Origin: a virus
DNA length: 64,000 bases
Virus record (IMG/VR): IMGVR_UViG_3300043409_001462
Location: 96,001-160,000 of that record
Reading direction: 5' to 3' (one strand)
Shown here: positions 1-64,000 of the stretch, in pieces
How the letters are laid out: the number at the start of each line of letters is the position of its first letter
How positions within the stretch are numbered: the first letter of the stretch is position 1
Made by a program: the position numbers and the translations under genes
The notes under the pieces: model-generated
What the model was told of the DNA's origin: nothing
Databases searched by the model: none
Seen by the model: the letters and a program-made list of their open reading frames with translations, nothing else

Positions 1-487
1 CCTAGAGAGCGCACAGTTGCTTTCTACGGCTCATCGTGTACTAGATGGAGTAGAAAAAGTTAGTCAACGTCTTGTTCCTAATACACTAGAAAATCCTAAG
101 TATCGTAAACATAAAACTTGGCAATTACCTGATGCACGTGATTACGTAATGTATCAGGCTACGCATATCAATCATCCCTCTGCTGTTTGGTGCCGTACTT
201 CTGTAGAAAATTATGATTGGCTCGTAGATCATATGTATGCTCTAATGCGCGAGTATACTTATCGTTATGGTAAAACGCACAAGTGTCAGGGCGAGCTTTC
301 GTATCAACTTCAATCTCCTCCTAAAAATCTTAAGGATTGGGATTGGACTCCGATGCCTTCTTGTATGGCGGAAGAGTATATTATTTCAGATAATCCCTTG
401 ACAAATTATCGAAACTATTATAGAATAGGAAAGTTAAATCTTCATAAGTGGACTAAACGTGAACCTCCGAGGTGGATCAATGAGTAG
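1..487 (+). CDS. Pyrimidine-dimer DNA glycosylase/endonuclease V-like protein (5' truncated by window edge)
   Basis: Frame is open from the window start (LESAQLLSTAHR); motifs HINHPSAVW, EYTYRYGKTHK, YRNYY are typical of DenV-like proteins of T4-like phages. Confidence 0.7.
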   Translation, partial: LESAQLLSTAHRVLDGVEKVSQRLVPNTLENPKYRKHKTWQLPDARDYVMYQATHINHPSAVWCRTSVENYDWLVDHMYALMREYTYRYGKTHKCQGELSYQLQSPPKNLKDWDWTPMPSCMAEEYIISDNPLTNYRNYYRIGKLNLHKWTKREPPRWINE

Positions 488-701
488 GTATGATATGGGT
501 AGATTTGAATGGGACTGGTTCATTGGATGGACCTGCGGAACAGTGGTAATTTTAGGTATTTTAACCGCAATTTATCATGGAACTGCTGATAGTAATCAAA
601 GGTATTATGCATCGATGGATAAGTGTATCGCCGCTGGTGGTTCATTTATTCCTACAGGCGGTCAGAGTGGTGCAATTTGTTTGATGGGGATGAAGCAATG
701 A
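480..701 (+). CDS. Small membrane protein
   Basis: ATG overlaps upstream gene; one hydrophobic segment (FIGWTCGTVVILGILTAIY) followed by a Cys pair. Confidence 0.55.
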   Translation: MSRYDMGRFEWDWFIGWTCGTVVILGILTAIYHGTADSNQRYYASMDKCIAAGGSFIPTGGQSGAICLMGMKQ

Positions 702-1111
702 GTTTTTATACAGACGTAAGAGATTTTCATCAGGCTTTCGGGCAGCGTATTGGCGAGAAGCCAGAGCTTCCTGATATTGAAGAACGTAAGCTCCGTATTA
801 AACTCCTTGATGAAGAAGTATTCGAATATACGGATGCGGAATATGCAGACGACCTTGTTGAAATTGCTGATGCCCTTGCTGACATTATCTATATTGCTTG
901 TGGCACTGCCGTTTCTTACGGTATTCCTTTGGACGATGTTTTTGATGAGGTCCATCGAAGCAATATGGCAAAGCTGGTCGATGGTAAGGTTATACGTCGC
1001 GCTGATGGTAAGATCCAAAAGCCTGAGGGATGGCAACCACCAGATATTAAAAGCATTTTAGATAAAGCACACACAAAATATATTTGTAAAATTGCTTCTA
1101 TTACGCTATAA
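698..1111 (+). CDS. MazG-like/PRA-PH family nucleotide pyrophosphohydrolase
   Basis: VRDFHQAF, LLDEEVFE, EIADALADIIYI, EVHRSNMAK, DGKIQKP motifs; ATGA overlap start. Confidence 0.85.
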   Translation: MSFYTDVRDFHQAFGQRIGEKPELPDIEERKLRIKLLDEEVFEYTDAEYADDLVEIADALADIIYIACGTAVSYGIPLDDVFDEVHRSNMAKLVDGKVIRRADGKIQKPEGWQPPDIKSILDKAHTKYICKIASITL

Positions 1112-1149
1112 TAGTTGGATATATAATATGTGTTTTGAGGAGAACAATT

Positions 1150-2466
1150 ATGGTTGAAACTCTTATAATTAAAAATGCAAATCTTCCTAAGAAAGCTAAT
1201 AAAGAGCTTATTCTAGGTACATTTATTACAAAAGATTCGTACGATCGTGTTATCGAATCCGACTGCGATCTTTATGCCTGGAATCAAACAGGAATTAATA
1301 ACGAAGAAAATTTAATTTTTAAGTTTCGTAAAAATATTTTTACGAAAGAAGAATGTGATGCTGCATATGCTGGTTTGAGAGAAGCTGCTACAGAATCTCA
1401 AAATCGTGGTATGGCTGCTGGTCCTCGTGGCGACCAACTCGGTCAGGAAGGTCGTGGTAATCGCGACTGGGTTACTGCTGAGCAAGAAGATATTATTTCA
1501 TTTTTGAAACGTCCTCTCAATAGTATTGAAGATGGTACCAGCATCGAGTCTATTATTAATATGCGTGTCTCTTCTAATAAAGAAGAGACACGTGGGCGTG
1601 TGTGGCTTCGTTCAGAAGTTACTAAATTATACCCAGAGTATCATGGTTGGTTCGATCAGTGGCTTAATCGTATTAAGGATCTTTCGCGCGAAGAACAGCT
1701 TAAAGAAGCTTATAAGATTGATGATTTTATTTCTGAAACTAACTACGCTCAATCCGTAAAATCTGGTATTGCTGGATATTTTGACAGCTACCCACGTATA
1801 CCTTATGGGCGTGCTACATCATACACTGAAAAGAATCCTGAAAAGTTTGCACTTTGTTACCCTTATCTCCATAAGCTTAACGACCAGTTTCGCGAACTGA
1901 TTCCTAATAGATGGAAGGCGCAAAATGCAGAAGCAAACAAGCTTGACACAAGATTCCGTATTGATGGCACTGTCTTCACTACTCTTACTGTTAACCACAA
2001 CTGGCGTACTGCCTGCCACCGTGATGCTGGTGATCTCACTAGCGGTTTCAGCAATATTTGTGGCGTCACTGGCCCAGAAGGTAAGGGATGGCGTGGCGGT
2101 CAGTTTATTCTCCCTGAGTACAGGATTGCTATTAATCTCCAGCCTGGTGATATGTTGCTCGTCAATAATCATGAAGGAATCCACGGAAACGACGAGCTCA
2201 TTGGCGATGACAATGATCGTATGACTATCGTTGCATACTTCCGTGAGAAGATGACAGAACTTCAATCATGGGATTACGAAAAGCTTCGCAAGCAGTATAT
2301 TGATGAGCGTAGATTAAATAAGGATCATAAGTTCCAACGTCCTCTTTGGAATGGCGTTTCCCCTGCTATGTGGGTAGACCAAGAATGGTATGATTATATG
2401 AAAAAACATAATATGGCCGACCCTTATAAGAAGGAAGAGCAATCAACGTTGGATAGTTTCTTTTGA
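1150..2466 (+). CDS. TET/JBP-family 2OG-Fe(II) 5-methylpyrimidine dioxygenase
   Basis: FTTLTVN, HxD (TACHRDAGD), distal His (GIHGN), Arg (RMTIVAYFRE); GAGGAG RBS; neighbours are base-modification genes. Confidence 0.85.
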   Translation: MVETLIIKNANLPKKANKELILGTFITKDSYDRVIESDCDLYAWNQTGINNEENLIFKFRKNIFTKEECDAAYAGLREAATESQNRGMAAGPRGDQLGQEGRGNRDWVTAEQEDIISFLKRPLNSIEDGTSIESIINMRVSSNKEETRGRVWLRSEVTKLYPEYHGWFDQWLNRIKDLSREEQLKEAYKIDDFISETNYAQSVKSGIAGYFDSYPRIPYGRATSYTEKNPEKFALCYPYLHKLNDQFRELIPNRWKAQNAEANKLDTRFRIDGTVFTTLTVNHNWRTACHRDAGDLTSGFSNICGVTGPEGKGWRGGQFILPEYRIAINLQPGDMLLVNNHEGIHGNDELIGDDNDRMTIVAYFREKMTELQSWDYEKLRKQYIDERRLNKDHKFQRPLWNGVSPAMWVDQEWYDYMKKHNMADPYKKEEQSTLDSFF

Positions 2467-3242
2467 AAATCGCTAAAATTTGTAATGAGTGGGAGCTTCC
2501 GTTCAACTTCGACCTAAAGAGCGAGGAGAACGTAAGCCTCCACAATCGTTCATATCTTCATTATGCCGCCGAACACCCAGAACTTGTTTCTTCAAAGTGC
2601 TGGGCCACTAAATGGCTCCTTGAAGATATTATTGACATGTCTCAAACCTATACTGCTATCGAGTACATGGCAGGTATTGGTGTTCAAAGTCTTTTGATTC
2701 AAAAGCTCTTTAATCTAGAATTTCATGTTATGGGAGAGCTAGACGAAGGATGCGTCGAACATCTTTCTAGCATTGACTGGGACCATAAGGCGATTGTAAA
2801 ATGTCAAGATGCACAAAAGTCTTTGATGGAAGATAATAATTTTGATTTGAAGTTTCTTGATCTTCCTAACTCTAGTATCCTTCAGGTTACAACAAAGTGG
2901 AAAGATGGATTCAACAAATTGTTTGAATCTAACCCAAAGCTTGTTGTTTGGACAGATACATCTATCACGTATCCTATTTCTATTCATGGCGAGAAGTATG
3001 GTAATATCTTAGGTGCTAAACTCGATACAAAATTCGACTACATTAATTCATATTCAGCTTGGCTTTTTAGAAATTTCGGTTATACTATAAAGAGAGCTGC
3101 AATCAGAGGGACTAACGCTGTGTATTTTGCAGCAGTTCCTGGATTAGTGTCTACTACTATTTCTAGTTTCCCAATCGCTGAAAACGAAGGTGGGTTTTAT
3201 TTTATCGGAGAGGAAAAAAGCACTCTTGACAGTTTCTTCTAA
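2463..3242 (+). CDS. Putative class I SAM-dependent methyltransferase in DNA-modification cluster
   Basis: Motif I-like EYMAGIG, acidic motif II (ELD), DA, DLKFLDLP; no PC motif of C5-cytosine methyltransferases. Confidence 0.55.
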   Translation: MKIAKICNEWELPFNFDLKSEENVSLHNRSYLHYAAEHPELVSSKCWATKWLLEDIIDMSQTYTAIEYMAGIGVQSLLIQKLFNLEFHVMGELDEGCVEHLSSIDWDHKAIVKCQDAQKSLMEDNNFDLKFLDLPNSSILQVTTKWKDGFNKLFESNPKLVVWTDTSITYPISIHGEKYGNILGAKLDTKFDYINSYSAWLFRNFGYTIKRAAIRGTNAVYFAAVPGLVSTTISSFPIAENEGGFYFIGEEKSTLDSFF

Positions 3243-4386
3243 TCAAATTATCGGTCGCTGGTCAGAACTTAACAATCAACCAGAAATTTCAGATCTTAAA
3301 GCAGGTATGGATTTTCGAGAACCTCGTTATCGTCGAGAAGTATTTTTACGATTTTATGAATATCATTTGAAATATAAATCGCATCCTGGCGCTGTTTATT
3401 TTGCTATGCCATGGCTTGCTAAAAAATTAAATATGGACATGGAAACAAAGCTATGGTTTGCTTTTATCAATGGATGCTCTCAAAACATAGTTACAACTTA
3501 TATTATCTTTCAAAAATACCCTAATCTTAAAGAAGTTAAACTAGAACAGCTTTCTGAATGGTGGGGAGATAACCAGCATAAGTTCAAAGCTGGTTCTGGT
3601 TGGGATACAGATCGTAAATATTTCAAGTATGGGAAAACAGGATTCCCAAACTGTGTAAAGTCGTATAAAGAAAACGTTGATAAATTTGGATCACAGGTTG
3701 ACTTGTTCAACAGTTTAAGCTATACTAATGATAAGTCAAAAAACTTCCAAAATACCTGGGATTATGTTCGTAAGAACTTTATGACCTTTGGTCGTCTTTC
3801 TGCGTTTTCCTATCTTGAGTATTTACGTATTCAGGGTGTAAACTTAGATTGTGATAATCTTTTTCTAGAAGATATTGATGGTTCTCGTTCTCACCGTAAT
3901 GGTCTATGTAAAGTACTAGGTCGTGACGATCTTGACTGGTGGAAGCAGGATCTTAAGTATGATGCCGAAACTATCGAATGGTTGAAGGTAGAAGGCGAAA
4001 TGCTTCTTAATGAAGCAAAAGCTCGTTTTGGACATCTATATAAAGACGTTTCGTATTTTACATTAGAGTCAACTTTCTGTTGTTATAAATCTTGGCATAG
4101 ACCCAAGCGTCGTTATCCTAATGTATACATGGATATGTTCCATGATCGTATTAAGTATGCAGAGTCAGAGTGGGATATGAGTTTAGATTTGTTTTGGCAA
4201 ATGAGAAAAGAATGTTTGCCTGAACACCTGCGTTTAGAAGATAATCCTAAAGACCCAGGATTAGTTCCTGAAAAGCAAAATCATTATCTTACTACAGGAC
4301 AGGTGATAATGATGGATAAAGAGTGGGAATGTTTTGAAAACGATTTCTATGGTCCAAAAGGCATTGAACATTTTTATACGGAGTGA
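3226..4386 (+). CDS. Amino acid:DNA transferase-like protein (aGPT-Pplase2 family, HhH-glycosylase fold)
   Basis: WFAFING, WDTDRKY, FGRLSAFSYLEYL, SRSHRNGL, TLESTFCCYKSW; TTG start after GGAGAGG. Confidence 0.75.
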   Translation: MTVSSNQIIGRWSELNNQPEISDLKAGMDFREPRYRREVFLRFYEYHLKYKSHPGAVYFAMPWLAKKLNMDMETKLWFAFINGCSQNIVTTYIIFQKYPNLKEVKLEQLSEWWGDNQHKFKAGSGWDTDRKYFKYGKTGFPNCVKSYKENVDKFGSQVDLFNSLSYTNDKSKNFQNTWDYVRKNFMTFGRLSAFSYLEYLRIQGVNLDCDNLFLEDIDGSRSHRNGLCKVLGRDDLDWWKQDLKYDAETIEWLKVEGEMLLNEAKARFGHLYKDVSYFTLESTFCCYKSWHRPKRRYPNVYMDMFHDRIKYAESEWDMSLDLFWQMRKECLPEHLRLEDNPKDPGLVPEKQNHYLTTGQVIMMDKEWECFENDFYGPKGIEHFYTE

Positions 4387-4388
4387 CT

Positions 4389-4928
4389 ATGAAAGTTATA
4401 GCAATCGGTGGTAATCCAGGCAGTGGTAAGTCGACGCTGATGAAGCGTGTGATTGAGTATTACACTCCTGTAAAAAAGTATGATGAGTTTAAGTTGGTTC
4501 CTTACCTACAGAATAACAAAATTTACATTCTTGGTAAGTATGATGAAGGTGAAGTATTTTCTGGCACTGACCGTATGAGTATGGCAGTTCAGCCAGAGGC
4601 TATTAAATTTTTAGCTAGTCTTCCTGCTGATTCTATAGTATTATATGAAGGTGATAGATTGTTCACTGCTTCATTCCTAGAAGATTGTGCAGAGAAGTAT
4701 GAATTGAAGATTATTCATTTATCTACTTCTGTGGAAGTTCGTGAAGATCGTTACAAGGAACGTGGGAGCAACCAAAACGTTACATGGCTTCAGGGTCGTG
4801 AAAGTAAGATCAATAACATTTTGACGAATATGTCTCTATTATTTTTCGTAGACTCATTTCAAAACGACGACTGGTTTGAACAAGAAATTATATTTCAATC
4901 TATAATTAATGAGGTGAACAATGGATGA
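4389..4928 (+). CDS. P-loop nucleotide/5hmU-DNA kinase-like protein
   Basis: Walker A GNPGSGKS, GTDRMSMAVQP, EGDRL motifs of kinases associated with thymine hypermodification. Confidence 0.75.
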   Translation: MKVIAIGGNPGSGKSTLMKRVIEYYTPVKKYDEFKLVPYLQNNKIYILGKYDEGEVFSGTDRMSMAVQPEAIKFLASLPADSIVLYEGDRLFTASFLEDCAEKYELKIIHLSTSVEVREDRYKERGSNQNVTWLQGRESKINNILTNMSLLFFVDSFQNDDWFEQEIIFQSIINEVNNG

Positions 4929-5283
4929 TATTAAAGTTGTATATGGCCCAGCTGACAAATATGATACTAGCGTAACTGCTTCTTATGGAGAAACTGACTT
5001 GACTGGAAAAAATTTCTACAAATATGCTGAAAACAAAATTCTTGCAGATCTTTGTGACTATATAGATAAGACGTACGATCAACACTACATGTCTGAAAAT
5101 GATGTACAGTGTTTTGATGCGTGGATTGCTCTTGGAGATGCGACTCCTACCTTCCGTAATACAGCCTTGAAGTATCTTTGGCGTTATGGTAAGAAGAGCG
5201 GTAACAACAAAGATGACTTGATGAAGACCTTACATTACACACTGTTGTGTTTGTATAACGATCACTATAAGGATGTTAAATAA
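4921..5283 (+). CDS. DUF3310-like protein
   Basis: TYDQHY...NTALKYLWRYGKK...DLMKTLHY pattern. Confidence 0.7.
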   Translation: MDDIKVVYGPADKYDTSVTASYGETDLTGKNFYKYAENKILADLCDYIDKTYDQHYMSENDVQCFDAWIALGDATPTFRNTALKYLWRYGKKSGNNKDDLMKTLHYTLLCLYNDHYKDVK

Positions 5284-6137
5284 TGGAAATTAATGTACCA
5301 ATCGAAATGCTTCGTGAGCGGAAGCTTTTCGTCGCGACTCCAATGTATGGCGGTATGTGCGCTGGAATGTTTGCTAAGTCTACTGCCGACTTGTCTGCTA
5401 TTTGTACGCAGTATGGTATTCCCCTACAGTACTACTATCTCTTCAACGAGTCATTGATCACTCGTGCACGCAACTACTGTGTTGATGAGTTTATGCGTTC
5501 GGATGCTGAACATCTTATGTTTATTGATGCTGATATTGGTTTCAATCCTCAGGATGTTATTGCTCTTATGGCTTTGCAGGCACAGGAGCCAGATAAGTAT
5601 GATATCATTGGTGGACCTTATCCTAAGAAGTGCATCAGCTGGGAAAAGATTAAGCTTGCAGTTGATAAGGGTATGGCTGACGAAGATCCAAACGTACTAG
5701 AAAAGTTCGTTGGTGATTATGTTTTCAATCCTAAGAATAACACTGGATCTATTCCTCTTGGAGAGCCAGTAGAAGTTCTAGAGATTGGTACTGGTTTTAT
5801 GATGATCAGTAAGCAAGCTTTGACTAAGTTTAGAGATAGCTATCCTCAACTTAGCTATAAGCCTGATCACGTTCGTACTGAAGCTTTTGATGGGTCACGT
5901 GAAATCCTCCAGTATTTCCAGGCTGAGATTGATCCTGTTTCTAGACGTTACCTTTCAGAAGACTATTGGTTTTGTCAGAAGGTTCAGGCTATTGGTCTCA
6001 AGACTTGGTTCTGTCCTTGGATGAAGATGCAGCACGTTGGCTCTTACATCTTTGGTGGTTCGTTGTCAGATCTTGCGTCTATTGGGGCGGCAGCAACTGC
6101 TGATCCTAGTGCTCTTGGTGGTAAGAAGAAGAAGTGA
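5283..6137 (+). CDS. GT-A fold glycosyltransferase
   Basis: FVATPMYGG, ESLITRARN, DxD (FIDADIGF), GTGFMMI, LSEDYWFC. Confidence 0.8.
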   Translation: MEINVPIEMLRERKLFVATPMYGGMCAGMFAKSTADLSAICTQYGIPLQYYYLFNESLITRARNYCVDEFMRSDAEHLMFIDADIGFNPQDVIALMALQAQEPDKYDIIGGPYPKKCISWEKIKLAVDKGMADEDPNVLEKFVGDYVFNPKNNTGSIPLGEPVEVLEIGTGFMMISKQALTKFRDSYPQLSYKPDHVRTEAFDGSREILQYFQAEIDPVSRRYLSEDYWFCQKVQAIGLKTWFCPWMKMQHVGSYIFGGSLSDLASIGAAATADPSALGGKKKK

Positions 6138-6151
6138 AAAAGGAATATATC

Positions 6152-6814
6152 ATGAATCTTAATGTGAAGACTATCGAAATCCTCAAGAATTTTTACTCTA
6201 TCAATCCTTCGCTCGTCGTGAAGGAAGGTAACGTATTGACTACCATTTCAACTGGTAAGACAATCGTCGCCAAGGCGACTGTACCAGATACATTTAGTAA
6301 GCGTTTTGCTATGTATAATCTTGGTCGGTTTATTAATTCTGTTACCTCTTATGAGAAGGCGGAAATTACATTTAATGACACTAACGTTGTTATTAAGGAA
6401 ACTGATAAGAATGAGAGCACTCGTTTGGCTTATGCTGATGAGTCAGGTATCAAGGTTCCTCCTGAGAAGGCTATTAATCTTCCTACAATCGATGCTACCT
6501 GTAAGATTACTACTGTAGCTCTTCGCACTGTACAAAAGCAGCTTGGTATTCTTGATGTACCTGAAATTGCTGTTACTGGCGATGGAACAAATATCTATCT
6601 TCAAGCTGTTGATTCTAAGAACGTAAATAGTGATACATTTTCTATTGTTATTGGATCAACTGATCGCACATTCCGTGCTTTGTTCAAGGTTGAAAACATC
6701 AAGGTGATTCCTGGAGACTACGAAGTTGATATTTGTTCGAAGGGCATCTCCCACTTTAAGGGAGAAGGTATCGAATACTGGATTGCAGTCGAGGCAAATT
6801 CAACCTACAGTTAA
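6152..6814 (+). CDS. 45: Sliding clamp gp45
   Basis: TIEILKNFYSINPS N-terminus, FKVENIKVIPGDY, YWIAVE C-terminus; synteny with gp44/gp62. Confidence 0.92.
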   Translation: MNLNVKTIEILKNFYSINPSLVVKEGNVLTTISTGKTIVAKATVPDTFSKRFAMYNLGRFINSVTSYEKAEITFNDTNVVIKETDKNESTRLAYADESGIKVPPEKAINLPTIDATCKITTVALRTVQKQLGILDVPEIAVTGDGTNIYLQAVDSKNVNSDTFSIVIGSTDRTFRALFKVENIKVIPGDYEVDICSKGISHFKGEGIEYWIAVEANSTYS

Positions 6815-6817
6815 GGG

Positions 6818-6846
6818 TTGACTTTTTCTACGGGAGGAGCTATTAT
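6818..6846 (+). promoter_or_regulatory. Sigma70-like promoter with -10 inside an inverted repeat
   Basis: TTGACT-N17-TATTAT; GGGAGGAGC...GTTCCTCCC hairpin covers the -10. Confidence 0.65.
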
Positions 6847-6866
6847 AGTTCCTCCCACTTTATATT

Positions 6867-7427
6867 ATGAGGTATGTGATGCATATCGATGCAAAAAAGA
6901 AATTACTGATAACAGAAATTGTTAAGATAGGATTAAATATTCCTTTCCAATCAGTCAAAGCGAAAATTATTTATTTTAATGAAAATGGTTCTTTAGAACC
7001 AAGATTAAGTATGTCATTTTCACCGAATATTCCAATTAATTCAACAGGAATATACACAATATACGCATCAAAAGATGGAATTGATGAGTGTCTTTATGTT
7101 GGTGAATCTGCTTACTGTGTCAGTCAAAGAATCAGAAGGTTTTTCAAAGAGCTTACTGGTTGTAGTAATCCAAATGAAACTCATCCAGCTGCAACTAAAG
7201 CTAAAGAGAATCGATATTCTCTAGAATCACATACTTTTAAAGTAAAGTGGATTCCATGGCCTTCAATAATTGAAGCCGCTCTAAAATTCGATGTTAAATT
7301 TGACGATTATTTTATGAATAATTTAGATAGCGAAATATCTTATTTAGTTAAATCGAAGTATAATTGCACAACATATATGATGTACGGTTATAGTGCTGCA
7401 ACTCTAAAAGACTTTTTGGGAGTTTAA
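6867..7427 (+). CDS. GIY-YIG-like endonuclease
   Basis: TGIYTIY...LYVGES...QRIRRF. Confidence 0.6.
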   Translation: MRYVMHIDAKKKLLITEIVKIGLNIPFQSVKAKIIYFNENGSLEPRLSMSFSPNIPINSTGIYTIYASKDGIDECLYVGESAYCVSQRIRRFFKELTGCSNPNETHPAATKAKENRYSLESHTFKVKWIPWPSIIEAALKFDVKFDDYFMNNLDSEISYLVKSKYNCTTYMMYGYSAATLKDFLGV

Positions 7428-7428
7428 T

Positions 7429-8367
7429 ATGCTTGAAGAATTTCTCTGGGTTGAGAAGTATCGTCCTAAAACTGTTGAGGAAACTATCCTACCTGCTGAT
7501 CTCAAGGCTGTATTCCAACAGTTCGTCGATCAGAAGAACATTCCTAATCTAATCTTATCTGGTTCTGCAGGCGTTGGTAAAACAACTATCGCTCGAGCTA
7601 TGCTCGAACAACTCGAATGCGACTACATCGTAATCAATGGGTCTATGAATGGTGGCATTGACACTCTCCGAAATGAAATCCTCTCTTTCGCTTCATCCGT
7701 CTCACTCCAGGGTGGACGTAAATATGTCATTCTTGACGAAGCAGATTACCTCAACGCAAACTCTACCCAACCCGCTCTCCGAAATTTTATGGAAGAGTTC
7801 TCTCGAAACTGTGGTTTCATTCTCACATGCAACTTTAAAAACAGAATCATTGAACCGCTACATTCTCGGTGCTCTGTCGTAGACTTCAAGATCAGCAAGA
7901 AGGATATGGCCAAGCTCGCTATGCAGTTTATGAAGCGAGTCAACATTATTCTTAATACAGAAAACATCAAGTATGAGTCTGCTGTTGTTGCAGAGGTAAT
8001 CCAAAAGCATTTCCCTGATTGGCGTCGTGTTCTTAATGAGCTGCAACGCTATGCAGCTACAGGTTCTATTGACACTGGTATTCTTGCTAATATGCAGGAT
8101 ATATCGATCAAAGAACTGGTCGATCTCCTTAAGGACAAAAACTTTACTGAGATTCGCAAGTGGGTTGCTAATAATCCTGACTATGATCAAAACGAAATTT
8201 ATCGCAAGCTTTATGAGCAAGCTTGTAATTTCCTAGAGGCTACAGCTGTAGCGCAACTTGTATTGATTATAGCTAGGTATCAGTATCAGGCTGCTTTTTC
8301 TGCCAATGCAGAAATCAATCTCGTTGCTTGTTTGACTGAGGTTATGAAGGATTGTGAATTTCAATGA
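7429..8367 (+). CDS. 44: Clamp loader large subunit gp44
   Basis: WVEKYRP, Walker A GSAGVGKTT, ILDEAD, PLHSRC. Confidence 0.95.
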   Translation: MLEEFLWVEKYRPKTVEETILPADLKAVFQQFVDQKNIPNLILSGSAGVGKTTIARAMLEQLECDYIVINGSMNGGIDTLRNEILSFASSVSLQGGRKYVILDEADYLNANSTQPALRNFMEEFSRNCGFILTCNFKNRIIEPLHSRCSVVDFKISKKDMAKLAMQFMKRVNIILNTENIKYESAVVAEVIQKHFPDWRRVLNELQRYAATGSIDTGILANMQDISIKELVDLLKDKNFTEIRKWVANNPDYDQNEIYRKLYEQACNFLEATAVAQLVLIIARYQYQAAFSANAEINLVACLTEVMKDCEFQ

Positions 8368-8741
8368 GTCCATTCGACATTATCAATTCTATCACTTACA
8401 ACAAGAAGCGTTTGATTGACGATTCTAATGAGAAGATGTACAATGCGTATCAGGTAAATAAAGGTTTGTCTTATTTTAAAGACACAATCTTCATTGCTCA
8501 AGAAATGAACATGAATTATCATCTTGATAATTTGCTTCAGCATGACTATCTTTTCCATACCGTAAGGAAGCAGAAGAGATTTGCTAAGTGGGTTAAGAAA
8601 GACAAGGATGCTGATATTGAAGCTATCAAGATTTATTTCAATTATGGCTATCGTAAAGCGCAAGAAGCTTATTCGATCCTATCAAAAGATCAGCTTGAGT
8701 ACATAAAGGAAAAAGTCAAGGGTGGAGCTTGCAATCGATAA
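8364..8741 (+). CDS. 62: Clamp loader small subunit gp62
   Basis: NKGLSYF, RKQKRFAKW, IKIYFNYG; follows gp44. Confidence 0.9.
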   Translation: MSPFDIINSITYNKKRLIDDSNEKMYNAYQVNKGLSYFKDTIFIAQEMNMNYHLDNLLQHDYLFHTVRKQKRFAKWVKKDKDADIEAIKIYFNYGYRKAQEAYSILSKDQLEYIKEKVKGGACNR

Positions 8742-8806
8742 AAGCATAAATACCTCATAACATGTTCAAGTGACAAAAACAAAAACAAATAATTATGAGG
8801 TAAACG

Positions 8807-9205
8807 ATGGCTATATTAGATTCACTGATCGAGGTGAAAATTGCTGAGGAAGAAGATTTCCTAAAGATTAAGGAAACTCTTACACGTATCGGCGTTGCAT
8901 CTAGAAAAGATCACAAGCTTTATCAATCATGTCATATCCTGCACAAGCAGGGTAAATATTATATCGTACACTTTAAAGAGTTGTTTTCTCTTGATGGTAA
9001 ACCAACAAATTTCAGTGAAGAAGATATAGGTCGCAGAAACACAATTTGTCAGCTACTCGAAGACTGGAACTTGATCAAGGTAGTAGAAGCTGATAAAATC
9101 AAATTACCAAAATCTCCTATGAGCCAAATTAAGATCCTACCTCATAAGGAAAAGGATGAATGGGAATTGGTAGCAAAGTACAATATCGGTAGGAAAAAAA
9201 CCTAA
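8807..9205 (+). CDS. regA: Translational repressor RegA
   Basis: FLKIKETLTRIGVAS, LYQSCHILHKQGKYYIVHFKELF. Confidence 0.95.
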   Translation: MAILDSLIEVKIAEEEDFLKIKETLTRIGVASRKDHKLYQSCHILHKQGKYYIVHFKELFSLDGKPTNFSEEDIGRRNTICQLLEDWNLIKVVEADKIKLPKSPMSQIKILPHKEKDEWELVAKYNIGRKKT

Positions 9206-9221
9206 TATAATGTGAGGCGAA

Positions 9222-9569
9222 ATGTTTAGTATGTTCAAACCAAAACCAAAAACTACGGCTGACCAACAGCTGGAAGAAATTAAAAATATCCTGTTCCCAC
9301 CATTCAAGAAGCAAACAGAAAAAGATGTTACGTTTCTGATTGACTATTCGGCTGACTCGAATCTACAAGCAGCTGTCAATGATCTTGAAGAAGGTCATTG
9401 CGATGAGATTGTTATAGGTACAATAAACAAGGTTGTGGATAGAATGGTTGAAGTCAGAAAAATTCTCAAGGCGTATGGAGAATTTGATACCGACGCAAAA
9501 TACATTATCGTTGATGATATGCCTACCGATAAAGAGGATATTGAAGTTGGAAATGAAAGACGACATTGA
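9222..9569 (+). CDS. Hypothetical protein
   Basis: ORF with GAGG RBS after regA. Confidence 0.6.
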   Translation: MFSMFKPKPKTTADQQLEEIKNILFPPFKKQTEKDVTFLIDYSADSNLQAAVNDLEEGHCDEIVIGTINKVVDRMVEVRKILKAYGEFDTDAKYIIVDDMPTDKEDIEVGNERRH

Positions 9570-9735
9570 CTATTTGATCGAAGCTCTTGAAGAGATGATC
9601 GACGCCAGAGATGATATGTGGCAGGAAGAGAAATTCTGCAACTACAAACAGATGACTAAGATTGGGGTGGAACGCTACGAACCAGCTCGCGAAAAGCTTA
9701 GGTTCTTTCTAAAAGAAATTGTTAAGCTTAAGTAA
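9553..9735 (+). CDS. Hypothetical protein
   Basis: ATG overlapping upstream gene end. Confidence 0.5.
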   Translation: MKDDIDYLIEALEEMIDARDDMWQEEKFCNYKQMTKIGVERYEPAREKLRFFLKEIVKLK

Positions 9736-9743
9736 ATTAGGTG

Positions 9744-9772
9744 TTGACTTCTCCGTCTAGGTGGGGTACAAT
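9744..9772 (+). promoter_or_regulatory. Early sigma70-like promoter
   Basis: TTGACT-N17-TACAAT. Confidence 0.75.
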
Positions 9773-9798
9773 AATAGAGTTGAAATAGGAGCTAAAAA

Positions 9799-9966
9799 AT
9801 GAACCTTTCGGATCTCTTTGCTGAGTTTAAGTCACTTCCCTCCGCCGAAGCCAAGGTTGAGTACCTTCGGTCTCTTGCTACGCTCAACCTTCCCTACGAT
9901 ATTAATTACCAAGCTCTAATTGCCGCTTGGGAACGTATAGCTCGAGTTGAAGCGGCTCGAGCTTAA
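9799..9966 (+). CDS. Small early protein (55 aa, not in ORF track)
   Basis: AGGAG RBS then MNLSDLFAEFKSLPSAEAKVEYLR... Confidence 0.6.
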   Translation: MNLSDLFAEFKSLPSAEAKVEYLRSLATLNLPYDINYQALIAAWERIARVEAARA

Positions 9967-10010
9967 CAATAAAAAAATAAAAAAAAGTATTGTCTAGCTA
10001 CGATTTAGGG

Positions 10011-10039
10011 TTGACTTCCTCGACTAACTGTAGTATACT
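10011..10039 (+). promoter_or_regulatory. Early sigma70-like promoter
   Basis: TTGACT-N17-TATACT with A-tract upstream. Confidence 0.8.
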
Positions 10040-10086
10040 ATATGCATGGTTGGTTGAGGTTGTCGCCTCGTTACAGGAGCTGAGCA

Positions 10087-10278
10087 ATGAAAGCTTTCAC
10101 GGTTTACGGTTCTTTCTACGGTTCGGATGAGCTTCCCGAGGCTATCGCCTCTTTTCCCACCTATCTTGAGGCTGAGATTTTCGTTCGCGATTATCCCGAG
10201 TCCGACCCTATCGTCGAGTACGATCGGTACTTGATTGAGATGACGGTTGGTGGCGCTCGTTTTACTACCTACGCCTAA
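10087..10278 (+). CDS. Small early hypothetical protein
   Basis: AGGAG RBS; behind early promoter. Confidence 0.6.
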   Translation: MKAFTVYGSFYGSDELPEAIASFPTYLEAEIFVRDYPESDPIVEYDRYLIEMTVGGARFTTYA

Positions 10279-10291
10279 CTGGAGCTTGACT

Positions 10292-10465
10292 ATGACTGTA
10301 TACGTTCTTCTCGTTGGATACGACTATGAGGGGCAGCAGTGCCTCGGTGTATATTACTCTCGCCAGGAGGCTCAGGAAGCCTTCGAGGCGGCTGACTGGT
10401 TGGGTGGGTACCCTGCGATCGAGGAACGAGTCCTCGGCGTCCCTGCAGAAGCTCTTGACCTCTAG
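10292..10465 (+). CDS. Small early hypothetical protein
   Basis: GGAG RBS; MTVYVLLVGYDYEG...LGVY pattern common in phage early genes. Confidence 0.6.
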   Translation: MTVYVLLVGYDYEGQQCLGVYYSRQEAQEAFEAADWLGGYPAIEERVLGVPAEALDL

Positions 10466-10474
10466 GAGATAATT

Positions 10475-10660
10475 ATGTTCGTAGCAATTCTCACGAATTT
10501 CGGTAACACCATCTATAGCGGTGACGACCTGTCAGCTGCTATTGCTAAGGTTGAGTCTGCTTGCTTCGAAGCCACGGTTCAGCATTACGAATCAGACGGT
10601 CGTAGCGGACTGATGAGCTATTCTCCCATCTCTGGGTGGAGGACGATTGTTTCGTTCTAG
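10475..10660 (+). CDS. Small early hypothetical protein
   Basis: AGGAG RBS. Confidence 0.6.
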   Translation: MFVAILTNFGNTIYSGDDLSAAIAKVESACFEATVQHYESDGRSGLMSYSPISGWRTIVSF

Positions 10661-10674
10661 GAACAATTTTCCTG

Positions 10675-10703
10675 TTGACTTCCTCTGAAAGCTGTAGTAT
10701 ACT
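10675..10703 (+). promoter_or_regulatory. Early sigma70-like promoter
   Basis: TTGACT-N17-TATACT; near copy of the promoter at 10011. Confidence 0.8.
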
Positions 10704-10831
10704 ATATGTACGGTTGATAAGGAGCCTCTGATGTCTACGAATGATCTTCTGATTGTGTTTGGTCCGCTTATCGTGATGGCGCTGGGTATGGCGCTCGGTC
10801 TTATCGTTTACACCATCCGTGAGGTACGCTA

Positions 10832-11191
10832 ATGTCTGGTATGAACCTGCTGCTGTCTGATTCTCGTGGCGTCTATATCCCTCGCGACTTCGCTGATTTC
10901 GGCGCGCATTGGGATGGCGTAAAAGCCGAAGATCTCGAAATTCTCGCCGCTGGACCCGACCACGAGCACTACTGGGAAGCCTGGGACGCTGTGTTGGGGG
11001 CTGCTACCTATACCGATGGTAAAAACAATGTGTGGCACCTTTCTCAAGACGGTGACTTGTGGGCTGTTTGTCCTGATCTTATGACCGATGAGGAGTACTA
11101 TGGCTACTACGGCGAGCATCGTTCTGATCTCGACGCTGACAGTCGATTTGAAACTGACAACTGGTATGACACTTCTGCGGAGTTGCGCTAA
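10832..11191 (+). CDS. Acidic early hypothetical protein
   Basis: GAGG RBS; DSRGVYIP...YWEAWD...QDGDLW. Confidence 0.65.
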   Translation: MSGMNLLLSDSRGVYIPRDFADFGAHWDGVKAEDLEILAAGPDHEHYWEAWDAVLGAATYTDGKNNVWHLSQDGDLWAVCPDLMTDEEYYGYYGEHRSDLDADSRFETDNWYDTSAELR

Positions 11192-11406
11192 TGTCTGATA
11201 CATTTTTCTCTCGTCCACCTGATACTCAGATTCGTGAGCTGGTAGATGAGCTATACAAGCGACTCATCGATAGTCGTAGGCTGCTCAAGATGTACGACGA
11301 GGATCCTGATCTAGCTCGTCGTAGTCATGACAAAGGTTACGCTCAAGGTATTCGTGAGGAAATCGCTTACCTAGGTCGTTTGCTCGACAAATATGAGCGT
11401 AGCTAA
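11191..11406 (+). CDS. Hypothetical protein
   Basis: Translationally coupled ORF. Confidence 0.55.
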   Translation: MSDTFFSRPPDTQIRELVDELYKRLIDSRRLLKMYDEDPDLARRSHDKGYAQGIREEIAYLGRLLDKYERS

Positions 11407-11777
11407 TGACTATGCATCTTCTGCCTGCATTCGTTTCTACAACGAGCACTCGCAAACGTAAGTCAAAGCTTACGAGTAAGGCTAAGATTCAACTTGCAAC
11501 GCATCAGCAGTGGGTTGAAAAAATGACAAAAGGTATGAAGTCGGATAAGAAAGTACTTGACAAAGCCTGGAGAAAAGAGTATACTAGTTCTATGGTTGTT
11601 GATCGTTCGGCGTTTCAGAAGTCAGGTATGGCTCCTGGTGTTTGTGCGAAACCAGAAGAGAAAGTTTACTCTGGTGAAATGCAGCTGTTAGGTATTGCTA
11701 CGATGCACAAGTCCAATATGGTTCCTGTGTTTAAGAAGCAAGATGCCGAAGATATCGCTAGGATGAGGAGAGGTTGA
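11406..11777 (+). CDS. Conserved T4-like hypothetical protein
   Basis: GIATMHKSNMVPVF motif. Confidence 0.7.
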   Translation: MTMHLLPAFVSTTSTRKRKSKLTSKAKIQLATHQQWVEKMTKGMKSDKKVLDKAWRKEYTSSMVVDRSAFQKSGMAPGVCAKPEEKVYSGEMQLLGIATMHKSNMVPVFKKQDAEDIARMRRG

Positions 11778-11953
11778 TGAACGATCAAATTGAAATTCAA
11801 GCTCAAGACAACTCTGGTATGTGGCGTACGTATCATGTAACCATGAACGATTCGCAACGAATTTTGGCTGAGATGCGGTCTATCCAATCTCGCTATCCGA
11901 ACTATCGTGTTCGTGCGATAGATCAGAATGGTCGTGTTGTAGACATTCTGTAA
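11777..11953 (+). CDS. Small hypothetical protein (58 aa, not in ORF track)
   Basis: GAGGAG RBS; MNDQIEIQAQDNSGMWRTY...RVRAIDQNGRVVDIL. Confidence 0.6.
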   Translation: MNDQIEIQAQDNSGMWRTYHVTMNDSQRILAEMRSIQSRYPNYRVRAIDQNGRVVDIL

Positions 11954-11960
11954 ATAGTAG

Positions 11961-11989
11961 TTGACTTTCTTCAAGAAAGTTAGTATAAT
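11961..11989 (+). promoter_or_regulatory. Sigma70-like promoter
   Basis: TTGACT-N17-TATAAT. Confidence 0.8.
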
Positions 11990-12039
11990 AATGAAAGTTG
12001 GTCGTTCGACTGACTAAATAAGTGGAAATGGAGAATTAA

Positions 12040-12327
12040 ATGACTAAGACTGCTCGTGTATTGAATGCCTTTTTGAATGGTGAGAAGCTTACTGCTAAGC
12101 AGATCGCCGCACGTTTTGGTGCTGGTAATCCCCATGAGATCGTTCGTTCGCTCCGCTCTAAGGGCTATGCAATCTATCTCAATGAACATACGAATTCGAA
12201 GGGTAATACGACCAATAAGTATCGCCTCGGTGCACCTTCTCGTGCTATCGTAGCTGCTGGTATCGCTGCTCTAGGTCCAGATTCAGTAGGACCAAATGCC
12301 CGCAAAGTTGCGGTGGGTCTCGTCTAA
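12040..12327 (+). CDS. Winged-helix DNA-binding protein
   Basis: GEKLTAKQIAARFG...VRSLRSKGYAIYLN...YRLGAPSR. Confidence 0.7.
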   Translation: MTKTARVLNAFLNGEKLTAKQIAARFGAGNPHEIVRSLRSKGYAIYLNEHTNSKGNTTNKYRLGAPSRAIVAAGIAALGPDSVGPNARKVAVGLV

Positions 12328-12348
12328 AGGTAGGGAATCCTACTAGTG

Positions 12349-12379
12349 GGCGGGATCCGAAAGGTTCCCGCCTTTTTTT
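12349..12379 (+). terminator. Rho-independent terminator
   Basis: GGCGGGATCC-GAAA-GGTTCCCGCC followed by T7. Confidence 0.85.
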
Positions 12380-12383
12380 ATGG

Positions 12384-12443
12384 TTGACTTCCTTCTAAAA
12401 GTCAGCTATACTAAGTTAAGAATAAAGACTACGCTGTTTGACA
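12384..12443 (+). promoter_or_regulatory. Promoter of the tRNA/ncRNA operon with boxA-like antitermination element
   Basis: TTGACT-N17-TATACT (12384-12412); GCTGTTTGACA at 12433-12443 resembles rrn boxA (GCTCTTTAACA). Confidence 0.7.
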
Positions 12444-12466
12444 TTGTTGGAAGCAGAAGCAATCGA

Positions 12467-12580
12467 AAGGTTGTTTCTTCATGGATGCACTTACGGTTCG
12501 ATTCCGTAGTGGTCTGATCAACCGCCTAGTTCTAGACTAGAAAAGCTGTGGACAGGAGTGCATCTTTGAAGAAACAACTT
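12467..12580 (+). ncRNA. Unclassified structured RNA 1 (long closing stem, T-loop hairpin)
   Basis: GTTGTTTCTTCA/TGAAGAAACAAC and GGATGCACTT/GAGTGCATCT enclose hairpins ACGG-TTCGATT-CCGT, GTGGT-CTGATCA-ACCGC, CTAGT-TCTAG-ACTAG. Confidence 0.6.
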
Positions 12581-12772
12581 ATTAGGTGTGGTGTTATGGA
12601 AAATTGCAGTGTTCCTGCACAGCGCACAGTCCCTGGAGCCCTCTGTCCTGCAGGCACGGCATAAACTGAGTTGCAATCAAAAATTGGGGTCGCGCCCAGC
12701 AATAAGATTGCAGAGTAAAGCGAACGGTATGGCGGTCTATCCATATCCATAACATAACATCACTCCTAATAA
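12579..12772 (+). ncRNA. Unclassified structured RNA 2 (~190 nt)
   Basis: TTATTAGG..TGTTATGGA pairs with TCCATAACA..CCTAATAA; inner TGCAATC/GATTGCA stem; no credible ORF. Confidence 0.55.
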
Positions 12773-12777
12773 GTATT

Positions 12778-12854
12778 GGACTCTTAGCTCATTTGGTTAG
12801 AGCAGCGGTCTTTTAAACCGTTGGTGCTGGGTTCGAGTCCCAGAGAGTCCACCA
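12778..12854 (+). tRNA. tRNA-Lys(TTT)
   Basis: Cloverleaf, loop CTTTTAA, encoded CCA. Confidence 0.92.
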
Positions 12855-12939
12855 TAATTGCTTGTAGGGAGAGCCTAGTCGCTCCTGCATGTATTGGAGA
12901 GGCTTAAGCCTGGCGGTATACAGCAAGCAACTTATATAC

Positions 12940-13014
12940 TGGCGTATAGCTCAGTGGTAGAGCACTGTCCTGATAAGACAGGGGTCAATGGATCGTAACC
13001 ATTTACGCCAACCA
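12940..13014 (+). tRNA. tRNA-Ile(GAT)
   Basis: Loop CTGATAA; atypical T loop ATCGTAA; CCA. Confidence 0.88.
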
Positions 13015-13024
13015 AATAGAATAA

Positions 13025-13101
13025 CGGAGATTGGCTCAGTCTGGTAGAGCATTCGCTTTGGGAGCGAAGGGTCGCAAGTTCGAATCTTGCATCTCCGACC
13101 A
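13025..13101 (+). tRNA. tRNA-Pro(TGG)
   Basis: Loop TTTGGGA; CCA. Confidence 0.92.
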
Positions 13102-13107
13102 AATAAC

Positions 13108-13197
13108 GGAAGAATGGCCGAGTGGTTGATGGCTCTAGTCTTGAAAACTAGCATACCTGCAAGGGTATCGTGGGTTCGAATCCTACTTCTTCCGCCA
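13108..13197 (+). tRNA. tRNA-Ser(TGA)
   Basis: Loop CTTGAAA; long variable arm; GCCA. Confidence 0.92.
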
Positions 13198-13211
13198 TAA
13201 ATAAAAGAATT

Positions 13212-13298
13212 GAGTAGGCTGCAGAGACGGTGGACTGCAACGGACTGTAAATCCGTCCTCTAAGAGCGTTGTGGGTTCGAATCCTACCCTACTCACCA
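13212..13298 (+). tRNA. tRNA-Tyr(GTA)
   Basis: Loop CTGTAAA; long variable arm; CCA. Confidence 0.9.
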
Positions 13299-13304
13299 TA
13301 ATAT

Positions 13305-13382
13305 CCTCCGTTGGTGTAGCGGTCTAACATACCCGCCTTTCAAGCGCGGAGATCATCGGTTCAAATCCGATACGGAGGACCA
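13305..13382 (+). tRNA. tRNA-Glu(TTC)
   Basis: Loop CTTTCAA; bulged anticodon stem; CCA. Confidence 0.85.
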
Positions 13383-13388
13383 AATAAT

Positions 13389-13464
13389 GGACCATTAGCT
13401 CAGCTGGTAGAGCAGGAGACTCTTAATCTCTTTGTCGCAGGTTCGATCCCTGCATGGTTCACCA
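13389..13464 (+). tRNA. tRNA-Lys(CTT)
   Basis: Loop CTCTTAA; CCA. Confidence 0.92.
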
Positions 13465-13470
13465 AAGTTT

Positions 13471-13546
13471 TCCGCGATAGCTCAGTTGGTAGAGCGTCTG
13501 ACTGTTAATCAGAATGTCCCTGGTTCGAGCCCAGGTCGTGGAGCCA
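13471..13546 (+). tRNA. tRNA-Asn(GTT)
   Basis: Loop CTGTTAA; GCCA. Confidence 0.93.
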
Positions 13547-13550
13547 ATTT

Positions 13551-13625
13551 GGTCCGTTAGCTCAGCGGAAGAGCAACTCCTTTACACGGAGAAGGTCGGC
13601 AGTTCAACCCTGTCACGGACTACCA
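13551..13625 (+). tRNA. tRNA-Val(TAC)
   Basis: Loop TTTACAC; CCA. Confidence 0.9.
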
Positions 13626-13629
13626 TTAT

Positions 13630-13705
13630 GGGGACATAGCTCAGTTGGGAGAGCGTCTGATTTGCATTCAGAAGGTCTGCGGTTCGATCCCGCATGTCTC
13701 CACCA
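13630..13705 (+). tRNA. tRNA-Ala(TGC)
   Basis: Loop TTTGCAT; G3:U70; CCA. Confidence 0.92.
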
Positions 13706-13804
13706 TAGGTGATGAGTTGTAGGTAAACCTGAATGCGCTAGGGAACCTTCCTAACTGTTGAGTGATGATGTCGTCACGCACTAGTTACTCAACAGTCCAG
13801 TTTC

Positions 13805-13880
13805 GCCCGTATAGCTCATCTGGTAGAGCACCTGTTTTGTACTCAGGAGGCGGTGGGTTCGAGTCCTGCTGCGGGCACCA
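13805..13880 (+). tRNA. tRNA-Thr(TGT)
   Basis: Loop TTTGTAC; CCA. Confidence 0.88.
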
Positions 13881-13886
13881 TTCTAT

Positions 13887-13961
13887 CGCGGGGTGGAGAA
13901 GTAGAATCTCGTTTGGCTCATACCCAAAAGACCGTCTGTGCAATTCAGACCTCCGCAACCA
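13887..13961 (+). tRNA. tRNA-fMet(CAT), initiator-like
   Basis: CGCGGGG start with C1:A72 mismatch; loop CTCATAC; atypical T loop; CCA. Confidence 0.82.
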
Positions 13962-13964
13962 ATT

Positions 13965-14039
13965 GCTCTCGTACGCATCTGGTGAGGCGACCCCTCTGTC
14001 TAAGGGGCGAGGAGGGTTCGATTCCCTTCGAGAGCGCCA
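13965..14039 (+). tRNA. tRNA-Asp(GTC)
   Basis: Loop CTGTCTA; GCCA. Confidence 0.88.
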
Positions 14040-14056
14040 CTTAATAAGGCTGTATT

Positions 14057-14662
14057 ATGCAAAATGAAGTGATAAGTCTTTTCCCAACAGCTGTTATGAA
14101 GTCTACATTGGACAGAAAACTTTCAAGAAAAGAAGTTAATTTTGTAAAGAAGAATTTTAAAAATATTAGAAGCAATTTGCAAAACAGTACTAGTTGTGAT
14201 AATTATATTTTAGAAAACCAAGAATTTGTTTCTTTGAAAGAGTTTATTGAAACACAGTTAGATGTATATTACAGAAAAGTATTAAATGTTGATACAAGCT
14301 CAAAGATCTACATTACACAATCATGGTTGAATTATTCTAAGCCAGGTGAATCACATCATCCACATACACATACTAATAGTTTTTTGAGTGGCGTATTCTA
14401 CATTAGCACAAATGAAAATGATAGAATTTTCTTTAGAAAACAAAAAGAATTTATACATATACCACCAACTGTTTGTAATGTTTGGAATTCTGATTTGTGG
14501 GCATTGTCAGCTGTAGAAGGATATCTTTATATTTTTCCTTCAAACCTTGAGCATTATGTGGAAAAAATAACAGGTAGTAAAACAAGAATTAGTTTGAGTT
14601 TCAATTCATTCATATCTGGAAAAATTGGAGCTCCTGATTTCTTATCAGAATTAAAGATATAA
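14057..14662 (+). CDS. 2OG-Fe(II) oxygenase (TIGR02466-like)
   Basis: LFPT start, SWLN, HxH (HHPHTHTNSFLSGVFY), FPSNLEHYV, RISLSFN. Confidence 0.85.
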   Translation: MQNEVISLFPTAVMKSTLDRKLSRKEVNFVKKNFKNIRSNLQNSTSCDNYILENQEFVSLKEFIETQLDVYYRKVLNVDTSSKIYITQSWLNYSKPGESHHPHTHTNSFLSGVFYISTNENDRIFFRKQKEFIHIPPTVCNVWNSDLWALSAVEGYLYIFPSNLEHYVEKITGSKTRISLSFNSFISGKIGAPDFLSELKI

Positions 14663-14663
14663 T

Positions 14664-14738
14664 TGGGGATTAGTTAAATTGGTATAACGGAGGATTCTGA
14701 CTCCTTTGTTCGAGGTTCGAGTCCTTGATCCCCAGCCA
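14664..14738 (+). tRNA. tRNA-Gln(CTG)
   Basis: Loop TTCTGAC; GCCA. Confidence 0.9.
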
Positions 14739-14741
14739 ATT

Positions 14742-14816
14742 GGTGCCTGAGTAGGACGGTAATGCGCAGGTCTGCAAAACCTTGAGAACCCAGTTCAACT
14801 CTGGGAGGCACCTCCA
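14742..14816 (+). tRNA. tRNA-Cys(GCA)
   Basis: Loop CTGCAAA; U73 CCA. Confidence 0.88.
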
Positions 14817-14824
14817 AATTTTGT

Positions 14825-14899
14825 GCGGGTATAGCTCAGTGGTAGAGCACTTCGTTGCCAACGAAGATGTCGTCGGTTCGACCCCGATTGCCCGCTCCA
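14825..14899 (+). tRNA. tRNA-Gly(GCC)
   Basis: Loop TTGCCAA; U73 CCA. Confidence 0.92.
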
Positions 14900-14976
14900 G
14901 TTCCGATAGCTCAACTGAATAGAGCAACGGTCTACGAAACCGTAGGTTGAGGGTTTGAGTCCTTCTCGGAACACCA
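14900..14976 (+). tRNA. tRNA-Arg(ACG)
   Basis: Loop CTACGAA; CCA; abuts tRNA-Gly with no spacer. Confidence 0.9.
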
Positions 14977-14994
14977 TTCATAGAAAGGTATATA

Positions 14995-15591
14995 ATGATT
15001 AGCAAACATTTATTGAATGAATTGAATTATATTGTAATTGATAGTGGTGTAAAGATGGAAGGTAATTTGTTTTACTACCATCAGACGACACCATCTGATA
15101 ATCTTTACGAACCTTTCGAAAAGAAACGTCAGAACCTACAGCTATTGGCTAAGAAGTTTGATAACATTATGGAGATCGGTTTCAATGCTGGCCATAGTGC
15201 TGCTTTGATGCTCGAAGCCAATCCTAATCTGTTCTTGGTTAGCATCGATATTGGTGAACATAGCTATGTTTCTTCATGCGGAAAGGCTATTCAATCTGCT
15301 TTCCCTGGAAGGCACCAGCTTATCATCAAGGATTCGAAGCTTATCACTCAGAAAGAAATTAGCTTCGCTCAAGCTGTCATCGTTGATGGTGGTCATGAAT
15401 TTGATGATTGCTCTGCAGACTTGGAGTTGTGTAAAACGTACTGCGCGCCAGGAACAGTTATCGTTATCGACGATATTGATTTGAATGGAGTGCAGCTTGC
15501 GTATAGGCATCACTCTAGAAGTTTGTCAGTATGGAAAGATATTGAAACAATATATAACCAAGCTTTCTTCACATTAAACTCGCCCGAGTAG
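14995..15591 (+). CDS. Class I SAM-dependent methyltransferase (Methyltransf_24-like)
   Basis: MEIGFNAGHS, SIDI, VDGGH, VIDD. Confidence 0.85.
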   Translation: MISKHLLNELNYIVIDSGVKMEGNLFYYHQTTPSDNLYEPFEKKRQNLQLLAKKFDNIMEIGFNAGHSAALMLEANPNLFLVSIDIGEHSYVSSCGKAIQSAFPGRHQLIIKDSKLITQKEISFAQAVIVDGGHEFDDCSADLELCKTYCAPGTVIVIDDIDLNGVQLAYRHHSRSLSVWKDIETIYNQAFFTLNSPE

Positions 15592-15658
15592 TCCAATTGG
15601 CAGAGGCGCTGGTCTTAGAAACCAGATGTTGGGGGTTCAAATCCCTCCTCGGGCACCA
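15582..15658 (+). tRNA. tRNA-Leu(TAG), short variable loop
   Basis: Loop CTTAGAA; CCA; overlaps the upstream stop codon. Confidence 0.88.
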
Positions 15659-15662
15659 TTTT

Positions 15663-16263
15663 AGGTTGTGTTCAGCATACAATGGATGAACCAGTCGGTC
15701 GGGTGTTCGAGTCACCCCAGGAGCTCCTTGCTTCTGTAGCTCAGTGGTAGAGCAACTGCCAAAAAGTACAACCTGTTGAAAATAGTGCTTGACTTATCCG
15801 TAGATAAAGCGTATTATATGTGTATTGAGTTTGAGATTGACCGTTCAGCAAACAGCTTTTGATCAAGCTAGTAGCCCCTGGGCTACGTATAGACTGGCTT
15901 TATACCTGGTCTCCAGTGGTTGTTTCTTCGGGCGTCCACTATAAAAAAATGAAATAAGAAGTCAATCTGTTGAGTTTTAGGAAGCATTCGGCAAACAATT
16001 ATTGATTGGTTCAACTCCAATACCAGCGGTTCACGCTAGTACGCCTCGTGTGGGGCAACTGCTTCCTGTTGAGTTCTAGGATTGTTACAGCATAAATGCA
16101 CTTGATTTGTAATCAAACCCGCAAAGGGCAATCCTGTTGAGTTTTAGGGTCAGTTCCGCATCTAAAATGATTGCATATATCAAACCAAGATGACCCTGTT
16201 GAGTTTAGATTCAGTTCCGCAACCAATCAAATCGACTTGAAATCGACCAAAGTGAATCTGTCG
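15663..16263 (+). ncRNA. Array of six Y-RNA-like/tRNA-mimic cassettes upstream of Ro60-like gene
   Basis: Units start at 15663, 15834, 15979, 16078, 16146 and 16207; each is AG-stem + T(T/A)CNGCA + variable cargo + complementary stem-CT + GTTGA(G) (GTCG in unit 6). Confidence 0.85.
15789..15817 (+). promoter_or_regulatory. Sigma70-like promoter inside the RNA array (would drive units 2-6 and the DUF2828 gene)
   Basis: TTGACT-N17-TATTAT. Confidence 0.75.
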
Positions 16264-16280
16264 TAAAATGGAGAAGTGAA

Positions 16281-17711
16281 ATGAATACCTTTGTAAATGC
16301 CGTTGTTAATCAGGAAGCTCGTACCGAAAATGGTATGAAGGCTCGCCAGTCTACTGCTAATGCATTGACTGATCTGTTCTTCAAGATCGGTGCTATGCGT
16401 GGTCAGAATGTAATTCCTGCTTGGACTGCTGCTCGTGCTCATGATACTTTGCTTGCATCTCGTATCGCTCTTTGGGCACGTGATGTTCGTGGTGGTGCTG
16501 GTGAACGTAAAATCTTCCGTGACATTTTAGTTGATCTTGCTTCAGCTGATCCTCATCGTGGTGTGGCTCTTGGTCGTAAGATTCCAGAGCTTGGTCGTTG
16601 GGATGACTTCCTTGTGTTCGTTGGTACCCCTCTTGAGGAGTATGCGTTCGAAACTATCCGCGAAGCTCTCGAAGCTGGTAATGGTCTCTGTGCAAAGTGG
16701 ATGCCTCGTCAAGGTGAAACAGCTGTAAAGCTTCGTAAGTACCTTGGTTGGACTCCTAAGTTCTACCGAAAGCGTCTGGTTGAATTGACCAAGGTTGTCG
16801 AAACTCAGATGTGCGCTAAGGACTGGGATAACATCAACTTCAACCATGTTCCTTCGGTTGCTTCTTCTCGTTACAAGAAGGCATTCGCTCGTCATACTGA
16901 CAAGTACAAGGAATGGACTGCGGCTCTTGTTTCTACTGATCCAGAGGTGGCTAAGTCTGTTAAGGTCAATGCTGGTGCGGTTTATCCTTACGATGTGTTG
17001 AAGGGTGTGATTAATCATTATGGGCGTTATGATCAATCTAACTTGAATCATATCCTTGCTCAGTGGGAAGCTTTGCCTAACTTCGTTGGTAATGCTAACA
17101 TTCTTCCGCTTGTTGACGTTTCTGGTTCAATGACTTCGAAGGCTGGTGGTTATCAGTCAAAGTCAGAAGTAACCTGCCTTGATGTTGCAGTTTCTCTTGG
17201 TCTGTATCTCGCAGACAAAAACAAGGGTAAGTTCAAGGATACTTTCTTGACCTTCTCTAGCGATCCTCAGCTGCTTCATCTTCGCGGTAACATCCTCGAT
17301 AAGGTAAAGCAGATGGTATCTTCAAAGTGGGAAATGAACACCAATTTGCATCGTGCGTTGGATAAGATCCTTCGCACCGCGATTGAAGGTAACGTTCCTC
17401 AGTCAGAAATGCCAGGTGCATTGTTGATCCTTTCTGATATGCAGTTTGATTCTTGCACTCGTCACGATGACTCTGCTATGGAAATGATTAAGCGTAAGTA
17501 TGTTGATGCTGGTTACAATGTACCTAACATTGTGTTCTGGAATCTCAATGCTCACGACAATGTTCCTGTCAAGTATGACACTCGTGGTGCTGCTCTTGTT
17601 TCTGGTTTCTCACCTTCTATCGTTAAGGCTGTTCTGCAGGCTGAGATGGATAACTTTACGCCAGAAGCTATCATGATGCAAACCATTATGAACCCACGAT
17701 ATGACTACTAA
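16281..17711 (+). CDS. DUF2828-family helical + vWA protein (Ro60/TROVE-like RNA-binding protein)
   Basis: RTENG, RDVRGGAGER, GRWDD, AKWMPR, VPSVAS, MIDAS DVSGSM, NTNL, ILSDMQFD, FWNL, VSGFSP. Confidence 0.85.
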   Translation: MNTFVNAVVNQEARTENGMKARQSTANALTDLFFKIGAMRGQNVIPAWTAARAHDTLLASRIALWARDVRGGAGERKIFRDILVDLASADPHRGVALGRKIPELGRWDDFLVFVGTPLEEYAFETIREALEAGNGLCAKWMPRQGETAVKLRKYLGWTPKFYRKRLVELTKVVETQMCAKDWDNINFNHVPSVASSRYKKAFARHTDKYKEWTAALVSTDPEVAKSVKVNAGAVYPYDVLKGVINHYGRYDQSNLNHILAQWEALPNFVGNANILPLVDVSGSMTSKAGGYQSKSEVTCLDVAVSLGLYLADKNKGKFKDTFLTFSSDPQLLHLRGNILDKVKQMVSSKWEMNTNLHRALDKILRTAIEGNVPQSEMPGALLILSDMQFDSCTRHDDSAMEMIKRKYVDAGYNVPNIVFWNLNAHDNVPVKYDTRGAALVSGFSPSIVKAVLQAEMDNFTPEAIMMQTIMNPRYDY

Positions 17712-17780
17712 GGAAAAGCTTATAGTATTCCTTATGCTAATGTGGATGCCCATTGTTGTGATGGGCATCCTATTCTTCAC

Positions 17781-17856
17781 GCTGCAATAGCTCAGTTGGT
17801 AGAGCACTTGATTAGTAATCAAGATGTCGCGAGTTCGATCCTTGCTTGCAGCACCA
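17781..17856 (+). tRNA. tRNA-Thr(AGT)
   Basis: Perfect stem CTTGA/TCAAG, loop TTAGTAA; CCA. Confidence 0.88.
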
Positions 17857-17933
17857 GCCCATATAGTCCAATTGGAAGAGGCGTCGGCTTCAAACTCCGA
17901 ATGTTGTAGGTTCGAGTCCTACTATGGGCACCA
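17857..17933 (+). tRNA. tRNA-Leu(CAA), short variable loop
   Basis: Loop TTCAAAC; CCA. Confidence 0.85.
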
Positions 17934-17934
17934 T

Positions 17935-18008
17935 GCTACCTTAGTGTAATGGCAGCACCCGAGTTTGTGGAGCTTGGAGCACAGGATCGATACCTGTAGG
18001 TAGTACCA
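17935..18008 (+). tRNA. tRNA-His(GTG) lacking G-1, with A73
   Basis: Loop TTGTGGA; ends ACCA; base before position 1 is T. Confidence 0.85.
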
Positions 18009-18015
18009 TATTAAT

Positions 18016-18090
18016 GCCGATGTAGCTCAGTGGTAGAGCATTCGCTTCATACGCGACTGGTCACTGGTTCAAATCCAGTTTTCGGCACCA
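18016..18090 (+). tRNA. tRNA-Met/Ile2(CAT)
   Basis: Loop TTCATAC; paired G1-C72; CCA. Confidence 0.85.
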
Positions 18091-18144
18091 ATCCCCGCCA
18101 TCCCGATACGTCGGTTGGCACCTCCAGCTTCAGGGCTGGAGAAT

Positions 18145-18220
18145 GCTCCTCTGGTATAGCTGGTGCGTACGCTCGTCTGAAGAACGAGAGGATGCGGTTC
18201 GATTCCGTGGGGGAGCACCA
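18145..18220 (+). tRNA. tRNA-Phe(GAA)
   Basis: Loop CTGAAGA; CCA. Confidence 0.88.
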
Positions 18221-18222
18221 AA

Positions 18223-18230
18223 TATAAATA
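18223..18230 (+). promoter_or_regulatory. T4-type late promoter
   Basis: TATAAATA; also at 19080, 38921, 39071, 42526, 52591 and on the minus strand at 30850 and 58674. Confidence 0.7.
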
Positions 18231-18355
18231 TCTCAAAATGGAGATATTATGTACAAAATATACACGCTAGTGATTGATAACATTACCAAATTAGTTTGGT
18301 TAGCATTAATGACCTATTGGTTATCCGATGGTGTCAAGATAACGTCGCTATTCAA

Positions 18356-19003
18356 ATGAAGAAATTAGCTCTCTTCAATCATCACCCTGAATGTTCTAAT
18401 CAGTGTTGTATGGGTATGATGAGAGCTTTAGAACCACATTATAAAGTCAAGTGGTTTGATGTTCGTTCCAATCTAGACGAGGTGCTTGATAATGTGGATG
18501 GGTTACTTTTTCCTGGTGGCATTGGCGATAGTGATTCCTATTTCGATTTCTTTACACGTTCTAAAGCTAACAAAATCGCATCGTTTATTGCTAGAGGCGG
18601 TCGGTATATCGGCATTTGTATGGGTGCTTATTGGGCTGGGTCTAGATATTTTGACATTCTTGACAATGTAGATGCGGTTCAGTATATTAAAAGACCAACA
18701 GCTGAGATACGCCGAAGCTATGGCACGGTTGCTGATATCGAATGGCTTGGTCAAAAAGAAAAGATGTTCTTCTATGATGGCTGTACCTTTGTTGGACCAG
18801 GTCGCTATGATACTATTGCCAAGTATGCCAACGATGAACCAATGGCGATCATTCAAGGCAACATAGGTATTATTGGTTGCCACCCTGAGAGCGAAGAGTT
18901 TTGGTTCGAAGATCCTTATCAATATATCAACAAACACTGGCATAAAGGTAAGCATCATCAGTTACTACTAGAATTCGTAAATAAGTTATGGAGAGTTGGC
19001 TGA
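18356..19003 (+). CDS. BPL_N / class I glutamine amidotransferase-like protein
   Basis: LFPGGIG, GGRYIGICMGAYWA nucleophile elbow, GCHPE. Confidence 0.8.
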   Translation: MKKLALFNHHPECSNQCCMGMMRALEPHYKVKWFDVRSNLDEVLDNVDGLLFPGGIGDSDSYFDFFTRSKANKIASFIARGGRYIGICMGAYWAGSRYFDILDNVDAVQYIKRPTAEIRRSYGTVADIEWLGQKEKMFFYDGCTFVGPGRYDTIAKYANDEPMAIIQGNIGIIGCHPESEEFWFEDPYQYINKHWHKGKHHQLLLEFVNKLWRVG

Positions 19004-19079
19004 GTGGCCTAAAGCACTCGTTTGCTAAATGAGCGAAGGTGAAAATCTTCCGTGAGTTCGAATCTCACACTCTCCGCCA
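18990..19079 (+). tRNA. tRNA-Ser(GCT)
   Basis: Loop TTGCTAA; long variable arm; overlaps the upstream CDS end. Confidence 0.9.
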
Positions 19080-19093
19080 TATAAATAAAAAGT

Positions 19094-19167
19094 ATCAGTG
19101 AAGTGTTACGGTAGCACATCGGTCTCCAAAACTGAGGGCGAGGGTTCGACTCCTTCCACTGGTGCCA
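19094..19167 (+). tRNA. tRNA-Trp(CCA)
   Basis: Loop CTCCAAA; GCCA. Confidence 0.88.
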
Positions 19168-19221
19168 TTTCATACAATGCTTTTGATGAAGATTTTGTCA
19201 TATTCATCAAAGGAGTAATAT

Positions 19222-20952
19222 ATGAAAAAAATATTAGCGTTTATTGCTGCACTTTTCTGCGTAACTTCAGTATATGCACAAACTTTACCATCAGGTTCAA
19301 TTGGTACAGTAACAAACAATACACCTAACACCTGGCAAACATTCACATACACATTCACACCATCAACAACTGGTGCTAACTTTCTCGGCTTTGCATTTCG
19401 TCAGGATCCAGCTTTCTGGACTTTCGATAATGTAAAGCTTACAGCTGCTGGTTCAACAACTAATCTTTTGACTAATGGTGCGTTTGACAATGGTGGTTCA
19501 TTTAGTGTAACAACCAGCAATGGTCCATCATCCATTCAAGCCCCAACTAACTGGGGTGTTTGGTATCAGAATGGAACATATCCAGCCGCTGCTGGTCAGT
19601 GGCAAAGCTCAGGTGTTTGGTACGATGGTGCTGTTGGTACATTCGATGGTATCTATCAGGGCATAGTCCTACAAGCAGGAACAACTTATACCATAGCCTT
19701 TGATGTCAGTGGAAACAATACTGCTAACACTAGCTCTATTCAGCTTGGTGCATATGGTGGCGCTTGTGCTGATGTATCGGTTTCACCCGATCAATGTACT
19801 ATTCCATCGTCTGTTGGCTTCACGACATTAGCAACTCCAGCTCAAGGCGCTTCTGCTGGTGGACCACCAACTCCTCCACCTGTTACTCTTGTCAGCACTA
19901 CAAACGCTCCATCAACTTCTGTTGCAACAACGGTAAATGGTACAGCTGTAACAGTTAACAATGTAGCTACTGGTGGTACAAATAATGGTAGATGGATTGC
20001 TGTAACAAGAACAACAACACCTGTTACTACAAGACCATTTACTGTCACAACTGTGACAACTCCACACGCTACTGAAACTTATAGCGATGGAACAACTGTT
20101 ACAACAAATGGTACTGCTGTAACAACTACTCAAACTGGTGCTACTGTTACTGTAGGTCAATCAACAGCTCAAACTGCTTCTGCTTCTGCTATTGCTCTCA
20201 AAGATGCAATGGCTATTAGTAGATTCAATCCATTTATTGTAGATGCTCTTGCAACCAAAGATGGTGCATGGGCAACTCCTTCTATGGGATATGCTAAGAC
20301 TGGTGGTTCATTTAGAACAAGTGGTCTTGGACTTGGCGCTCAGACAACTGTAGAAGAGAATACTTTTGGTATCGCTGGTACATTTGGTAAAACAAACAGT
20401 AGTGGTTATCTAAACTCTCAATCTCAAGCTGATACATATGGTGCAACTGCATATGTTTTAAGCAGACAGAGTGATATTTGGGTAAAAGGATCTGTTGGGT
20501 TCAATGTGTCAGAATATAACACAACAACATCACTTCCAGTGTTTGCTCTTATCAATCAGAGCAATGTAAGAGCTAAGAATTATTATGCTGATGTGACATT
20601 CTACTCTGCGCAGGAGTATTTTGGCTTCAGACCGTTGGTTGGCGTTGTTGTAACTAACTCAACAATATCATCAAAGGCTCAATCAGGTTCGCCTCTGCTT
20701 TCAACATTACCGACTGATGATAGAGTTATCGAAGCTCGACCATATGCTGGTATCAGATTTGATATTGACCAGACATTTGGAATTGAAACAAGAGTAACAC
20801 AATCAAAAGACTTCAAGACAGTTGGACAGGCTCGTTTGACTGCTAATCATGAAGTGTTCAAGGATGTGTTCTTCAACGTTCAAGCTGGGTTTGAAAAAGG
20901 TTCTGGTTACACAGCAGCTGTAGGTATGATTGGTTTGAAAATCAACTTCTAA
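19222..20952 (+). CDS. Autotransporter-like outer-membrane protein
   Basis: Sec signal peptide, beta-sandwich-like passenger, Pro/Thr-rich linker, amphipathic beta-strands ending GLKINF. Confidence 0.7.
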   Translation: MKKILAFIAALFCVTSVYAQTLPSGSIGTVTNNTPNTWQTFTYTFTPSTTGANFLGFAFRQDPAFWTFDNVKLTAAGSTTNLLTNGAFDNGGSFSVTTSNGPSSIQAPTNWGVWYQNGTYPAAAGQWQSSGVWYDGAVGTFDGIYQGIVLQAGTTYTIAFDVSGNNTANTSSIQLGAYGGACADVSVSPDQCTIPSSVGFTTLATPAQGASAGGPPTPPPVTLVSTTNAPSTSVATTVNGTAVTVNNVATGGTNNGRWIAVTRTTTPVTTRPFTVTTVTTPHATETYSDGTTVTTNGTAVTTTQTGATVTVGQSTAQTASASAIALKDAMAISRFNPFIVDALATKDGAWATPSMGYAKTGGSFRTSGLGLGAQTTVEENTFGIAGTFGKTNSSGYLNSQSQADTYGATAYVLSRQSDIWVKGSVGFNVSEYNTTTSLPVFALINQSNVRAKNYYADVTFYSAQEYFGFRPLVGVVVTNSTISSKAQSGSPLLSTLPTDDRVIEARPYAGIRFDIDQTFGIETRVTQSKDFKTVGQARLTANHEVFKDVFFNVQAGFEKGSGYTAAVGMIGLKINF

Positions 20953-20955
20953 TTC

Positions 20956-20980
20956 GGGGGAGCTTCGGCTCCCTTTTTTT
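20956..20980 (+). terminator. Rho-independent terminator
   Basis: GGGAGC-TTCG-GCTCCC + T-run. Confidence 0.85.
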
Positions 20981-21022
20981 ATTATCTAAATATCAAATAT
21001 GTGAATCGATTCGGAGTTTGAT

Positions 21023-22192
21023 ATGATCTATGGTTATCATCCTACATACTATAAACATTTTTTGAGAATTGCTTCTAAATATCCTAACGATAGCAGAGCG
21101 AAACAAATCTTAAACTTTAACTTCCACAGCAGAAAGGAAAATCCTCTCTGGTGGATTAGTCGTTTTATGCACAATCAAGTTCCAGTTGACAGAACTGATA
21201 CATTTAATATTCTTAAGGTTGACACTTGGTCGATACCAGATGTAGATACATCATTCAAAAAAACATTCGATCAAATATGCTACGGAACAGCTACAGAATA
21301 CTGGAACAATAATGACGACGTAAGCGTTCTTTGGTCTGGTGGATTAGATAGCACATGTGTCGCTATTGCATTCATAGAAACAAAACCAGCTGGTAAAAAA
21401 CTAACATTGGTAGGCACGCAAGAAAGCGTTGACGAGTATCCCTCTTTCTATGAACAGCATAAAGCTTTAATGAAGATTGATACTACTGAAGAATTTTGGG
21501 GAAGGTTTAAATATCATCAAAATGAAACTCTGTATGTTTCTGGTGATATTGGGGACCAAATATTCGGCGGTGTTATAGATGAATATGCTGATCATAAAGA
21601 CGAACCTTGGGAGAGCTTTATCGAGTGGAAAGATGTGTTCGAACAAAGTGCTTTCAATGCAGATAATTTAATCCGAGATTGGTATAAGGATGAAAAAAGT
21701 TTATTCATCAAAAGATTTACTGAGTTCAATAAAAAAGCACCATTCCCAATCGTTACTATTTTAGATTTTGTCTGGTGGTTAACATTTACAACTAGATTTA
21801 ATGGTGCTGCAAACAACATAACAAATCTTGTCAATGCAGTTTATAAATTAGAAAAAGCTGCTATAGGAACAGTTAACTGTTTCTTTCACAACTACGAATT
21901 TGAACAATGGTCGATGCTTAATCATCATTTGAAATTTCCTGGCGGACCAGAAACATACAAACAACCTATCAAAGATTTTATTGCGAAGTACAATGGTGAT
22001 ATGGATTTTCTTCTCAATAAAAGAAAAGAAAAATCTACACCTCGCCTTTTAGGAAGCGATGATTGGTTTAAACAATGGCGCTTGAACGATTACTCAAATT
22101 ATTATTTGATTATGTCAGATGGAACCATATATAATACTAAGAATGACATTCCTTTCGAACTGATGGTAAAGTCTTTAACATTTATAAAGTGA
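21023..22192 (+). CDS. PP-loop adenine nucleotide alpha-hydrolase (asparagine synthase-like)
   Basis: WSGGLDST, SGDIGDQIFG, DFVWW. Confidence 0.7.
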   Translation: MIYGYHPTYYKHFLRIASKYPNDSRAKQILNFNFHSRKENPLWWISRFMHNQVPVDRTDTFNILKVDTWSIPDVDTSFKKTFDQICYGTATEYWNNNDDVSVLWSGGLDSTCVAIAFIETKPAGKKLTLVGTQESVDEYPSFYEQHKALMKIDTTEEFWGRFKYHQNETLYVSGDIGDQIFGGVIDEYADHKDEPWESFIEWKDVFEQSAFNADNLIRDWYKDEKSLFIKRFTEFNKKAPFPIVTILDFVWWLTFTTRFNGAANNITNLVNAVYKLEKAAIGTVNCFFHNYEFEQWSMLNHHLKFPGGPETYKQPIKDFIAKYNGDMDFLLNKRKEKSTPRLLGSDDWFKQWRLNDYSNYYLIMSDGTIYNTKNDIPFELMVKSLTFIK

Positions 22193-22198
22193 GATGAT

Positions 22199-22951
22199 AT
22201 GGAAAGAATTATTGGAAGTGTTTTAGATGGTCACTATTATAATGATGATGGGTCTCGGAAGAAGATAGGAATATACTGTCAGCAAATAGATAGGTGGATT
22301 CTTATTGATGAATATGACATGTGGATTACATTTAAAACTGCACAAGCTTTATCATCAAAATTAGCAACTACTGTTTATATTCTTTCTGGTGATTTGCAGG
22401 GTATGAACAACGAGAACTGTATTGAATATAGCATCCTAAACAAAACGATATTCAAACGCAAAAACGTTGCTGATCTGATTCAAAATCAAACTCCTACTAT
22501 GAAAAAGGTAGTCGACGATAATATTGTTAAGGTTGGATTGCCTGAAGATTTTTTGTCAATTGTTGGGCGCAAGAAGTTAGAAAAAATGAAAAAATATGTA
22601 AATTTTGTTAACAAGTGTATCTACGGTGTAGAAATATGTAATTCTAAAAATTGGATTGATAATAAAACTGTAGCCATAGTATATCATCCGAAAGAATGGA
22701 GCGATGTGATAACACCATATGAACACAAATCAGAATCAGATAAAAGTGTGTTCAGCGAAATCAATGGCGTTCTGTATTTTTCCAACTCAGTTAAAGAAGC
22801 TAAAGCTGAGATAAAGAATTTGTTTCAATTTTATCTAGATGAATGTTTGGTATCGACCAATCTTGTAAACGTTTTTTATAATGTCATCAAAGAAAAAAAT
22901 CCATTCTCAGAGTATGTCTATAAAACTTCTAACTTTTACAAAACTACTTGA
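22199..22951 (+). CDS. Hypothetical protein
   Basis: 250-aa ORF between two PP-loop paralogues. Confidence 0.65.
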   Translation: MERIIGSVLDGHYYNDDGSRKKIGIYCQQIDRWILIDEYDMWITFKTAQALSSKLATTVYILSGDLQGMNNENCIEYSILNKTIFKRKNVADLIQNQTPTMKKVVDDNIVKVGLPEDFLSIVGRKKLEKMKKYVNFVNKCIYGVEICNSKNWIDNKTVAIVYHPKEWSDVITPYEHKSESDKSVFSEINGVLYFSNSVKEAKAEIKNLFQFYLDECLVSTNLVNVFYNVIKEKNPFSEYVYKTSNFYKTT

Positions 22952-22965
22952 ACGAGTAAATCATC

Positions 22966-24273
22966 ATGATAACTTCAGACGAAACACTTTATTTTTTTAA
23001 CATAAGAGACCAGCAAAAGTTTTGGAAAGAAATTTATCCATCGGCTCCACCAGCAAGTAAATTTTATATTGACATCACAAAAAGAATAAACCCACATAGA
23101 CTTTGTAATAGAAACGAAGGCGAGTGGAGTTTACCTTGGAAGCAACACGCTCCTGATAAATTTAAAATGCTTCCATACAATCCAAATTTTAATAAAACGT
23201 ATGAAGAAGTAACTGATGAAAGAGCTATGGATATCAAACGAGGTATCCATGCTGGTAAAAAATATGCAGTGATGTATTCTGGTGGTATGGATTCTACCAG
23301 TGTTGTTGTCGCACTATTAAAGAACTTGACCAAGGAAGAATTAAAATGCGTTACGATATGCGCATCGATTCATAGTCTTGTAGAATATCCCCTTTTCTGG
23401 CGCAAATATATTCAAGATAAATTTGAAGTTTTAGATTCCAACAAATATTTGTACGACGATTATATTGGTATGGGTTATACTCCTATCACAGCTGATGAGG
23501 GTGATTGTATCTTTGGTACTTCTATCGGATTGCAACTTTATCATAATTACGATTATCTTGTTGGGTTGCAGGATCCTGCGGTGCAGGGTAATTTAATGAA
23601 ATTGAAATATCGAATATCAGATGGTGATGTTCATTATAGTCTTTTTAAAGATGTTATCGCTAGATATTTTGCATATGACGATACGCCTTCTGGATTAGAA
23701 TTCGGCAGGTTACTTTATGCGAAGTATCATCGTAATATTATTACGTCTTCCGTGCCAATTTATTCTCTACACGATTTCTTTTGGTGGCTTATCTTCAACG
23801 TAAAATATTTGAATTGTTCAATCCGTGGCGCTATTTTCTTCAACGCTACAATGCCTTTCGATAAGTGCGTTGACTCTATTGAAAACTGGTTTAATGGACC
23901 TGGATTTCAGTACTGGAGTATGAATAACAATAACAATGGATTGAAAATTAAAAAGACTCTAGCTTCATATAAACATATTCAAAGGAAATATATCTACGAT
24001 TTCACCAAAGATGATTGGTATTTTTGGTACAAAACCAAGCTAGAATCTATGGGTAATTTGTCTGTCAAGGGTAAAAATGATATGTCTAAATCATTTACCA
24101 ATAGCGTTATTGGAATTAATGATAAGAATGAGTATCTTTGTATCCCTGACCCTGATGATTTAGATTCAGTTGTCAATAGCAAATATCAAGGTGTGTATCA
24201 TTATGGTCCAGATGTGAGAAATTTTTTCGAAGAATCATTAATGAAATTCGAAATAGACTGGATGGATGACTAA
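22966..24273 (+). CDS. PP-loop adenine nucleotide alpha-hydrolase (paralogue)
   Basis: YSGGMDST, TADEGDCIFG, HDFFWW, YKTKLES. Confidence 0.7.
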   Translation: MITSDETLYFFNIRDQQKFWKEIYPSAPPASKFYIDITKRINPHRLCNRNEGEWSLPWKQHAPDKFKMLPYNPNFNKTYEEVTDERAMDIKRGIHAGKKYAVMYSGGMDSTSVVVALLKNLTKEELKCVTICASIHSLVEYPLFWRKYIQDKFEVLDSNKYLYDDYIGMGYTPITADEGDCIFGTSIGLQLYHNYDYLVGLQDPAVQGNLMKLKYRISDGDVHYSLFKDVIARYFAYDDTPSGLEFGRLLYAKYHRNIITSSVPIYSLHDFFWWLIFNVKYLNCSIRGAIFFNATMPFDKCVDSIENWFNGPGFQYWSMNNNNNGLKIKKTLASYKHIQRKYIYDFTKDDWYFWYKTKLESMGNLSVKGKNDMSKSFTNSVIGINDKNEYLCIPDPDDLDSVVNSKYQGVYHYGPDVRNFFEESLMKFEIDWMDD

Positions 24274-24333
24274 ATAGAGTTGCAGGGGTCATGACCTGTA
24301 TCATTTAACGTTAAATCAACATGGAGTTTTTTA

Positions 24334-25278
24334 ATGACAACTAATATTCGCTGGGTTATCGCCCATGAACCAGTAGATCTTTTCCTTAAGGTTGCTGATT
24401 CTTTTTCTAAGGAAGTAAACGAACAGACTAACGGTAAGTTCAATATCGAAGTTCTTTCGCTTACTGATTATTCTAAGAAGTATAATGGTGGCAAGAAGGT
24501 ATCTAAGAACGATCTTATGAACCTTATTGATACTGGCGCTATCGAAATGAGCCATATCTACACTACTTGGCTTGCAGACTACAACAAGGACCTTCATGCC
24601 CTTGATCTTCCATTCCTATTCAAGGATCATGATCACGCTGACCGTGTTCTTGAAGGCGATCTTGGCAAGTCATTGCTTGCTGACGTTTCTAAGACTTCCA
24701 ACATCAAGGCAATGAGCTTCACTTACTCTGGCGGTTATCGTATCGTTCCTGCGAACTTCGCAGCTGATACTGTATCTGCATGGGAAGGTAAGGTAGTTCG
24801 TACTAGCCGTTCTCCAGTTGCTGTTGATACATTCAAGCTTCTTGGTGCAACTCCTCGTGCAGACATTGAACTTGAAGAAATGAACTCTGCTGCTGACGCT
24901 GGCGTTATCGCTGCTGGCGAATCAACATATGTTCGTGTGTTCCCACTCGAGCAGAATAAGAGCTTCGAAGTTGTTAACGATACAGCTCATAGCTTGTTCC
25001 TAACTTCAATCATCGTGAACCAGGATTTCTTCAAGCAGTTCGATGCTGAAACACAGGAAATCTTTGCTAACGCTGCATTCAACGCTGCTCGTAAGGAGCG
25101 TCGTGAGTCTGTTGCTGATATTCCAAACATCCTTGCTCAGTGCGAAGCTACTGGCGTTAAGGTTGTTAAGATGTCTGAAACTGAAGCAGGCAAGTTCAAG
25201 GCAATCACATCTAAGGTTTATGAGATGTACGCTGACTACTTCACTCCAGGTCTTGTGCGCAAGCTCCAGGTTGCTTAA
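24334..25278 (+). CDS. dctP: TRAP-type substrate-binding protein DctP-like, no signal peptide
   Basis: TNGKFNIEV, LDLPFLFKD, GYR, FKLLGATP, H..FLTSIIVNQDFF. Confidence 0.8.
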   Translation: MTTNIRWVIAHEPVDLFLKVADSFSKEVNEQTNGKFNIEVLSLTDYSKKYNGGKKVSKNDLMNLIDTGAIEMSHIYTTWLADYNKDLHALDLPFLFKDHDHADRVLEGDLGKSLLADVSKTSNIKAMSFTYSGGYRIVPANFAADTVSAWEGKVVRTSRSPVAVDTFKLLGATPRADIELEEMNSAADAGVIAAGESTYVRVFPLEQNKSFEVVNDTAHSLFLTSIIVNQDFFKQFDAETQEIFANAAFNAARKERRESVADIPNILAQCEATGVKVVKMSETEAGKFKAITSKVYEMYADYFTPGLVRKLQVA

Positions 25279-25299
25279 TAGCTACTAATAAATAATACA

Positions 25300-25327
25300 G
25301 GGGTGGGGGAAACTCCACCCTTTTTTA
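25300..25327 (+). terminator. Rho-independent terminator
   Basis: GGGTGGGG-GAAA-CTCCACCC + T7. Confidence 0.85.
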
Positions 25328-25348
25328 TGATAACTGATGGAGACTTAT

Positions 25349-25603
25349 ATGTTTAATTTTCTTTCTTCTAAGTGGACTGAGCAACAGCGTCGTAGCATCA
25401 CTAAAGTCGTCACTTGGAGAATTCTCGTTACAATCACAAATTTTGTTGGTGGATGGCTTGCCTCTGGATCTTGGCAAGTTGGTCTTGGTGTAGTTTCATT
25501 TGCGCTTGTAGTCAACTCAATTCTTTATTGGTTTCACGAGAGAGCATGGAATCGTACTGACTGGGGTAAGCAGGTTAAAGAGCCTGAGGAAACTCCAATT
25601 TGA
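25349..25603 (+). CDS. DUF2061 membrane protein
   Basis: RSITKVVTWR...YWFHERAW..WG. Confidence 0.8.
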   Translation: MFNFLSSKWTEQQRRSITKVVTWRILVTITNFVGGWLASGSWQVGLGVVSFALVVNSILYWFHERAWNRTDWGKQVKEPEETPI

Positions 25604-25651
25604 CTATTTCTATCGATTGAGGTATAATATATTCAATCGATGGAGAAAGAT

Positions 25652-26470
25652 ATGACACCACTTATATGGACATGCGTATACGGAGGAGATGATTATTTCA
25701 ATATCCTCCGTATCAGTTTAGAATCACTAATCAAGTATGGAAAATACAAGCGTAGCCTGTATATTTTTTCTGATAAGGATCAGCAACAAACACTTCAATA
25801 TGTACCAACCGAACTTTGGTCTTGGACGATAGTTCTTCCATTCCCAGAAAAAGCGCACATCTCAGCAAGATATGAATGTTCCAGTTATCTACCGAAGGAC
25901 TACGACGTTTATCTTTACGTAGATACAGACATCATCTACGATGCATCAGTATGGCCAATGCTTTATGACATCAAAAATTCAGAGAAGCTGTGCTTCACTA
26001 GCGAAAAGCATCTCTACCCAAATCTTCAGGCGAAAATTGGTTCGCTTCGAAACGGTAGCGCGTACAACTCTGAATGGTTCGGCTTGGCTATCGCTCATCA
26101 GGATGGTAGTTTGGAAGATTGCTACCTACCAATCATCAACTCAGGCGTCATAGGCTCGAACGATTTGGACGAGTTGATAACCGTATGCTGTGATATTAAA
26201 GCCAAGCTCAAGTACATCGATCCAAAATACCTCCAAGAGTTTGGCGACCAACCCGTAACGAATTATGTAATAATCCAATACGGTTGCGAAACGAATATTA
26301 CCAGATACGTTCACTTCGTCAATTCGGCTCCACCAGAGCTACACGTACGTAATGGGGTGGGGTTGCGAGGAATGGTTCATTTTTTGTGGGCTGGAAGCCT
26401 CAAATACGCCGAAATGAGCCAGTACCTAGACCTCCTAGAGCGGATGGGACTGGACGCTCCTCAGGGCTAG
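25652..26470 (+). CDS. GT8-like glycosyltransferase
   Basis: YVDTDII, INSGV, GDQPVTN, VHF; own promoter TTGACT-N17-TATAAT at 25600-25628. Confidence 0.7.
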   Translation: MTPLIWTCVYGGDDYFNILRISLESLIKYGKYKRSLYIFSDKDQQQTLQYVPTELWSWTIVLPFPEKAHISARYECSSYLPKDYDVYLYVDTDIIYDASVWPMLYDIKNSEKLCFTSEKHLYPNLQAKIGSLRNGSAYNSEWFGLAIAHQDGSLEDCYLPIINSGVIGSNDLDELITVCCDIKAKLKYIDPKYLQEFGDQPVTNYVIIQYGCETNITRYVHFVNSAPPELHVRNGVGLRGMVHFLWAGSLKYAEMSQYLDLLERMGLDAPQG

Positions 26471-26586
26471 AAATACTTCTATAATACTTGTTTTTTACTT
26501 GTAATACTTACAGTCATGAGAGTATACACAAAGCAAGAAAAATCGCCTATACTGTGATTTTTTAGTATTCGCAAGTATTAAATCGG

Positions 26587-26614
26587 TTGACTTTTCCTCT
26601 AGATAGGGTACAAT
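26587..26614 (+). promoter_or_regulatory. Early sigma70-like promoter
   Basis: TTGACT-N16-TACAAT; further promoters at 26855-26883 and 27932-27960. Confidence 0.7.
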
Positions 26615-26642
26615 ATATGTAACCTAAAGAAAGGAGCACCGA

Positions 26643-26858
26643 ATGACCCGTCATAATCCCCGCCTCGTACCCGAGTTCCTCGCCCGATACCCCTCCGTAG
26701 ACGGCTATACTCTCATCTGTGTCTGTGAGGAAATCAATCGCCGTACTCAAGCTGGAGTTGGCGTACAGGGTATCCTAACTCAAGCTCTGCTTTTAGACAA
26801 CGCTGGTCAATACCTAGCTCGAGTCTGTGAGTCACTTCAAGCCCAACAAAGTGCTTGA
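26643..26858 (+). CDS. Early hypothetical protein
   Basis: AAGGAG RBS. Confidence 0.6.
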   Translation: MTRHNPRLVPEFLARYPSVDGYTLICVCEEINRRTQAGVGVQGILTQALLLDNAGQYLARVCESLQAQQSA

Positions 26859-26910
26859 CGAGTTTCGCGAATTACGCTATAATATATCTACGGTTGAAGA
26901 GGAGAACGAT

Positions 26911-27165
26911 ATGAACCCCACCTACACGAAGATCCCCCTCGAAAAGCTCGACGAAGTTCGTACGGCTCTTAATGCCAAGCTCAAGGCGCATAGCCAAGCT
27001 ACTGGCTTTCGCTATAAGACCCGTACCTTTTACCTCGGTCCCCGTAAGGTTTATGGCGGTCGTCGTCAGGGTACTACCAACAAGAGCGACGCCTATAGCG
27101 CCAAGCTTGCCGTTTACGAGGATAATGGTCGTTACGGTTACTTTGATATCGCCTACTACGTTTGA
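26911..27165 (+). CDS. Early basic hypothetical protein
   Basis: GAGGAG RBS after the promoter at 26855. Confidence 0.6.
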   Translation: MNPTYTKIPLEKLDEVRTALNAKLKAHSQATGFRYKTRTFYLGPRKVYGGRRQGTTNKSDAYSAKLAVYEDNGRYGYFDIAYYV

Positions 27166-27175
27166 GGAGAAAGCT

Positions 27176-27457
27176 ATGAAACTCGACGATTATGATTTTG
27201 ATATGACTGCCAAGGCTGTGTTCGCGATGAACCCTTCGGCTCCCCAAAATTACGATACCTGGGAGGACCTGAAGTCCTTCATGGTTTCCATGGCGTACAC
27301 CTACGGTCACAAGACCAACTCTTTCAGCACCAGTGGATTCCAGCTGACTTTCTTTCCGAGCTCTAATGACACAGATATTAGCTGTCGTTCGTCTGTTTCG
27401 TCTTTTGTTGCGCTTGAGTATGTGAAGCGTATGACCCTCGTCAAGGAGAATGCATAA
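27176..27457 (+). CDS. Early hypothetical protein
   Basis: GAGGAG RBS, MKLDDYDF... Confidence 0.6.
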   Translation: MKLDDYDFDMTAKAVFAMNPSAPQNYDTWEDLKSFMVSMAYTYGHKTNSFSTSGFQLTFFPSSNDTDISCRSSVSSFVALEYVKRMTLVKENA

Positions 27458-27642
27458 TGTTTATCGCAAAACCCAACCTGAATAACTCACTCGGTCAAAA
27501 GACTTTCTCCGATATGGAGGCGGCTGTTACCTACCTCGAGGAAGCCACTGGTTACAAGATGGATTTTGTTACCGACAAGCGTACGAAGGAGCGCACTTAT
27601 GACTGGGAAATCATCGGCAAACTCAAGCGTGTCAAAGCGTAA
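27457..27642 (+). CDS. Early hypothetical protein
   Basis: AAGGAG RBS, coupled start. Confidence 0.55.
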   Translation: MFIAKPNLNNSLGQKTFSDMEAAVTYLEEATGYKMDFVTDKRTKERTYDWEIIGKLKRVKA

Positions 27643-27748
27643 CCCATTCGCACATGAGCTTAACGATGCAAAGTTTCGGTTGCGCATCGTTAAGCCACGT
27701 AAGGGCAAAGGTTCTTATTCTCGCAAGGAGTCAAAATTATGGGTATGA
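27629..27748 (+). CDS. ArfA-like small basic protein
   Basis: NPFAHELNDAKFRLRIVKPRKGKGSYSRK aligns by eye with ArfA N..L.D..FR.R..K..KGKGSY.RK. Confidence 0.6.
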   Translation: MSKRNPFAHELNDAKFRLRIVKPRKGKGSYSRKESKLWV

Positions 27749-27924
27749 TGAAAGAACGCTATATGGATATCGTTGATTACGCCGAAGAGTGCTGTGGTGG
27801 TACGCTTCAACATGATGAAGCTTGGAAGATGTTTCAGATGGTTTATCCTGACGAAGGCGAGATTTTCGAAGAAGCTTGGAACAACTGGGATTCTTTTTCT
27901 GAATATATTCTAACACATCATTAA
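27739..27924 (+). CDS. Hypothetical protein
   Basis: AAGGAG RBS, MGMMK start. Confidence 0.55.
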   Translation: MGMMKERYMDIVDYAEECCGGTLQHDEAWKMFQMVYPDEGEIFEEAWNNWDSFSEYILTHH

Positions 27925-27987
27925 AAAGTGCTTGACTTATCTCTAAATATTAAGTATAATAGATCTTGATGATGAAGGAGTATATGC

Positions 27988-28182
27988 ATGTCAAAACCAA
28001 AGTTCAAAGTTTGCTACGATGTTAAGCACGTCGTAAAAGGTGATGGTATCTATGGATTACTCGTCACCAAAAAGTCTTACTTCCATACCTTACAGGAAGC
28101 ATTCTCCTTCTCTAAGGAGATTTATGGTCTTCGTATAAATGGTGTAGAAGTAGTAGGTCGTCCATCTATCGAACGTATGTGA
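27988..28182 (+). CDS. Hypothetical protein
   Basis: AAGGAG RBS after promoter. Confidence 0.6.
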   Translation: MSKPKFKVCYDVKHVVKGDGIYGLLVTKKSYFHTLQEAFSFSKEIYGLRINGVEVVGRPSIERM

Positions 28183-28189
28183 GGGAACT

Positions 28190-28471
28190 ATGCGTAAACT
28201 GTTGATCGTTGCATCTTTGTTGGCTATGTCTTCAGCTGCAATCGCTGCAGACGGTCGACGTATGTATGGTGGTCCTAATCGACCTGCTCATGGACATCAT
28301 CGTCACCATAACGTACTGCCATGGATAGCTGGTGGATTAGCTCTTGGAGCAATTGCTGGTGGAGCATATTACTACGACCATAGCCCACCAAGGTATCGTC
28401 GTCAGTGTTATGACGATTTAATTGGTTACGATCGTTATGGTCGTGAAGTTTGGCGCAAATATTGCAATTGA
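28190..28471 (+). CDS. Secreted Gly/His/Tyr-rich protein (BA14K-like architecture)
   Basis: Signal peptide, His-rich stretch, AGGLALGAIAGGA hydrophobic segment, Cys pair. Confidence 0.55.
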   Translation: MRKLLIVASLLAMSSAAIAADGRRMYGGPNRPAHGHHRHHNVLPWIAGGLALGAIAGGAYYYDHSPPRYRRQCYDDLIGYDRYGREVWRKYCN

Positions 28472-28478
28472 GGTTAAT

Positions 28479-29456
28479 ATGAAAATTGGTGATACAGTAG
28501 AGTTGATAGATGAGAATGATTACGAAGGCAACTATCGTGGTCGTATGAAGGTGGTCAACATCAAAGGTCTGTCCGTTCTGTGCGACCACCCATTCTACGA
28601 CGAGTTGCTTTGGGTTCTTGAGGATCAATTGGTGGTAATGGAGGAAGCAAATGACTGATGATGGTAAGTACAAGTGCACATACTCTTTTAGCTGTGAATA
28701 TGAGAATGTTGCTTTGCCTGGCGAGCCGAAGCACAGCTTGAATGTTCTATCTTTCGATGGTACTGATGCTCACATTCAAACAGTGGTCAACCAGTTTGTT
28801 ACCTTTTTGAAGGCATCTGGTTACAGTTTCCAGGATTTGGAGATCATTAAAGATGCTAATTCCTACAAAGTATAGCATTGGGTACACCTATTGGGTGCCT
28901 CGTGTTTACAAGCAATTTGTGAGTACAGAAACTCTTTATTATGAAGGTGAAGAGTGGACTCGTGATGTGTATGAAATGCGTGCTTTTGCCAAGCAGAAGG
29001 TGGTCCGTTGTATGGAAATCAAGGTCCATAAAAATGGTACGCATTCTGTAATGTATGGTGTAGAGAATATTACAGATGCTGGTACAAGTATGTTTCAGTG
29101 GTATCCAGAAGCAAATATACCTGAAAGCAATACCGAAGAGATTGCTCTAGCTTTTGCTGAGGGATTCTTGAAAGATAACCCAGACACAGAATACTTTGGT
29201 AACTAGGAGATAAGTAATGATAGATAATGCATTGCAGTTGATTAACCATAAAGGTGCGCTGTTGAAGGAGATTGCATTCCTTGAAACACAGCTTAAAGAT
29301 CACGATACTGGTCATATCCGTACAGCTATCAGTGTTCTTGAAGGTCGTGTGAAGGATATCGTTGAGTTTCTTAATGATACCGATAGAAAGTCAAAGCATT
29401 TGATGAATGGTATCATGAATTGGGACAAGATTATGTCCACACCTGGTAACCTATAA
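28479..29456 (+). CDS. Run of four small hypothetical genes (28479-28658, 28651-28875, 28853-29206, 29217-29456)
   Basis: Overlapping or coupled + strand ORFs with RBSs. Confidence 0.55.
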
Positions 29457-29485
29457 TAAGTAGTGGTGTTGTTAAAGTTTATTGA

Positions 29486-29561
29486 TCGGGGTTAGTTCAA
29501 TTGGTAGAACTACAGACTTTGAATCTGTGTGTTGGTGGTTCGAGCCCATCACCCCGAGCCA
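29486..29561 (+). tRNA. tRNA-Gln(TTG)
   Basis: Loop CTTTGAA; U1-A72; GCCA; isolated from the main cluster. Confidence 0.9.
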
Positions 29562-29574
29562 ACTTTGGAGATAT

Positions 29575-30193
29575 ATGATGGATGGATATCAAGGCGATTC
29601 AAATAATTTACTCGAAAAACTCAAATATGCTACTCAAAGTTCTTCAATAGTAGATTTATATTGGGGTGAAGTTATGGAACTTTTGAGAGAAAGTCGAGAT
29701 AAAATTGAAGAATTGACTTCACTTCTTAAAGAGGATAAGTGATGTTTTTCAGCAAGAAGAACGAAAAGTATATTCGTTGGAAAATTGAGATTGATGGTAT
29801 CACTGCAGAAGGTAAGCCAATCTATCATGTGTACAAAGCAAGAGCGCCATACGGTATGGATTTGGTCTGTGAGTTTCATGACTACGATCAAGCAAGGCAA
29901 TTTGTAGAGAAGCACATTGACTTCCCTATCTACTTCTATAAGGATTAGCAATGCCATTCGGTGGATACAACCCATTAGACGACGGCGAATACCAAGATTT
30001 TTCGCCCTGGTTCAAGCCCAAAAAGGAACCTAAAATGTCAGAGCTTGATTTAACAAAGATACAGTTGGTTTGGTCTCAAGATATCTTGGTCAGGATCAAA
30101 ACAATCCTAGACTCAAAAGGATGGACAGACGAGCAGAAGTTGGTCAGCATTGCTTGGCTTGTAAAGCAAGCTGTTAAAAGAGAAGATGACTAG
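29575..30193 (+). CDS. Three small hypothetical genes (29575-29742, 29739-29948, 29951-30193)
   Basis: Coupled + strand ORFs. Confidence 0.5.
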
Positions 30194-30477
30194 TTTTTCT
30201 TCTCTGCTCTCTTCTTCGCCTCGTCAAGCGTCTTATACAATGCATTCATATTCTTCTGGCACTCAGTATTCTTTGAATGTAATTCTACCAGAAGTTTTGC
30301 AACCTGCACATCCGTTAAAGTTTCAGAATTTGGAAATCGTCTTACGTTTTGACAGTAAAACATCGATTTGTCTGGCACAACTACCTGTAGTTCTGTTTTA
30401 GTAATAATTTGTGGCGGAAGAGCTTTGGCGCATCCTGCAAGAGATAAAGCTATAAACGAAGCAAATATTACTCTCAT
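30190..30477 (-). CDS. o-spanin (Rz1-like lipoprotein)
   Basis: Lipobox LAGC, Pro-containing periplasmic part; follows i-spanin. Confidence 0.7.
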   Translation of the reverse strand: MRVIFASFIALSLAGCAKALPPQIITKTELQVVVPDKSMFYCQNVRRFPNSETLTDVQVAKLLVELHSKNTECQKNMNALYKTLDEAKKRAEKKN

Positions 30478-30827
30478 TTTACCACATCCTTCAGCTTGTT
30501 TACTGTATCTTTAAGAACCTTTGAAGACTCTTTATCAGCTGCAACTGTTTCTTTCGAATTTAAATCTGCGCTAATAGAATTGATTTTATCTTCAAAAACT
30601 TTTTTTGATGCAGCGTTTTCTGCTTCTATTTCTCTACGCTTCTTTTCGATATCTTCGATTTGTTGACGTAGTATTTCTTTGTCTTTGGCGTCCTGTTCGA
30701 TTTGTTTTTGGTTGTACTCTAAAAGAGCTTCGCGCTCGATACCTGCGCGCCAAGAATAATACCCTGCTGAAAGAGCACCGAATGCTAGTATACCAATAAA
30801 TATGTAAAGTTGTAAACGTCCAAACAT
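30474..30827 (-). CDS. i-spanin (Rz-like)
   Basis: N-terminal TM helix then coiled coil; minus-strand TATAAATA at 30850-30857. Confidence 0.7.
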   Translation of the reverse strand: MFGRLQLYIFIGILAFGALSAGYYSWRAGIEREALLEYNQKQIEQDAKDKEILRQQIEDIEKKRREIEAENAASKKVFEDKINSISADLNSKETVAADKESSKVLKDTVNKLKDVVK

Positions 30828-30856
30828 CGTAACCTCCATAGCTAGGAGCTATTTAT

Positions 30857-31462
30857 ATGAAAGTATATCTCGGACCTTATAAAAACTGGATTGGACCGTA
30901 TCAGATTGCCGATGCTGTTTTCTTTTGGGTAAATCGTCGTGGTGTCTTTGCTGACGATGACCCTCGTCATGACCGTTGGGACTACAAGGCAGCTGATGCG
31001 TTTGGCGACTGGCTCGCTGATATCAAGTGGCTCTATAAGTCTTGTAACTGGATTCATGCGAAGCGCAAGCGTAATATCAAGGTACGTATTGACGAGTATG
31101 ACACTTGGTCAATGGATCACACTCTTGCTTACATCGTTCTGCCTATGCTTAAACAGTTGAAAGCTACAAAGCACGGCTCGCCTTTCGTTGATGATGAGGA
31201 TGTTCCTGAACACCTTCGTTCAACTGCTGCACCAGAACTAACTGACGAAGAAAAGAAATGGGGTGAAACAGATGCGTTGTTTCATGACCGTTGGGTTTAT
31301 GTTCTCGACGAAATGATCTTCGCTTTTGAATTAGAAATTAACGACGAATGGGATGATGAATATCACAAAAGTGGCGATTATGATGCTATGAACGTTATTG
31401 GTGATCGTCAGAAAAACGGCTTCCGCTTGTTCGGTAAATATTATCAGGGGCTATGGGACTAA
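30857..31462 (+). CDS. Conserved phage hypothetical protein
   Basis: DTWSMDHTLAYIVLPMLKQLK..KHGSP, GFRLFGKYYQGLWD. Confidence 0.75.
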   Translation: MKVYLGPYKNWIGPYQIADAVFFWVNRRGVFADDDPRHDRWDYKAADAFGDWLADIKWLYKSCNWIHAKRKRNIKVRIDEYDTWSMDHTLAYIVLPMLKQLKATKHGSPFVDDEDVPEHLRSTAAPELTDEEKKWGETDALFHDRWVYVLDEMIFAFELEINDEWDDEYHKSGDYDAMNVIGDRQKNGFRLFGKYYQGLWD

Positions 31463-31677
31463 TGGAAACTCTGACTCAATACACTCAAATCCCAGAAGAA
31501 GTTGTACAGCAAGCAGCAGAGATGTGTTCAGATGATGAAAACAATAGCTTCTTTAGAATATGGAATGTTGGTCAAGGGTATAAGTCTGCTGGTATGACAC
31601 CTATCTATTTACTAGATCAAACAGTAATGCAATTATTTGTTGTAGCCCAAGAAACTTTTGGAAAAAAATTGCACTAA
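31462..31677 (+). CDS. Hypothetical protein
   Basis: Coupled ORF. Confidence 0.55.
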   Translation: METLTQYTQIPEEVVQQAAEMCSDDENNSFFRIWNVGQGYKSAGMTPIYLLDQTVMQLFVVAQETFGKKLH

Positions 31678-31770
31678 CCCCTTTAAAAATATTGCGTCGC
31701 AACCTATATAATATGTGAGATGCCAGTCGGGTCTCGCAATTATCAACTCTCGCTTCACAGGAGAACTACT

Positions 31771-32265
31771 ATGACTAACTTTAAATTCGATCACACATTC
31801 TCAGACCTCGCCAAGTTCGACAAGTTTTATGTTGGCTCTGATAAGTTTCTAGCAAAGATGCAGGAAACAGCAGAGCATCTAGCAAATACTGCAACTCATG
31901 GCGCGTATCCTCCATTTAACCTCAAGAAAACTGATGACAATGTTTATGTCGTCGAGCTTGCTGTTGCTGGCTTTGCTAAGCAGGATATCGAGCTTACGCT
32001 TGAAGAGAATAAGCTAATCATCAAGGGTGGCACTACACTTGATACTCTTACATCTGATGGTATCGATACTCAGTACCTTCATAAGGGCATTTCAGACCGT
32101 GCATTTACCCGCACCTTCTCGCTCGCTGACAATGTTGTCGTGAATAATGCGCAGATGGTTAATGGACTTCTTAAAATTTGGCTGGAACACATTATTCCAG
32201 AGCACAAGAAGCCAAAGAAAATTGACATCGAAGAAGAGGTAGCGACAAAGGTTGCTAAGAAATAA
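31771..32265 (+). CDS. Small heat-shock protein Hsp20 (IbpA-like)
   Basis: YPPFNL, ELAVAGF, YLHKGISDRAFTRTF, NGLLKIWLE. Confidence 0.92.
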   Translation: MTNFKFDHTFSDLAKFDKFYVGSDKFLAKMQETAEHLANTATHGAYPPFNLKKTDDNVYVVELAVAGFAKQDIELTLEENKLIIKGGTTLDTLTSDGIDTQYLHKGISDRAFTRTFSLADNVVVNNAQMVNGLLKIWLEHIIPEHKKPKKIDIEEEVATKVAKK

Positions 32266-32460
32266 ATGTTTGACTTGTTTACAAATTATATCGACCAATC
32301 ATTAATTTGGATGAAGAGAAGCTTTGCTTATAATAAGGCAGCATCAGAGCTTCATAATCTTTCTGATAGAGAGCTTGCCGACTTGGGCATTTACCGTGGT
32401 GAAGTACATAATGTCGTTTTGAATACATTGAGACAGCGAATCCCAAGTCGGTCCTTTTAA
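32266..32460 (+). CDS. DUF1127 small protein
   Basis: ELHNLSDRELADLGIYRGEV. Confidence 0.8.
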   Translation: MFDLFTNYIDQSLIWMKRSFAYNKAASELHNLSDRELADLGIYRGEVHNVVLNTLRQRIPSRSF

Positions 32461-32469
32461 CAATAAATA

Positions 32470-32498
32470 ACGGGGAAGCAATTCCCCGTTTTCTTTTA
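32470..32498 (+). terminator. Rho-independent terminator
   Basis: ACGGGGAA-GCAA-TTCCCCGT + T-rich tail. Confidence 0.75.
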
Positions 32499-32509
32499 TG
32501 GAGATAGAT

Positions 32510-33124
32510 ATGAAAGTCACACTCGAACAATTATGCAATTTCTTCGAAGACACAGATGATTTTGTGCTAGAGAAATTCGTCGGTCCAATTAATCAAATTA
32601 TCGAAGATTTTGACATCAATACACCTAAGCGTTTGTCTATGTTTCTTGCACAGGTAGGGCATGAGTCAGGTGGGTTGACAAGGCTTCATGAGAATTTGAA
32701 CTACAAGGCTGCTCGCCTTTCTCAGATCTTTCCAAAATATTTCAGGGACGTTGATCCTGATGATTATGCAAACAAGCCTGAAGCTATCGCTAATCGTGTG
32801 TACGCTAGTCGCATGGGTAATGGTGATGAAGATTCTGGTGATGGTTATCGCTTTCGCGGTCGTGGTGCTATCCAGTTGACTGGTCGTTCGAATTACACTG
32901 CATGTGGTGCAGATCTTGAAGTTGATTTGATTAACAATCCCGACTGGTTGGAAACTCCAGAAGGTGCTATTATGTCAGCTGCTTGGTTCTGGGACCAGCA
33001 TGATCTAAATGACTGGGCGGACAAGAGTGATGTTACTACAGTATCAAAGAAGATCAATGGTGGTACTATTGGTCTCGAAGAGCGCAAAGAACTATTTGAA
33101 GAAGCACTCACAATTTTCGCTTGA
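32510..33124 (+). CDS. GH19 (chitinase-like) endolysin
   Basis: FLAQVGHESGG, ENLNY, DGYRFRGRGAIQLTGRSNY, SAAWFW, KKINGG. Confidence 0.9.
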   Translation: MKVTLEQLCNFFEDTDDFVLEKFVGPINQIIEDFDINTPKRLSMFLAQVGHESGGLTRLHENLNYKAARLSQIFPKYFRDVDPDDYANKPEAIANRVYASRMGNGDEDSGDGYRFRGRGAIQLTGRSNYTACGADLEVDLINNPDWLETPEGAIMSAAWFWDQHDLNDWADKSDVTTVSKKINGGTIGLEERKELFEEALTIFA

Positions 33125-33185
33125 TTTTTTCAACGTAGTAGGGTATTATTGGTAACAGTGATGCCCTACACTCACATTCGGAGTT

Positions 33186-35654
33186 ATGATGAAGTTTTAC
33201 ACAAGTGTTTATCAGCGTGGAGATAAGATTTATGTTCGTGGTTATGAAGACGGTCAACGTGTAGAATTTATCGAGAAGTATAAGCCATACCTCTTTCTTC
33301 CTAAGAAGGATGGGTTTTATCGTACACTGGATGGTAAGCAAGTTGATAAAATGCAGTTCGAGTCTATTTCGGACGCACGTGATTTTTGTGAGAAATATAA
33401 AGACGTATCGAACTTTGATTATTATGGACTGAACAACTATCAATATGTGTTTATGTATGACTATTACAACGGCGAGATCAATTACGATCCGTCGATTATT
33501 TCAGTAGTAACTATCGATATCGAGTGTGCAGCTGACGAGGGATTTCCTGATATTCAGAAGGCTGATAAAGAAATCACAGCTATCACTCTACGTAAGAACG
33601 GTAAGAACATTGTGTTCGGATGTGGAGAATATATTGAGCACAATGATGAGACCAAGTATATTCGTTGCAAAGATGAATTCGAATTGCTTGATAAATTTAT
33701 CAAAGTGTGGAATCATCCTACTTGGAAGCCAGATGTTGTTACTGGTTGGAACATAGAGTTCTTCGACATTCCTTACACGGTCAATCGTATCAAGAACGTA
33801 CTAGGCATAGAGTATGCTAAGAAGCTATCTCCTTGGCTTATTCTTGACGAGAAAGAAGTTGAATTCAAAGGCAAAAAAAATCAAACATACACTCCAGCTG
33901 GTATTGCTGTTCTTGACTATTATCAGTTGTATCGTAAGTTTTCATTCGGTAACCAAGAGAACTATAAGCTAGATTATATTTCTCAAGTTGAGCTGGGCGA
34001 GCAAAAGATCGATTACTCTGAATATGGTTCATTGCTTGAATTGTATAAGAGTAACTTTCAAAAGTTTATCGAGTATAACATTCACGACTGTGTGCTTGTT
34101 GATAGGCTTGACGAAAAGCTTAAGTTCATTGAACAGGTTATGGCGTTGGCGTATGACGCAAAGGTAAACTATGGTGATACCATGACGACTGTTCGTCCAT
34201 GGGATGTAATTATTCATAACTATCTGCTTGATCGTCGTATTGTTATTCCTCAGTTCGAACCTTCTAGGCAGGAGTTCGAATTGGTTGGTGGTCATGTGAA
34301 GGAACCTGTCCCAGGTTTGTATAAGTGGGTTGTATCATTCGATTTGAACAGTCTGTATCCGCATTTGATTATGCAATATAATATCAGCCCAGAAACATTC
34401 ATTACCCGTTTACCTAACTTCAATTCAATTGATAGTTTGCTTGATGGGACAATGTCGCATAACTGCGAACATGCTATCGCAGCGAACGGTTGCATCTATC
34501 ATAAGGACAAGCAAGGGTTTCTACCTCAGCTTATGGAAACAATGTACGACGACCGTACAAAGTATAAGAAGCTAATGATTGAAGCCAAGAAGCGATATGA
34601 GGAAAGTCACTCTCGCGAGGACGAGATGTTGATTGCTCGTTATCATAATATGCAGATGGCCAAGAAGATTCAATTGAACTCAGCTTACGGTGCGCTTGGT
34701 AATAGATACTTCCGTTGGTTCAGCTTTAATAATGCAGAAGCTATCACTATGTCTGGTCAGCTTTCTATCCGTTGGATTGAGAAAAAGATGAACCAGTTTA
34801 TGAACAAGGTTTGTAAGACCAAGGGAATAGATTTTGTTGTTGCTTCTGATACCGACTCAATCTATGTTACCTTTGATAGATTGATCCCTGCAGGTAGCGA
34901 CGAACTTGAAGCAGTAAAGTTAATCGATCAGTTCTGCGAAACTAAAATTCAGCATTATATCAACTCATGCTACGACGAGCTAGCTGGTATGATGAATGCT
35001 TATCAGCAGAAGATGCAAATGAAACGCGAAACTATCGCTAACAAGGGCATCTGGCGTAAGAAGAAGATGTATATTTTAAATGCCTGGAACGTTGAAGGTG
35101 TTCAGTATGATAAACCAAAGCTGAAGATTCAGGGTATCGAAGCTGTTCGTTCTTCAACACCTCACGTCTGTCGCGAGAAAATTAAACAGGCGTTGGATAT
35201 CATTATGAATAAAGATGAAGAGACACTTCAAGCATTTATTGAAACGTTTCGTCAAGAGTTTCTTGAACTTCCTTTCGAGAAAGTCGCCTTTCCTCGTGGA
35301 ATTAAAGGTATGAGTAAGTATTCTAGTAAGAAAGAAATATATATCAAAGGTACACCTATTCAAGTTAAAGGTGCATTGCTTTTCAATAACCTACTGCAAA
35401 CTAAAGGTATGAAAAACATACCACCTATCATGGATGGTGATAAAGTTAGGTTTGCTTATCTCAAATTGCCTAATCCTATCGGTGATACTGTTATTGCAAC
35501 TCCTGATGAACTTCCGAAAGAATTCAAGCTTGATAAGTATATCGATCGCGAGATGCAATTCAATAAAAGTTTCGTAGAACCACTACGCTCAATCACAGAA
35601 GTTATCGACTGGGAAGTTGAGCAGAGAGCAACATTGGAGGATTTCTTTGGCTAA
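33186..35654 (+). CDS. 43: Family B DNA polymerase gp43
   Basis: Exo DIE, SFDLNSLYPH, KIQLNSAYG, DTDS; C-terminal TLEDFFG. Confidence 0.97.
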   Translation: MMKFYTSVYQRGDKIYVRGYEDGQRVEFIEKYKPYLFLPKKDGFYRTLDGKQVDKMQFESISDARDFCEKYKDVSNFDYYGLNNYQYVFMYDYYNGEINYDPSIISVVTIDIECAADEGFPDIQKADKEITAITLRKNGKNIVFGCGEYIEHNDETKYIRCKDEFELLDKFIKVWNHPTWKPDVVTGWNIEFFDIPYTVNRIKNVLGIEYAKKLSPWLILDEKEVEFKGKKNQTYTPAGIAVLDYYQLYRKFSFGNQENYKLDYISQVELGEQKIDYSEYGSLLELYKSNFQKFIEYNIHDCVLVDRLDEKLKFIEQVMALAYDAKVNYGDTMTTVRPWDVIIHNYLLDRRIVIPQFEPSRQEFELVGGHVKEPVPGLYKWVVSFDLNSLYPHLIMQYNISPETFITRLPNFNSIDSLLDGTMSHNCEHAIAANGCIYHKDKQGFLPQLMETMYDDRTKYKKLMIEAKKRYEESHSREDEMLIARYHNMQMAKKIQLNSAYGALGNRYFRWFSFNNAEAITMSGQLSIRWIEKKMNQFMNKVCKTKGIDFVVASDTDSIYVTFDRLIPAGSDELEAVKLIDQFCETKIQHYINSCYDELAGMMNAYQQKMQMKRETIANKGIWRKKKMYILNAWNVEGVQYDKPKLKIQGIEAVRSSTPHVCREKIKQALDIIMNKDEETLQAFIETFRQEFLELPFEKVAFPRGIKGMSKYSSKKEIYIKGTPIQVKGALLFNNLLQTKGMKNIPPIMDGDKVRFAYLKLPNPIGDTVIATPDELPKEFKLDKYIDREMQFNKSFVEPLRSITEVIDWEVEQRATLEDFFG

Positions 35655-35868
35655 AACAGATGACGACAACGACTTCGGTTTTTCTTTCTCGCATACCGAA
35701 GATATTAAAATAGAAGCCAACGATAAAGTTGAAGGGTTGAGAAAGATGATTATGCCTCTACTCAACAATCTAATGAAGAACCCAGACAAGGACACAATTG
35801 TTTGGCCAGATCGCGAAAAGAAAATTAAAGCATTCATCAAAAAGATGGATGACTATATTAACTCTTGA
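35647..35868 (+). CDS. Conserved hypothetical protein
   Basis: DFGFSF...PLLNNLMKNPDKDTIVWPDR. Confidence 0.65.
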   Translation: MAKTDDDNDFGFSFSHTEDIKIEANDKVEGLRKMIMPLLNNLMKNPDKDTIVWPDREKKIKAFIKKMDDYINS

Positions 35869-35917
35869 CAAATACAATAATATAAGCTATACTAATAATA
35901 TTACATAGGAGAACAAT

Positions 35918-36958
35918 ATGTCGCTTAAAGATCGTTTGATTAAGAACTCTACTATTGATTTGACTTCTACTCTTGAAGATAGCAAGATCTTCACCAAGAA
36001 GGATATGATTCCTACCTCTGTACCTATGATCAACGTTGCGTTGTCAGGGTCAGTTGATGGCGGTATTACTCCTGGTCTAACCATGCTTGCAGGTCCGTCA
36101 AAGCATTTCAAAACTGGTTTTGCTTTGCTACTCGCCTCAGCTTTTCTAAAGAAGTATAAAGATGGAATTATTCTCTTTTATGATTCTGAGTTTGGTACTC
36201 CTCAGTCTTATTTTCAAACGTTTAATATTCCTTTCGATTCTGTGGTGCATACACCGATTACTGATATCGAAGAGCTAAAGTTCGATATCATGCAGCAGAT
36301 GAAAGAACTAGGTCGTGATGATCATTGTATGATTGTTATTGACTCTATCGGTAATCTTGCTTCAAAGAAGGAAGTCGAAGACGCTCTTGATGGTAAGTCT
36401 GTTGCTGATATGACTCGTGCCAAGCAGCTTAAGTCATTGTTCCGTATGATTACACCTCATCTGACTCTCAAGGATATTCCTATGGCTGTAATCAATCATA
36501 CGTATAAGGAAATTGGTCTCTATCCCAAGGATATCGTTGGCGGTGGTACAGGCTCGTATTATGGTTCAGACAACATCTGGATCCTTGGGCGTCAACAGGA
36601 AAAGGATAGCGATGGTATTTCGGGTTATCATTTCGTAATTAATGTGGAGAAGTCAAGATATGTCAGAGAAAAGTCAAAGATTCCTATCACTGTTTCATTC
36701 GAAGGAGGTATTAATCGCTGGTCTGGCTTGCTTGATGTCGCTCTTGATGGTGGCTACATTGTTAAACCTAAAAATGGATGGTATGCTACGGTGGATAGAG
36801 ATACTGGCGAAGTTCGTCAGCCCTCAATGAGAGCTGGTGATATTGTTGACAATGGCGAATTTTGGAAAAATATGTTTTTGTCAACTGACTTTTCTAAGTA
36901 TATTGAGAACAAATATAAGATGTCTATGGGTCCAATTATGGAGAGTGATGATGAGTAA
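35918..36958 (+). CDS. uvsX: RecA-like recombinase UvsX
   Basis: AGPSKHFKT, YDSEFG, IDSIGNLAS, KSVADMTRAK; promoter TTGACA-N17-TATACT at 35865-35893. Confidence 0.95.
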   Translation: MSLKDRLIKNSTIDLTSTLEDSKIFTKKDMIPTSVPMINVALSGSVDGGITPGLTMLAGPSKHFKTGFALLLASAFLKKYKDGIILFYDSEFGTPQSYFQTFNIPFDSVVHTPITDIEELKFDIMQQMKELGRDDHCMIVIDSIGNLASKKEVEDALDGKSVADMTRAKQLKSLFRMITPHLTLKDIPMAVINHTYKEIGLYPKDIVGGGTGSYYGSDNIWILGRQQEKDSDGISGYHFVINVEKSRYVREKSKIPITVSFEGGINRWSGLLDVALDGGYIVKPKNGWYATVDRDTGEVRQPSMRAGDIVDNGEFWKNMFLSTDFSKYIENKYKMSMGPIMESDDE

Positions 36959-37172
36959 GGTACTGTCTGAATTTTGGAGTGATGATAATTACAAGAAAGC
37001 TTTGGTTTGTGTTGATGCTAAAACTCAATGCTATTTTATTGAGTGTTACGATGTACATCTTAGTGGATTAAAGATTGTAGATACAATTTCTTTTCCTGGT
37101 AGGAGCCTTAGATATGCAGAAGATGCAGCTGAGAACTTTATACTTGGTATACTAAATGTCAAAGCTTCTTAA
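36948..37172 (+). CDS. Small hypothetical protein
   Basis: SLRYAEDAAENFILG. Confidence 0.55.
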   Translation: MMSKVLSEFWSDDNYKKALVCVDAKTQCYFIECYDVHLSGLKIVDTISFPGRSLRYAEDAAENFILGILNVKAS

Positions 37173-37259
37173 TTATACAGCTCCATTAAGATCCTCGGTG
37201 GAAGTGGGTTCACCGAGGTTGGCGAAATTTGCAAAAGACGTAACGGAGAATAGATGGAC

Positions 37260-38696
37260 ATGGCGATTGAAAATGCGATTTTTGGGAACCTGGTATACAA
37301 TGAAGAATACGCTCGCAAGTGCATACCCTTTCTCAAAGAGGAATATTTCTCTACGCAGGATCAAAAAGCGTTATTCCGACTCATTAAAGAATACGTAGAC
37401 AAATATAATTCTTTCCCCACCAAAGAAGTTATGGCTATTGACTTGTCTAACACTGATGGCATAAGCGAAGATACCTTTAAGAACTGTAAGGAGTTAATCA
37501 GTGGTCTCACGCATGACAAAGAAACCCAAGTCGATTGGCTCTTGGACCAAACAGAGAAATTCTGTCAAGACAAAGCAATCTATAATGCGATCATGGCGTC
37601 AATCGGGATTCTTGATGATAGCTCTGGGAAAACCTCAAAGGGGTCAATACCTCAGATACTCTCCGATGCACTTGCTGTATCGTTTGACACACATATTGGT
37701 CATGACTTCCTTGAAGACTCGGATACACGCTATGAGTTCTATCACACCAAGGAAAGTCGTATCCCGTTCGACCTCGAGTACCTTAACAAAGCAACGAATG
37801 GCGGGTTGCCTAAGAAAACGCTCAACATTGCTCTAGCAGGCACTGGCGTTGGTAAGTCTCTATTTATGTGTCATTGTGCAGCATCTAACCTTGTAAATGG
37901 TTTGAATGTGCTGTACATTACGATGGAGATGGCGGAAGAAAAGATCGCAGAGCGTATTGACGCCAACCTGCTTGACACCCCTATTGATCAACTAGCATTA
38001 TTACCCAAGGACGTTTACGATAAAAAGGTTGAGCGTATTCGTAAAAAGACAGCGGGTAAGTTGATCGTGAAGGAGTACCCTACAGCATGCGCAGGTTCGG
38101 CTAACTTCCGCCATCTTCTAAACGAACTTAAGTTGAAGAAAAACTTTGTACCCGATATTATCTATATCGATTATCTAAACATTTGTATGTCATCGAGGAT
38201 TAAAAATGGAGCCAACGTCAATTCTTATACCCTTGTCAAAGCCATTGCAGAAGAACTGCGAGGACTTGCAGTGGAGTTCAATGTTCCTGTCGTCTCTGCG
38301 ACTCAAACAACTCGAAGCGGATATTCGAACAGCGACGTGGGACTGGAAGATACGTCAGAGTCCTTCGGACTCCCAGCCACAGCTGATTTTATGTTTGCAC
38401 TCATCGCGTCCGAAGAACTTACTGACCTCGGTCAAATTATGGTTAAACAGCTCAAGAATCGCTATAATGATCCAGGGGTGTATACTAAGTTTTGTGTTGG
38501 TGTGGATCGCAGCAAGATGCGGCTATACAATGTAGAACAGTCTGCTCAGGAAGATATTCTCGATGGTCCTAAAAAGAAAAAAGATCGAGATGAAGACAAG
38601 TCTGTATTTGATAATGGTAAGTTTATGACGGAAGACCTAGAACGTAGTAAGCCTAAACAGAAGTTTGATAAAAACAAATTTGCGGGGTTCAAATGA
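37260..38696 (+). CDS. 41: Replicative helicase gp41
   Basis: LAGTGVGKS, YITMEMAEE, IYIDYLNIC, SATQTTR, SESFGLPATAD, KQLKNRY. Confidence 0.96.
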   Translation: MAIENAIFGNLVYNEEYARKCIPFLKEEYFSTQDQKALFRLIKEYVDKYNSFPTKEVMAIDLSNTDGISEDTFKNCKELISGLTHDKETQVDWLLDQTEKFCQDKAIYNAIMASIGILDDSSGKTSKGSIPQILSDALAVSFDTHIGHDFLEDSDTRYEFYHTKESRIPFDLEYLNKATNGGLPKKTLNIALAGTGVGKSLFMCHCAASNLVNGLNVLYITMEMAEEKIAERIDANLLDTPIDQLALLPKDVYDKKVERIRKKTAGKLIVKEYPTACAGSANFRHLLNELKLKKNFVPDIIYIDYLNICMSSRIKNGANVNSYTLVKAIAEELRGLAVEFNVPVVSATQTTRSGYSNSDVGLEDTSESFGLPATADFMFALIASEELTDLGQIMVKQLKNRYNDPGVYTKFCVGVDRSKMRLYNVEQSAQEDILDGPKKKKDRDEDKSVFDNGKFMTEDLERSKPKQKFDKNKFAGFK

Positions 38697-38902
38697 GCAA
38701 GCGTAAGATGACATATAATCTAGTCGAAGGCAAAGATAAGTCTATGTACGATGTACTAGAGGAAACTACATCTCAGGTAATCAAATCGTTCCCTGGAGAT
38801 AAATTTCTAGAAGCAAAATCATTCATGCGCCACTTAAACCTTGGTGGTGGATTCGATGGTTGGACTCCATCATTTTTGTTAAAAAAAATTAAAAATGCTT
38901 GA
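38693..38902 (+). CDS. Conserved hypothetical protein
   Basis: LNLGGGFDGWTPSF motif. Confidence 0.65.
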   Translation: MSKRKMTYNLVEGKDKSMYDVLEETTSQVIKSFPGDKFLEAKSFMRHLNLGGGFDGWTPSFLLKKIKNA

Positions 38903-38920
38903 AAAAACATCGTTACGTTG

Positions 38921-39066
38921 TATAAATAATCTCAGAAATGATATGTATTACGTTTAACGTATGAGGCACGAGGCTAATTAGGCTACGGAATAGTTGAGAG
39001 AAAACGGTGGGGTTCCGCTCAACCATATCAATCTGTTTTGGGGGGATCGAAAGGTCCTCCCTTTTT
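38921..39066 (+). ncRNA. Candidate late-expressed small RNA with own promoter and terminator
   Basis: TATAAATA, then GATATG...CATATC-closed ~90 nt structure, then GGGGGATC-GAAA-GGTCCTCC-T-run. Confidence 0.55.
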
Positions 39067-39096
39067 ATTTTATAAATATATTAAAACGGGGTAACT

Positions 39097-40455
39097 ATGT
39101 CTTATAACTATAATCAATTAACAGTATCTGCAAAAAAAGCTGTTAGCTTGATCATAAGCAGTGGGGTCCCAGCTTCAATTAAAACTTCTAGGTATCAAAC
39201 GCAAATTAAAGCCGTTGAAGTTTCGTATAAAGGCAATTTAGGCGATTTGTTAGAAGCTTCAGGGTTGATAGGCACCTTAACAGATTTATCTTCTATAGAA
39301 GAAAAAAATATATCAGGAAAATATAAAGCTAAGTTGTTTACCACAGCAAAAGCTGCCAAAGCTTTTTCGAAAGAAGAGTCATTTTTTATTGTTAATACCT
39401 TTACTGAAAAAGGTAGTCTTAAAACAAAAGATTTAGCACCAGATAAACTCGGGTTAACTGCATATACGGATATCAGGAGTTTTGATAAAGCTATATCTTC
39501 TGGCATCGAATATCTAGCAGTTGACGAAGCTATTAAATTCGTATTGGGTTCTTTACATTACGATATACGACAATTTAAATCAAACAACTCTGATGTCGTG
39601 CCTTTTAGTAAAGAAACTAAAGAGCTTATGTCTGTAACAAAACCTCAAGACAGACAAGCCATCGGTAAAGATTTCGGAGAGATACTTTCCCTACGTTGGT
39701 ATATCACGCAAAAATTTGCACAACCAGTAACGAAATTTGGATTTTCGGCTGTTAGTAACGAAGCACTCGTAGATTTTTATGTCGTTCATGGTAAAATAAC
39801 TTCAAATGTGTCGGCTAAGTTTGAAGCTGGTGCTGCGCCTTCTATTGGTTCTATTGTAAAAAATATTGATAAAGTATACAAATCTCCAACGAGCGAAGAG
39901 AAAAAAGCAATTGACGTTTTGAAAGCTCTCGCGAGTGAAAAAGATAACACTTCAACTAAAATACTCAACGCATATAAAACGTTGAAATTACCAGCATTAG
40001 CTAAATTAAATACCATTCTAAAAAAGAACAGTGTAGAATTGAAAGATATTAACGAACATATTCAATCTATTGCAAAAAGTGGCAGTAAAGCTGCGAATAG
40101 AATAAAATTATTTAAAATTAAATTTGATTCGGTTTATACACTATTAAACAAAACTGCATCCGAAGATTCTTTAAACACAGTATTTTATAATGAAACATAT
40201 CCAAAACCATATTATTCATTATTGTTATCACCAATGGGTTACGCATTAGTTGATTATATGAATAAAACTCCTATCTATCAGGACATACTCAATAATATAA
40301 GTAGGAGTATGAAAACAGAACAAGTGTATTTAAATTTCACCTCAAGCGGTATGAAGTTTGAAAAAAAACTCTTTTCAAAAGCAGAATTTAAATTTGCATA
40401 TGGAGCTAATGCAAAAGATGCAAACAATACTGGCATTAAGTTCTCTATGAAATAA
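39097..40455 (+). CDS. Late hypothetical protein (452 aa)
   Basis: Long ORF after TATAAATA; KDFGEI...DF...VSAK resembles a PD-(D/E)xK nuclease pattern (weak). Confidence 0.65.
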   Translation: MSYNYNQLTVSAKKAVSLIISSGVPASIKTSRYQTQIKAVEVSYKGNLGDLLEASGLIGTLTDLSSIEEKNISGKYKAKLFTTAKAAKAFSKEESFFIVNTFTEKGSLKTKDLAPDKLGLTAYTDIRSFDKAISSGIEYLAVDEAIKFVLGSLHYDIRQFKSNNSDVVPFSKETKELMSVTKPQDRQAIGKDFGEILSLRWYITQKFAQPVTKFGFSAVSNEALVDFYVVHGKITSNVSAKFEAGAAPSIGSIVKNIDKVYKSPTSEEKKAIDVLKALASEKDNTSTKILNAYKTLKLPALAKLNTILKKNSVELKDINEHIQSIAKSGSKAANRIKLFKIKFDSVYTLLNKTASEDSLNTVFYNETYPKPYYSLLLSPMGYALVDYMNKTPIYQDILNNISRSMKTEQVYLNFTSSGMKFEKKLFSKAEFKFAYGANAKDANNTGIKFSMK

Positions 40456-40469
40456 TAAAAAGGCATAAT

Positions 40470-42530
40470 ATGTTAAAGTTCAATACTTACTTATTAGAAT
40501 CATTAGATATCGAGAAGCTTAAACATCTTGAGCATCTCGAAGACCATATAATTCATGGTGGCCATGAAGGTGTAATACACGCCTCTGAAACGTTATCTGA
40601 TGTGGTTGGAATTCTAGAGGGTAAGCCAAGAAAAAACTTCAATCAACAAACTAGAATAACAACAAAGTATGATGGCGCTCCATCTATTGTATTCGGTATC
40701 AATCCAGAAAATGGTAAGTTCTTTGTTGCATCTAAGTCAGCATTCAATAAAAATCCAAAGATAAACTACAACGACAGAGATATCGAAGAGAACCATGGTC
40801 ATGCTCCTGGACTTGTAGAAAAACTAAAGCTAGCTTTGAAAGAGCTACCAAAAATTATGCCAAAGTCAGGTGTGTTTCAAGGCGACTTAATGTATGGTAA
40901 GGAAGATCTATCAAAGAACGAAAATGGCACTTATAGCTTTACACCTAACACAATTACATATACTACAGATAATCCCGAACAAACTCGTAGCGCTGAAGTA
41001 GCAAACATTGGTGTCGTAGTTCACTCTAGATATACTGGTAAAACATTAGCTGATGCAAAGGTAAGCTTTGATGTTGATCAAAGCCAGTTCAAACGTAATC
41101 CTGACGTTCATATGGTTAATCCAGAAATATCTGGAGCCAATATCAAACCTGTTGAAAAGAAAAAGTACGAAGCAGAACTTCAGCAAGCAACAGATATCTA
41201 TAAAACATTAGACGATGATTTCTTTAATATCGTCGACGGTCATAACGACACATTGAAAATGTATATCAATTCATGTGTAAGAAATAAAAGCGTTCCTGAA
41301 GGTAAAGGTTATCTAGCTTTCGTTAAAGATAGAGCTGACAAAGAAGTAGAAAAAGCAAAGTCTGCAGATGGTAAAACTAAGAAGAAAGCTGCGTCAGCTG
41401 CTATTACTTCACATGTCAAAAACCATATGGATCAATTTAATAGTTTGTTTAGATTACATTACTCTTTACAGCAAGCGAAAGATACATTAACAACTGCATT
41501 ATCTACCACTGTCAACACAGGATTTAAAACTACACTCGGTGGTAAACCAGCAAAGCAAGAAGGCTTCGTTGCTATTCGTGGTGGAAGACCAACTAAACTA
41601 GTTGATCGTGCAGAGTTCAGTGCTGCTAATTTCTCTGGTGGCTCATTCCAGAAAGCAGCAAAAGAAGAAGAAGCTGCTGCTGAAGATTTAAATCCAGTTG
41701 TTACTGCATGGGGAAGAATGAATCCTCCAACTCATGCTGGTCATGGAGCTGTTGTTGGTAAAGTAATGGACCTAGCTAAAGAGTTAAAGGCTCCACATTC
41801 TATTGCTCTTACTAGATCACAAGATCCAGAAAAGAACCCACTATCACCAGAACAAAAACTAAAGCATGCCAAGCGTATGTTCCCTGGTGCTAATGTAATG
41901 ATAGCTGATGAAGATGCTAAAACAGTTATTGAACATATTAAGAAACTAAATCAAAAAGGTCACAAGCATCTTGCTTTGGTTGTTGGTTCTGATCGTGTAG
42001 AACAGATGCAAAAGCTTCTTGATCAGTATAATGGTAAAGAGTATAAGTTCAAAAAGATAGATGTTGTATCAGCTGGTCAGCGAGATATGGATGCTGATGT
42101 TGATGAAGAAGATGAAAAGCCATCTAAAGATGAAACACCACAGCAGAGAAAAGAGCGTGAAGAAAAGAAACGTCGTAAAATGTCTGCTTCTAAAATGCGT
42201 GGACATGCTATCAAAGGTAAATATCAAGACTTCAAATCAGGTATGCATCCAGATGCTCCAGAAGAACATACTCGTGAAATGTATGATGAAGTTCGCCAGG
42301 GTATGAATATCGATATTGGACCAAATACATCTGGTATATCATTAGCTCGATACGCTAAACGTAAAGATCCTATTGGTATGAAAGCTCGTAGAGAAATGAA
42401 GCGTAGAGAAATAGTTAAGCAACAAGAAATTAACACGAAACAAGCGAAAAAACCAGTTAAGCCATCAGATAAACCAAAAGTAGCTGGTTTTAAGCAGTTT
42501 TCTCCTGCTAAGAAAATCGTAAAAATATAA
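40470..42530 (+). CDS. Fusion of ligase-like (DUF6267-type, KxDG) and HxGH cytidylyltransferase-like domains
   Basis: HLEHLED, TKYDGAPS, FQGDLMY, EGFV, KLVDR; then WGRMNPPTHAGH, KNPL, VVGSDR, VVSAGQRD, MSASKMR. Confidence 0.75.
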   Translation: MLKFNTYLLESLDIEKLKHLEHLEDHIIHGGHEGVIHASETLSDVVGILEGKPRKNFNQQTRITTKYDGAPSIVFGINPENGKFFVASKSAFNKNPKINYNDRDIEENHGHAPGLVEKLKLALKELPKIMPKSGVFQGDLMYGKEDLSKNENGTYSFTPNTITYTTDNPEQTRSAEVANIGVVVHSRYTGKTLADAKVSFDVDQSQFKRNPDVHMVNPEISGANIKPVEKKKYEAELQQATDIYKTLDDDFFNIVDGHNDTLKMYINSCVRNKSVPEGKGYLAFVKDRADKEVEKAKSADGKTKKKAASAAITSHVKNHMDQFNSLFRLHYSLQQAKDTLTTALSTTVNTGFKTTLGGKPAKQEGFVAIRGGRPTKLVDRAEFSAANFSGGSFQKAAKEEEAAAEDLNPVVTAWGRMNPPTHAGHGAVVGKVMDLAKELKAPHSIALTRSQDPEKNPLSPEQKLKHAKRMFPGANVMIADEDAKTVIEHIKKLNQKGHKHLALVVGSDRVEQMQKLLDQYNGKEYKFKKIDVVSAGQRDMDADVDEEDEKPSKDETPQQRKEREEKKRRKMSASKMRGHAIKGKYQDFKSGMHPDAPEEHTREMYDEVRQGMNIDIGPNTSGISLARYAKRKDPIGMKARREMKRREIVKQQEINTKQAKKPVKPSDKPKVAGFKQFSPAKKIVKI

Positions 42531-42598
42531 ATAGAAAGTTCGCAGAAAGCTACGGCAACCCTGCAATTGTTCAATGGTTAAGCCCAAGGGAAACACCA

Positions 42599-43777
42599 AT
42601 GTTAAAAGATACAAGTCTCCAAACTAGTCCTCAGCTAGCTCTTGTAGAGCAACCAAGGGTTGTCGTAGCCCTTTCTACTAAACAGGTTATATCACTTTTT
42701 AAAAAATCAGAATACTCACATATTCCTTTTGACACTTTGAAAGAAGTATATCAAAGAGGTTATTCACAAAGTTTATCCGAGCAAATTGCATACAATAGAG
42801 TTAATTCATTTATTGCAGGTGGTGCAGCGATGGAAATTGATCAAGATTTAGTAGAAGGTCTCAAAACAACAGGTCGCAAAGACTTACATGGAAAAGATTC
42901 TAGACTTCATCATAAAGAATTAAAAGCATCTGGTTATGTAAGCAAGGGTTCTGATGCGAATTATAAAAATAGTGAAGGAACAGAACACTCTTACTATCAT
43001 CCTAAATCAAATACCATGCATGCATTTCGCGCCAAAGGTGGAAAGATTAATCATGCATATGAATGGACACCAAACATATCTTATGGCAAAGCTCATGGCG
43101 CTGTTGTTCATGAAGAAACTATTAATGAAAAGCGTGGTCTTTGGGATAATATCCATGCAAAGAGAGAACGTATTAAACGTGGCTCTGGCGAAAGCATGCG
43201 TAAGCCAGGATCAAAAGGCGCACCAACAGCTGCTGCGTTAAAAAATTCACAGACAAAAGAAGAATATACAGGCGCTGAAAAAGTGTCTAAGAATTCAGAC
43301 GATGCGTCAAGCCGTTTCGTTGGCGCTAACTCTTTAACTGATGTTTATAAGAAAGCAACACCAGGTTATACTTCTACCGTCAAGCGTGTAGTAAAAGAAA
43401 TGGCTACTCGTGTAAACGAAGGCGACGTAATTAAAACTAAATTCGCCACAAAGAATATGCATAAACGAGGTATTGAAGGACCGCATCCTGTTGTTGGTGA
43501 TGATCTTATGCGTAACTGGGCGCTTCATAAAATGCCTAAAAAATCTCATGATATGCCAGATATTTCATATCATATGGGAACAGCAAGATTCCATAATATG
43601 GAAAAGGGAACACATTTTGATGTTAAAGGCGGCGCTCCAAGAACTACTGTTATTACAAAACATAATAACAAACCTACTCTTGGATTGATAGCTCCAAAAA
43701 GCCCTGTGAGTTTTAAACAAGATAAAGTGAAAAAGAAAAAGGGTAATGTTGTTCCTATTAAAGGTAAAGATAAATAA
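42599..43777 (+). CDS. Putative virion/head protein
   Basis: Late promoter; EVYQRG..NRVNSFI, GLWDNIHAKRERIK modules separated by [ILV]xE sites. Confidence 0.6.
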   Translation: MLKDTSLQTSPQLALVEQPRVVVALSTKQVISLFKKSEYSHIPFDTLKEVYQRGYSQSLSEQIAYNRVNSFIAGGAAMEIDQDLVEGLKTTGRKDLHGKDSRLHHKELKASGYVSKGSDANYKNSEGTEHSYYHPKSNTMHAFRAKGGKINHAYEWTPNISYGKAHGAVVHEETINEKRGLWDNIHAKRERIKRGSGESMRKPGSKGAPTAAALKNSQTKEEYTGAEKVSKNSDDASSRFVGANSLTDVYKKATPGYTSTVKRVVKEMATRVNEGDVIKTKFATKNMHKRGIEGPHPVVGDDLMRNWALHKMPKKSHDMPDISYHMGTARFHNMEKGTHFDVKGGAPRTTVITKHNNKPTLGLIAPKSPVSFKQDKVKKKKGNVVPIKGKDK

Positions 43778-43809
43778 GAATAGTAACTAAAATATAATGG
43801 AGAAAACAA

Positions 43810-44256
43810 ATGGAAATTATGGATTTAATAGTAACAGTAATTGTGGTTGGTTTTGCTGGTTGGCTTGTTTTAGAATTTCTTCTTCCAAAGAAAGATAAAG
43901 TAGAATCAGAAACTAAAATTGAACCTGCAAAGAAAATCGATTCTGACTTTGTTACTGGTTTAACTGTTGAGAAAGTTGAAGAAGTTAAACCTGCACCAGT
44001 TGCATCACTTGAACCAGTGGTTGAAAAAGCAAAAGAAGAAGAAGTTAAGAATGTTGAAACTGCAGTAGTTGAAGAAGCTAAAGAAGCAGCTGCTGAATTG
44101 GTTAAAGAAATTGATCAAGTCTTAGAAGAAGTTAAAGTAACAACTAAGAAAGTTAAGGCTAAGGCAAAGGCTATTGAAGAAGCTATTGAAGAAAAAGCAG
44201 AGCAGTTAGAAGCTGCAGTAAAGAAAACAAGAGCAAAGGCGAAGAAGAATGGATGA
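43810..44256 (+). CDS. Membrane-anchored Lys/Glu/Ala-rich protein
   Basis: N-terminal TM helix then charged low-complexity region. Confidence 0.6.
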   Translation: MEIMDLIVTVIVVGFAGWLVLEFLLPKKDKVESETKIEPAKKIDSDFVTGLTVEKVEEVKPAPVASLEPVVEKAKEEEVKNVETAVVEEAKEAAAELVKEIDQVLEEVKVTTKKVKAKAKAIEEAIEEKAEQLEAAVKKTRAKAKKNG

Positions 44257-44686
44257 ATTAATTGAGCAAATGAAGGTAACTCTTGCTAGTACCTTCTCAT
44301 TCTATTTGAAAGCTCATAATTTTCATTGGAACGTGGAAGGTGCAAACTTTCCACAGTTTCATTCATTCTTTGAAGGGATTTATACTGATGCGTGGGGAGC
44401 AGTTGATGTTATTGCCGAACATCTTCGTACATTAGATGCATATGCTCCTGGTTCACTAAGTCGTTTTGGTGAATTATCTTTAATTAAAGACGAAATCAAT
44501 ATTCCTTCTGCTATCGCTATGATGACTAAGTTAACAACTGATAATGGCACAATGATTGAATTGTTGAATAAAACTCAGGCTCTTGCAGAACAAAATAATA
44601 AAATGGGATTAGCTAACTATCTACAAGATCGCATCGACGCCCACGAAAAACATGGCTGGATGCTACGTTCAATTATAAAGGCATAA
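44249..44686 (+). CDS. dps: Dps ferritin-like DNA protection protein
   Basis: KAHNFHWNVEG..F..FH, D.IAEHLR, HEKHGWML. Confidence 0.92.
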   Translation: MDELIEQMKVTLASTFSFYLKAHNFHWNVEGANFPQFHSFFEGIYTDAWGAVDVIAEHLRTLDAYAPGSLSRFGELSLIKDEINIPSAIAMMTKLTTDNGTMIELLNKTQALAEQNNKMGLANYLQDRIDAHEKHGWMLRSIIKA

Positions 44687-44688
44687 CA

Positions 44689-46128
44689 ATGAGAGACAAT
44701 CGCAGCTTAGAACAAAAGATTAGAAATATCGTACACGAATCAAATCGTAATACAGAGCTACGTAAAAAAGAACCTAATGTTGGTCGCCCAACAGGTGATA
44801 ATAAGCTCGCGAAGCAGGGTCAAATTAAAACTAAAATTATTGATGAAGATAAAGAATGGGAAAAAGATTCAGCTGCTGTAAAAGCTTCTACAGATAAAAA
44901 ATTCGTTAGTAAAATGGCAAACAAATGGGGCGAACGTGGTGGTGCATTTTTAAGTCATCCATCAATCACTGGCTCAGATAAAAGAGAAAAGAAAACAGTA
45001 AAAGAAGACAGCGAATATGGTATGGCTCGTAACGAATTAGAAACAGCCAAGCGTGCTATCGATAGATTAAATGCAAAGATGGGTAAAGGCGAAGGCGAAC
45101 TCGAAGCTTGGGTGCAGTCTAAAATAACTAAAGCCGCTGATTACCTAGACACAGTTGCTGATTATATCGAAAGCGGATCAGTTAAAGAAGAAGTAATTGA
45201 TGAAGACACAGCTGTCGCTAGCGTATCAACTAAAGATACACCAAAAGAACAGCCTGAAAGTAAGAACAAAAAAAAGGATGATGGTAAAGATTTGATGGAA
45301 CCAGGCACCATCAAAGGTGGTAAAACAGAAGTTGATACAGAACCAACAACTGATGATCGCGCTGACGATGGTAAGAAAATTAACAAAAACGAAAAAGCAA
45401 CAAAAGCAGCTAATGCACAGGCTGGCGTCAAGGAGGAAACAATGAACAAAACTAAACATTTCGGACTGCCAGCTGATCTAATTGCAGCAGTTACAGAAGC
45501 ACTTAAGGGTGATCAGCATAAGATTGATGCCAATAAGAATAATAAGATTGATTCTCATGATTTCAAACTTCTTAGAGGTAAGAAGAAGGTTGAAGAAGAA
45601 GTAGAAGAGCTTGATGAACGTGATGCTGGTAATAAAGCTAAGAAAGATGCTGCTGTTGCTTCTGTTGGTGCAGCAAACAAAGACGAAAAGCATCTTACTA
45701 CTAAAGGTACAGGAATTCGTGGTAGCGTAGCTGACAAGATTCGTGGTCGCGAAGTAACTTCTGGCAAGGATCGTATGAAAGAAGAAGTCGAATCGATCGA
45801 AAAGCTTTCAAAAGATACAATGAAATCTTACGAAGAAACTGATCCAGGTTTCTCAGAAGCTGAACTAGCCCGTATCGAAGAAATCGCAAACAACATCGAT
45901 GAAGTAGTAACAGCAAGAAAGCTTACACCAGCTGATAAGGCTGCAAGAGCAAAGTATCTTGAAGGTCATGCAGCAAAAATGGCTGGTATGGCTCATCATG
46001 CTATTAAGGGTGACGCAAAGTCATTCAAAGCTCGTAACACAGAACATGGCGATTATTCAAAAGAGCCAAGTAAAATGGCAGGTATTGGTTTAGATTACAC
46101 TTTAACAAAGCAAGATACCAAAAGATGA
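44689..46128 (+). CDS. Putative internal head polyprotein
   Basis: Highly charged; repeated VKEE/LDE sites; ELEAWVQSKITKAADY; EF-hand-like DANKNNKIDSHD. Confidence 0.55.
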   Translation: MRDNRSLEQKIRNIVHESNRNTELRKKEPNVGRPTGDNKLAKQGQIKTKIIDEDKEWEKDSAAVKASTDKKFVSKMANKWGERGGAFLSHPSITGSDKREKKTVKEDSEYGMARNELETAKRAIDRLNAKMGKGEGELEAWVQSKITKAADYLDTVADYIESGSVKEEVIDEDTAVASVSTKDTPKEQPESKNKKKDDGKDLMEPGTIKGGKTEVDTEPTTDDRADDGKKINKNEKATKAANAQAGVKEETMNKTKHFGLPADLIAAVTEALKGDQHKIDANKNNKIDSHDFKLLRGKKKVEEEVEELDERDAGNKAKKDAAVASVGAANKDEKHLTTKGTGIRGSVADKIRGREVTSGKDRMKEEVESIEKLSKDTMKSYEETDPGFSEAELARIEEIANNIDEVVTARKLTPADKAARAKYLEGHAAKMAGMAHHAIKGDAKSFKARNTEHGDYSKEPSKMAGIGLDYTLTKQDTKR

Positions 46129-46700
46129 AATCTTTCTCATCATTTATAACTGAGGCTAGAAGACCTAAGATTCGTCCCGATGCAAAACATGGGGACGAAC
46201 CAGGTGTTACTGATAAGAGTAACAACATTGCAACAGTTAACATAACTGATGAGAAACTTCATGAACTTTCACCAGAGCTAGTTGGTAAAGTACACAAGGC
46301 TCGAGCTGTTGGTGGTAAGCCAAGCAAAACACTTGCAGCTAGTAAAACTCTTTCCGCTGCTGTAAGAAAAGCTTGGCTTAAAACTAAAGCTGGTAAAATG
46401 AAAACTGAATCTGTTGGTTTAGATGTTACTGCAAAAACTCCTATCCCTCATGTGACCATTTCGAAAACATCTCGTAATAAAGCTACTAATGCACCAGCTT
46501 CTGCTGCTTCTTCTCAGGCAGCTGCTACAAATAGATCTGCAGATCTACAAAAGAATGCTGAGAAAGAAAGAGAAGCTAAGAAAAAAGCTTCTCAATCTGA
46601 AATTGCAACAAGAAAAGTAGCTGAGAAATTACGTAAATCGACTGGTCTTAAACCACCTGAAGCACCAAAAGCAAAACAGATGGCTGCACCGAAAATTTAA
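46125..46700 (+). CDS. Basic putative internal head protein
   Basis: MKSFSSFITE resembles the T4 capsid-targeting sequence. Confidence 0.55.
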   Translation: MKSFSSFITEARRPKIRPDAKHGDEPGVTDKSNNIATVNITDEKLHELSPELVGKVHKARAVGGKPSKTLAASKTLSAAVRKAWLKTKAGKMKTESVGLDVTAKTPIPHVTISKTSRNKATNAPASAASSQAAATNRSADLQKNAEKEREAKKKASQSEIATRKVAEKLRKSTGLKPPEAPKAKQMAAPKI

Positions 46701-46743
46701 AAACAATAAATAGAAAAAACACTTTCTCTAGGAGGATATCTAA

Positions 46744-47505
46744 ATGGCACAATGGGGTAGAAACGATCAGGCTGTTACAGCTAACACTAGTACTACTGTA
46801 GAAACATCAACTGGCGCACCAATCGGTACTTGGGCTCTCGTAAAAGGTAGCGGCAACGGTACAACACCAATCGCAATGACACCAAATGGACATTTTGGTA
46901 ACACGTCATCAGGTTCAAGAGCATCTGTTGACGTTAATATGTTCGGTAACACAACTCCAGGCGCTTTTATTCCTGGCGCTGCTTATGGTGTATTCGGAGC
47001 TGGTGCTGATTCTAGTGGAGCTGCTGGTATTGAATTGGCAGTCGATAATGCTGCTGGTCGTAAATTGACTCATGCTGGATGGCAGCTACGTAAAGCTGGC
47101 ACTGGTCCAGTAATCGGTGTTTCTTTTACTGGCGGTGCTGCTACTGCTTATAATAATGCTGATATTCTTGTTGTTAGATCAACTCAGGCTGGTGGCAATG
47201 CAGCAATTTCAATGACTACTAACTCAACTGGTGGTAGTTTAACTCTAGCAATTACTAATGCTGGTGCTGGATTTCTTGTAACATCAATTCCAACTTCAAA
47301 CTTAGTAATCACTAACACAGCTGGTGGTACAGCTGCTGGTAACTCAACAGTAACTAACTTTGTTGTAACTGTTGGTGGTCGTGCTGGTCGTGTGCAGTAT
47401 GAAACACTTGTAGCTATGGGATCTCTTGGCGCTCAAACTGCCGCTTATGGTACTGCAGCTGCTGTAGCTGATGCATCGGACGACGCAATTCTTCCAGATG
47501 CCTAA
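46744..47505 (+). CDS. Virion structural protein
   Basis: MAQWG start, HAGW, GGRAGRVQYETLVAM; Gly/Ala/Thr-rich. Confidence 0.7.
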   Translation: MAQWGRNDQAVTANTSTTVETSTGAPIGTWALVKGSGNGTTPIAMTPNGHFGNTSSGSRASVDVNMFGNTTPGAFIPGAAYGVFGAGADSSGAAGIELAVDNAAGRKLTHAGWQLRKAGTGPVIGVSFTGGAATAYNNADILVVRSTQAGGNAAISMTTNSTGGSLTLAITNAGAGFLVTSIPTSNLVITNTAGGTAAGNSTVTNFVVTVGGRAGRVQYETLVAMGSLGAQTAAYGTAAAVADASDDAILPDA

Positions 47506-47521
47506 TAGTTAGGACTAACTG

Positions 47522-48667
47522 ATGGCTAATGATTCAAAAAAAGTATCGGAATTAACTGTTACTACTAGTCTATCTGCAAATGATAGACTAGTAGTTCTTA
47601 CCAATCCGAACACTTCTGGCGCCGCTGTAAAAACTATTACATCAACTACTTTTGCGAATTCTGTAGTTAATTATATACCAAAAGCTAACAGTTCTGTTCT
47701 TGGAATTGTTAGAGTAGGTAATAACATTGTATCTGTTAATGGTGTCATAAGCACTTCATATTCTCTTCCAAATTCAAGTATAGTAGGTTATATTTTAACA
47801 GTTAATTCTTCTGGTAATTCTGCATGGAGTGCATTTACTGGAGTAAATAATGTTAGAAGTATTTTTAGTGGTACTTCTAACAGTGTATCATCAGAAGATA
47901 GTGTATTATTAGTTAATCCATATGTTTCTGGTGCTAACGTTACTATTATTCTTCCAATCGAAAGCGCTATTGAAGGTAAAGAAATTCTTATTAAGAATGT
48001 AGACGCTACAGGAAACAAAAAAGTAAGAATTACAACTGATGATGTTGGTAATGCTTATCTTGAAGATCCAATAACTGGTAGCTTTGTTACATATTATGAT
48101 TTGATTGAAACAGGTCAAGCCGAAACATGGATTCATGATGGTAATGTTTATCGTCATTTAAACACAGCACGTGCTACTCCTATTTTCTATACTAACGCAA
48201 ACACATACGCACAAGTTGTTATCAAAAATGCTTCTGCTGGTAATAATGCTTCTTCTGATCTAGTTTTATATAATAATGCTGGTGACGAAGCAGCTGGTGC
48301 TGGTCCGTATATTGATTTAGGTATCAATAGTAATACGTATTCGAATTCATCATATAGTATTGGTGGATTTAGCGACGGATATCTATTCAACGTTGGCGGT
48401 AATCTTACCGTTGGTACATCAGATGATAAATCTATCATTTTCCATGCTAATGGAACAACTGTAGATAAAAGAGTATTGACTATTAATAGTACAGCTGTAA
48501 GTATTAATAGTACTTCAGTATCGATAGCTGGTTTATTACAAGCACCACAAAGTACAAAACAAAACAACTCTACTGGAACTGTTGGACAAATTTGCTGGGA
48601 TGGTAGCTATATATATGTATGCACTGCAACGAACGTTTGGAAAAGAGCAACACTTAACACATTTTAA
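47522..48667 (+). CDS. Fibre-like virion structural protein
   Basis: KKVSEL N-terminus; Ser/Thr/Asn-rich; C-terminal GTVGQICWDGSYIYVCTATNVWKR. Confidence 0.7.
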   Translation: MANDSKKVSELTVTTSLSANDRLVVLTNPNTSGAAVKTITSTTFANSVVNYIPKANSSVLGIVRVGNNIVSVNGVISTSYSLPNSSIVGYILTVNSSGNSAWSAFTGVNNVRSIFSGTSNSVSSEDSVLLVNPYVSGANVTIILPIESAIEGKEILIKNVDATGNKKVRITTDDVGNAYLEDPITGSFVTYYDLIETGQAETWIHDGNVYRHLNTARATPIFYTNANTYAQVVIKNASAGNNASSDLVLYNNAGDEAAGAGPYIDLGINSNTYSNSSYSIGGFSDGYLFNVGGNLTVGTSDDKSIIFHANGTTVDKRVLTINSTAVSINSTSVSIAGLLQAPQSTKQNNSTGTVGQICWDGSYIYVCTATNVWKRATLNTF

Positions 48668-48677
48668 AGTAACATGA

Positions 48678-49079
48678 ATGATTTTTGAGAATTTGACTGA
48701 TGATAATTTTTTAATTTATTGTGCTAAACATTATGATAACCCTCAGTGTCATTCAACTGAAGAGTTTATGGAAGACTTGAAACGCATAAAGTATATTAAA
48801 AAATTGATAACAAGATACGTAGAGAATGGTGATTTGAAAGAGAGATTAATTCTCAATCATCTTACCATTCTCTATAATGTTTTTGGGGCTGAACATTTAT
48901 GTAGAATATTATACCTTAAAATGAAGCCGCAGTATAGTTATATTAAACCGTTTTTAATTATGTTAAATATAATACCAGAGCGATTGTTTAATATAAAAGA
49001 CGAAAAGATTATCGACACTAATACAATTCCAATGGACGAAAACATCGTCAAGATTTTAAGAGCATTATCAAATGGATAA
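48678..49079 (+). CDS. Conserved T4-like hypothetical protein
   Basis: YDNPQC...EDLKRIKYIKKL...ERLILNH. Confidence 0.75.
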   Translation: MIFENLTDDNFLIYCAKHYDNPQCHSTEEFMEDLKRIKYIKKLITRYVENGDLKERLILNHLTILYNVFGAEHLCRILYLKMKPQYSYIKPFLIMLNIIPERLFNIKDEKIIDTNTIPMDENIVKILRALSNG

Positions 49080-49213
49080 AAAGTTAGTAAAAGAAGATGG
49101 TATTGCTCCTAGTGCAGTAAACGCTACTAGTCCAGCTGTTGCTGGAACTGCTGGTGATATAACATGGGCGAAACAGAAAAAAAAACTTCGTGTTATAACC
49201 AGGCAGAACCCAA

Positions 49214-49588
49214 ATGGCACCAACTGTTGATCGTATTGATTCAATAATTGAAAAATTATCGTTAATTGCAATTGATTTAAAATCAATGATAGCAGTTCAT
49301 GAGCAACGTATAAATCAGCAAGAAAAAGCTTCTATAGATATACAAATATCAGTTGAAAAACGTCGTGAAGAATTGGATATAAAATTGAAAGATGTATACG
49401 ATACGATTCGTGAAAGAGATGATAAACTTTTTGCTGAAATTAGAGCAAGTAGAGAAGAGCATAACAAACACTATCAATGTTTAAATGAAAAATTTACATC
49501 CATTCAAAAAATTATATGGATGGCTATAGGTGGTGGTATTGTGCTAGGATATGCACTGTCTTTTATTACAAATTATTTAAAATTCTAG
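49214..49588 (+). CDS. Coiled-coil protein with C-terminal TM helix
   Basis: IAVHEQRI coiled coil; WMAIGGGIVLGY. Confidence 0.65.
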   Translation: MAPTVDRIDSIIEKLSLIAIDLKSMIAVHEQRINQQEKASIDIQISVEKRREELDIKLKDVYDTIRERDDKLFAEIRASREEHNKHYQCLNEKFTSIQKIIWMAIGGGIVLGYALSFITNYLKF

Positions 49589-49663
49589 GACAATAATAAC
49601 CCTTTACTTTTTCCTATTATACCAGTATAATTCTATGTGAGACTGTGATATAGGAGATAAGTT

Positions 49664-50689
49664 ATGGACTGGATTGAGAATAAATACTTGATGTTGATTT
49701 CAAGTCGACTCGAGAGATTTAAAAGAAAATCAGGAAACGTGTTTAACTTTCGTTGTCCGATTTGTGGTGACTCAGAAACACATAAAAATAAAACTCGTGG
49801 ATACATATATGATAAGAAAGGTAAGTCGCTTTTCCACTGTCATAACTGCAATGCCACAATGGGCTTGAGTAATCTAATCAAATCAATAGATCAAGTTCTC
49901 TATAATGAGATGCAGCTTGAAAAGCTAAGAGGCGAAAAAACACCAGAGCAAACAGAGCTTGAATCGTTCGTAGAAAAAATGAAGAAACCTATCTTTATGA
50001 AAGAAGGTCCATTGAAAGGACTTAAGAAGGTTTCGCAGCTATCGCCAGACCATAGAGTAAAGAAGCTGGTTGACGCTCGTAAAATTCCTAACCCATATCA
50101 CGCCAAGTTATTTTCTTGCCCCAATTTTAAACAGTTTACAAACAATTTGATTCCTAATAAGTTCGATGAGGAATCTATTGCAAGAGATGAAACACGTTTA
50201 TTGATTCCATTTTTTGACAAAGAAAAGAGGTTACATGCTTACCAAGGTCGCGCATTGGGTGACTCCAAAGTTAAATATATTACGATTATTCTTGATGATT
50301 CAGTCCCTAAATTGTATGGCTTGGATAGTGTCGATTTTACAAAAACTTTATATGTTTTTGAAGGTCCGATTGACTCCATGTTCATACCTAACTCAATCGC
50401 TACTGCGGGTGGTGATTTGGTTAGTTCTATTGGAATGTACGGTGATAAAAAAAATATCGTTATTGTCTATGACAACGAACCAAGATCAAAAGACACAATA
50501 AAAAAGCTTGACAAAGCGATCATGCAGGGGTATAATATTGTAATATGGCCTGATAACCTAGAGCATAAAGACATCAACGATATGGTTCTTGCAGGTATGA
50601 GTTCTGAGTTTATTACGCATATTTTGAAAACAAATACCTACCGAGATCTAGCTGCCAAGCTAGCGCTAACTAAATGGAGCAAAGTGTGA
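49664..50689 (+). CDS. 61: DNA primase gp61
   Basis: Zn ribbon CPICGDS..CHNC, YQGR, TOPRIM EGPIDS, YDNEPR, KDINDM. Confidence 0.95.
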   Translation: MDWIENKYLMLISSRLERFKRKSGNVFNFRCPICGDSETHKNKTRGYIYDKKGKSLFHCHNCNATMGLSNLIKSIDQVLYNEMQLEKLRGEKTPEQTELESFVEKMKKPIFMKEGPLKGLKKVSQLSPDHRVKKLVDARKIPNPYHAKLFSCPNFKQFTNNLIPNKFDEESIARDETRLLIPFFDKEKRLHAYQGRALGDSKVKYITIILDDSVPKLYGLDSVDFTKTLYVFEGPIDSMFIPNSIATAGGDLVSSIGMYGDKKNIVIVYDNEPRSKDTIKKLDKAIMQGYNIVIWPDNLEHKDINDMVLAGMSSEFITHILKTNTYRDLAAKLALTKWSKV

Positions 50690-51892
50690 TGGAAGATGAT
50701 ATCGTTAGTCGTATCGATAAGCTGATACTTGGTTGGGAACGAGAGTATGGTATCACCAACAAGACGATGGTTGATGCTATGTTAACAATCATTGATTTGC
50801 GTTCTAAGATTCCTGGATACGATGATCTTCATACAATTATCGAAAAGCAAGAAGAAGAAATTCATATGCTTCGCGCTCAGTGTCTTATTCGTAAAGATAT
50901 GATTGAAAAGCTTAAGTCAGGTCCTGGTGGCATCATGGAAATGAAACAAACTATTGCTGATCTAGAAAAGTACCGTAACCTCGTAGAGTTTATCGCCAAT
51001 GACTATATCGAGTTGAGTTATGAGAAAGCTCAATGTCAGCGTGATGATTGGCGCAAGCGTTGTAATAAACTTATAAAGGAATTAAATAATGGCATATAGT
51101 CAAACAGGCAATCCATTGAAAGATGATTTGCTTTTTAAATTGTTTCAAGATCATGTTAGGCAAGAGCTTCGAACAGCATTAACGCCTGTAATTGAACAGG
51201 TTGTTGATAGCTGTATTGATAAAGCTATTGATAGTATGGGTGTTACGATTCATAGTTATTATGATCATACTGGTCTTGGGCAAGTAGTCAAGATCATTAT
51301 GGAAAAGAAATGACAAAAATAGATAGATTGGTTTTAGGTGCATATATGACTGGATACAAATCTAAAAAAATGCTGGCCGAAAGCCGCGAACCAGACGTAC
51401 CTGATGTAGATTATCATTATAGAGAGACAAGTGATATGATTATGGAAAAGGCTAACTCTGATTTGTTCTACAATCTTCGTCATTTGAAGATGTTTAAAGA
51501 ACGTACTAAGATGGAAAAGTCCCGTTGGTTTATTACCTGGGATGATGGTGATAGAATTATCGTTCATGACGACCGTAAGCAAGTTATTTGTGAACTCGAT
51601 GATATTGTAATGGCTGAGTATATTTGCTCACTACATAATATGTCTTTTATGTTAATTAAGGAAGTGGAGCAAAAATATGAAACTTGTTAAATTTACAAAT
51701 AACAATGAACAGTTAAAGGGTATGCCTGTTTATTTGATGGACGAACATATCGTTTCTGTATTTGAAATGCCAACAGAAGGTGGTAGTTTAGTTACTTCTA
51801 TCTATGGTATCCGTGGTGATACATGGTATGTTGAGGAAGGTTTAAAGGAAGTTGTTGATATTGTTAATGGGAGAATAATTGATGCCCGCTAA
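50689..51892 (+). CDS. Four hypothetical genes (50689-51099, 51089-51313, 51310-51690, 51677-51892)
   Basis: Coupled + strand ORFs; the last resembles FlbD-like small proteins. Confidence 0.55.
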
Positions 51893-52595
51893 AATTATTG
51901 CTGTTACACAGCCATTGATACATAAAAGTGGCGATGTTATATATGACGAATCTGGATTTATTATTGGTGAGGCTGATGGTTTAAAACTTACAGTCGATGA
52001 ATTTATCGCCTATGTTGCTCGTGTATCTAATCCAGGTAATCAACATAACACCTTGACTGCACCAAAGCTGCTTCGTTATCTTGCCAAGCATAAGCACTGG
52101 TCGCCATTCGAGATGGTTAATGTGGTTATGGAGATAAATACGACTAGAGATATTGGTCGTCAGATCCTTCGCCATCGTTCCTTCACCTTCCAGGAGTTTA
52201 GTCAACGCTATGCAGATCCAACCAAAGATATGGGGTTTACCGTTCGTGAAGCCCGTTTACAAGATATATCCAATCGACAAAATTCCGTCGAAACGGACGA
52301 TGAAGCAATTCAAAAAAGATGGATTGACCAACAAAATTGGGTCAGAGAACTCTCAATGCAAGTCTATCAGGAAGCAATCGCAAACGGAATTGCCAAGGAG
52401 CAAGCACGTGCTGTCTTACCAGAAGGACTTATTCTTAGCCGCATGTATATGGCTGGCAGTCTTCGCTCTTGGATTCATTATTGCCAACTGAGATCTGGTA
52501 TTGAAACGCAGAAAGAACATCGTGAAATTGCTCTTGATGCTTGGTATCAGATTACTGAGCACTTCCCATCTCTTAAGGATGCCCTGGATATATAA
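51879..52595 (+). CDS. thyX: Flavin-dependent thymidylate synthase
   Basis: HWSPFE, RHRSFTFQEFSQRY, EQARAVLP, TQKEHR. Confidence 0.95.
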   Translation: MMPAKIIAVTQPLIHKSGDVIYDESGFIIGEADGLKLTVDEFIAYVARVSNPGNQHNTLTAPKLLRYLAKHKHWSPFEMVNVVMEINTTRDIGRQILRHRSFTFQEFSQRYADPTKDMGFTVREARLQDISNRQNSVETDDEAIQKRWIDQQNWVRELSMQVYQEAIANGIAKEQARAVLPEGLILSRMYMAGSLRSWIHYCQLRSGIETQKEHREIALDAWYQITEHFPSLKDALDI

Positions 52596-52617
52596 ATAGT
52601 GGGTAACGGAGATTAAC

Positions 52618-53055
52618 ATGAAGAAATTAGCGTTCATATTCTTTCTAATTTCTTCTGTTTCTTTTGCTGGTGAAATTCAATTTGGATTCAAGAGTCCATC
52701 ATTTAACGGTGTAGGATACTCTTCTCATGTTCTTACTATTGAAAACTTAGAAGCAACAAGAAAGCAGAAGATATTCGACGATAGAAAATCAGCTGCTGAA
52801 AAGGCTGCTTCTGATGCAAAGAATACGAACCTAGCTAAGTTTCTCAATAACTTAGAGAGTCGTATATACGCTACTATTTCTCAAAATATTGCTTCCGAAT
52901 TGTTTAAAGACGGGGGAGCATCGGCAGGTGAATTTAATATCCAAGGTAATAACTTACAGTGGGTTTCTGATGGTTCAACTATTACGTTACGAATAACTGA
53001 TCCAGGTGGAAGTGTGACGCAAGTGGTTGTACCTTATGGGAGTTTGGCATGGTAA
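52618..53055 (+). CDS. csgF: Curli assembly component CsgF-like
   Basis: Signal peptide then GEIQFGFKSPSFNG; adjacent to csgG. Confidence 0.75.
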   Translation: MKKLAFIFFLISSVSFAGEIQFGFKSPSFNGVGYSSHVLTIENLEATRKQKIFDDRKSAAEKAASDAKNTNLAKFLNNLESRIYATISQNIASELFKDGGASAGEFNIQGNNLQWVSDGSTITLRITDPGGSVTQVVVPYGSLAW

Positions 53056-53855
53056 AGTATACAGCTATAGTATTAGCTTTGTTACTTGGTGGATGTACTG
53101 GTAAGCAAGTAACAACACAATCTGTTGTTGAAGCTGAGGTTGATGCGCCTGAGATTATAACTCACAAGCGTTTCAACGAGATTGTCAACATTACACCACC
53201 AGTTGGGGATCCTATTCCAATTGCAGTTTATCGCTTTCAAGATATGTCTGGTCAACGTAAGCCTAATAACAATTATGCATCATTGAGCTCTGCTGTTACT
53301 CAGGGCGGTGATGTATTTCTTATCAAGGCATTACAGGACGCTGGTAAGGGTAAATGGTTTCAACCTGTAGAGCGTGTTGGTCTCGAGAATTTAGTTAAAG
53401 AGCGTCAGCTTATTCGCTCGCAGAGAGAAACATATGAAAAGGATCAGGCAAAGCCACTGGTACCTCTTATTGTAGCAGGAGTTATGATTGATGGTGGAAT
53501 TGTCGGTTATGATACTAATATGGGTACTGGTGGTATTGGCGCTCGCTTTCTTGGAATAGGTGTCGACCAACAGTATCGTAAAGATGAAATAACAGTTATG
53601 GTTCGATTGATCTCAGTCAACACTGGTGAGATATTAATATCAACTGGAGCTACTAAAACTATCTATTCTACAGGAACTAACTTAAACTTGATGAAGTTTG
53701 TTGATGCTGGTACTAAGTCGTTTGAACTTGAGGCTGGTTCTTCCGTCAACGAGCCTACAACATATGCTGTTAGAATAGCTATTGAAGCAGCTATTGTTGA
53801 TATGATTAAAGAAGGCGTAAAGAAGAAAATCTGGGCTTATAAGAAAGGAAAATAA
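53049..53855 (+). CDS. csgG: Curli secretion channel CsgG-like lipoprotein
   Basis: Lipobox LGGC; AVYRFQDMSGQRKP, SSAVTQG, VERVGLENLVKERQLIR, GGIVGYDTN. Confidence 0.88.
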   Translation: MVKYTAIVLALLLGGCTGKQVTTQSVVEAEVDAPEIITHKRFNEIVNITPPVGDPIPIAVYRFQDMSGQRKPNNNYASLSSAVTQGGDVFLIKALQDAGKGKWFQPVERVGLENLVKERQLIRSQRETYEKDQAKPLVPLIVAGVMIDGGIVGYDTNMGTGGIGARFLGIGVDQQYRKDEITVMVRLISVNTGEILISTGATKTIYSTGTNLNLMKFVDAGTKSFELEAGSSVNEPTTYAVRIAIEAAIVDMIKEGVKKKIWAYKKGK

Positions 53856-54530
53856 ATGAAAACACTAACAAGAATGATTGCGTTTTTGTCATTCTTTGTT
53901 ATGATTCAGTATGCATATGCGGCAGGTAATAAAATATACGTTGACCAAATTGGTGATGGTTCAAATATAACTATGACGCAAACTGGAAGTGATAACGGGA
54001 TTGGTACACCTACCACCCGTAGTATGTTTAGTGGCACAAACAACACAGTAACAGTATCTCAAATAGGTAATCAAAACAACCAATTAATCAAAGTAATTGG
54101 TGATGGTGTTACTTTGAATTCAACTATCACTGGTAATACAAACCAAGTTGATATTGAATGTACTTCTTGTACAGCATCAAGTATAACCAGTGCAGTAACT
54201 GGTAGTAGTAATTTAGTTACAATAACTAACGAAAATTTAACAAATACAGCTTTAACAATTGATTCAGATAATAACACTGTCACAATGACCAATAACTCAT
54301 CTTCTATTGGCGGCGTAAATAACGTCATCAATATTTCTGGTGGTAATGGCAACCAAGTAACCATTGATCAAACAGGGGTTGCTGGTCCACTTGGTCATAA
54401 GATTGATTTGGCAGTAACTGGTGCGCTTAATAATGTTCAAATAGGACAAGGCGGATCAGTTGATTCAATCGTTAATAGTACGATTACTGGCTCTAGCAAC
54501 ACTCTTATTATTAAGTCTAACCACCAGTAG
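53856..54530 (+). CDS. Curlin-repeat protein (CsgA/CsgB-like)
   Basis: Signal peptide; repeated xxQxGxxN / ITGxxNxV units. Confidence 0.75.
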   Translation: MKTLTRMIAFLSFFVMIQYAYAAGNKIYVDQIGDGSNITMTQTGSDNGIGTPTTRSMFSGTNNTVTVSQIGNQNNQLIKVIGDGVTLNSTITGNTNQVDIECTSCTASSITSAVTGSSNLVTITNENLTNTALTIDSDNNTVTMTNNSSSIGGVNNVINISGGNGNQVTIDQTGVAGPLGHKIDLAVTGALNNVQIGQGGSVDSIVNSTITGSSNTLIIKSNHQ

Positions 54531-55566
54531 TGGTGAAATAGGCAAGGTTACAGAGCAATCTGGACCTACTGAAATACGCAGAGACAAAGCAAACTTACCT
54601 AGCTCAATATCATCAGGTATTGAGATGAGTGATATTGTTACTACGGCTAATAGCAAAACTGCTATTACATTTAAAGATGATACTAAGGTACAAATAACAG
54701 AACAGAGTAAACTTGTTATTGATACGTTTGTTTATGATGGTGAAAAGAAAACTGGTAAACTTGCTATCAAGATGGCTCTTGGCACTATTAAATATGCAAG
54801 CGGTCAGATAGCAAAAAATGACCCACAGCAAGTTGTGGTAGAAACACCAACAGCAACGATTGGTGTAAGAGGAACAGATTTTTCGGGGACTGTAGATGAA
54901 ACTGGACGCTCAACAATCATATTGTTACCATCATGCCCACTGGGTTGGAAAAGTATTGAAAGAGATTGTGTTACTGGTAATATTTCTGTCACTACTATTA
55001 TGGGCACTATCTGGTTAACAAAACCGTTCGAAGCAGTTGTTGTTAATACAGTTATAGCACAACCAAAGTCAGCTATATTGAATCTCAGTTTAGATCAGAT
55101 TAATAATATGCTGATCGTTACGCCTCCTAAAGAAGTTAGAGAAGAGCGTACAAGAGATAAAAGTAAAGCTTTCAATTTTCTTGATGAGAATGCTCTTGAT
55201 AAAGATCTGTTAAAATTTGATGGTTTAGATAACAATGCATTAGATAAACCAACAGGTCTAGAAAGAAACTATTTAGATTCTGATTTCCTTTTGAACTATT
55301 TGGATATTCAGAACAGTCAAATGTTGAGTAATGAACTGGATGAGTTTAATGGATTGTTGCCTAAATATAATAAATCTACAGGGTTGAAATATACGGTTGA
55401 TGATACTACTTTGTCATTGTATAGGGAAACCTATTCTAGTTATTTTGAATTAAAAGTAGATACAACAAGAAGCTTGACTTTGAATATTAATCAAGATAAC
55501 CTAGCAATTAAACAGATAGTAAATAGTGCTGGATCAACAACAATAACAATAAAACAGAGTAACTGA
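54460..55566 (+). CDS. FecR-domain protein
   Basis: ITFKDDTKVQITEQS, VETPTATIGVRGTDF. Confidence 0.8.
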   Translation: MIQSLIVRLLALATLLLLSLTTSSGEIGKVTEQSGPTEIRRDKANLPSSISSGIEMSDIVTTANSKTAITFKDDTKVQITEQSKLVIDTFVYDGEKKTGKLAIKMALGTIKYASGQIAKNDPQQVVVETPTATIGVRGTDFSGTVDETGRSTIILLPSCPLGWKSIERDCVTGNISVTTIMGTIWLTKPFEAVVVNTVIAQPKSAILNLSLDQINNMLIVTPPKEVREERTRDKSKAFNFLDENALDKDLLKFDGLDNNALDKPTGLERNYLDSDFLLNYLDIQNSQMLSNELDEFNGLLPKYNKSTGLKYTVDDTTLSLYRETYSSYFELKVDTTRSLTLNINQDNLAIKQIVNSAGSTTITIKQSN

Positions 55567-55567
55567 T

Positions 55568-55846
55568 ATGTCATTACTTCGTATAGCAATATTATTGATT
55601 TTCGTTAATTTGAGCTGTTATGCTAATGCTCAAACCGTAAACAATGCAACCGTGAATATACAAGGAGCGAATCAAAGTGTATCTATTACTCAGTCTGGTG
55701 CTGGCCATTCTGCTAATCTTAACTTTATTGGCGATAGCATCAATGCAATTATCTCTCAAACTGGAAACACACCTCAGTCGTTTAGCCTTTCTGTTACTTG
55801 TGGTTACAGTTGTCCTGTCTCCCCTTATATTGTTAATCAGTACTAG
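55568..55846 (+). CDS. Small secreted curlin-like protein
   Basis: Signal peptide; IQG.NQ, ITQSG, ISQTG repeats. Confidence 0.6.
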   Translation: MSLLRIAILLIFVNLSCYANAQTVNNATVNIQGANQSVSITQSGAGHSANLNFIGDSINAIISQTGNTPQSFSLSVTCGYSCPVSPYIVNQY

Positions 55847-55848
55847 CG

Positions 55849-57906
55849 ATGGAAAAGATAGGCTTATACCTCACAAGCACATGGATGGTTGCTATCAGCG
55901 CCTGTCTCCTGTTGACATTGTATGTAATCAATCCAAGTCCTATACAAACACTTCAGCTAAAAACTTTTGATTATCTAATAACTTCACTTGATAGAAAACA
56001 ATCAGATGAAATTGTCGTTGTCAACTTTGGTGAAAAGTCGGTCGAACAGTTTGGTCAGTGGCCATTCGACAGACGCGATATCGCAAAGACGATTGATAAA
56101 CTAAAAGAAAACGGTGCTGCGGTAATCGTTGCACCTATTTTGTTTTCCGAAAAGGATAGAGCAGGTGGCGATGATGAACTGGCAAAAACTCTTGATGGTG
56201 TTATCCTCGCACAAACACCTACTACACAAAACAATAAGCCTGATTCGGTCCGTCGTGGGTTCGCTAGTATCGGTCCTATTGATCCTGCTGGGGTTGTCTA
56301 TCGTTGGCCTGGTGGACTACGCCCTCTTGACCAGCATGCCAAAGTTGCCTCAGGAGTTGGTGTGGTCGCAACAGTTCCTGAAGTGGACGGTGTGGTTCGC
56401 CGTATTCCTTTACTTGTCAATATTGCATCTGGTCTTTATCCAAGTATTCCTTTGGAGACCATTCGTGTCGCTGCTGGAGATCCTAGCTTTCAAGTTAAGA
56501 CGAACGAAGGTGGAATAGAGGCTGTAAGGGTTCCAGCGTTTCCTGCTATACCAACTGATGAAAGAGGACGAATCTGGTTAAGCTGGAATACCAAATTTGA
56601 AACAATAGAAACAACTCAAATCGACAACCGTGTCAAAGATAAGATAGTCATACTTGGTTTGACTATTGAAGGTGTTGGAGGTATAATAGGTACTCCAATA
56701 GGTGAGAAGTGGGCACATGAGATACAAGCTCAGGCTCTTCAAACACTAGTTGATGGTACTTCTATTTCTCGCCCCAGCGTAGGAAGGCTAGTAGAAGGAA
56801 TATTACTAACCACCATGCTACTACTATTGCTCCATATAGTTCCAAGACTGACTGTAGCGTTAACAGTTCCATTCTACGCTTTCATTGTGGTTGGAGTATC
56901 AGTTTCGAGTTATTATTTATTTAAAACACAGCTGCAGTTATGGGACCCAAGTTATATAGTATTGGCTGTATCTATCATATTTGCCCATCTAGTGTTTAAT
57001 AACTTTGCTCGTGAGTTTAGATTAAAGCAACAAATCAAGAAGCAATTTGGAACTTATCTTTCACCAGCTTTGGTTGAAAAGTTGCAGAAAAATCCAGAAC
57101 TACTAAGATTAGGAGGAGAAACACGTGAGCTATCTATTATGTTTACTGACGTTAGGGGTTTCACGACTATTTCTGAACATTATGGTAGTGATGTACAAGG
57201 TCTTACGCAAATAATGAATCGATATATGACAGCGATGACAGCTAAGATAATTCAAAACGAAGGTACATTAGACAAGTATATTGGCGATGCTCAGATGGCG
57301 TTTTGGAATGCACCACTAGATGATGAAATGCACGCTAGACATGCAGTAAAAACGGCGTTGGAGATGTTAAATGATTTGGAACGATTTAATAAAGAAATCG
57401 CTTTGGAAGGAGTTCCTGCTTTCGGTATGGGATTGGGTATTAACACTGGTAGTGTTGTTGTGGGTAACATGGGAAGTTCTCAGCGTTTTGATTACACATG
57501 TTTGGGTGATACTGTTAATTTGGCTTCGAGGTTAGAAGGTCAATCAAAACCATATCATGTAAAGATGGTTATCGGACCACAAACATATGAGTATGTTAAG
57601 GATGAATACCTATGCTTAGAGCTAGATTGTCTTGCTGTTAAGGGTAAAACAAAAGGCGTTAACATATACACTATCGTAAACAAGAATGGACTCAACATAG
57701 CCGCATCTCGCTCTCACGCAGAATTTTTAATGCATTATCGTGAACAAAATTGGGATAAAGCTCTTGAATATATACCGTATATAGAACAAGCATTCGAAGG
57801 CGATATGATAGAATACTATGAAATGATGAAAGAGAGAGTAGAGGACTATAAGAAGAATCCTCTATCAAAGGATTGGGATGGAGTATATCGTACCAACAGC
57901 AAGTAA
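55849..57906 (+). CDS. CHASE2-domain class III adenylate/guanylate cyclase
   Basis: GQWPFDR (CHASE2), three TM helices, FTDVRGFT, DKYIGDAQMAFW, GDTVNLASRLEG, VKGK. Confidence 0.92.
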   Translation: MEKIGLYLTSTWMVAISACLLLTLYVINPSPIQTLQLKTFDYLITSLDRKQSDEIVVVNFGEKSVEQFGQWPFDRRDIAKTIDKLKENGAAVIVAPILFSEKDRAGGDDELAKTLDGVILAQTPTTQNNKPDSVRRGFASIGPIDPAGVVYRWPGGLRPLDQHAKVASGVGVVATVPEVDGVVRRIPLLVNIASGLYPSIPLETIRVAAGDPSFQVKTNEGGIEAVRVPAFPAIPTDERGRIWLSWNTKFETIETTQIDNRVKDKIVILGLTIEGVGGIIGTPIGEKWAHEIQAQALQTLVDGTSISRPSVGRLVEGILLTTMLLLLLHIVPRLTVALTVPFYAFIVVGVSVSSYYLFKTQLQLWDPSYIVLAVSIIFAHLVFNNFAREFRLKQQIKKQFGTYLSPALVEKLQKNPELLRLGGETRELSIMFTDVRGFTTISEHYGSDVQGLTQIMNRYMTAMTAKIIQNEGTLDKYIGDAQMAFWNAPLDDEMHARHAVKTALEMLNDLERFNKEIALEGVPAFGMGLGINTGSVVVGNMGSSQRFDYTCLGDTVNLASRLEGQSKPYHVKMVIGPQTYEYVKDEYLCLELDCLAVKGKTKGVNIYTIVNKNGLNIAASRSHAEFLMHYREQNWDKALEYIPYIEQAFEGDMIEYYEMMKERVEDYKKNPLSKDWDGVYRTNSK

Positions 57907-57916
57907 GTTTTTATAC

Positions 57917-58351
57917 TTACTTGCCTTTATTTGCTGGCTCTGCTTTGGGCTCTTGCTTTGGTGGCGTTATGGATATATTATCTATCTTGATAGTACTATT
58001 ATTATGCTTGGCTGCTAATTCTTCTGCAGCCTTAACCTGTTTATCGGCAGCTTCAAGTTCGCGAGATTGAGCTTTAGCTGCTGTTTCTACGTCGTGTAGG
58101 TGTCTTTCTGATTCAATTTCTTTACCGCGTAACTGTAATACAATATTAATTTTTTGATTCAAACGAATCAAATCATTGTCTAACATACGGATACGATCTA
58201 TGAGTGCTATAAGTACAGTGCTGGCTTCACTTGTTACAGGTTTGATCTCTTTTGTTGCCCAGGTCCATACATAGTAAATCATATATCCCATGCCACCAGC
58301 GGCTACAATAGGAAATCCGTATTTGTTAATTAGTTCTGCTAACCCACCCAT
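57917..58351 (-). CDS. Membrane protein (GFPI motif, holin-like), paralogue 1
   Basis: YGFPIVAAGG, LIDRIRMLDNDLIRL. Confidence 0.65.
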   Translation of the reverse strand: MGGLAELINKYGFPIVAAGGMGYMIYYVWTWATKEIKPVTSEASTVLIALIDRIRMLDNDLIRLNQKINIVLQLRGKEIESERHLHDVETAAKAQSRELEAADKQVKAAEELAAKHNNSTIKIDNISITPPKQEPKAEPANKGK

Positions 58352-58632
58352 TAGTCTCTCCTTGCATCATTTTTGCCATCTGCGCGTGCGATTCTATCCA
58401 CGTCTGGCTTTACGCCCAATGCGTTTGAAACCAATGTATCGATTCGAATAACGTCATGATTCATTGTTTTGACACGATTATCAAGAGCAGTAATAATACC
58501 AGAGAGACTCTTGACCGCAGACATAACACCAGCGAGGATAAATTTCATTGTTAGAAATACAAAATATCCACCAGCACAGGCTGAAGCGATAGGAAACCCT
58601 ACCTCGGCTACTAATTTAAACCATTCATCCAT
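58351..58632 (-). CDS. Membrane protein (GFPI motif, holin-like), paralogue 2
   Basis: VGFPIASACA, LDNRVKTMNHDVIRI; minus-strand late promoter at 58674-58681. Confidence 0.65.
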   Translation of the reverse strand: MDEWFKLVAEVGFPIASACAGGYFVFLTMKFILAGVMSAVKSLSGIITALDNRVKTMNHDVIRIDTLVSNALGVKPDVDRIARADGKNDARRD

Positions 58633-58699
58633 ATCAACACCTTTTTAGTTGACTTATCAGTAAGAATATAGTATATTTATAATCAAGAGGAGAATAAAA

Positions 58700-60991
58700 A
58701 TGATGGCAAGTATTCAAGTAACGAAGCGTAACGGTAGTAAAGAACCTCTTGATCTGAATAAATTCCATAAGGTGGTAGCTTGGGCTTGTGAAGGACTGAA
58801 TGCAGTTTCTGAATCAGAAATTGAATTGAAGTCGCATATTCAGTTTTATAATGGAATCAAAACAACAGACATTCAAGAAACTTTGATCAAAGCTGCAGCT
58901 GATTTGATCAGTGAAGATACTCCTGCGTATCAGTATGTTGCTGGTCGTCTTATTAACTATCATCTTAGAAAGCAAGTTTATGGCGACTACAACCTTCCTA
59001 CTCTCGTTGCTCATATTGATAATGTTATTGGGGCTGGATACTACGACAAGAATATTAAAGAATGGTATTCTATTGATGATATGGTTATTCTTAATTCTTA
59101 TATTGATCACAAGCGAGACTTTTCAATTGCTTATGTTGGTATGGAGCAATTTCGCGGCAAATATTTGATCAAGAACCGTTCGACTGGACAAGTTTTTGAA
59201 ACGCCTCAGTTTGCGTACATGCTGATAGCAATGGTGTTATTCCGCAATTATCCAAAAGAAACACGTTTGAAATGGGTAAAGGATTTATATGACGCAACAT
59301 CTACTTTTGAAATTTCGCTGCCGACTCCTATTATGGCAGGTCTCCGCTCGCCTCAGAAGCAATTCTCTTCGTGCGTCCTTATCGAGGCAGATGACAGCCT
59401 TGATTCAATTAATGCTACAGCTTCCGCAATCGTTAAGTATGTTTCTCAAAAAGCTGGTATCGGTATTAATGCTGGGCGTATTCGTGCTCTCGGCTCTCCT
59501 ATTCGCGCTGGTGATACTACGCATACTGGTGTGGTGCCTTTCTTCAAGCACTTTCAGTCTGCAGTTAAATCGTGTTCACAAGGCGGTGTCAGAGGCGGTG
59601 CAGCAACTCTATACTACCCTATCTGGCATTTGGAAGTCGAAGATCTATTGGTACTAAAGAACAACAAAGGTACAGAAGATAATCGTATCCGTGGTTTGGA
59701 CTATGGCGTTCAATTTAATAAGGTGATGTATGAAAGACTGCTTGTGGGTGGAAACATCACCCTCTTTTCCCCTAATGACGTTCCTGCTCTTTATGATGCT
59801 TTCTTTGTGGACGTGGATAAGTTTCGAACTCTATACCTCGAAGCAGAAGCAGATCCAACCATCAGAAGAAAGTCAATCCCAGCCGTTGACCTCTTTTCAG
59901 CTTTCATGCAAGAGAGAAAAGATACAGGGCGAATTTACCTGCAAAATGTAGATCATGCAAACGACCACGGATCCTTCATCAAAGAACTAGCACCCATTCA
60001 TCAGTCTAACCTTTGCTGTGAAATTGACTTGCCGACCAAGCCACTAAATGATATTAATGATCCTGATGGAGAGATTTCACTATGTACATTAGCTGCTATC
60101 AACTGGGGAAAAATTCGTGATCCTGCTGACTTTGAACGTCCTTGCACTTTGGCTGTTCGTGCACTTGATGAGCTACTCGACTATCAGGACTATCCTGTCT
60201 TGGCAGCAAAAAATTCCACGATGGCAAGGCGTCCTCTTGGAGTTGGTATCATTAATCTTGCTTATTGGCTCGCTCGTAATGATTTGTCTTACCAGCATAT
60301 TGATCATGATGGTTTGAGTAAGCTACATTCATTTGCAGAGGCTTGGTCTTATTATCTTATTAAAGCATCAGTTGATCTAGCAGAGGAGAAGGGTGCCTGT
60401 GAGAAGAGTAATGAAACAAAGTATAGTCAAGGTGCGTTCCCCATACACACCTACAAGAGAGAACTGGACGATATTGTATCGCCTGAATATCGGATGGACT
60501 GGGTTTCGTTGGGCGCTAAAGTTCAGCGTGTCGGCATCAGGAACTCAACTCTTATGGCTCTCATGCCATCAGAAACATCAGCACAGATTAGCAACGCAAC
60601 GAATGGTATTGAACCGCCAAGATCTTTGGTTTCGGTTAAACAAAGTAAGGATGGTGTACTTAAGCAAGTCGTACCTGAGGTGCGTAAGCTTAAAAAGAAG
60701 TACGATCTTCTCTGGGACCAACAATCGCCAGAGGGATACCTTAAAATCTGTGCAGTTCTTCAGAAGTTCATTGATCAAGGAATTTCCGTTAACACCTCGT
60801 ACAACCCAAAGTTCTACGAAGATGAAAAGATACCGATGAGTGATATGATTGGTCATCTATTGATGTTCTATAAGTATGGTGGAAAACAGCTATATTATTT
60901 CAACACCAATGATGGTGCTGGCGAGTATGAAGAAGCACCATTGGCTCCTGGCGTAGATAACGAAGAGGATTGTGAATCATGCAAGATTTAA
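58700..60991 (+). CDS. nrdA: Ribonucleotide reductase class Ia alpha subunit
   Basis: ATP cone VTKRNG, PTPIMAG, QFSSCVL, SNLCCEI, C-terminal CESCKI. Confidence 0.97.
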   Translation: MMASIQVTKRNGSKEPLDLNKFHKVVAWACEGLNAVSESEIELKSHIQFYNGIKTTDIQETLIKAAADLISEDTPAYQYVAGRLINYHLRKQVYGDYNLPTLVAHIDNVIGAGYYDKNIKEWYSIDDMVILNSYIDHKRDFSIAYVGMEQFRGKYLIKNRSTGQVFETPQFAYMLIAMVLFRNYPKETRLKWVKDLYDATSTFEISLPTPIMAGLRSPQKQFSSCVLIEADDSLDSINATASAIVKYVSQKAGIGINAGRIRALGSPIRAGDTTHTGVVPFFKHFQSAVKSCSQGGVRGGAATLYYPIWHLEVEDLLVLKNNKGTEDNRIRGLDYGVQFNKVMYERLLVGGNITLFSPNDVPALYDAFFVDVDKFRTLYLEAEADPTIRRKSIPAVDLFSAFMQERKDTGRIYLQNVDHANDHGSFIKELAPIHQSNLCCEIDLPTKPLNDINDPDGEISLCTLAAINWGKIRDPADFERPCTLAVRALDELLDYQDYPVLAAKNSTMARRPLGVGIINLAYWLARNDLSYQHIDHDGLSKLHSFAEAWSYYLIKASVDLAEEKGACEKSNETKYSQGAFPIHTYKRELDDIVSPEYRMDWVSLGAKVQRVGIRNSTLMALMPSETSAQISNATNGIEPPRSLVSVKQSKDGVLKQVVPEVRKLKKKYDLLWDQQSPEGYLKICAVLQKFIDQGISVNTSYNPKFYEDEKIPMSDMIGHLLMFYKYGGKQLYYFNTNDGAGEYEEAPLAPGVDNEEDCESCKI

Positions 60992-61403
60992 ATCACTGTG
61001 ATTGTTCAACTATTTGTTCTCGTTGGGTACGATACAGCGACGGTTCTGGTGGATGGTTTTGTCCTTATGCTCTCTACTCTGAGACCATCTGTAAAAAAAC
61101 TACCGACATTGGTAAAGATATGCAACCAACAATTGTTGAAAAAGTTGTGCCAAAAATAATTGAATATGATGAAAGTTGTAAAATATGAGATACTTCTGTT
61201 ATAATTCAATTGATCCAAAGACAGGCGATAAATCGGTTGAAACAGTATCAGAGCAACAAATTCGTGATTGGGAATGGTACGCATGGCAACGTAGGAAGTC
61301 TTGGAAAGAAGGAACAGATTATGTGAACAAAACCTACTGTTTCCAAGACTGTCTAGATGAATGGATCATTGTTAACCAAGCATGGGAGAGTACTAATGAA
61401 TGA
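60979..61403 (+). CDS. Two small hypothetical genes (60979-61188, 61185-61403)
   Basis: Coupled ORFs. Confidence 0.5.
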
Positions 61404-62088
61404 ATCACACGCATATCCAGCACCAGTAGTTGATTGGGGTCTAAGAACATATCTCGTTGGTGTGTTCAATCACATGGGAATCGCATTGCTAATCAGTGCG
61501 GTTGTCAGCGCATACATTGGTCTCACACCTGAGATTGGTGCAGCTATTTGGGGAACACCATTCAAGTGGGTTGCTATCTTTGCGCCTCTTGCATTCGTAT
61601 TTCTGTTTGCATATATTGCAGATAAGATTTCATCAGGAACTGCAGCAATCATGCTCTATTGTTTTGCTGGTTTGATGGGATTGAGCCTCAGTAGCATCTT
61701 TATGATATTCAAGTTGGGTAGCATTGCTAATGTGTTCTTCATTAGTGCTGCAACATTTGGTGCTACTGCATTGTATGGCTACACTACCAAGCGCGATCTT
61801 AGTAGCATGGGTTCGTTCCTCATGATGGGCGCAATTGGTTTGATTATTGCTGGTGTCGTCAATCTGTTCCTACAGAGTAGCGTTATGGCCTTTGTCATCA
61901 GTGTCATCGGTGTGCTTATCTTTGTTGGCTTCACCGCATATGACATGCAGGATATCAAAGAGAAGTACTACGAACTAAATGACGATGAAGAAATCCGCAA
62001 GGCTGGTATCTTTGGCGCTCTTAATCTTTACCTAGACTTCATCAATATCTTTGTGAACCTGCTACAGTTGTTGGGAGATAGAAAGTGA
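61396..62088 (+). CDS. Bax inhibitor-1/YccA family membrane protein
   Basis: Seven hydrophobic segments; YGYTTKRDLS, TAYDMQDIK, ALNLYLDFINIF. Confidence 0.9.
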   Translation: MNESHAYPAPVVDWGLRTYLVGVFNHMGIALLISAVVSAYIGLTPEIGAAIWGTPFKWVAIFAPLAFVFLFAYIADKISSGTAAIMLYCFAGLMGLSLSSIFMIFKLGSIANVFFISAATFGATALYGYTTKRDLSSMGSFLMMGAIGLIIAGVVNLFLQSSVMAFVISVIGVLIFVGFTAYDMQDIKEKYYELNDDEEIRKAGIFGALNLYLDFINIFVNLLQLLGDRK

Positions 62089-63351
62089 ATGATTCATTAG
62101 AAAAAGCTAATGGTCTTCATATCGTTGTTCACGAAACAGAACCAACAGCAAAAATCTATATGTTCATAGATGGAAAATATACACATTGGGTTGAATATGA
62201 TGTGGAACAGATGTGGAATATGATGGAAGTTTTTCGTAAAAAGCTTGATCAAATGGTGGAGAATATGTGATGAACGAGCGAATTAAAGAACTACATGAAC
62301 AGGCTGAAGTGTATTCTTCTATGTGGACAGGGGAAGAAAAACAAAAAGCATTACTAGAAAAGTTTGCTGAGTTGATCGTTAAAGAGTGTGTTAGGTGTGT
62401 TACTCAACCAACTATTCAGGCTGAATTTCCGTATGATATTGCTATAAGAGAATTGCAAAACGTATTAGCAAATGATATGAAGTCTCACTTTGGAGTTAAG
62501 TGATGAACAGACGTAGTATGCTATCTTTTCTTGGTGTTGGTGCTGTTGGTGCGTCAACTCTTGGCGCTCAATCAGGTATGAATCCTGTTCCTTCTACTCA
62601 TGGCACAACTTACGATATGGCATATTCTATTACCAAAGAACCATACGATATTCCTATGGTAAAAGATACCAGTGGATATATCAAAGACATGCAGGAACAG
62701 CTATCGCTAATCACTAGCGACCCTGCTAAGTGGATTGCTCAGAGAGTTACAGACGAAATGAAAGATTGGCGTATGGGGTTTGGAGGTGTCAGGCTTAATG
62801 ATATTGATCCAGACATTCGCAATATGAAGTCGGTCTCAGAAACAACCAAGATGCGTATGTACTTTGAACGGCGAGCAAAACGGCAAGCTGAAGTCAATCA
62901 AATGTCATTGACGGCTCGCATTGCAGAATATCTGGGAGTGAAGGTGTGAGTGAGTGGTCTGAGAAAAACGATTCTACTACCGAAAGTACTGAGTGGATTG
63001 TAAGATGGGAAAATGGTAAATCCAAAAGATATGTTCCCTATGATTATTTGGGTGTAACACGATTTGTTATAAACGGTCTTAAAGAAGGTAAAGTTTATCT
63101 TAACGAAAAAGAAGTTGTTGAACATATAATGTGGGATGGATCATCTTATTGTAAACTTAGGATAAATGATGAGTGAGTGGTCTGATAAACGCGATAGAGA
63201 ATATCGTGATATAGAATATATCGATAAAACATATAAAGATAAATGGTTCGTTCATAGAGTTATTAGGTTTCTTCGTGATCATCCCGAAAGAGCGCCAGAC
63301 TATATAGATTTCGTACCAGATTGGGAGACTAGGAATATAGATGTCGTATAG
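62085..63351 (+). CDS. Five small hypothetical genes (62085-62270, 62267-62503, 62500-62949, 62946-63176, 63166-63351)
   Basis: Overlapping coupled ORFs; 62500-62949 begins with a twin-arginine motif. Confidence 0.55.
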
Positions 63352-64000
63352 TGTATTTGATTCAAATAACAAGAAAGACGCAACACAGGTAAGAGCATTC
63401 TTTGATGATGCTCCTACTATTGCTCGTTATGATAAGCAAAAGTATGCATGGATTGAGAAGCTAACTGATAAACAGCTTGGTTTCTTTTGGCGTCCAGAGG
63501 AAGTCGATATCTATAAGGATGCTAAAGATTTTAAGGATTTGACTGTCCATGAACAACATATTTTTACCTCAAATCTTAAGCGACAAATTCTCCTTGACTC
63601 AGTACAAGGTAGGGCACCAACAATGGCATTTGGACCTATTTGTAGTTTACCTGAACTCGAAACATGGATCACAACTTGGGCATTCTCAGAGACCATCCAC
63701 TCACGCAGCTATACGCACATCATACGAAACATTTATCCAAACCCATCTAAAATCTTCGACGAGATAATGGATATCCCTGAGATCGTCGATTGTGCTGGCG
63801 ATATTAGTAAGTACTATGATACATTGATTGAATATAATAATCTATCAACTGTTGATCCTTATTGGGATAATGCTCCTACTATTTCAATACATGAGCACAA
63901 AAAGGCTCTTTGGCTTGCGCTAATGTCTGTTAACGTACTTGAAGGAGTTAGATTTTATGTATCTTTTGCATGCTCATGGGCATTTGCTGAAGTCAAAAGG
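63341..64000 (+). CDS. nrdB: Ribonucleotide reductase class Ia beta subunit (3' truncated; not in ORF track)
   Basis: MSYSVFD...ARYDKQKY...QLGFFWRPEEVD...NLKRQILLDSVQGR...SETIHSRSY...LEGVRFYVSFACSWAF. Confidence 0.95.
   Translation, partial: MSYSVFDSNNKKDATQVRAFFDDAPTIARYDKQKYAWIEKLTDKQLGFFWRPEEVDIYKDAKDFKDLTVHEQHIFTSNLKRQILLDSVQGRAPTMAFGPICSLPELETWITTWAFSETIHSRSYTHIIRNIYPNPSKIFDEIMDIPEIVDCAGDISKYYDTLIEYNNLSTVDPYWDNAPTISIHEHKKALWLALMSVNVLEGVRFYVSFACSWAFAEVKR

What the first reader, a model, noticed from the sequence alone, without database searches (positions are those of the whole stretch)
15691..16058. Circularly permuted tRNA elbows (T arm, capped acceptor, D arm) in array units 1 and 3
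Unit 1 reads CAGT-CGGTC, T arm GGGTG-TTCGAGT-CACCC, acceptor hairpin CAGGAGC-TCCTT-GCTTCTG, TA, D arm GCTC-AGTGGTA-GAGC, A, ACTG. That is a tRNA opened at the anticodon loop with the acceptor end sealed by a loop. Unit 3 repeats the order: ATTGG-TTCAACT-CCAAT, ACCAGCG-GTTCA-CGCTAGT, AC, GCCTC-GTGT-GGGGC. This T-before-D order is the known YrlA topology and is the best independent link between the array and Ro60 biology. These RNAs have no anticodon or CCA end and so cannot decode.
Basis: partly seen in the sequence, partly recalled or inferred. Interest (0 to 1): 0.85.

Follow-up and report, generated by a model that had tools for sequence, protein, structure and literature searches.

The report
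Phage Y-like RNAs with rearranged tRNA bodies
Two of six small RNA genes in front of a phage gene for a Ro60-shaped protein carry a tRNA body with its ends moved to the anticodon side; one is a complete tRNA mimic and the other a stripped-down one, and they belong to a large phage RNA family that I could not find described in the literature searched.

Summary
Unit 1 (15662-15782) reads handle, 4-bp anticodon-stem stand-in, T arm, 7-bp loop-capped acceptor helix, U8-A9, D arm, handle. Rfam YrlA matches it at 39.1 bits, below the family cut-off of 69; tandem-tRNA junctions in the same genome reach at most 21.5 bits. In 21 homologues beside the same gene in related phage contigs, 26 of 28 pairs show changes on both sides. 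The tertiary 15:48 pair covaries, and nearly all invariant tRNA positions are kept, so a true tRNA-like L shape is very likely.

Unit 3 (15978-16075) keeps a canonical T arm and a covarying capped acceptor helix. Its D-position hairpin (GCCUC-GUGU-GGGGC) has lost U8, A14, the G18-G19 pair and A21, so a D-loop/T-loop "elbow" is not supported there.

The downstream protein (Pfam DUF2828/DUF7788, no TROVE hit) is predicted to fold like Ro60 (Z 17.2 to Thermus phage phiLo Ro60). The RNAs lack the GNCGAA Rsr motif and share a different handle (AG-helix, UUCNGCA, CUGU). I read this as a new variant of the YrlA kind: a tRNA body displayed on a Ro-like-protein handle, probably as bait or an adaptor for tRNA-binding proteins.

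This scan has already noted the same RNA family many times on other DNA and on neighbouring units of this array.

The parts
15662..15782 (+). Unit 1: a complete Y-like RNA gene made of a handle plus a circularly permuted tRNA body.
   Evidence: Rfam YrlA 39.1 bits over model positions 1-114. CM R1 finds homologues at 38-155 bits in about 25 related contigs. 26 of 28 pairs show changes on both sides.
15663..15677 (+). Unit 1 handle, 5' side. AGGTTGTG (15663-15670) pairs with TACAACCT (15767-15774). It is followed by the conserved unpaired TTCAGCA (15671-15677).
   Evidence: The handle helix differs in sequence but stays complementary in all six units. 7 of its 8 pairs covary in A4.
15692..15700 (+). 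CAGT is the stand-in for the anticodon-stem 3' strand and pairs with ACTG at 15755-15758. It is followed by the variable loop CGGTC, which ends in C48.
   Evidence: All 4 pairs of helix 2 show changes on both sides. C48 pairs with G15, and this pair covaries: CG 14, UA 3, AU 2, UG 1.
15701..15717 (+). Unit 1 T arm, GGGTG-TTCGAGT-CACCC.
   Evidence: G53, U54, U55, C56, A58 and C61 are kept in 21 of 21 homologues. 4 of 5 stem pairs covary.
15718..15736 (+). Unit 1 acceptor helix closed by a loop, CAGGAGC-TCCTT-GCTTCTG.
   Evidence: All 7 pairs show changes on both sides, and 97.9% of cells are paired.
15737..15758 (+). U8-A9, then D arm GCTC-AGTGGTA-GAGC (15739-15753), then A26, then ACTG.
   Evidence: U8 in 20 of 21, A14 in 20 of 21, GG in the D loop in 20 of 21 homologues.
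15767..15782 (+). Unit 1 handle, 3' side: TACAACCT followed by the GTTGA tail.
   Evidence: The CTGTTGA repeat follows every unit.
15978..16075 (+). Unit 3: a complete Y-like RNA gene made of a handle plus a reduced permuted tRNA body.
   Evidence: CM R1, built from unit-1 sequences only, aligns it end to end at 31.2 bits; handle-only units score 20-27 bits. CM R2 finds 12 distinct relatives, with 20 of 24 pairs showing changes on both sides.
16005..16021 (+). Unit 3 T arm, ATTGG-TTCAACT-CCAAT.
   Evidence: The loop fits UUCRANY. It is the minimum-energy fold and is conserved in the class.
16022..16040 (+). Unit 3 capped acceptor helix, ACCAGCG-GTTCA-CGCTAGT, with one C.A mismatch.
   Evidence: All 7 pairs covary across the class. 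Examples: ATTTTCC/GGAAAGT and ATTCGTCA/TGACGAGT.
16043..16056 (+). Unit 3 hairpin at the D position, GCCTC-GTGT-GGGGC. It has no canonical D loop.
   Evidence: A U.G to U-A change in L002 supports the 4th pair. Sister units have GG-containing loops (AAGGU, UUGGUA, CGUGGUG, AAUGGUA), whereas this clade has CGUGUG.
15834..15976 (+). Unit 2 (context): same handle, four-hairpin cargo, no tRNA-like part.
   Evidence: Unit parser.
16077..16267 (+). Units 4-6 (context): same handle with short hairpin cargos.
   Evidence: They were covered by an earlier follow-up, e1-5645200.
15789..15817 (+). Sigma-70-like promoter TTGACT-17-TATTAT between units 1 and 2.
   Evidence: The GTGCTTGACTT motif recurs after unit 1 in L001-L003.
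15582..15658 (+). tRNA-Leu(UAG) with an encoded CCA, ending 4 nt before unit 1.
16281..17711 (+). Gene for a 476-aa DUF2828/DUF7788 protein with a predicted Ro60 fold (HEAT ring plus vWA). It is the presumed partner of the handle.
   Evidence: Pfam. PHROG 850 'RNA-binding protein'. AF2 pLDDT 73. The top 10 structural matches are all Ro60, with Z 11.3-17.2 over 380-408 residues.

Best explanation
Units 1 and 3 are two of six tandem genes for Y-RNA-like small RNAs.

Each RNA has a common 'handle': a terminal helix beginning AG and ending CU, an unpaired UUCNGCA next to the 5' strand, and a GU(UGA) 3' tail. I infer that the handle is bound by the Ro60-fold protein encoded just downstream.

The variable cargo of units 1 and 3 is a circularly permuted tRNA body. 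The handle enters where the anticodon arm would be, the T arm stacks on an acceptor helix sealed by a loop, and the D arm follows.

Unit 1 keeps every nucleotide needed for the tRNA L shape, including the D-loop/T-loop contact, so it should fold as a true tRNA mimic. Unit 3 keeps only the T-arm/acceptor minihelix plus a short stable hairpin at the D position.

Inferred function: the tRNA-shaped part is a protein-recognition module. It either brings tRNA-recognising proteins to the Ro-like ring or sequesters them during infection. Candidates are modification enzymes, RNase P, exonucleases, or host nucleases that attack tRNA.

Shown here: the anatomy, its conservation and covariation, and its adjacency to and shared strand with a gene whose product is predicted to fold like Ro60. 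Inferred: transcription and processing, protein binding, and the identity of the tRNA-binding partner.
For: - Rfam YrlA aligns unit 1 end to end at 39.1 bits.
- In alignment A4 (21 homologues), 95.7% of cells are paired against 35-49% when the partners are slid. 26 of 28 pairs show changes on both sides.
- The Levitt pair 15:48 covaries.
- U8, A14, G18G19, G53, U54, U55, C56, A58 and C61 are kept in 20-21 of 21 homologues.
- In the unit-3 class alignment A8, 95.6% of cells are paired and 20 of 24 pairs show changes on both sides.
- All 96 R1 matches in 80 related loci lie on the strand of the DUF2828 gene, and all end-to-end matches lie upstream of it.
- Units of both types sit in the same array in the window and in L001, L002, L006, L012 and L022.
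- The same handle plus permuted tRNA body sits beside the 31%-identical 'Ro-like' gene of Mycobacterium phage Breezona, and beside the gene in Cronobacter phage S13.
- The protein's top 10 structural matches are all Ro60, with Z 11.3-17.2 over 380-408 residues.
- Established background: YrlA RNAs carry this permuted tRNA-like domain, lie within 4 kb of Ro60 on the same strand, and are substrates of TruB, DusA and RNase P (PMC4201824). A phage Ro60 binds two upstream Y-like RNAs and host PNPase (PMC12135203).
Against: - No expression, RNA-end or binding data exist for this uncultured phage.
- The Rfam score is below the gathering cut-off, and the GNCGAA motif that marks Rsr binding is absent.
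- The protein shows no sequence-level match to TROVE or to any solved Ro60. The Ro60 link rests on a medium-confidence model (pLDDT 73).
- Unit 3 lacks the D-loop determinants, so the module does not need a complete elbow.
- No RtcB, CCA-adding enzyme or Rnl2-type ligase is found in this genome that could point to a partner.
- Alignments A4 and A8 were fitted to the model, which favours the structure. The slid-partner controls reduce this concern but do not remove it.
Confidence: 0.72

Rival explanations
1. The tRNA-like fold serves only as a nuclease-resistant, stable core, or as a processing signal that lets RNase P or RNase Z cut the array into units. It has no role in recognising partners.
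For: Chen et al. 2014 raise protection from nucleases as one possibility for YrlA. Unit 1 directly follows a tRNA gene and probably shares its transcript. Units 2 and 4-6 work with other compact cargos.
Against: Four of the six units lack a tRNA-like part yet share the same boundaries, so processing cannot depend on it. Conservation reaches positions that matter for tRNA tertiary shape and enzyme recognition, not just stem stability. Related arrays carry many different tRNA parts, including anticodon-like loops, which suggests that the cargo identity matters.
Confidence: 0.12
2. Unit 1 is a precursor. RNase P cuts the cap loop 5' of GCUUCUG, and the new 3' end is trimmed and receives CCA. The result is a nicked, possibly aminoacylatable tRNA-like molecule, as reported for M. 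smegmatis YrlA.
For: [quoted passage not shown] The unit 1 cap loop reads U-C-C-U-U directly after the 7-bp helix, like N73-C74-C75. Cronobacter phage S13 has sister RNAs in normal tRNA order with encoded ACCA/GCCA ends, and a permuted unit whose cap loop contains G-ACCA.
Against: Cap loops are not conserved among unit-1 homologues: TCCTT, TCTTT, CAAAA, TTCAT, AGT, TGAT and others, 3-6 nt long. Chen et al. saw no such cleavage in Salmonella or Deinococcus. There is no anticodon, so no decoding either way. The genome encodes no CCA-adding enzyme, although the host will have one.
Confidence: 0.1
3. The units are decayed remains of tandem tRNA genes in the phage tRNA island (3' half of one tRNA followed by the 5' half of the next) and have no function of their own.
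For: The array lies inside a cluster of 25 tRNA genes. Tandem tRNAs are a known source of false YrlA hits. The YrlA model does hit tRNA junctions in this genome.
Against: Junction hits score at most 21.5 bits, against 39.1 for unit 1. The two acceptor strands are complementary and covary together across relatives. The units are framed by the conserved handle. No resident tRNA is a close paralogue beyond the generic D arm.
Confidence: 0.03

Closest known systems
YrlA (Rfam RF02553), the tRNA-like Y RNA bound by bacterial and mycobacteriophage Ro60/Rsr (Chen et al. 2014, PMC4201824)
   Same: - The order is V loop, T arm, capped acceptor-like stem-loop, D arm, closed by a stem formed from the 5' and 3' ends.
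- The tRNA tertiary positions are conserved and the 15:48 pair covaries.
- The RNA is encoded next to, and on the same strand as, a Ro60-fold gene.
- More than one Y-like RNA lies at the locus.
   Different: - The Rfam score is 39 bits against a cut-off of 69.
- There is no GNCGAA(N)G motif. The handle is instead AG-helix, UUCNGCA and CUGU.
- The partner is DUF2828/DUF7788, not Pfam TROVE.
- Six units lie in tandem with interchangeable cargos.
- Unit 3 has a reduced D arm, which is not described for YrlA.
Thermus phage phiLo Ro60 with Yrl1 and Yrl2 (NAR 2025, PMC12135203; PDB 9KOP, 9L5Y)
   Same: It is a phage-encoded Ro60-fold protein with Y-like RNA genes just upstream. It is the best structural match to the protein model (Z 17.2, 399 residues aligned, 17% identity).
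   Different: The phiLo RNAs were found through a CGAA motif and are stem-bulge-stem RNAs. No tRNA-like domain is mentioned in that paper. There are two RNAs rather than six.
Dictyostelid Class I RNAs (Kjellin et al. 2021, PMC7919456)
   Same: Both have a short terminal stem that covaries, a start AAG/UAG with a conserved G, an end CUGU whose C pairs with that G, a conserved motif of about 11 nt next to the 5' strand, and a variable remainder. This parallels the handle here.
   Different: Class I RNAs are eukaryotic and 42-65 nt long, and no tRNA-like cargo is reported for them. I could not read the 11-nt motif sequence from the text. My recollection that it contains ACAGCA is from memory only, so homology is untested.
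Circularly permuted tRNA genes of red and green algae (e.g. Cyanidioschyzon merolae); from my own knowledge, not looked up here
   Same: The 3' half of the tRNA lies upstream of the 5' half in the gene, and the acceptor strands are joined by a short linker.
   Different: The algal genes mature through a circular intermediate into ordinary decoding tRNAs with an anticodon and CCA. Here there is no anticodon loop and no CCA, and a conserved protein-binding handle sits at the break.
tmRNA and other tRNA mimics (viral TLS, mascRNA); from general knowledge
   Same: They use a T arm plus acceptor helix to engage tRNA-recognising enzymes.
   Different: Those mimics have an open acceptor end that is processed or aminoacylated. 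In units 1 and 3 the acceptor end is sealed by a loop.

Membership tests
YrlA (Rfam RF02553; Chen et al. 2014) | Score at or above the Rfam gathering cut-off (69 bits). | tested here: not met
   Unit 1 scores 39.1 bits. Unit 3 has no match at E<=10. Related contigs give 20-46 bits and none is over the cut-off.
YrlA (Rfam RF02553; Chen et al. 2014) | Order T arm, acceptor-like stem-loop, D arm, enclosed by a stem formed from the RNA's ends. | tested here: met
   The Rfam alignment covers model positions 1-114. The minimum-energy folds agree. Covariation is shown. Both units meet this.
YrlA (Rfam RF02553; Chen et al. 2014) | tRNA tertiary-contact nucleotides are kept and the 15:48 Levitt pair shows compensatory change. 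| tested here: met
   This holds for the unit 1 class only: 15:48 is CG 14, UA 3, AU 2, UG 1, and the invariant positions are kept in 20-21 of 21. Unit 3 does not meet it: A at position 8, C at 14, G:G at 15:48, and no GG dinucleotide.
YrlA (Rfam RF02553; Chen et al. 2014) | GNCGAA(N0-1)G motif near the 5' end, the presumed Rsr-binding site. | tested here: not met
   I read the sequence 15659-16280 and found no GNCGAA in any unit. The conserved 5' motif is TTCNGCA.
YrlA (Rfam RF02553; Chen et al. 2014) | Encoded within 4 kb of a Ro60 (TROVE) orthologue, on the same strand. | tested here: inconclusive
   Units 1 and 3 end about 500 and 205 nt upstream of the gene, on the same strand. The gene product is DUF2828/DUF7788 with no TROVE hit, yet it has a Ro60-like predicted fold.
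YrlA (Rfam RF02553; Chen et al. 2014) | Modified by TruB and DusA, and recognised by RNase P, in vivo. | not testable with these tools
   This needs RNA from infected cells or enzyme assays.
tRNA (Rfam RF00005) | Cloverleaf in standard order, with an anticodon loop and an open acceptor end. | tested here: not met
   Neither unit is called by the Rfam tRNA model or ARAGORN. After rearrangement in a script with a synthetic anticodon arm, ARAGORN calls both as tRNAs. That test is nearly blind to the D arm: 154-186 of 200 D-arm shuffles are still called.
Ro60 / TROVE proteins (partner gene) | HEAT-repeat ring followed by a vWA domain. | tested here: met
   In the predicted model, the top 10 matches are all Ro60 (Z 11.3-17.2, rmsd 4.5-5.7 A, 380-408 residues aligned, spanning residues 7-476). 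The next matches are vWA-only, with Z at most 9.
Ro60 / TROVE proteins (partner gene) | Sequence match to Pfam TROVE (PF05731) or to a solved Ro60. | tested here: not met
   There is no TROVE hit even at E<=10. There is no Ro60 among PDB sequence hits, with either the single sequence or the profile.

The most novel reading that the evidence does not exclude
The array is a modular 'tRNA-part display' system. One Ro-like ring protein loads interchangeable RNAs that hold up different pieces of tRNA: a whole L-shaped body (unit 1), a T-arm/acceptor minihelix (unit 3), and anticodon-like arms (other units and relatives). These would act as decoys or baits for host proteins that attack or read tRNA, making the array a phage counter-measure to tRNA-targeting defence. 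The family would be a second, larger branch of Ro/Y-RNA particles, reaching from mycobacteriophages to T4-like phages and perhaps to the dictyostelid Class I RNAs.
Probability: 0.2. Interest if true: 0.85.

Novelty: new variant of a known kind. Interest (0 to 1): 0.6.

Why it matters
The purpose of the tRNA-like domain in bacterial Y RNAs has been an open question since 2014. This phage family offers natural variants on one handle. Arrays here and in relatives carry a full tRNA body, a version without a working D loop, versions in normal tRNA order with CCA ends, and versions with anticodon-like loops.

That gives a ready-made dissection set for asking which tRNA feature recruits which protein. 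It can be done in cultured phages (Cronobacter S13, mycobacteriophage Breezona, Felix O1-type phages).

It also shows that the very common phage 'DUF2828 / RNA-binding protein' (711 phage records) is probably a Ro60-type protein with its own RNA partners. Current annotation misses these RNAs or labels them as odd tRNAs.

Tried and rejected
- ARAGORN on rearranged sequences. It calls both units tRNA once put in standard order with a synthetic anticodon arm. However, shuffling the D arm rarely abolishes the call, so this says nothing about the D arm. I do not count it as support for the unit 3 'elbow'.
- Sequence searches of the protein against Pfam TROVE and the PDB, with the single sequence and with a 33-sequence profile. 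No Ro60 was found; only the fold comparison shows the relationship.
- Search for a recent tRNA parent among the 25 tRNAs in this window. Only the generic D-arm consensus matches, so no parent was identified.
- Pairing of the conserved UUCAGCA with the 3' UGUUGA. It is complementary on paper, but it crosses the handle helix with no linker. The 3' tail is also not conserved in the mycobacteriophage units, so I dropped it.
- Search of the own genome for RtcB, a CCA-adding enzyme and an Rnl2-type ligase as candidate partners. None was found.
- Rfam YrlA on eight cultured-phage loci at E<=0.01. There were no YrlA hits, although the clade-specific model R1 finds units in three of them. The Rfam model is too far from this family to serve as a detector.
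- MAFFT alignment of the unit-3 class. It misaligned the capped hairpin by one column, so I used the model-based alignment A8 and a script parse instead.
- The supplementary tables of Chen et al. 2014 listing the phages with YrlA are not held. I therefore could not check whether any DUF2828-type phage was already in their set.
Full report
**What is there.** The window is part of a 173-kb uncultured phage genome. It holds 25 tRNA genes.

Between tRNA-Leu (15582-15658) and a 476-codon gene (16281-17711) lie six tandem units on the + strand. Each unit begins with AG plus 5-6 variable bases. It ends with the complement of those bases plus CU, so the terminal helix differs in sequence but stays complementary in all six units. 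A conserved TTCNGCA follows the 5' strand, and GTTGA follows the 3' strand.

The finding concerns the interior of unit 1 (15662-15782) and unit 3 (15978-16075).

Unit 1 reads, in order:
- CAGU and CGGUC
- T arm GGGUG-UUCGAGU-CACCC
- a 7-bp helix CAGGAGC/GCUUCUG closed by UCCUU
- UA
- D arm GCUC-AGUGGUA-GAGC
- A and ACUG

Unit 3 reads AUUGG-UUCAACU-CCAAU, then ACCAGCG-GUUCA-CGCUAGU (one C.A mismatch), AC, and GCCUC-GUGU-GGGGC.

RNAfold gives exactly these hairpins as the minimum-energy fold of both cores. Energy z-scores are modest (-1.4 to -2.9), as is usual for tRNA-sized RNAs. Neither unit is called a tRNA in native order.

**Unit 1 is a YrlA-type permuted tRNA body.**
- The Rfam YrlA model aligns to 15679-15782 over its whole length at 39.1 bits (E 5e-7 for the stretch searched), matching the T arm, capped stem-loop and D arm in register. 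This is below the curated cut-off of 69 bits.
- The known false positive for this model is the junction of two tandem tRNAs. In this genome it reaches only 21.5 bits.
- The DUF2828 protein led to 80 related loci in IMG/VR contigs at 61-93% protein identity. Rfam YrlA hits 22 of the first 50 records at 20-46 bits, many close to the gene.
- A covariance model built from unit 1 and its two nearest homologues (R1) finds end-to-end matches of 38-155 bits in about 25 loci. All 96 matches at E<0.1 lie on the gene's strand, and all end-to-end matches lie upstream of the gene.

In the alignment of 21 such RNAs:

| Measure | Result |
|---|---|
| Cells paired | 95.7% |
| Cells paired when partners are slid | 35-49% |
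| Pairs with changes on both sides | 26 of 28 |
| T stem | 4 of 5 pairs covary; G53:C61 never varies, as in tRNA |
| Capped acceptor | 7 of 7 pairs covary |
| D stem | 4 of 4 pairs covary |
| Anticodon-stem stand-in | 4 of 4 pairs covary |
| Handle | 7 of 8 pairs covary |

The tertiary Levitt pair also covaries. The base before the T stem (48) and the second D-loop base (15) read C:G 14 times, U:A 3, A:U 2, U:G 1 and unpaired 1; slid controls give 5-33%. U8, A14, the D-loop GG, G53, U54, U55, C56, A58 and C61 are kept in 20-21 of 21 homologues.

This is the pattern Chen et al. used to argue that YrlA folds like tRNA.

**Unit 3 is a reduced version.**
- R1, which contains no unit-3 sequence, aligns unit 3 end to end at 31.2 bits with the T arm, capped helix and D position in register. 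Handle-only units score 20-27 bits.
- A second model (R2) finds 12 distinct relatives. 95.6% of cells are paired and 20 of 24 pairs show changes on both sides, including all 7 pairs of the capped helix.
- The T arm is canonical.

The D-position hairpin is real. In L002 the U.G pair becomes U-A. It also grades into ordinary D arms in sister units: GCUC-UUGGUA-GAGC in L064, GCCU-AAUGGUA-GGGC in L048 and GCUC-AGCGGUU-GAGC in L051.

In this phage and its three closest relatives, however, the loop is CGUGUG, or a GUGU tetraloop on a 5-bp stem. That is one G short of the CGUGGUG of L008. Position 8 is A, position 14 is C, 15:48 is G:G and there is no A21. The sequence therefore supports a T-arm/acceptor minihelix with a short hairpin beside it, not a D-loop/T-loop elbow. 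Rfam YrlA does not detect unit 3.

Units of both types occur in the same array in the window and in L001, L002, L006, L012 and L022. This suggests they are not redundant.

**The partner gene.**
- The protein matches Pfam DUF7788 and DUF2828, and PHROG 850 'RNA-binding protein'. It does not match TROVE, even at E<=10.
- No Ro60 appears in sequence searches of the PDB.
- An AlphaFold model from 33 homologues (pLDDT 73, pTM 0.68) matches Ro60 structures before anything else. The 13 best Foldseek hits are all Ro60.
- By VIA-align the top 10 are Ro60 with Z 11.3-17.2 over 380-408 aligned residues, covering both ring and vWA domain. The best is Thermus phage phiLo Ro60 (Z 17.2, rmsd 4.5 A, 17% identity). 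The next hits are vWA domains alone, at Z 9 or less.
- Homologues occur in 711 phage records. Several are annotated 'Ro-like RNA binding protein', and one is annotated from an HHpred match to D. radiodurans Rsr.

The link to Ro60 biology therefore rests on two independent lines: RNA topology and protein fold.

**How far the pairing extends.**
- In Mycobacterium phage Breezona (protein 31% identical), three units with the same handle grammar (GUGG-helix, UAACAGCA, CCAGU) follow the 'Ro-like' gene. The middle one is a permuted tRNA body (R1 39.1 bits).
- In Cronobacter phage S13 the gene is followed by one window-type unit and by two RNAs annotated as tRNA-Ser and tRNA-OTHER. These two are in normal tRNA order with encoded ACCA/GCCA ends. 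Their anticodon arm is replaced by a capped copy of the handle (helix, then AUUCAGCA).
- The S13 RNAs are thus circular permutations of the window's design. This argues that the functional unit is 'tRNA body joined at the anticodon-stem position to the handle', whichever end is open.
- Several unit-1 homologues (L014, L022, L029, L039, L040) also keep an intact 7-nt anticodon-like loop (CUUGUAA, CUGAAAA, CUUAUAA) on a short stem just before the variable loop. Window unit 1 has UGG-AUGAA-CCA there instead.

**Mechanism.**

*Shown:* the anatomy, purifying selection on a tRNA-like secondary and tertiary structure, a shared handle, and adjacency on the same strand to a gene whose product is predicted to fold like Ro60.

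*Inferred by analogy* with Ro60/Y RNA systems: the protein binds the handle, and the tRNA-shaped cargo engages tRNA-recognising proteins.

The cargos on one handle are diverse. That fits a bait or decoy role better than tethering of a single effector, but I cannot name the partner. The genome encodes no RtcB, CCA-adding enzyme or Rnl2-type ligase. A Listeria phage does have an RtcB-like gene 1.3 kb from its DUF2828 gene.

*Biogenesis, also inferred:* unit 1 starts 4 nt after a tRNA with an encoded CCA and has no promoter of its own, so it is probably released from the tRNA transcript. A sigma-70-like promoter (15789-15817) follows unit 1 and could drive units 2-6 and the gene; the same promoter motif follows unit 1 in L001-L003.

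**Comparison with what is known.**
- YrlA is the closest family in how it works. Membership fails on three tested points: the Rfam cut-off, the GNCGAA motif and a TROVE partner.
- The phiLo Ro60 paper describes two upstream Y-like RNAs found through a CGAA motif, with no tRNA-like domain mentioned.
- No paper in the library pairs DUF2828 with Y-like RNAs.
- The handle parallels dictyostelid Class I RNAs: a covarying short stem, start AAG, end CUGU, and a conserved motif next to the 5' strand. That lead came from earlier notes of this scan. I confirmed only the published description, not homology.

**Verdict.** This is a new variant of the YrlA kind, inside an RNA family that appears undescribed in the literature I could search. 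This scan has already recorded it on many other genomes and on neighbouring units of this array.

Noticed in passing
L091:4396-4640 (Cronobacter phage S13): Two RNAs annotated tRNA-Ser (121 nt) and tRNA-OTHER (113 nt) are tRNA bodies in normal order with encoded ACCA/GCCA ends. Their anticodon arm is replaced by a capped copy of the handle (helix, then AUUCAGCA). They are circular permutations of the window's unit 1 design.
   Followed up: partly
L094:3972-4240 (Mycobacterium phage Breezona): A three-unit array with the same handle grammar (GUGG-helix, UAACAGCA, CCAGU) lies directly downstream of the 'Ro-like RNA binding protein' gene and ends in a terminator-like hairpin with a U run. The middle unit is a permuted tRNA body.
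   Followed up: partly
L014:522-643, L029:2296-2419, L022:1409-1534, L040:2361-2485, L039:2359-2483: Unit-1 homologues keep a 7-nt anticodon-like loop (CUUGUAA, CUGAAAA, CUUAUAA) on a 3-4 bp stem before the variable loop. These RNAs therefore show all four tRNA arms, with the handle branching from the anticodon stem.
   Followed up: partly
L002:2173-2271, L004:2323-2422, L019:888-1009, L016:1452-1562: Other units in related arrays carry a tRNA body in normal order (D arm, anticodon arm, T arm), with the handle taking the place of the acceptor stem. One has a CUUUUAA (Lys-like) loop.
   Followed up: no
window 15725-15729: The unit 1 cap loop reads U-C-C-U-U directly after the 7-bp acceptor helix, like a discriminator base plus CC. 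This is not conserved in homologues.
   Followed up: partly
window 13305-13382: A tRNA with anticodon UCA. ARAGORN labels it SeC, and the Rfam tRNA model gives 54 bits. It could be an opal suppressor.
   Followed up: no
window 14057-14662 and 14995-15591: A 2OG-Fe(II) oxygenase gene and a class I methyltransferase gene (Pfam Methyltransf_24) sit between blocks of tRNA genes, just upstream of the array.
   Followed up: no
L095:5352-6503 (Listeria phage LP-048): An RtcB-like 'tRNA splicing ligase' gene lies about 1.3 kb downstream of the DUF2828 gene, echoing the bacterial rsr-yrlA-rtcB linkage.
   Followed up: no
L012:1364-1461 versus L012:1868-1992: In this relative the unit-3-type RNA lies upstream of the unit-1-type RNA, the reverse of the window's order. 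Units are therefore shuffled between arrays.
   Followed up: no
window 15663-16267 (all six handles): The handle (start UAG/AAG, covarying short stem, conserved motif after the 5' strand, end CUGU) matches the published description of dictyostelid Class I RNAs (PMC7919456).
   Followed up: partly

What the first reader, a model, noticed from the sequence alone, without database searches (positions are those of the whole stretch)
16098..16246. Isolated anticodon stem-loops displayed as cargo in units 4-6
Unit 4 contains GCAC-TTGA-TTTGTAA-TCAA, an anticodon arm of tRNA-Thr(UGU) type. It differs by one base from the same stretch of the phage tRNA-Thr(AGT) at 17781 (GCACTTGATTAGTAATCAA). Unit 6 contains TCGA-CTTGAAA-TCGA, whose 7-nt loop is identical to the phage tRNA-Ser(UGA) loop. 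Unit 5 has TGAT-TGCATAT-ATCA, a 7-nt loop that could be read as CAU- or GCA-like (ambiguous). Inference: the scaffold captures tRNA fragments like an interchangeable payload. Anticodon loops are the substrates of PrrC/VapC/colicin-type tRNases, so these could be decoys or sensors.
Basis: partly seen in the sequence, partly recalled or inferred. Interest (0 to 1): 0.82.

Follow-up and report, generated by a model that had tools for sequence, protein, structure and literature searches.

The report
Phage small RNAs displaying tRNA anticodons
This phage carries six small RNA genes with one shared "handle" in front of a gene for a Ro60-shaped protein; three of them hold up a bare copy of a tRNA anticodon arm, most likely as bait for host proteins that attack or read tRNAs, and I found no published description of such RNAs.

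Summary
Confirmed and more than chance. Units 4-6 are the last three of six cassettes (7-bp closing stem plus C[A/C]GCA motif) before a DUF2828 gene whose model folds like Ro60, in a 173-kb T4-like phage. Of 218 distinct short homologous cargos, 93 carry a stem with a Y-U-NNN-R loop (4 expected by shuffling), across about 20 anticodons; four more occur in distant cultured phages. Unit 4 is a Thr(UGU) arm plus a covarying 2-3 bp outer helix; unit 6 has the cellular Ser(UGA) loop; unit 5 is best read as CAU with non-canonical G33. Recent capture from phage tRNAs is not supported: unit 4 copies the cellular Thr(UGU) arm. Best guess (0.45): protein-bound baits for anticodon nucleases; sensor/gate and enzyme-tether roles remain open. 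A 37%-identical homolog, Bas63 gp130, counters Ppl defence, but does so without these RNAs. Binding, expression and function are untested. It works like Y RNA but lacks the YrlA Ro-binding motif. The scan noted this family before in other genomes; two library searches for it found no paper.

The parts
15663..15774 (+). Unit 1: scaffold with YrlA-like permuted tRNA elbow (T arm, closed acceptor stem, D arm)
   Evidence: Rfam YrlA 39.1 bits, E 6e-7, below gathering score 69; fold z -2.5
15789..15817 (+). Sigma70-like promoter (10 of 12 matches) that could drive units 2-6 and the gene
   Evidence: 4 sites found, 4.2 expected, so weak alone; the same hexamers seen at this place in L002 and L003
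15834..15968 (+). Unit 2: scaffold with three hairpins and a probable pseudoknot (about 15915-15960) of a widespread TTCG-loop plus A-rich-tail family
   Evidence: 69 of 527 distinct units
15979..16067 (+). Unit 3: scaffold with T arm and two short hairpins (degenerate elbow mimic)
16078..16135 (+). Unit 4: scaffold carrying a Thr(UGU) anticodon arm
16097..16123 (+). Unit 4 cargo: outer helix 16097-16099/16121-16123 (like the lower D stem), stem 16102-16105/16113-16116, loop 16106-16112; a competing hairpin at 16118-16128 is possible in this clade
   Evidence: 19-mer identical to tRNA-Thr(UGU) of 2 of 401 alphaproteobacterial genomes
16146..16197 (+). Unit 5: scaffold with 4-bp stem and 7-nt loop 16172-16178, CAU at 34-36, A37, non-canonical G33
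   Evidence: CAT begins at position 34 in 22 of 40 framed cases; those loops have G33 in 14, U33 in 7, A37 in 20
16207..16259 (+). Unit 6: scaffold with Ser(UGA) loop 16236-16242; ends 21 nt before the start codon
   Evidence: the last unit ends 10-29 nt before the start in 176 of 236 loci
16270..16274 (+). Shine-Dalgarno-like site of the DUF2828 gene
   Evidence: sequence
16281..17711 (+). 476-aa DUF2828/DUF7788 protein, predicted Ro60-like helical ring plus vWA domain with DVSGS MIDAS motif
   Evidence: Pfam; AF2 pLDDT 72, pTM 0.62; top 13 Foldseek hits are all Ro60, best TM 0.54; 37% identical to Bas63 gp130
13805..13880 (+). Phage tRNA-Thr(UGU) that departs from cellular arms (C38, U31-U39 mismatch); comparison for unit 4
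17781..17856 (+). Phage tRNA-Thr(AGU) whose anticodon arm is one base from unit 4

Best explanation
Each unit is a small RNA, probably cut from a leader transcript, whose closing stem and C[A/C]GCA motif bind the neighbouring Ro60-like ring protein (inferred). The cargo presents a host-like anticodon arm (shown as a selected structure), so the particle attracts host proteins that grip anticodon arms, most likely anti-phage or toxin-antitoxin tRNases, and holds them on the ring away from working tRNAs (inferred). Arrays sample several anticodons to cover several nucleases, while the phage's own tRNAs supply translation.
For: Loop bias and about 20 anticodons. In a family chosen by its flanks only, U33, A37, A38 and U39 are present in 33 of 33 while 34-35 vary. 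No acceptor end, so no role in decoding. Unit 4's 13-nt core matches 61 of 98 alphaproteobacterial tRNA-Thr(UGU) rows (my count by eye), all with A38, while the phage's own Thr(UGU) has C38; an alpha-type tmRNA suggests such a host. Unit 4 holds U36-A-A-U-C-A41, the AriB site of E. coli tRNA-Thr(UGU) (PMC12409363); Thr(UGU) is also the P2-OLD target (PMC12445682), Ser(UGA) a VapC28/30 target (PMC5175351), Lys(UUU) and Met(CAU) Schlafen targets (PMC13056530). Bas63 gp130 counters Ppl (bioRxiv 2024.10.10.617714) and Bas63 has four scaffold units. Y RNAs tether Ro60 to partners (PMC4201824).
Against: gp130 rescued T7 against Ppl without Bas63 RNAs, and Ppl's target is unknown. Extra cleavable tRNA-Thr gave little protection from P2-OLD. 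AriB also needs D-loop U16 and OLD a CNG stem motif; unit 4 has neither. Most phage tRNA loops in these loci are canonical (50 of 53 Thr(UGU)), so the 'host-like bait, altered phage tRNA' contrast rests largely on this genome. Unit 6 has A31-U39 where 64 of 65 cellular Ser(UGA) rows have U31-A39. Overlap with known targets is weak evidence because many tRNAs are targets. No binding or expression data.
Confidence: 0.45

Rival explanations
1. Sensor or gate: the RNA keeps the ring protein (or its mRNA) off; a cut in the displayed loop leaves two pieces held by 7-8 bp plus 4 bp, which part and free the active protein or change its expression. Unit 6 beside the ribosome-binding site could double as an operator.
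For: RNA-free gp130 is active. Bound Y RNA inhibits one Rsr function in Deinococcus (PMC4201824). The last unit ends 10-29 nt before the start codon in 176 of 236 loci and is short in 153 of these.
Against: Units often lie 1-3 kb from the gene, downstream of it, or among tRNAs, which a cis switch does not need. No conserved alternative fold was seen; the centroid for unit 6 plus SD is unpaired.
Confidence: 0.22
2. Tether or sponge for housekeeping tRNA enzymes (t6A, pseudouridine or other modification enzymes, synthetases), used to steer the tRNA pool during infection.
For: The unit-4 family has U36-A37-A38 in 32 of 33 members and switches only among anticodons ending in U (Thr, Lys, Arg, Ile, Ser), which is the t6A class (own knowledge). 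The covarying outer helix mimics the lower D stem. A31-U39 in 74 of 94 mimics whatever the anticodon. YrlA is a substrate of TruB and DusA.
Against: Arrays vary quickly between close relatives, which fits conflict better than housekeeping. The only phenotype known for a homolog is anti-defence.
Confidence: 0.2
3. tRNA-repair platform: Ro60-like protein and RNAs recruit ligases to broken tRNAs, as proposed for rsr-yrl-rtcB operons.
For: A tRNA-splicing ligase lies near the gene in Listeria phage LMTA-57 and an RNA ligase in Serratia phage BF; review statement in PMC7824862.
Against: No RtcB, Rnl2-type ligase or CCA enzyme found in this genome (the Rnl1 search had no working control). Host ligases are not excluded.
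Confidence: 0.07
4. Neutral debris: decayed tRNA pieces trapped in a repeat, or DNA-level repeats without RNA function.
For: AT-rich stems; a series of truncated tRNA forms exists among cargos; few ancestors may be involved.
Against: Closing stems differ yet always pair; one strand only; compensatory changes in cargo stems and outer helix; the same design in Vibrio, Listeria and Synechococcus phages.
Confidence: 0.06

Closest known systems
Bacterial and phage Ro60 (Rsr) with YrlA/YrlB Y RNAs (Chen et al. 2014, PMC4201824; Rfam RF02553)
   Same: Small RNAs beside a Ro60-fold gene on the same strand, closed by a 5'-3' stem with a conserved motif, carrying tRNA-like modules; unit 1 has the YrlA T-acceptor-D order.
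   Different: The motif is C[A/C]GCA, not GNCGAA (0 of 527 units); the protein is DUF2828/DUF7788, with no sequence match to solved Ro60; YrlA shows the elbow and lacks an anticodon arm, whereas units 4-6 show only the anticodon arm; arrays reach 6-8 units.
Thermus phage phiLo Ro60 with Yrl1/Yrl2 (PMC12135203)
   Same: Phage Ro60 with upstream RNAs; best structural match (9kop, TM 0.54).
   Different: 16% identity; its RNAs carry CGAA; no anticodon cargo in the passages read; proposed to recruit PNPase.
Bas63 gp130, counter of Ppl (bioRxiv 10.1101/2024.10.10.617714)
   Same: Same protein family (37% over 477 aa); next to a tRNA cluster with four scaffold units.
   Different: The authors guessed some tRNA genes are Y RNAs and did not report these units in the passages read; the protein alone was enough; Bas63 short cargos are not canonical anticodon loops.
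Phage tRNAs that resist anticodon nucleases (T5 vs PARIS, PMC12409363; Thr tRNAs vs P2-OLD, PMC12445682)
   Same: Same conflict and overlapping tRNA types (Thr UGU, Lys UUU, Asn GUU).
   Different: Those are full tRNAs that replace cut ones; these cannot be charged and keep the host-like loop.
Dictyostelid Class I RNAs (PMC7919456)
   Same: About 60 nt, short 5'-3' stem of variable sequence, adjacent motif, variable interior; start AAG and end CUGU versus AG start and CTGT end in 419 of 527 units.
   Different: No Rfam match here; the conserved T at motif position 3 is present in only 173 of 527 units; no Ro60 link in that paper; homology not shown.
E. coli thrS operator (own knowledge)
   Same: An isolated Thr anticodon-arm mimic in a leader.
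   Different: It regulates the synthetase gene in cis; here the gene is a ring protein and the anticodon varies.

Membership tests
Ro60/Y RNA system | Ring of helical repeats closed by a vWA domain with MIDAS | tested here: met
   Model pLDDT 72; top 13 Foldseek hits are Ro60, E down to 8e-8, TM 0.35-0.54; DVSGS invariant
Ro60/Y RNA system | TROVE domain or sequence similarity to Ro60 | tested here: not met
   Pfam gives DUF2828 and DUF7788 only; no Ro60 by phmmer against PDB
Ro60/Y RNA system | RNA genes within a few kb of the protein gene, same strand | tested here: met
   760 units upstream against 2 on the opposite strand; 22 against 0 in cultured phages
Ro60/Y RNA system | RNA is expressed and binds the protein | not testable with these tools
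YrlA (RF02553) | GNCGAA Ro-binding motif near the 5' end | tested here: not met
   0 of 527 distinct units
YrlA (RF02553) | T arm, closed acceptor stem, D arm in permuted order | tested here: inconclusive
   Met by unit 1 (39.1 bits, below gathering 69) and about 34 homologous units; not met by units 4-6; no locus reached gathering
tRNA anticodon stem-loop | 7-nt loop with Y32, U33, purine 37 on a 4-5 bp stem | tested here: met
   Units 4 and 6 (4-bp stems) and 93 of 218 short cargos
tRNA anticodon stem-loop | U33 in unit 5 | tested here: not met
   G33; CAU and A37 are in register and relatives with U33 exist
Functional tRNA | Acceptor stem with free 3' end, D and T arms | tested here: not met
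   ARAGORN and Rfam call nothing in 15960-16290
Anticodon-nuclease substrate or inhibitor | Carries the full determinants and is cut or bound | tested here: inconclusive
   Unit 4 has the AriB cleavage-site sequence but no D loop and no OLD CNG motif; cutting or binding not testable here
preQ1-I riboswitch (unit 2) | Ligand-pairing C just before the 3' strand of P1 (own knowledge) | tested here: not met
   T or A at that place in the window and ten close homologs; Rfam 18.1 bits against gathering 39
Dictyostelid Class I RNA | Terminal stem plus 11-nt motif with T3, C6, C9, A10, A11; dictyostelid host | tested here: inconclusive
   Ends agree; A11 in 426 and T3 in 173 of 527 (C6, C9, A10 were imposed by my search); no Rfam hit

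The most novel reading that the evidence does not exclude
Phages carry a reprogrammable RNA counter-defence: one Ro60-like ring loaded with a library of anticodon-arm baits, retargeted by point changes in the anticodon, that traps or senses specific host tRNA nucleases. The anticodons shown would then predict which tRNAs undiscovered defence nucleases cut.
Probability: 0.4. Interest if true: 0.9.

Novelty: new variant of a known kind. Interest (0 to 1): 0.72.

Why it matters
tRNA cleavage is a major branch of anti-phage defence, and the counters I found described in these papers are resistant tRNAs and repair enzymes. A bait or sensor RNA family with swappable anticodons would be a further route, would give a function to DUF2828 proteins (711 phage records match), and would extend Y RNA biology from elbow mimics to anticodon mimics. 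It is testable now: cultured Vibrio phage BUCT194 carries a unit-4-family element and an Arg(UCU) element, and Bas63 has a known phenotype.

Tried and rejected
Recent capture from the phage's own tRNAs: rejected. Unit 5 as a Cys(GCA) loop: disfavoured, CAU sits in register. Unit 2 as a preQ1-I aptamer linked to TGT or 7-deazaguanine metabolism: defining C absent, no TGT or QueC found in the genome. Phage-encoded repair partner: RtcB, Rnl2-type ligase and CCA enzyme not found; Rnl1 search inconclusive. Sequence search of PDB: nothing relevant. Rfam on units 3-6: nothing to E 10. Clustering at 75% identity loses significance. The covariation scores are partly circular for the inner stem, since pairing was a selection rule; the outer pair was not forced. 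The '31-39 pair' comparison is circular and was not used. No units within 2 kb of the gene in 7 of the 12 cultured phages fetched last, nor in Campylobacter F357 at the stricter threshold. Literature searches found no description of this scaffold or of anticodon cargos; the library omits most subscription papers.

Full report
Setting. The window lies in a 173-kb T4-like phage record (gp23, E 1e-148) inside a cluster of 25-26 tRNA genes. A permuted alpha-type tmRNA elsewhere in the genome (124.7 bits) suggests an alphaproteobacterial host; this is inference.

Anatomy. Six units lie at 15663-16259, each made of a 7-bp closing stem, a short linker, C[A/C/G]GCA, a variable cargo, and the complementary strand followed by GT. 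These six are the only clear units in the genome. They lead into ORF 16281-17711, DUF2828 plus DUF7788. Its model (pLDDT 72) matches only Ro60 structures in the top 13 Foldseek hits, best the Thermus phage Ro60 (TM 0.54), though it has no sequence match to them. Unit 1 aligns to YrlA below the curated cut-off. In 273 homologous loci the same finder gave 760 units (527 distinct) against 1 in shuffled DNA. The loci are redundant and related.

The three hairpins are as described. Among 218 distinct short cargos, 7-nt loops are three to five times as common as any other size; 60% fit Y32-U33-R37 against 7-8% in two controls; 93 cargos hold such a hairpin against 4.2 in shuffles; 24 of 70 distinct loops fit against 6.1 by permutation. 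About 20 anticodons occur, led by UGU (24) and UGA (21). After clustering by flanks the excess survives to 80% identity and is lost at 75%, where the mimic families merge, so the number of independent origins may be small. Distant cultured phages add separate cases: Ser(UGA) in Listeria phage LMTA-57, Lys(UUU) in Synechococcus phage BUCT-ZZ01, Ser(GCU) and Arg(UCU) in Vibrio phage BUCT194; 4 of 15 short cargos against 0.36 expected.

Unit 4 belongs to a family that can be picked by its flanks alone. In 33 members U33, A37, A38 and U39 never change, U36 is kept in 32, and positions 34-35 vary. A second short helix outside the arm covaries: GC with GC 23 times, AC with GT 8, GG with CC once, and one wobble case. 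By position it reproduces the lower D stem stacked on the anticodon arm (inference). In this clade a small competing hairpin overlaps its 3' strand. Unit 5 lacks U33, but among framed hairpins CAT starts at position 34 in 22 of 40 cases, with A37 in 20 and both G33 and U33 versions, so CAU with G33 is the better reading. It is the weakest of the three. Unit 6 has the loop found in all 65 alphaproteobacterial Ser(UGA) rows counted, but A31-U39 where 64 have U31-A39; A31-U39 is general among mimics (74 of 94).

Origin. Recent capture from phage tRNAs is not supported. Mimic stems are AT-rich (24% vs 60% GC), mimics are not closer to tRNAs of their own locus, and unit 4 is nearly unchanged where the neighbouring Thr(AGU) stem is different. 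Its 13-nt core is instead the commonest cellular Thr(UGU) arm in the alphaproteobacterial sample (61 of 98 rows by my count; also common in the second class sampled), and the 19-mer is exact in 2 of 401 genomes. Ancient derivation from tRNA genes remains likely, since cargos include tRNAs lacking only the acceptor stem, T-arm units and elbow mimics. Close relatives keep stem and cargo together and gain, lose or reorder whole units; across the family one cargo sits in many stems.

Mechanism. Shown: the scaffold is conserved as structure, travels with the gene, and displays selected anticodon arms that cannot be charged. Inferred: expression, processing, binding to the ring, and the partner. I favour bait for tRNA nucleases (0.45). 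The most common loops match known targets: Thr(UGU) for AriB and P2-OLD, Ser(UGA) for VapC28/30, Lys(UUU) and Met(CAU) for a Schlafen. Unit 4 carries the AriB site sequence, and the homolog Bas63 gp130 (37%) counters Ppl. Against this: gp130 worked without its RNAs, surplus cleavable tRNA did not protect against OLD, unit 4 lacks AriB's D-loop contact and OLD's CNG motif, and most phage tRNA loops in these loci are unaltered. A free decoy is therefore doubtful; a trap on the ring, or a sensor whose cleavage frees the protein (0.22), fits better. A tether for modification enzymes or synthetases (0.2) is favoured by the family's confinement to U36-A37-A38 loops. A repair platform (0.07) lacks phage ligases here. 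Neutral debris is unlikely (0.06).

Comparison. It works like a Ro60/Y RNA system (PMC4201824; PMC12135203) but is not filed as YrlA: the GNCGAA motif is absent from all 527 units and no locus reaches the Rfam cut-off. YrlA shows the elbow; units 4-6 show the part YrlA lacks. The resemblance of the handle to dictyostelid Class I RNAs, a lead from earlier scan notes, holds for the ends and layout but only partly for the motif.

Novelty. The protein family is already annotated as Ro-like in some phage records, and phage Y RNAs are known. I found no paper on this scaffold or on anticodon-arm cargo in the held library. Earlier scan notes report the family in other genomes; they are unchecked and were not used as support. 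Verdict: real feature, new variant of a known kind, function unproven. Interest 0.72.

Noticed in passing
window 15915-15960 (unit 2); e.g. L001:3095-3156, L061:3852-3913: Probable pseudoknot: 5-bp stem, loop with TTCG and an A-rich tail; 69 of 527 distinct units. Weak preQ1-I and SAM-II Rfam hits, but the preQ1-pairing C is missing; some versions look like T arms, so it may be a minimal T-loop module.
   Followed up: partly
window 17781-17856: tRNA-Thr with AGU anticodon, rare in bacteria (own knowledge); seen in 18 loci including the window, often near this gene; its arm looks derived from Thr(UGU).
   Followed up: partly
window 13305-13382: 78-nt tRNA with UCA anticodon (called SeC by ARAGORN but of ordinary length): possible opal suppressor. 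Homologous loci hold 8 UCA and 15 CUA tRNAs.
   Followed up: no
L280:231-580 (G000 about 5630-5980, outside the window): Phage-encoded permuted alpha-type tmRNA followed by tRNA-Arg(UCU); another permuted tmRNA in L080.
   Followed up: partly
window 14742-14813: tRNA-Cys-like gene found by Rfam but missed by ARAGORN, without a clear CCA end.
   Followed up: no
L014, L015, L016, L019, L064, L080 (long cargos): Units holding D, anticodon and T arms without an acceptor stem; among long cargos the AAU anticodon is the commonest (13 of 53), an anticodon rare in cellular bacterial tRNAs (own knowledge).
   Followed up: no
L279 (Bas63 record 82072-82906): Four unannotated scaffold units between tRNA genes, one YrlA-like and overlapping annotated ORF bas63_0137 on the other strand.
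   Followed up: partly
L277:4461-4708 (mycobacteriophage Wyatt2): Three units downstream of the 'Ro-like' gene; loops with A32 or G33 variants recur here and in other loci.
   Followed up: partly
L010, L017, L194, L195 (units of 150-170 nt): A conserved long, structured cargo family with no tRNA likeness; 138 of 527 units are unclassified long cargos.
   Followed up: no
window 14057-14662, 14995-15591, 18296-19003: 2OG-Fe(II) oxygenase, Methyltransf_24 and BPL_N/GATase-like genes set among the tRNA genes.
   Followed up: no
window 19222-20952: 576-aa secreted-looking protein with Thr-rich repeats and a beta-barrel-like C-terminus (by eye).
   Followed up: no
L276 (Campylobacter phage F357): These Campylobacter phages have two matches to the protein per genome and scaffold-like units before the gene with ends that deviate from the consensus.
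   Followed up: no
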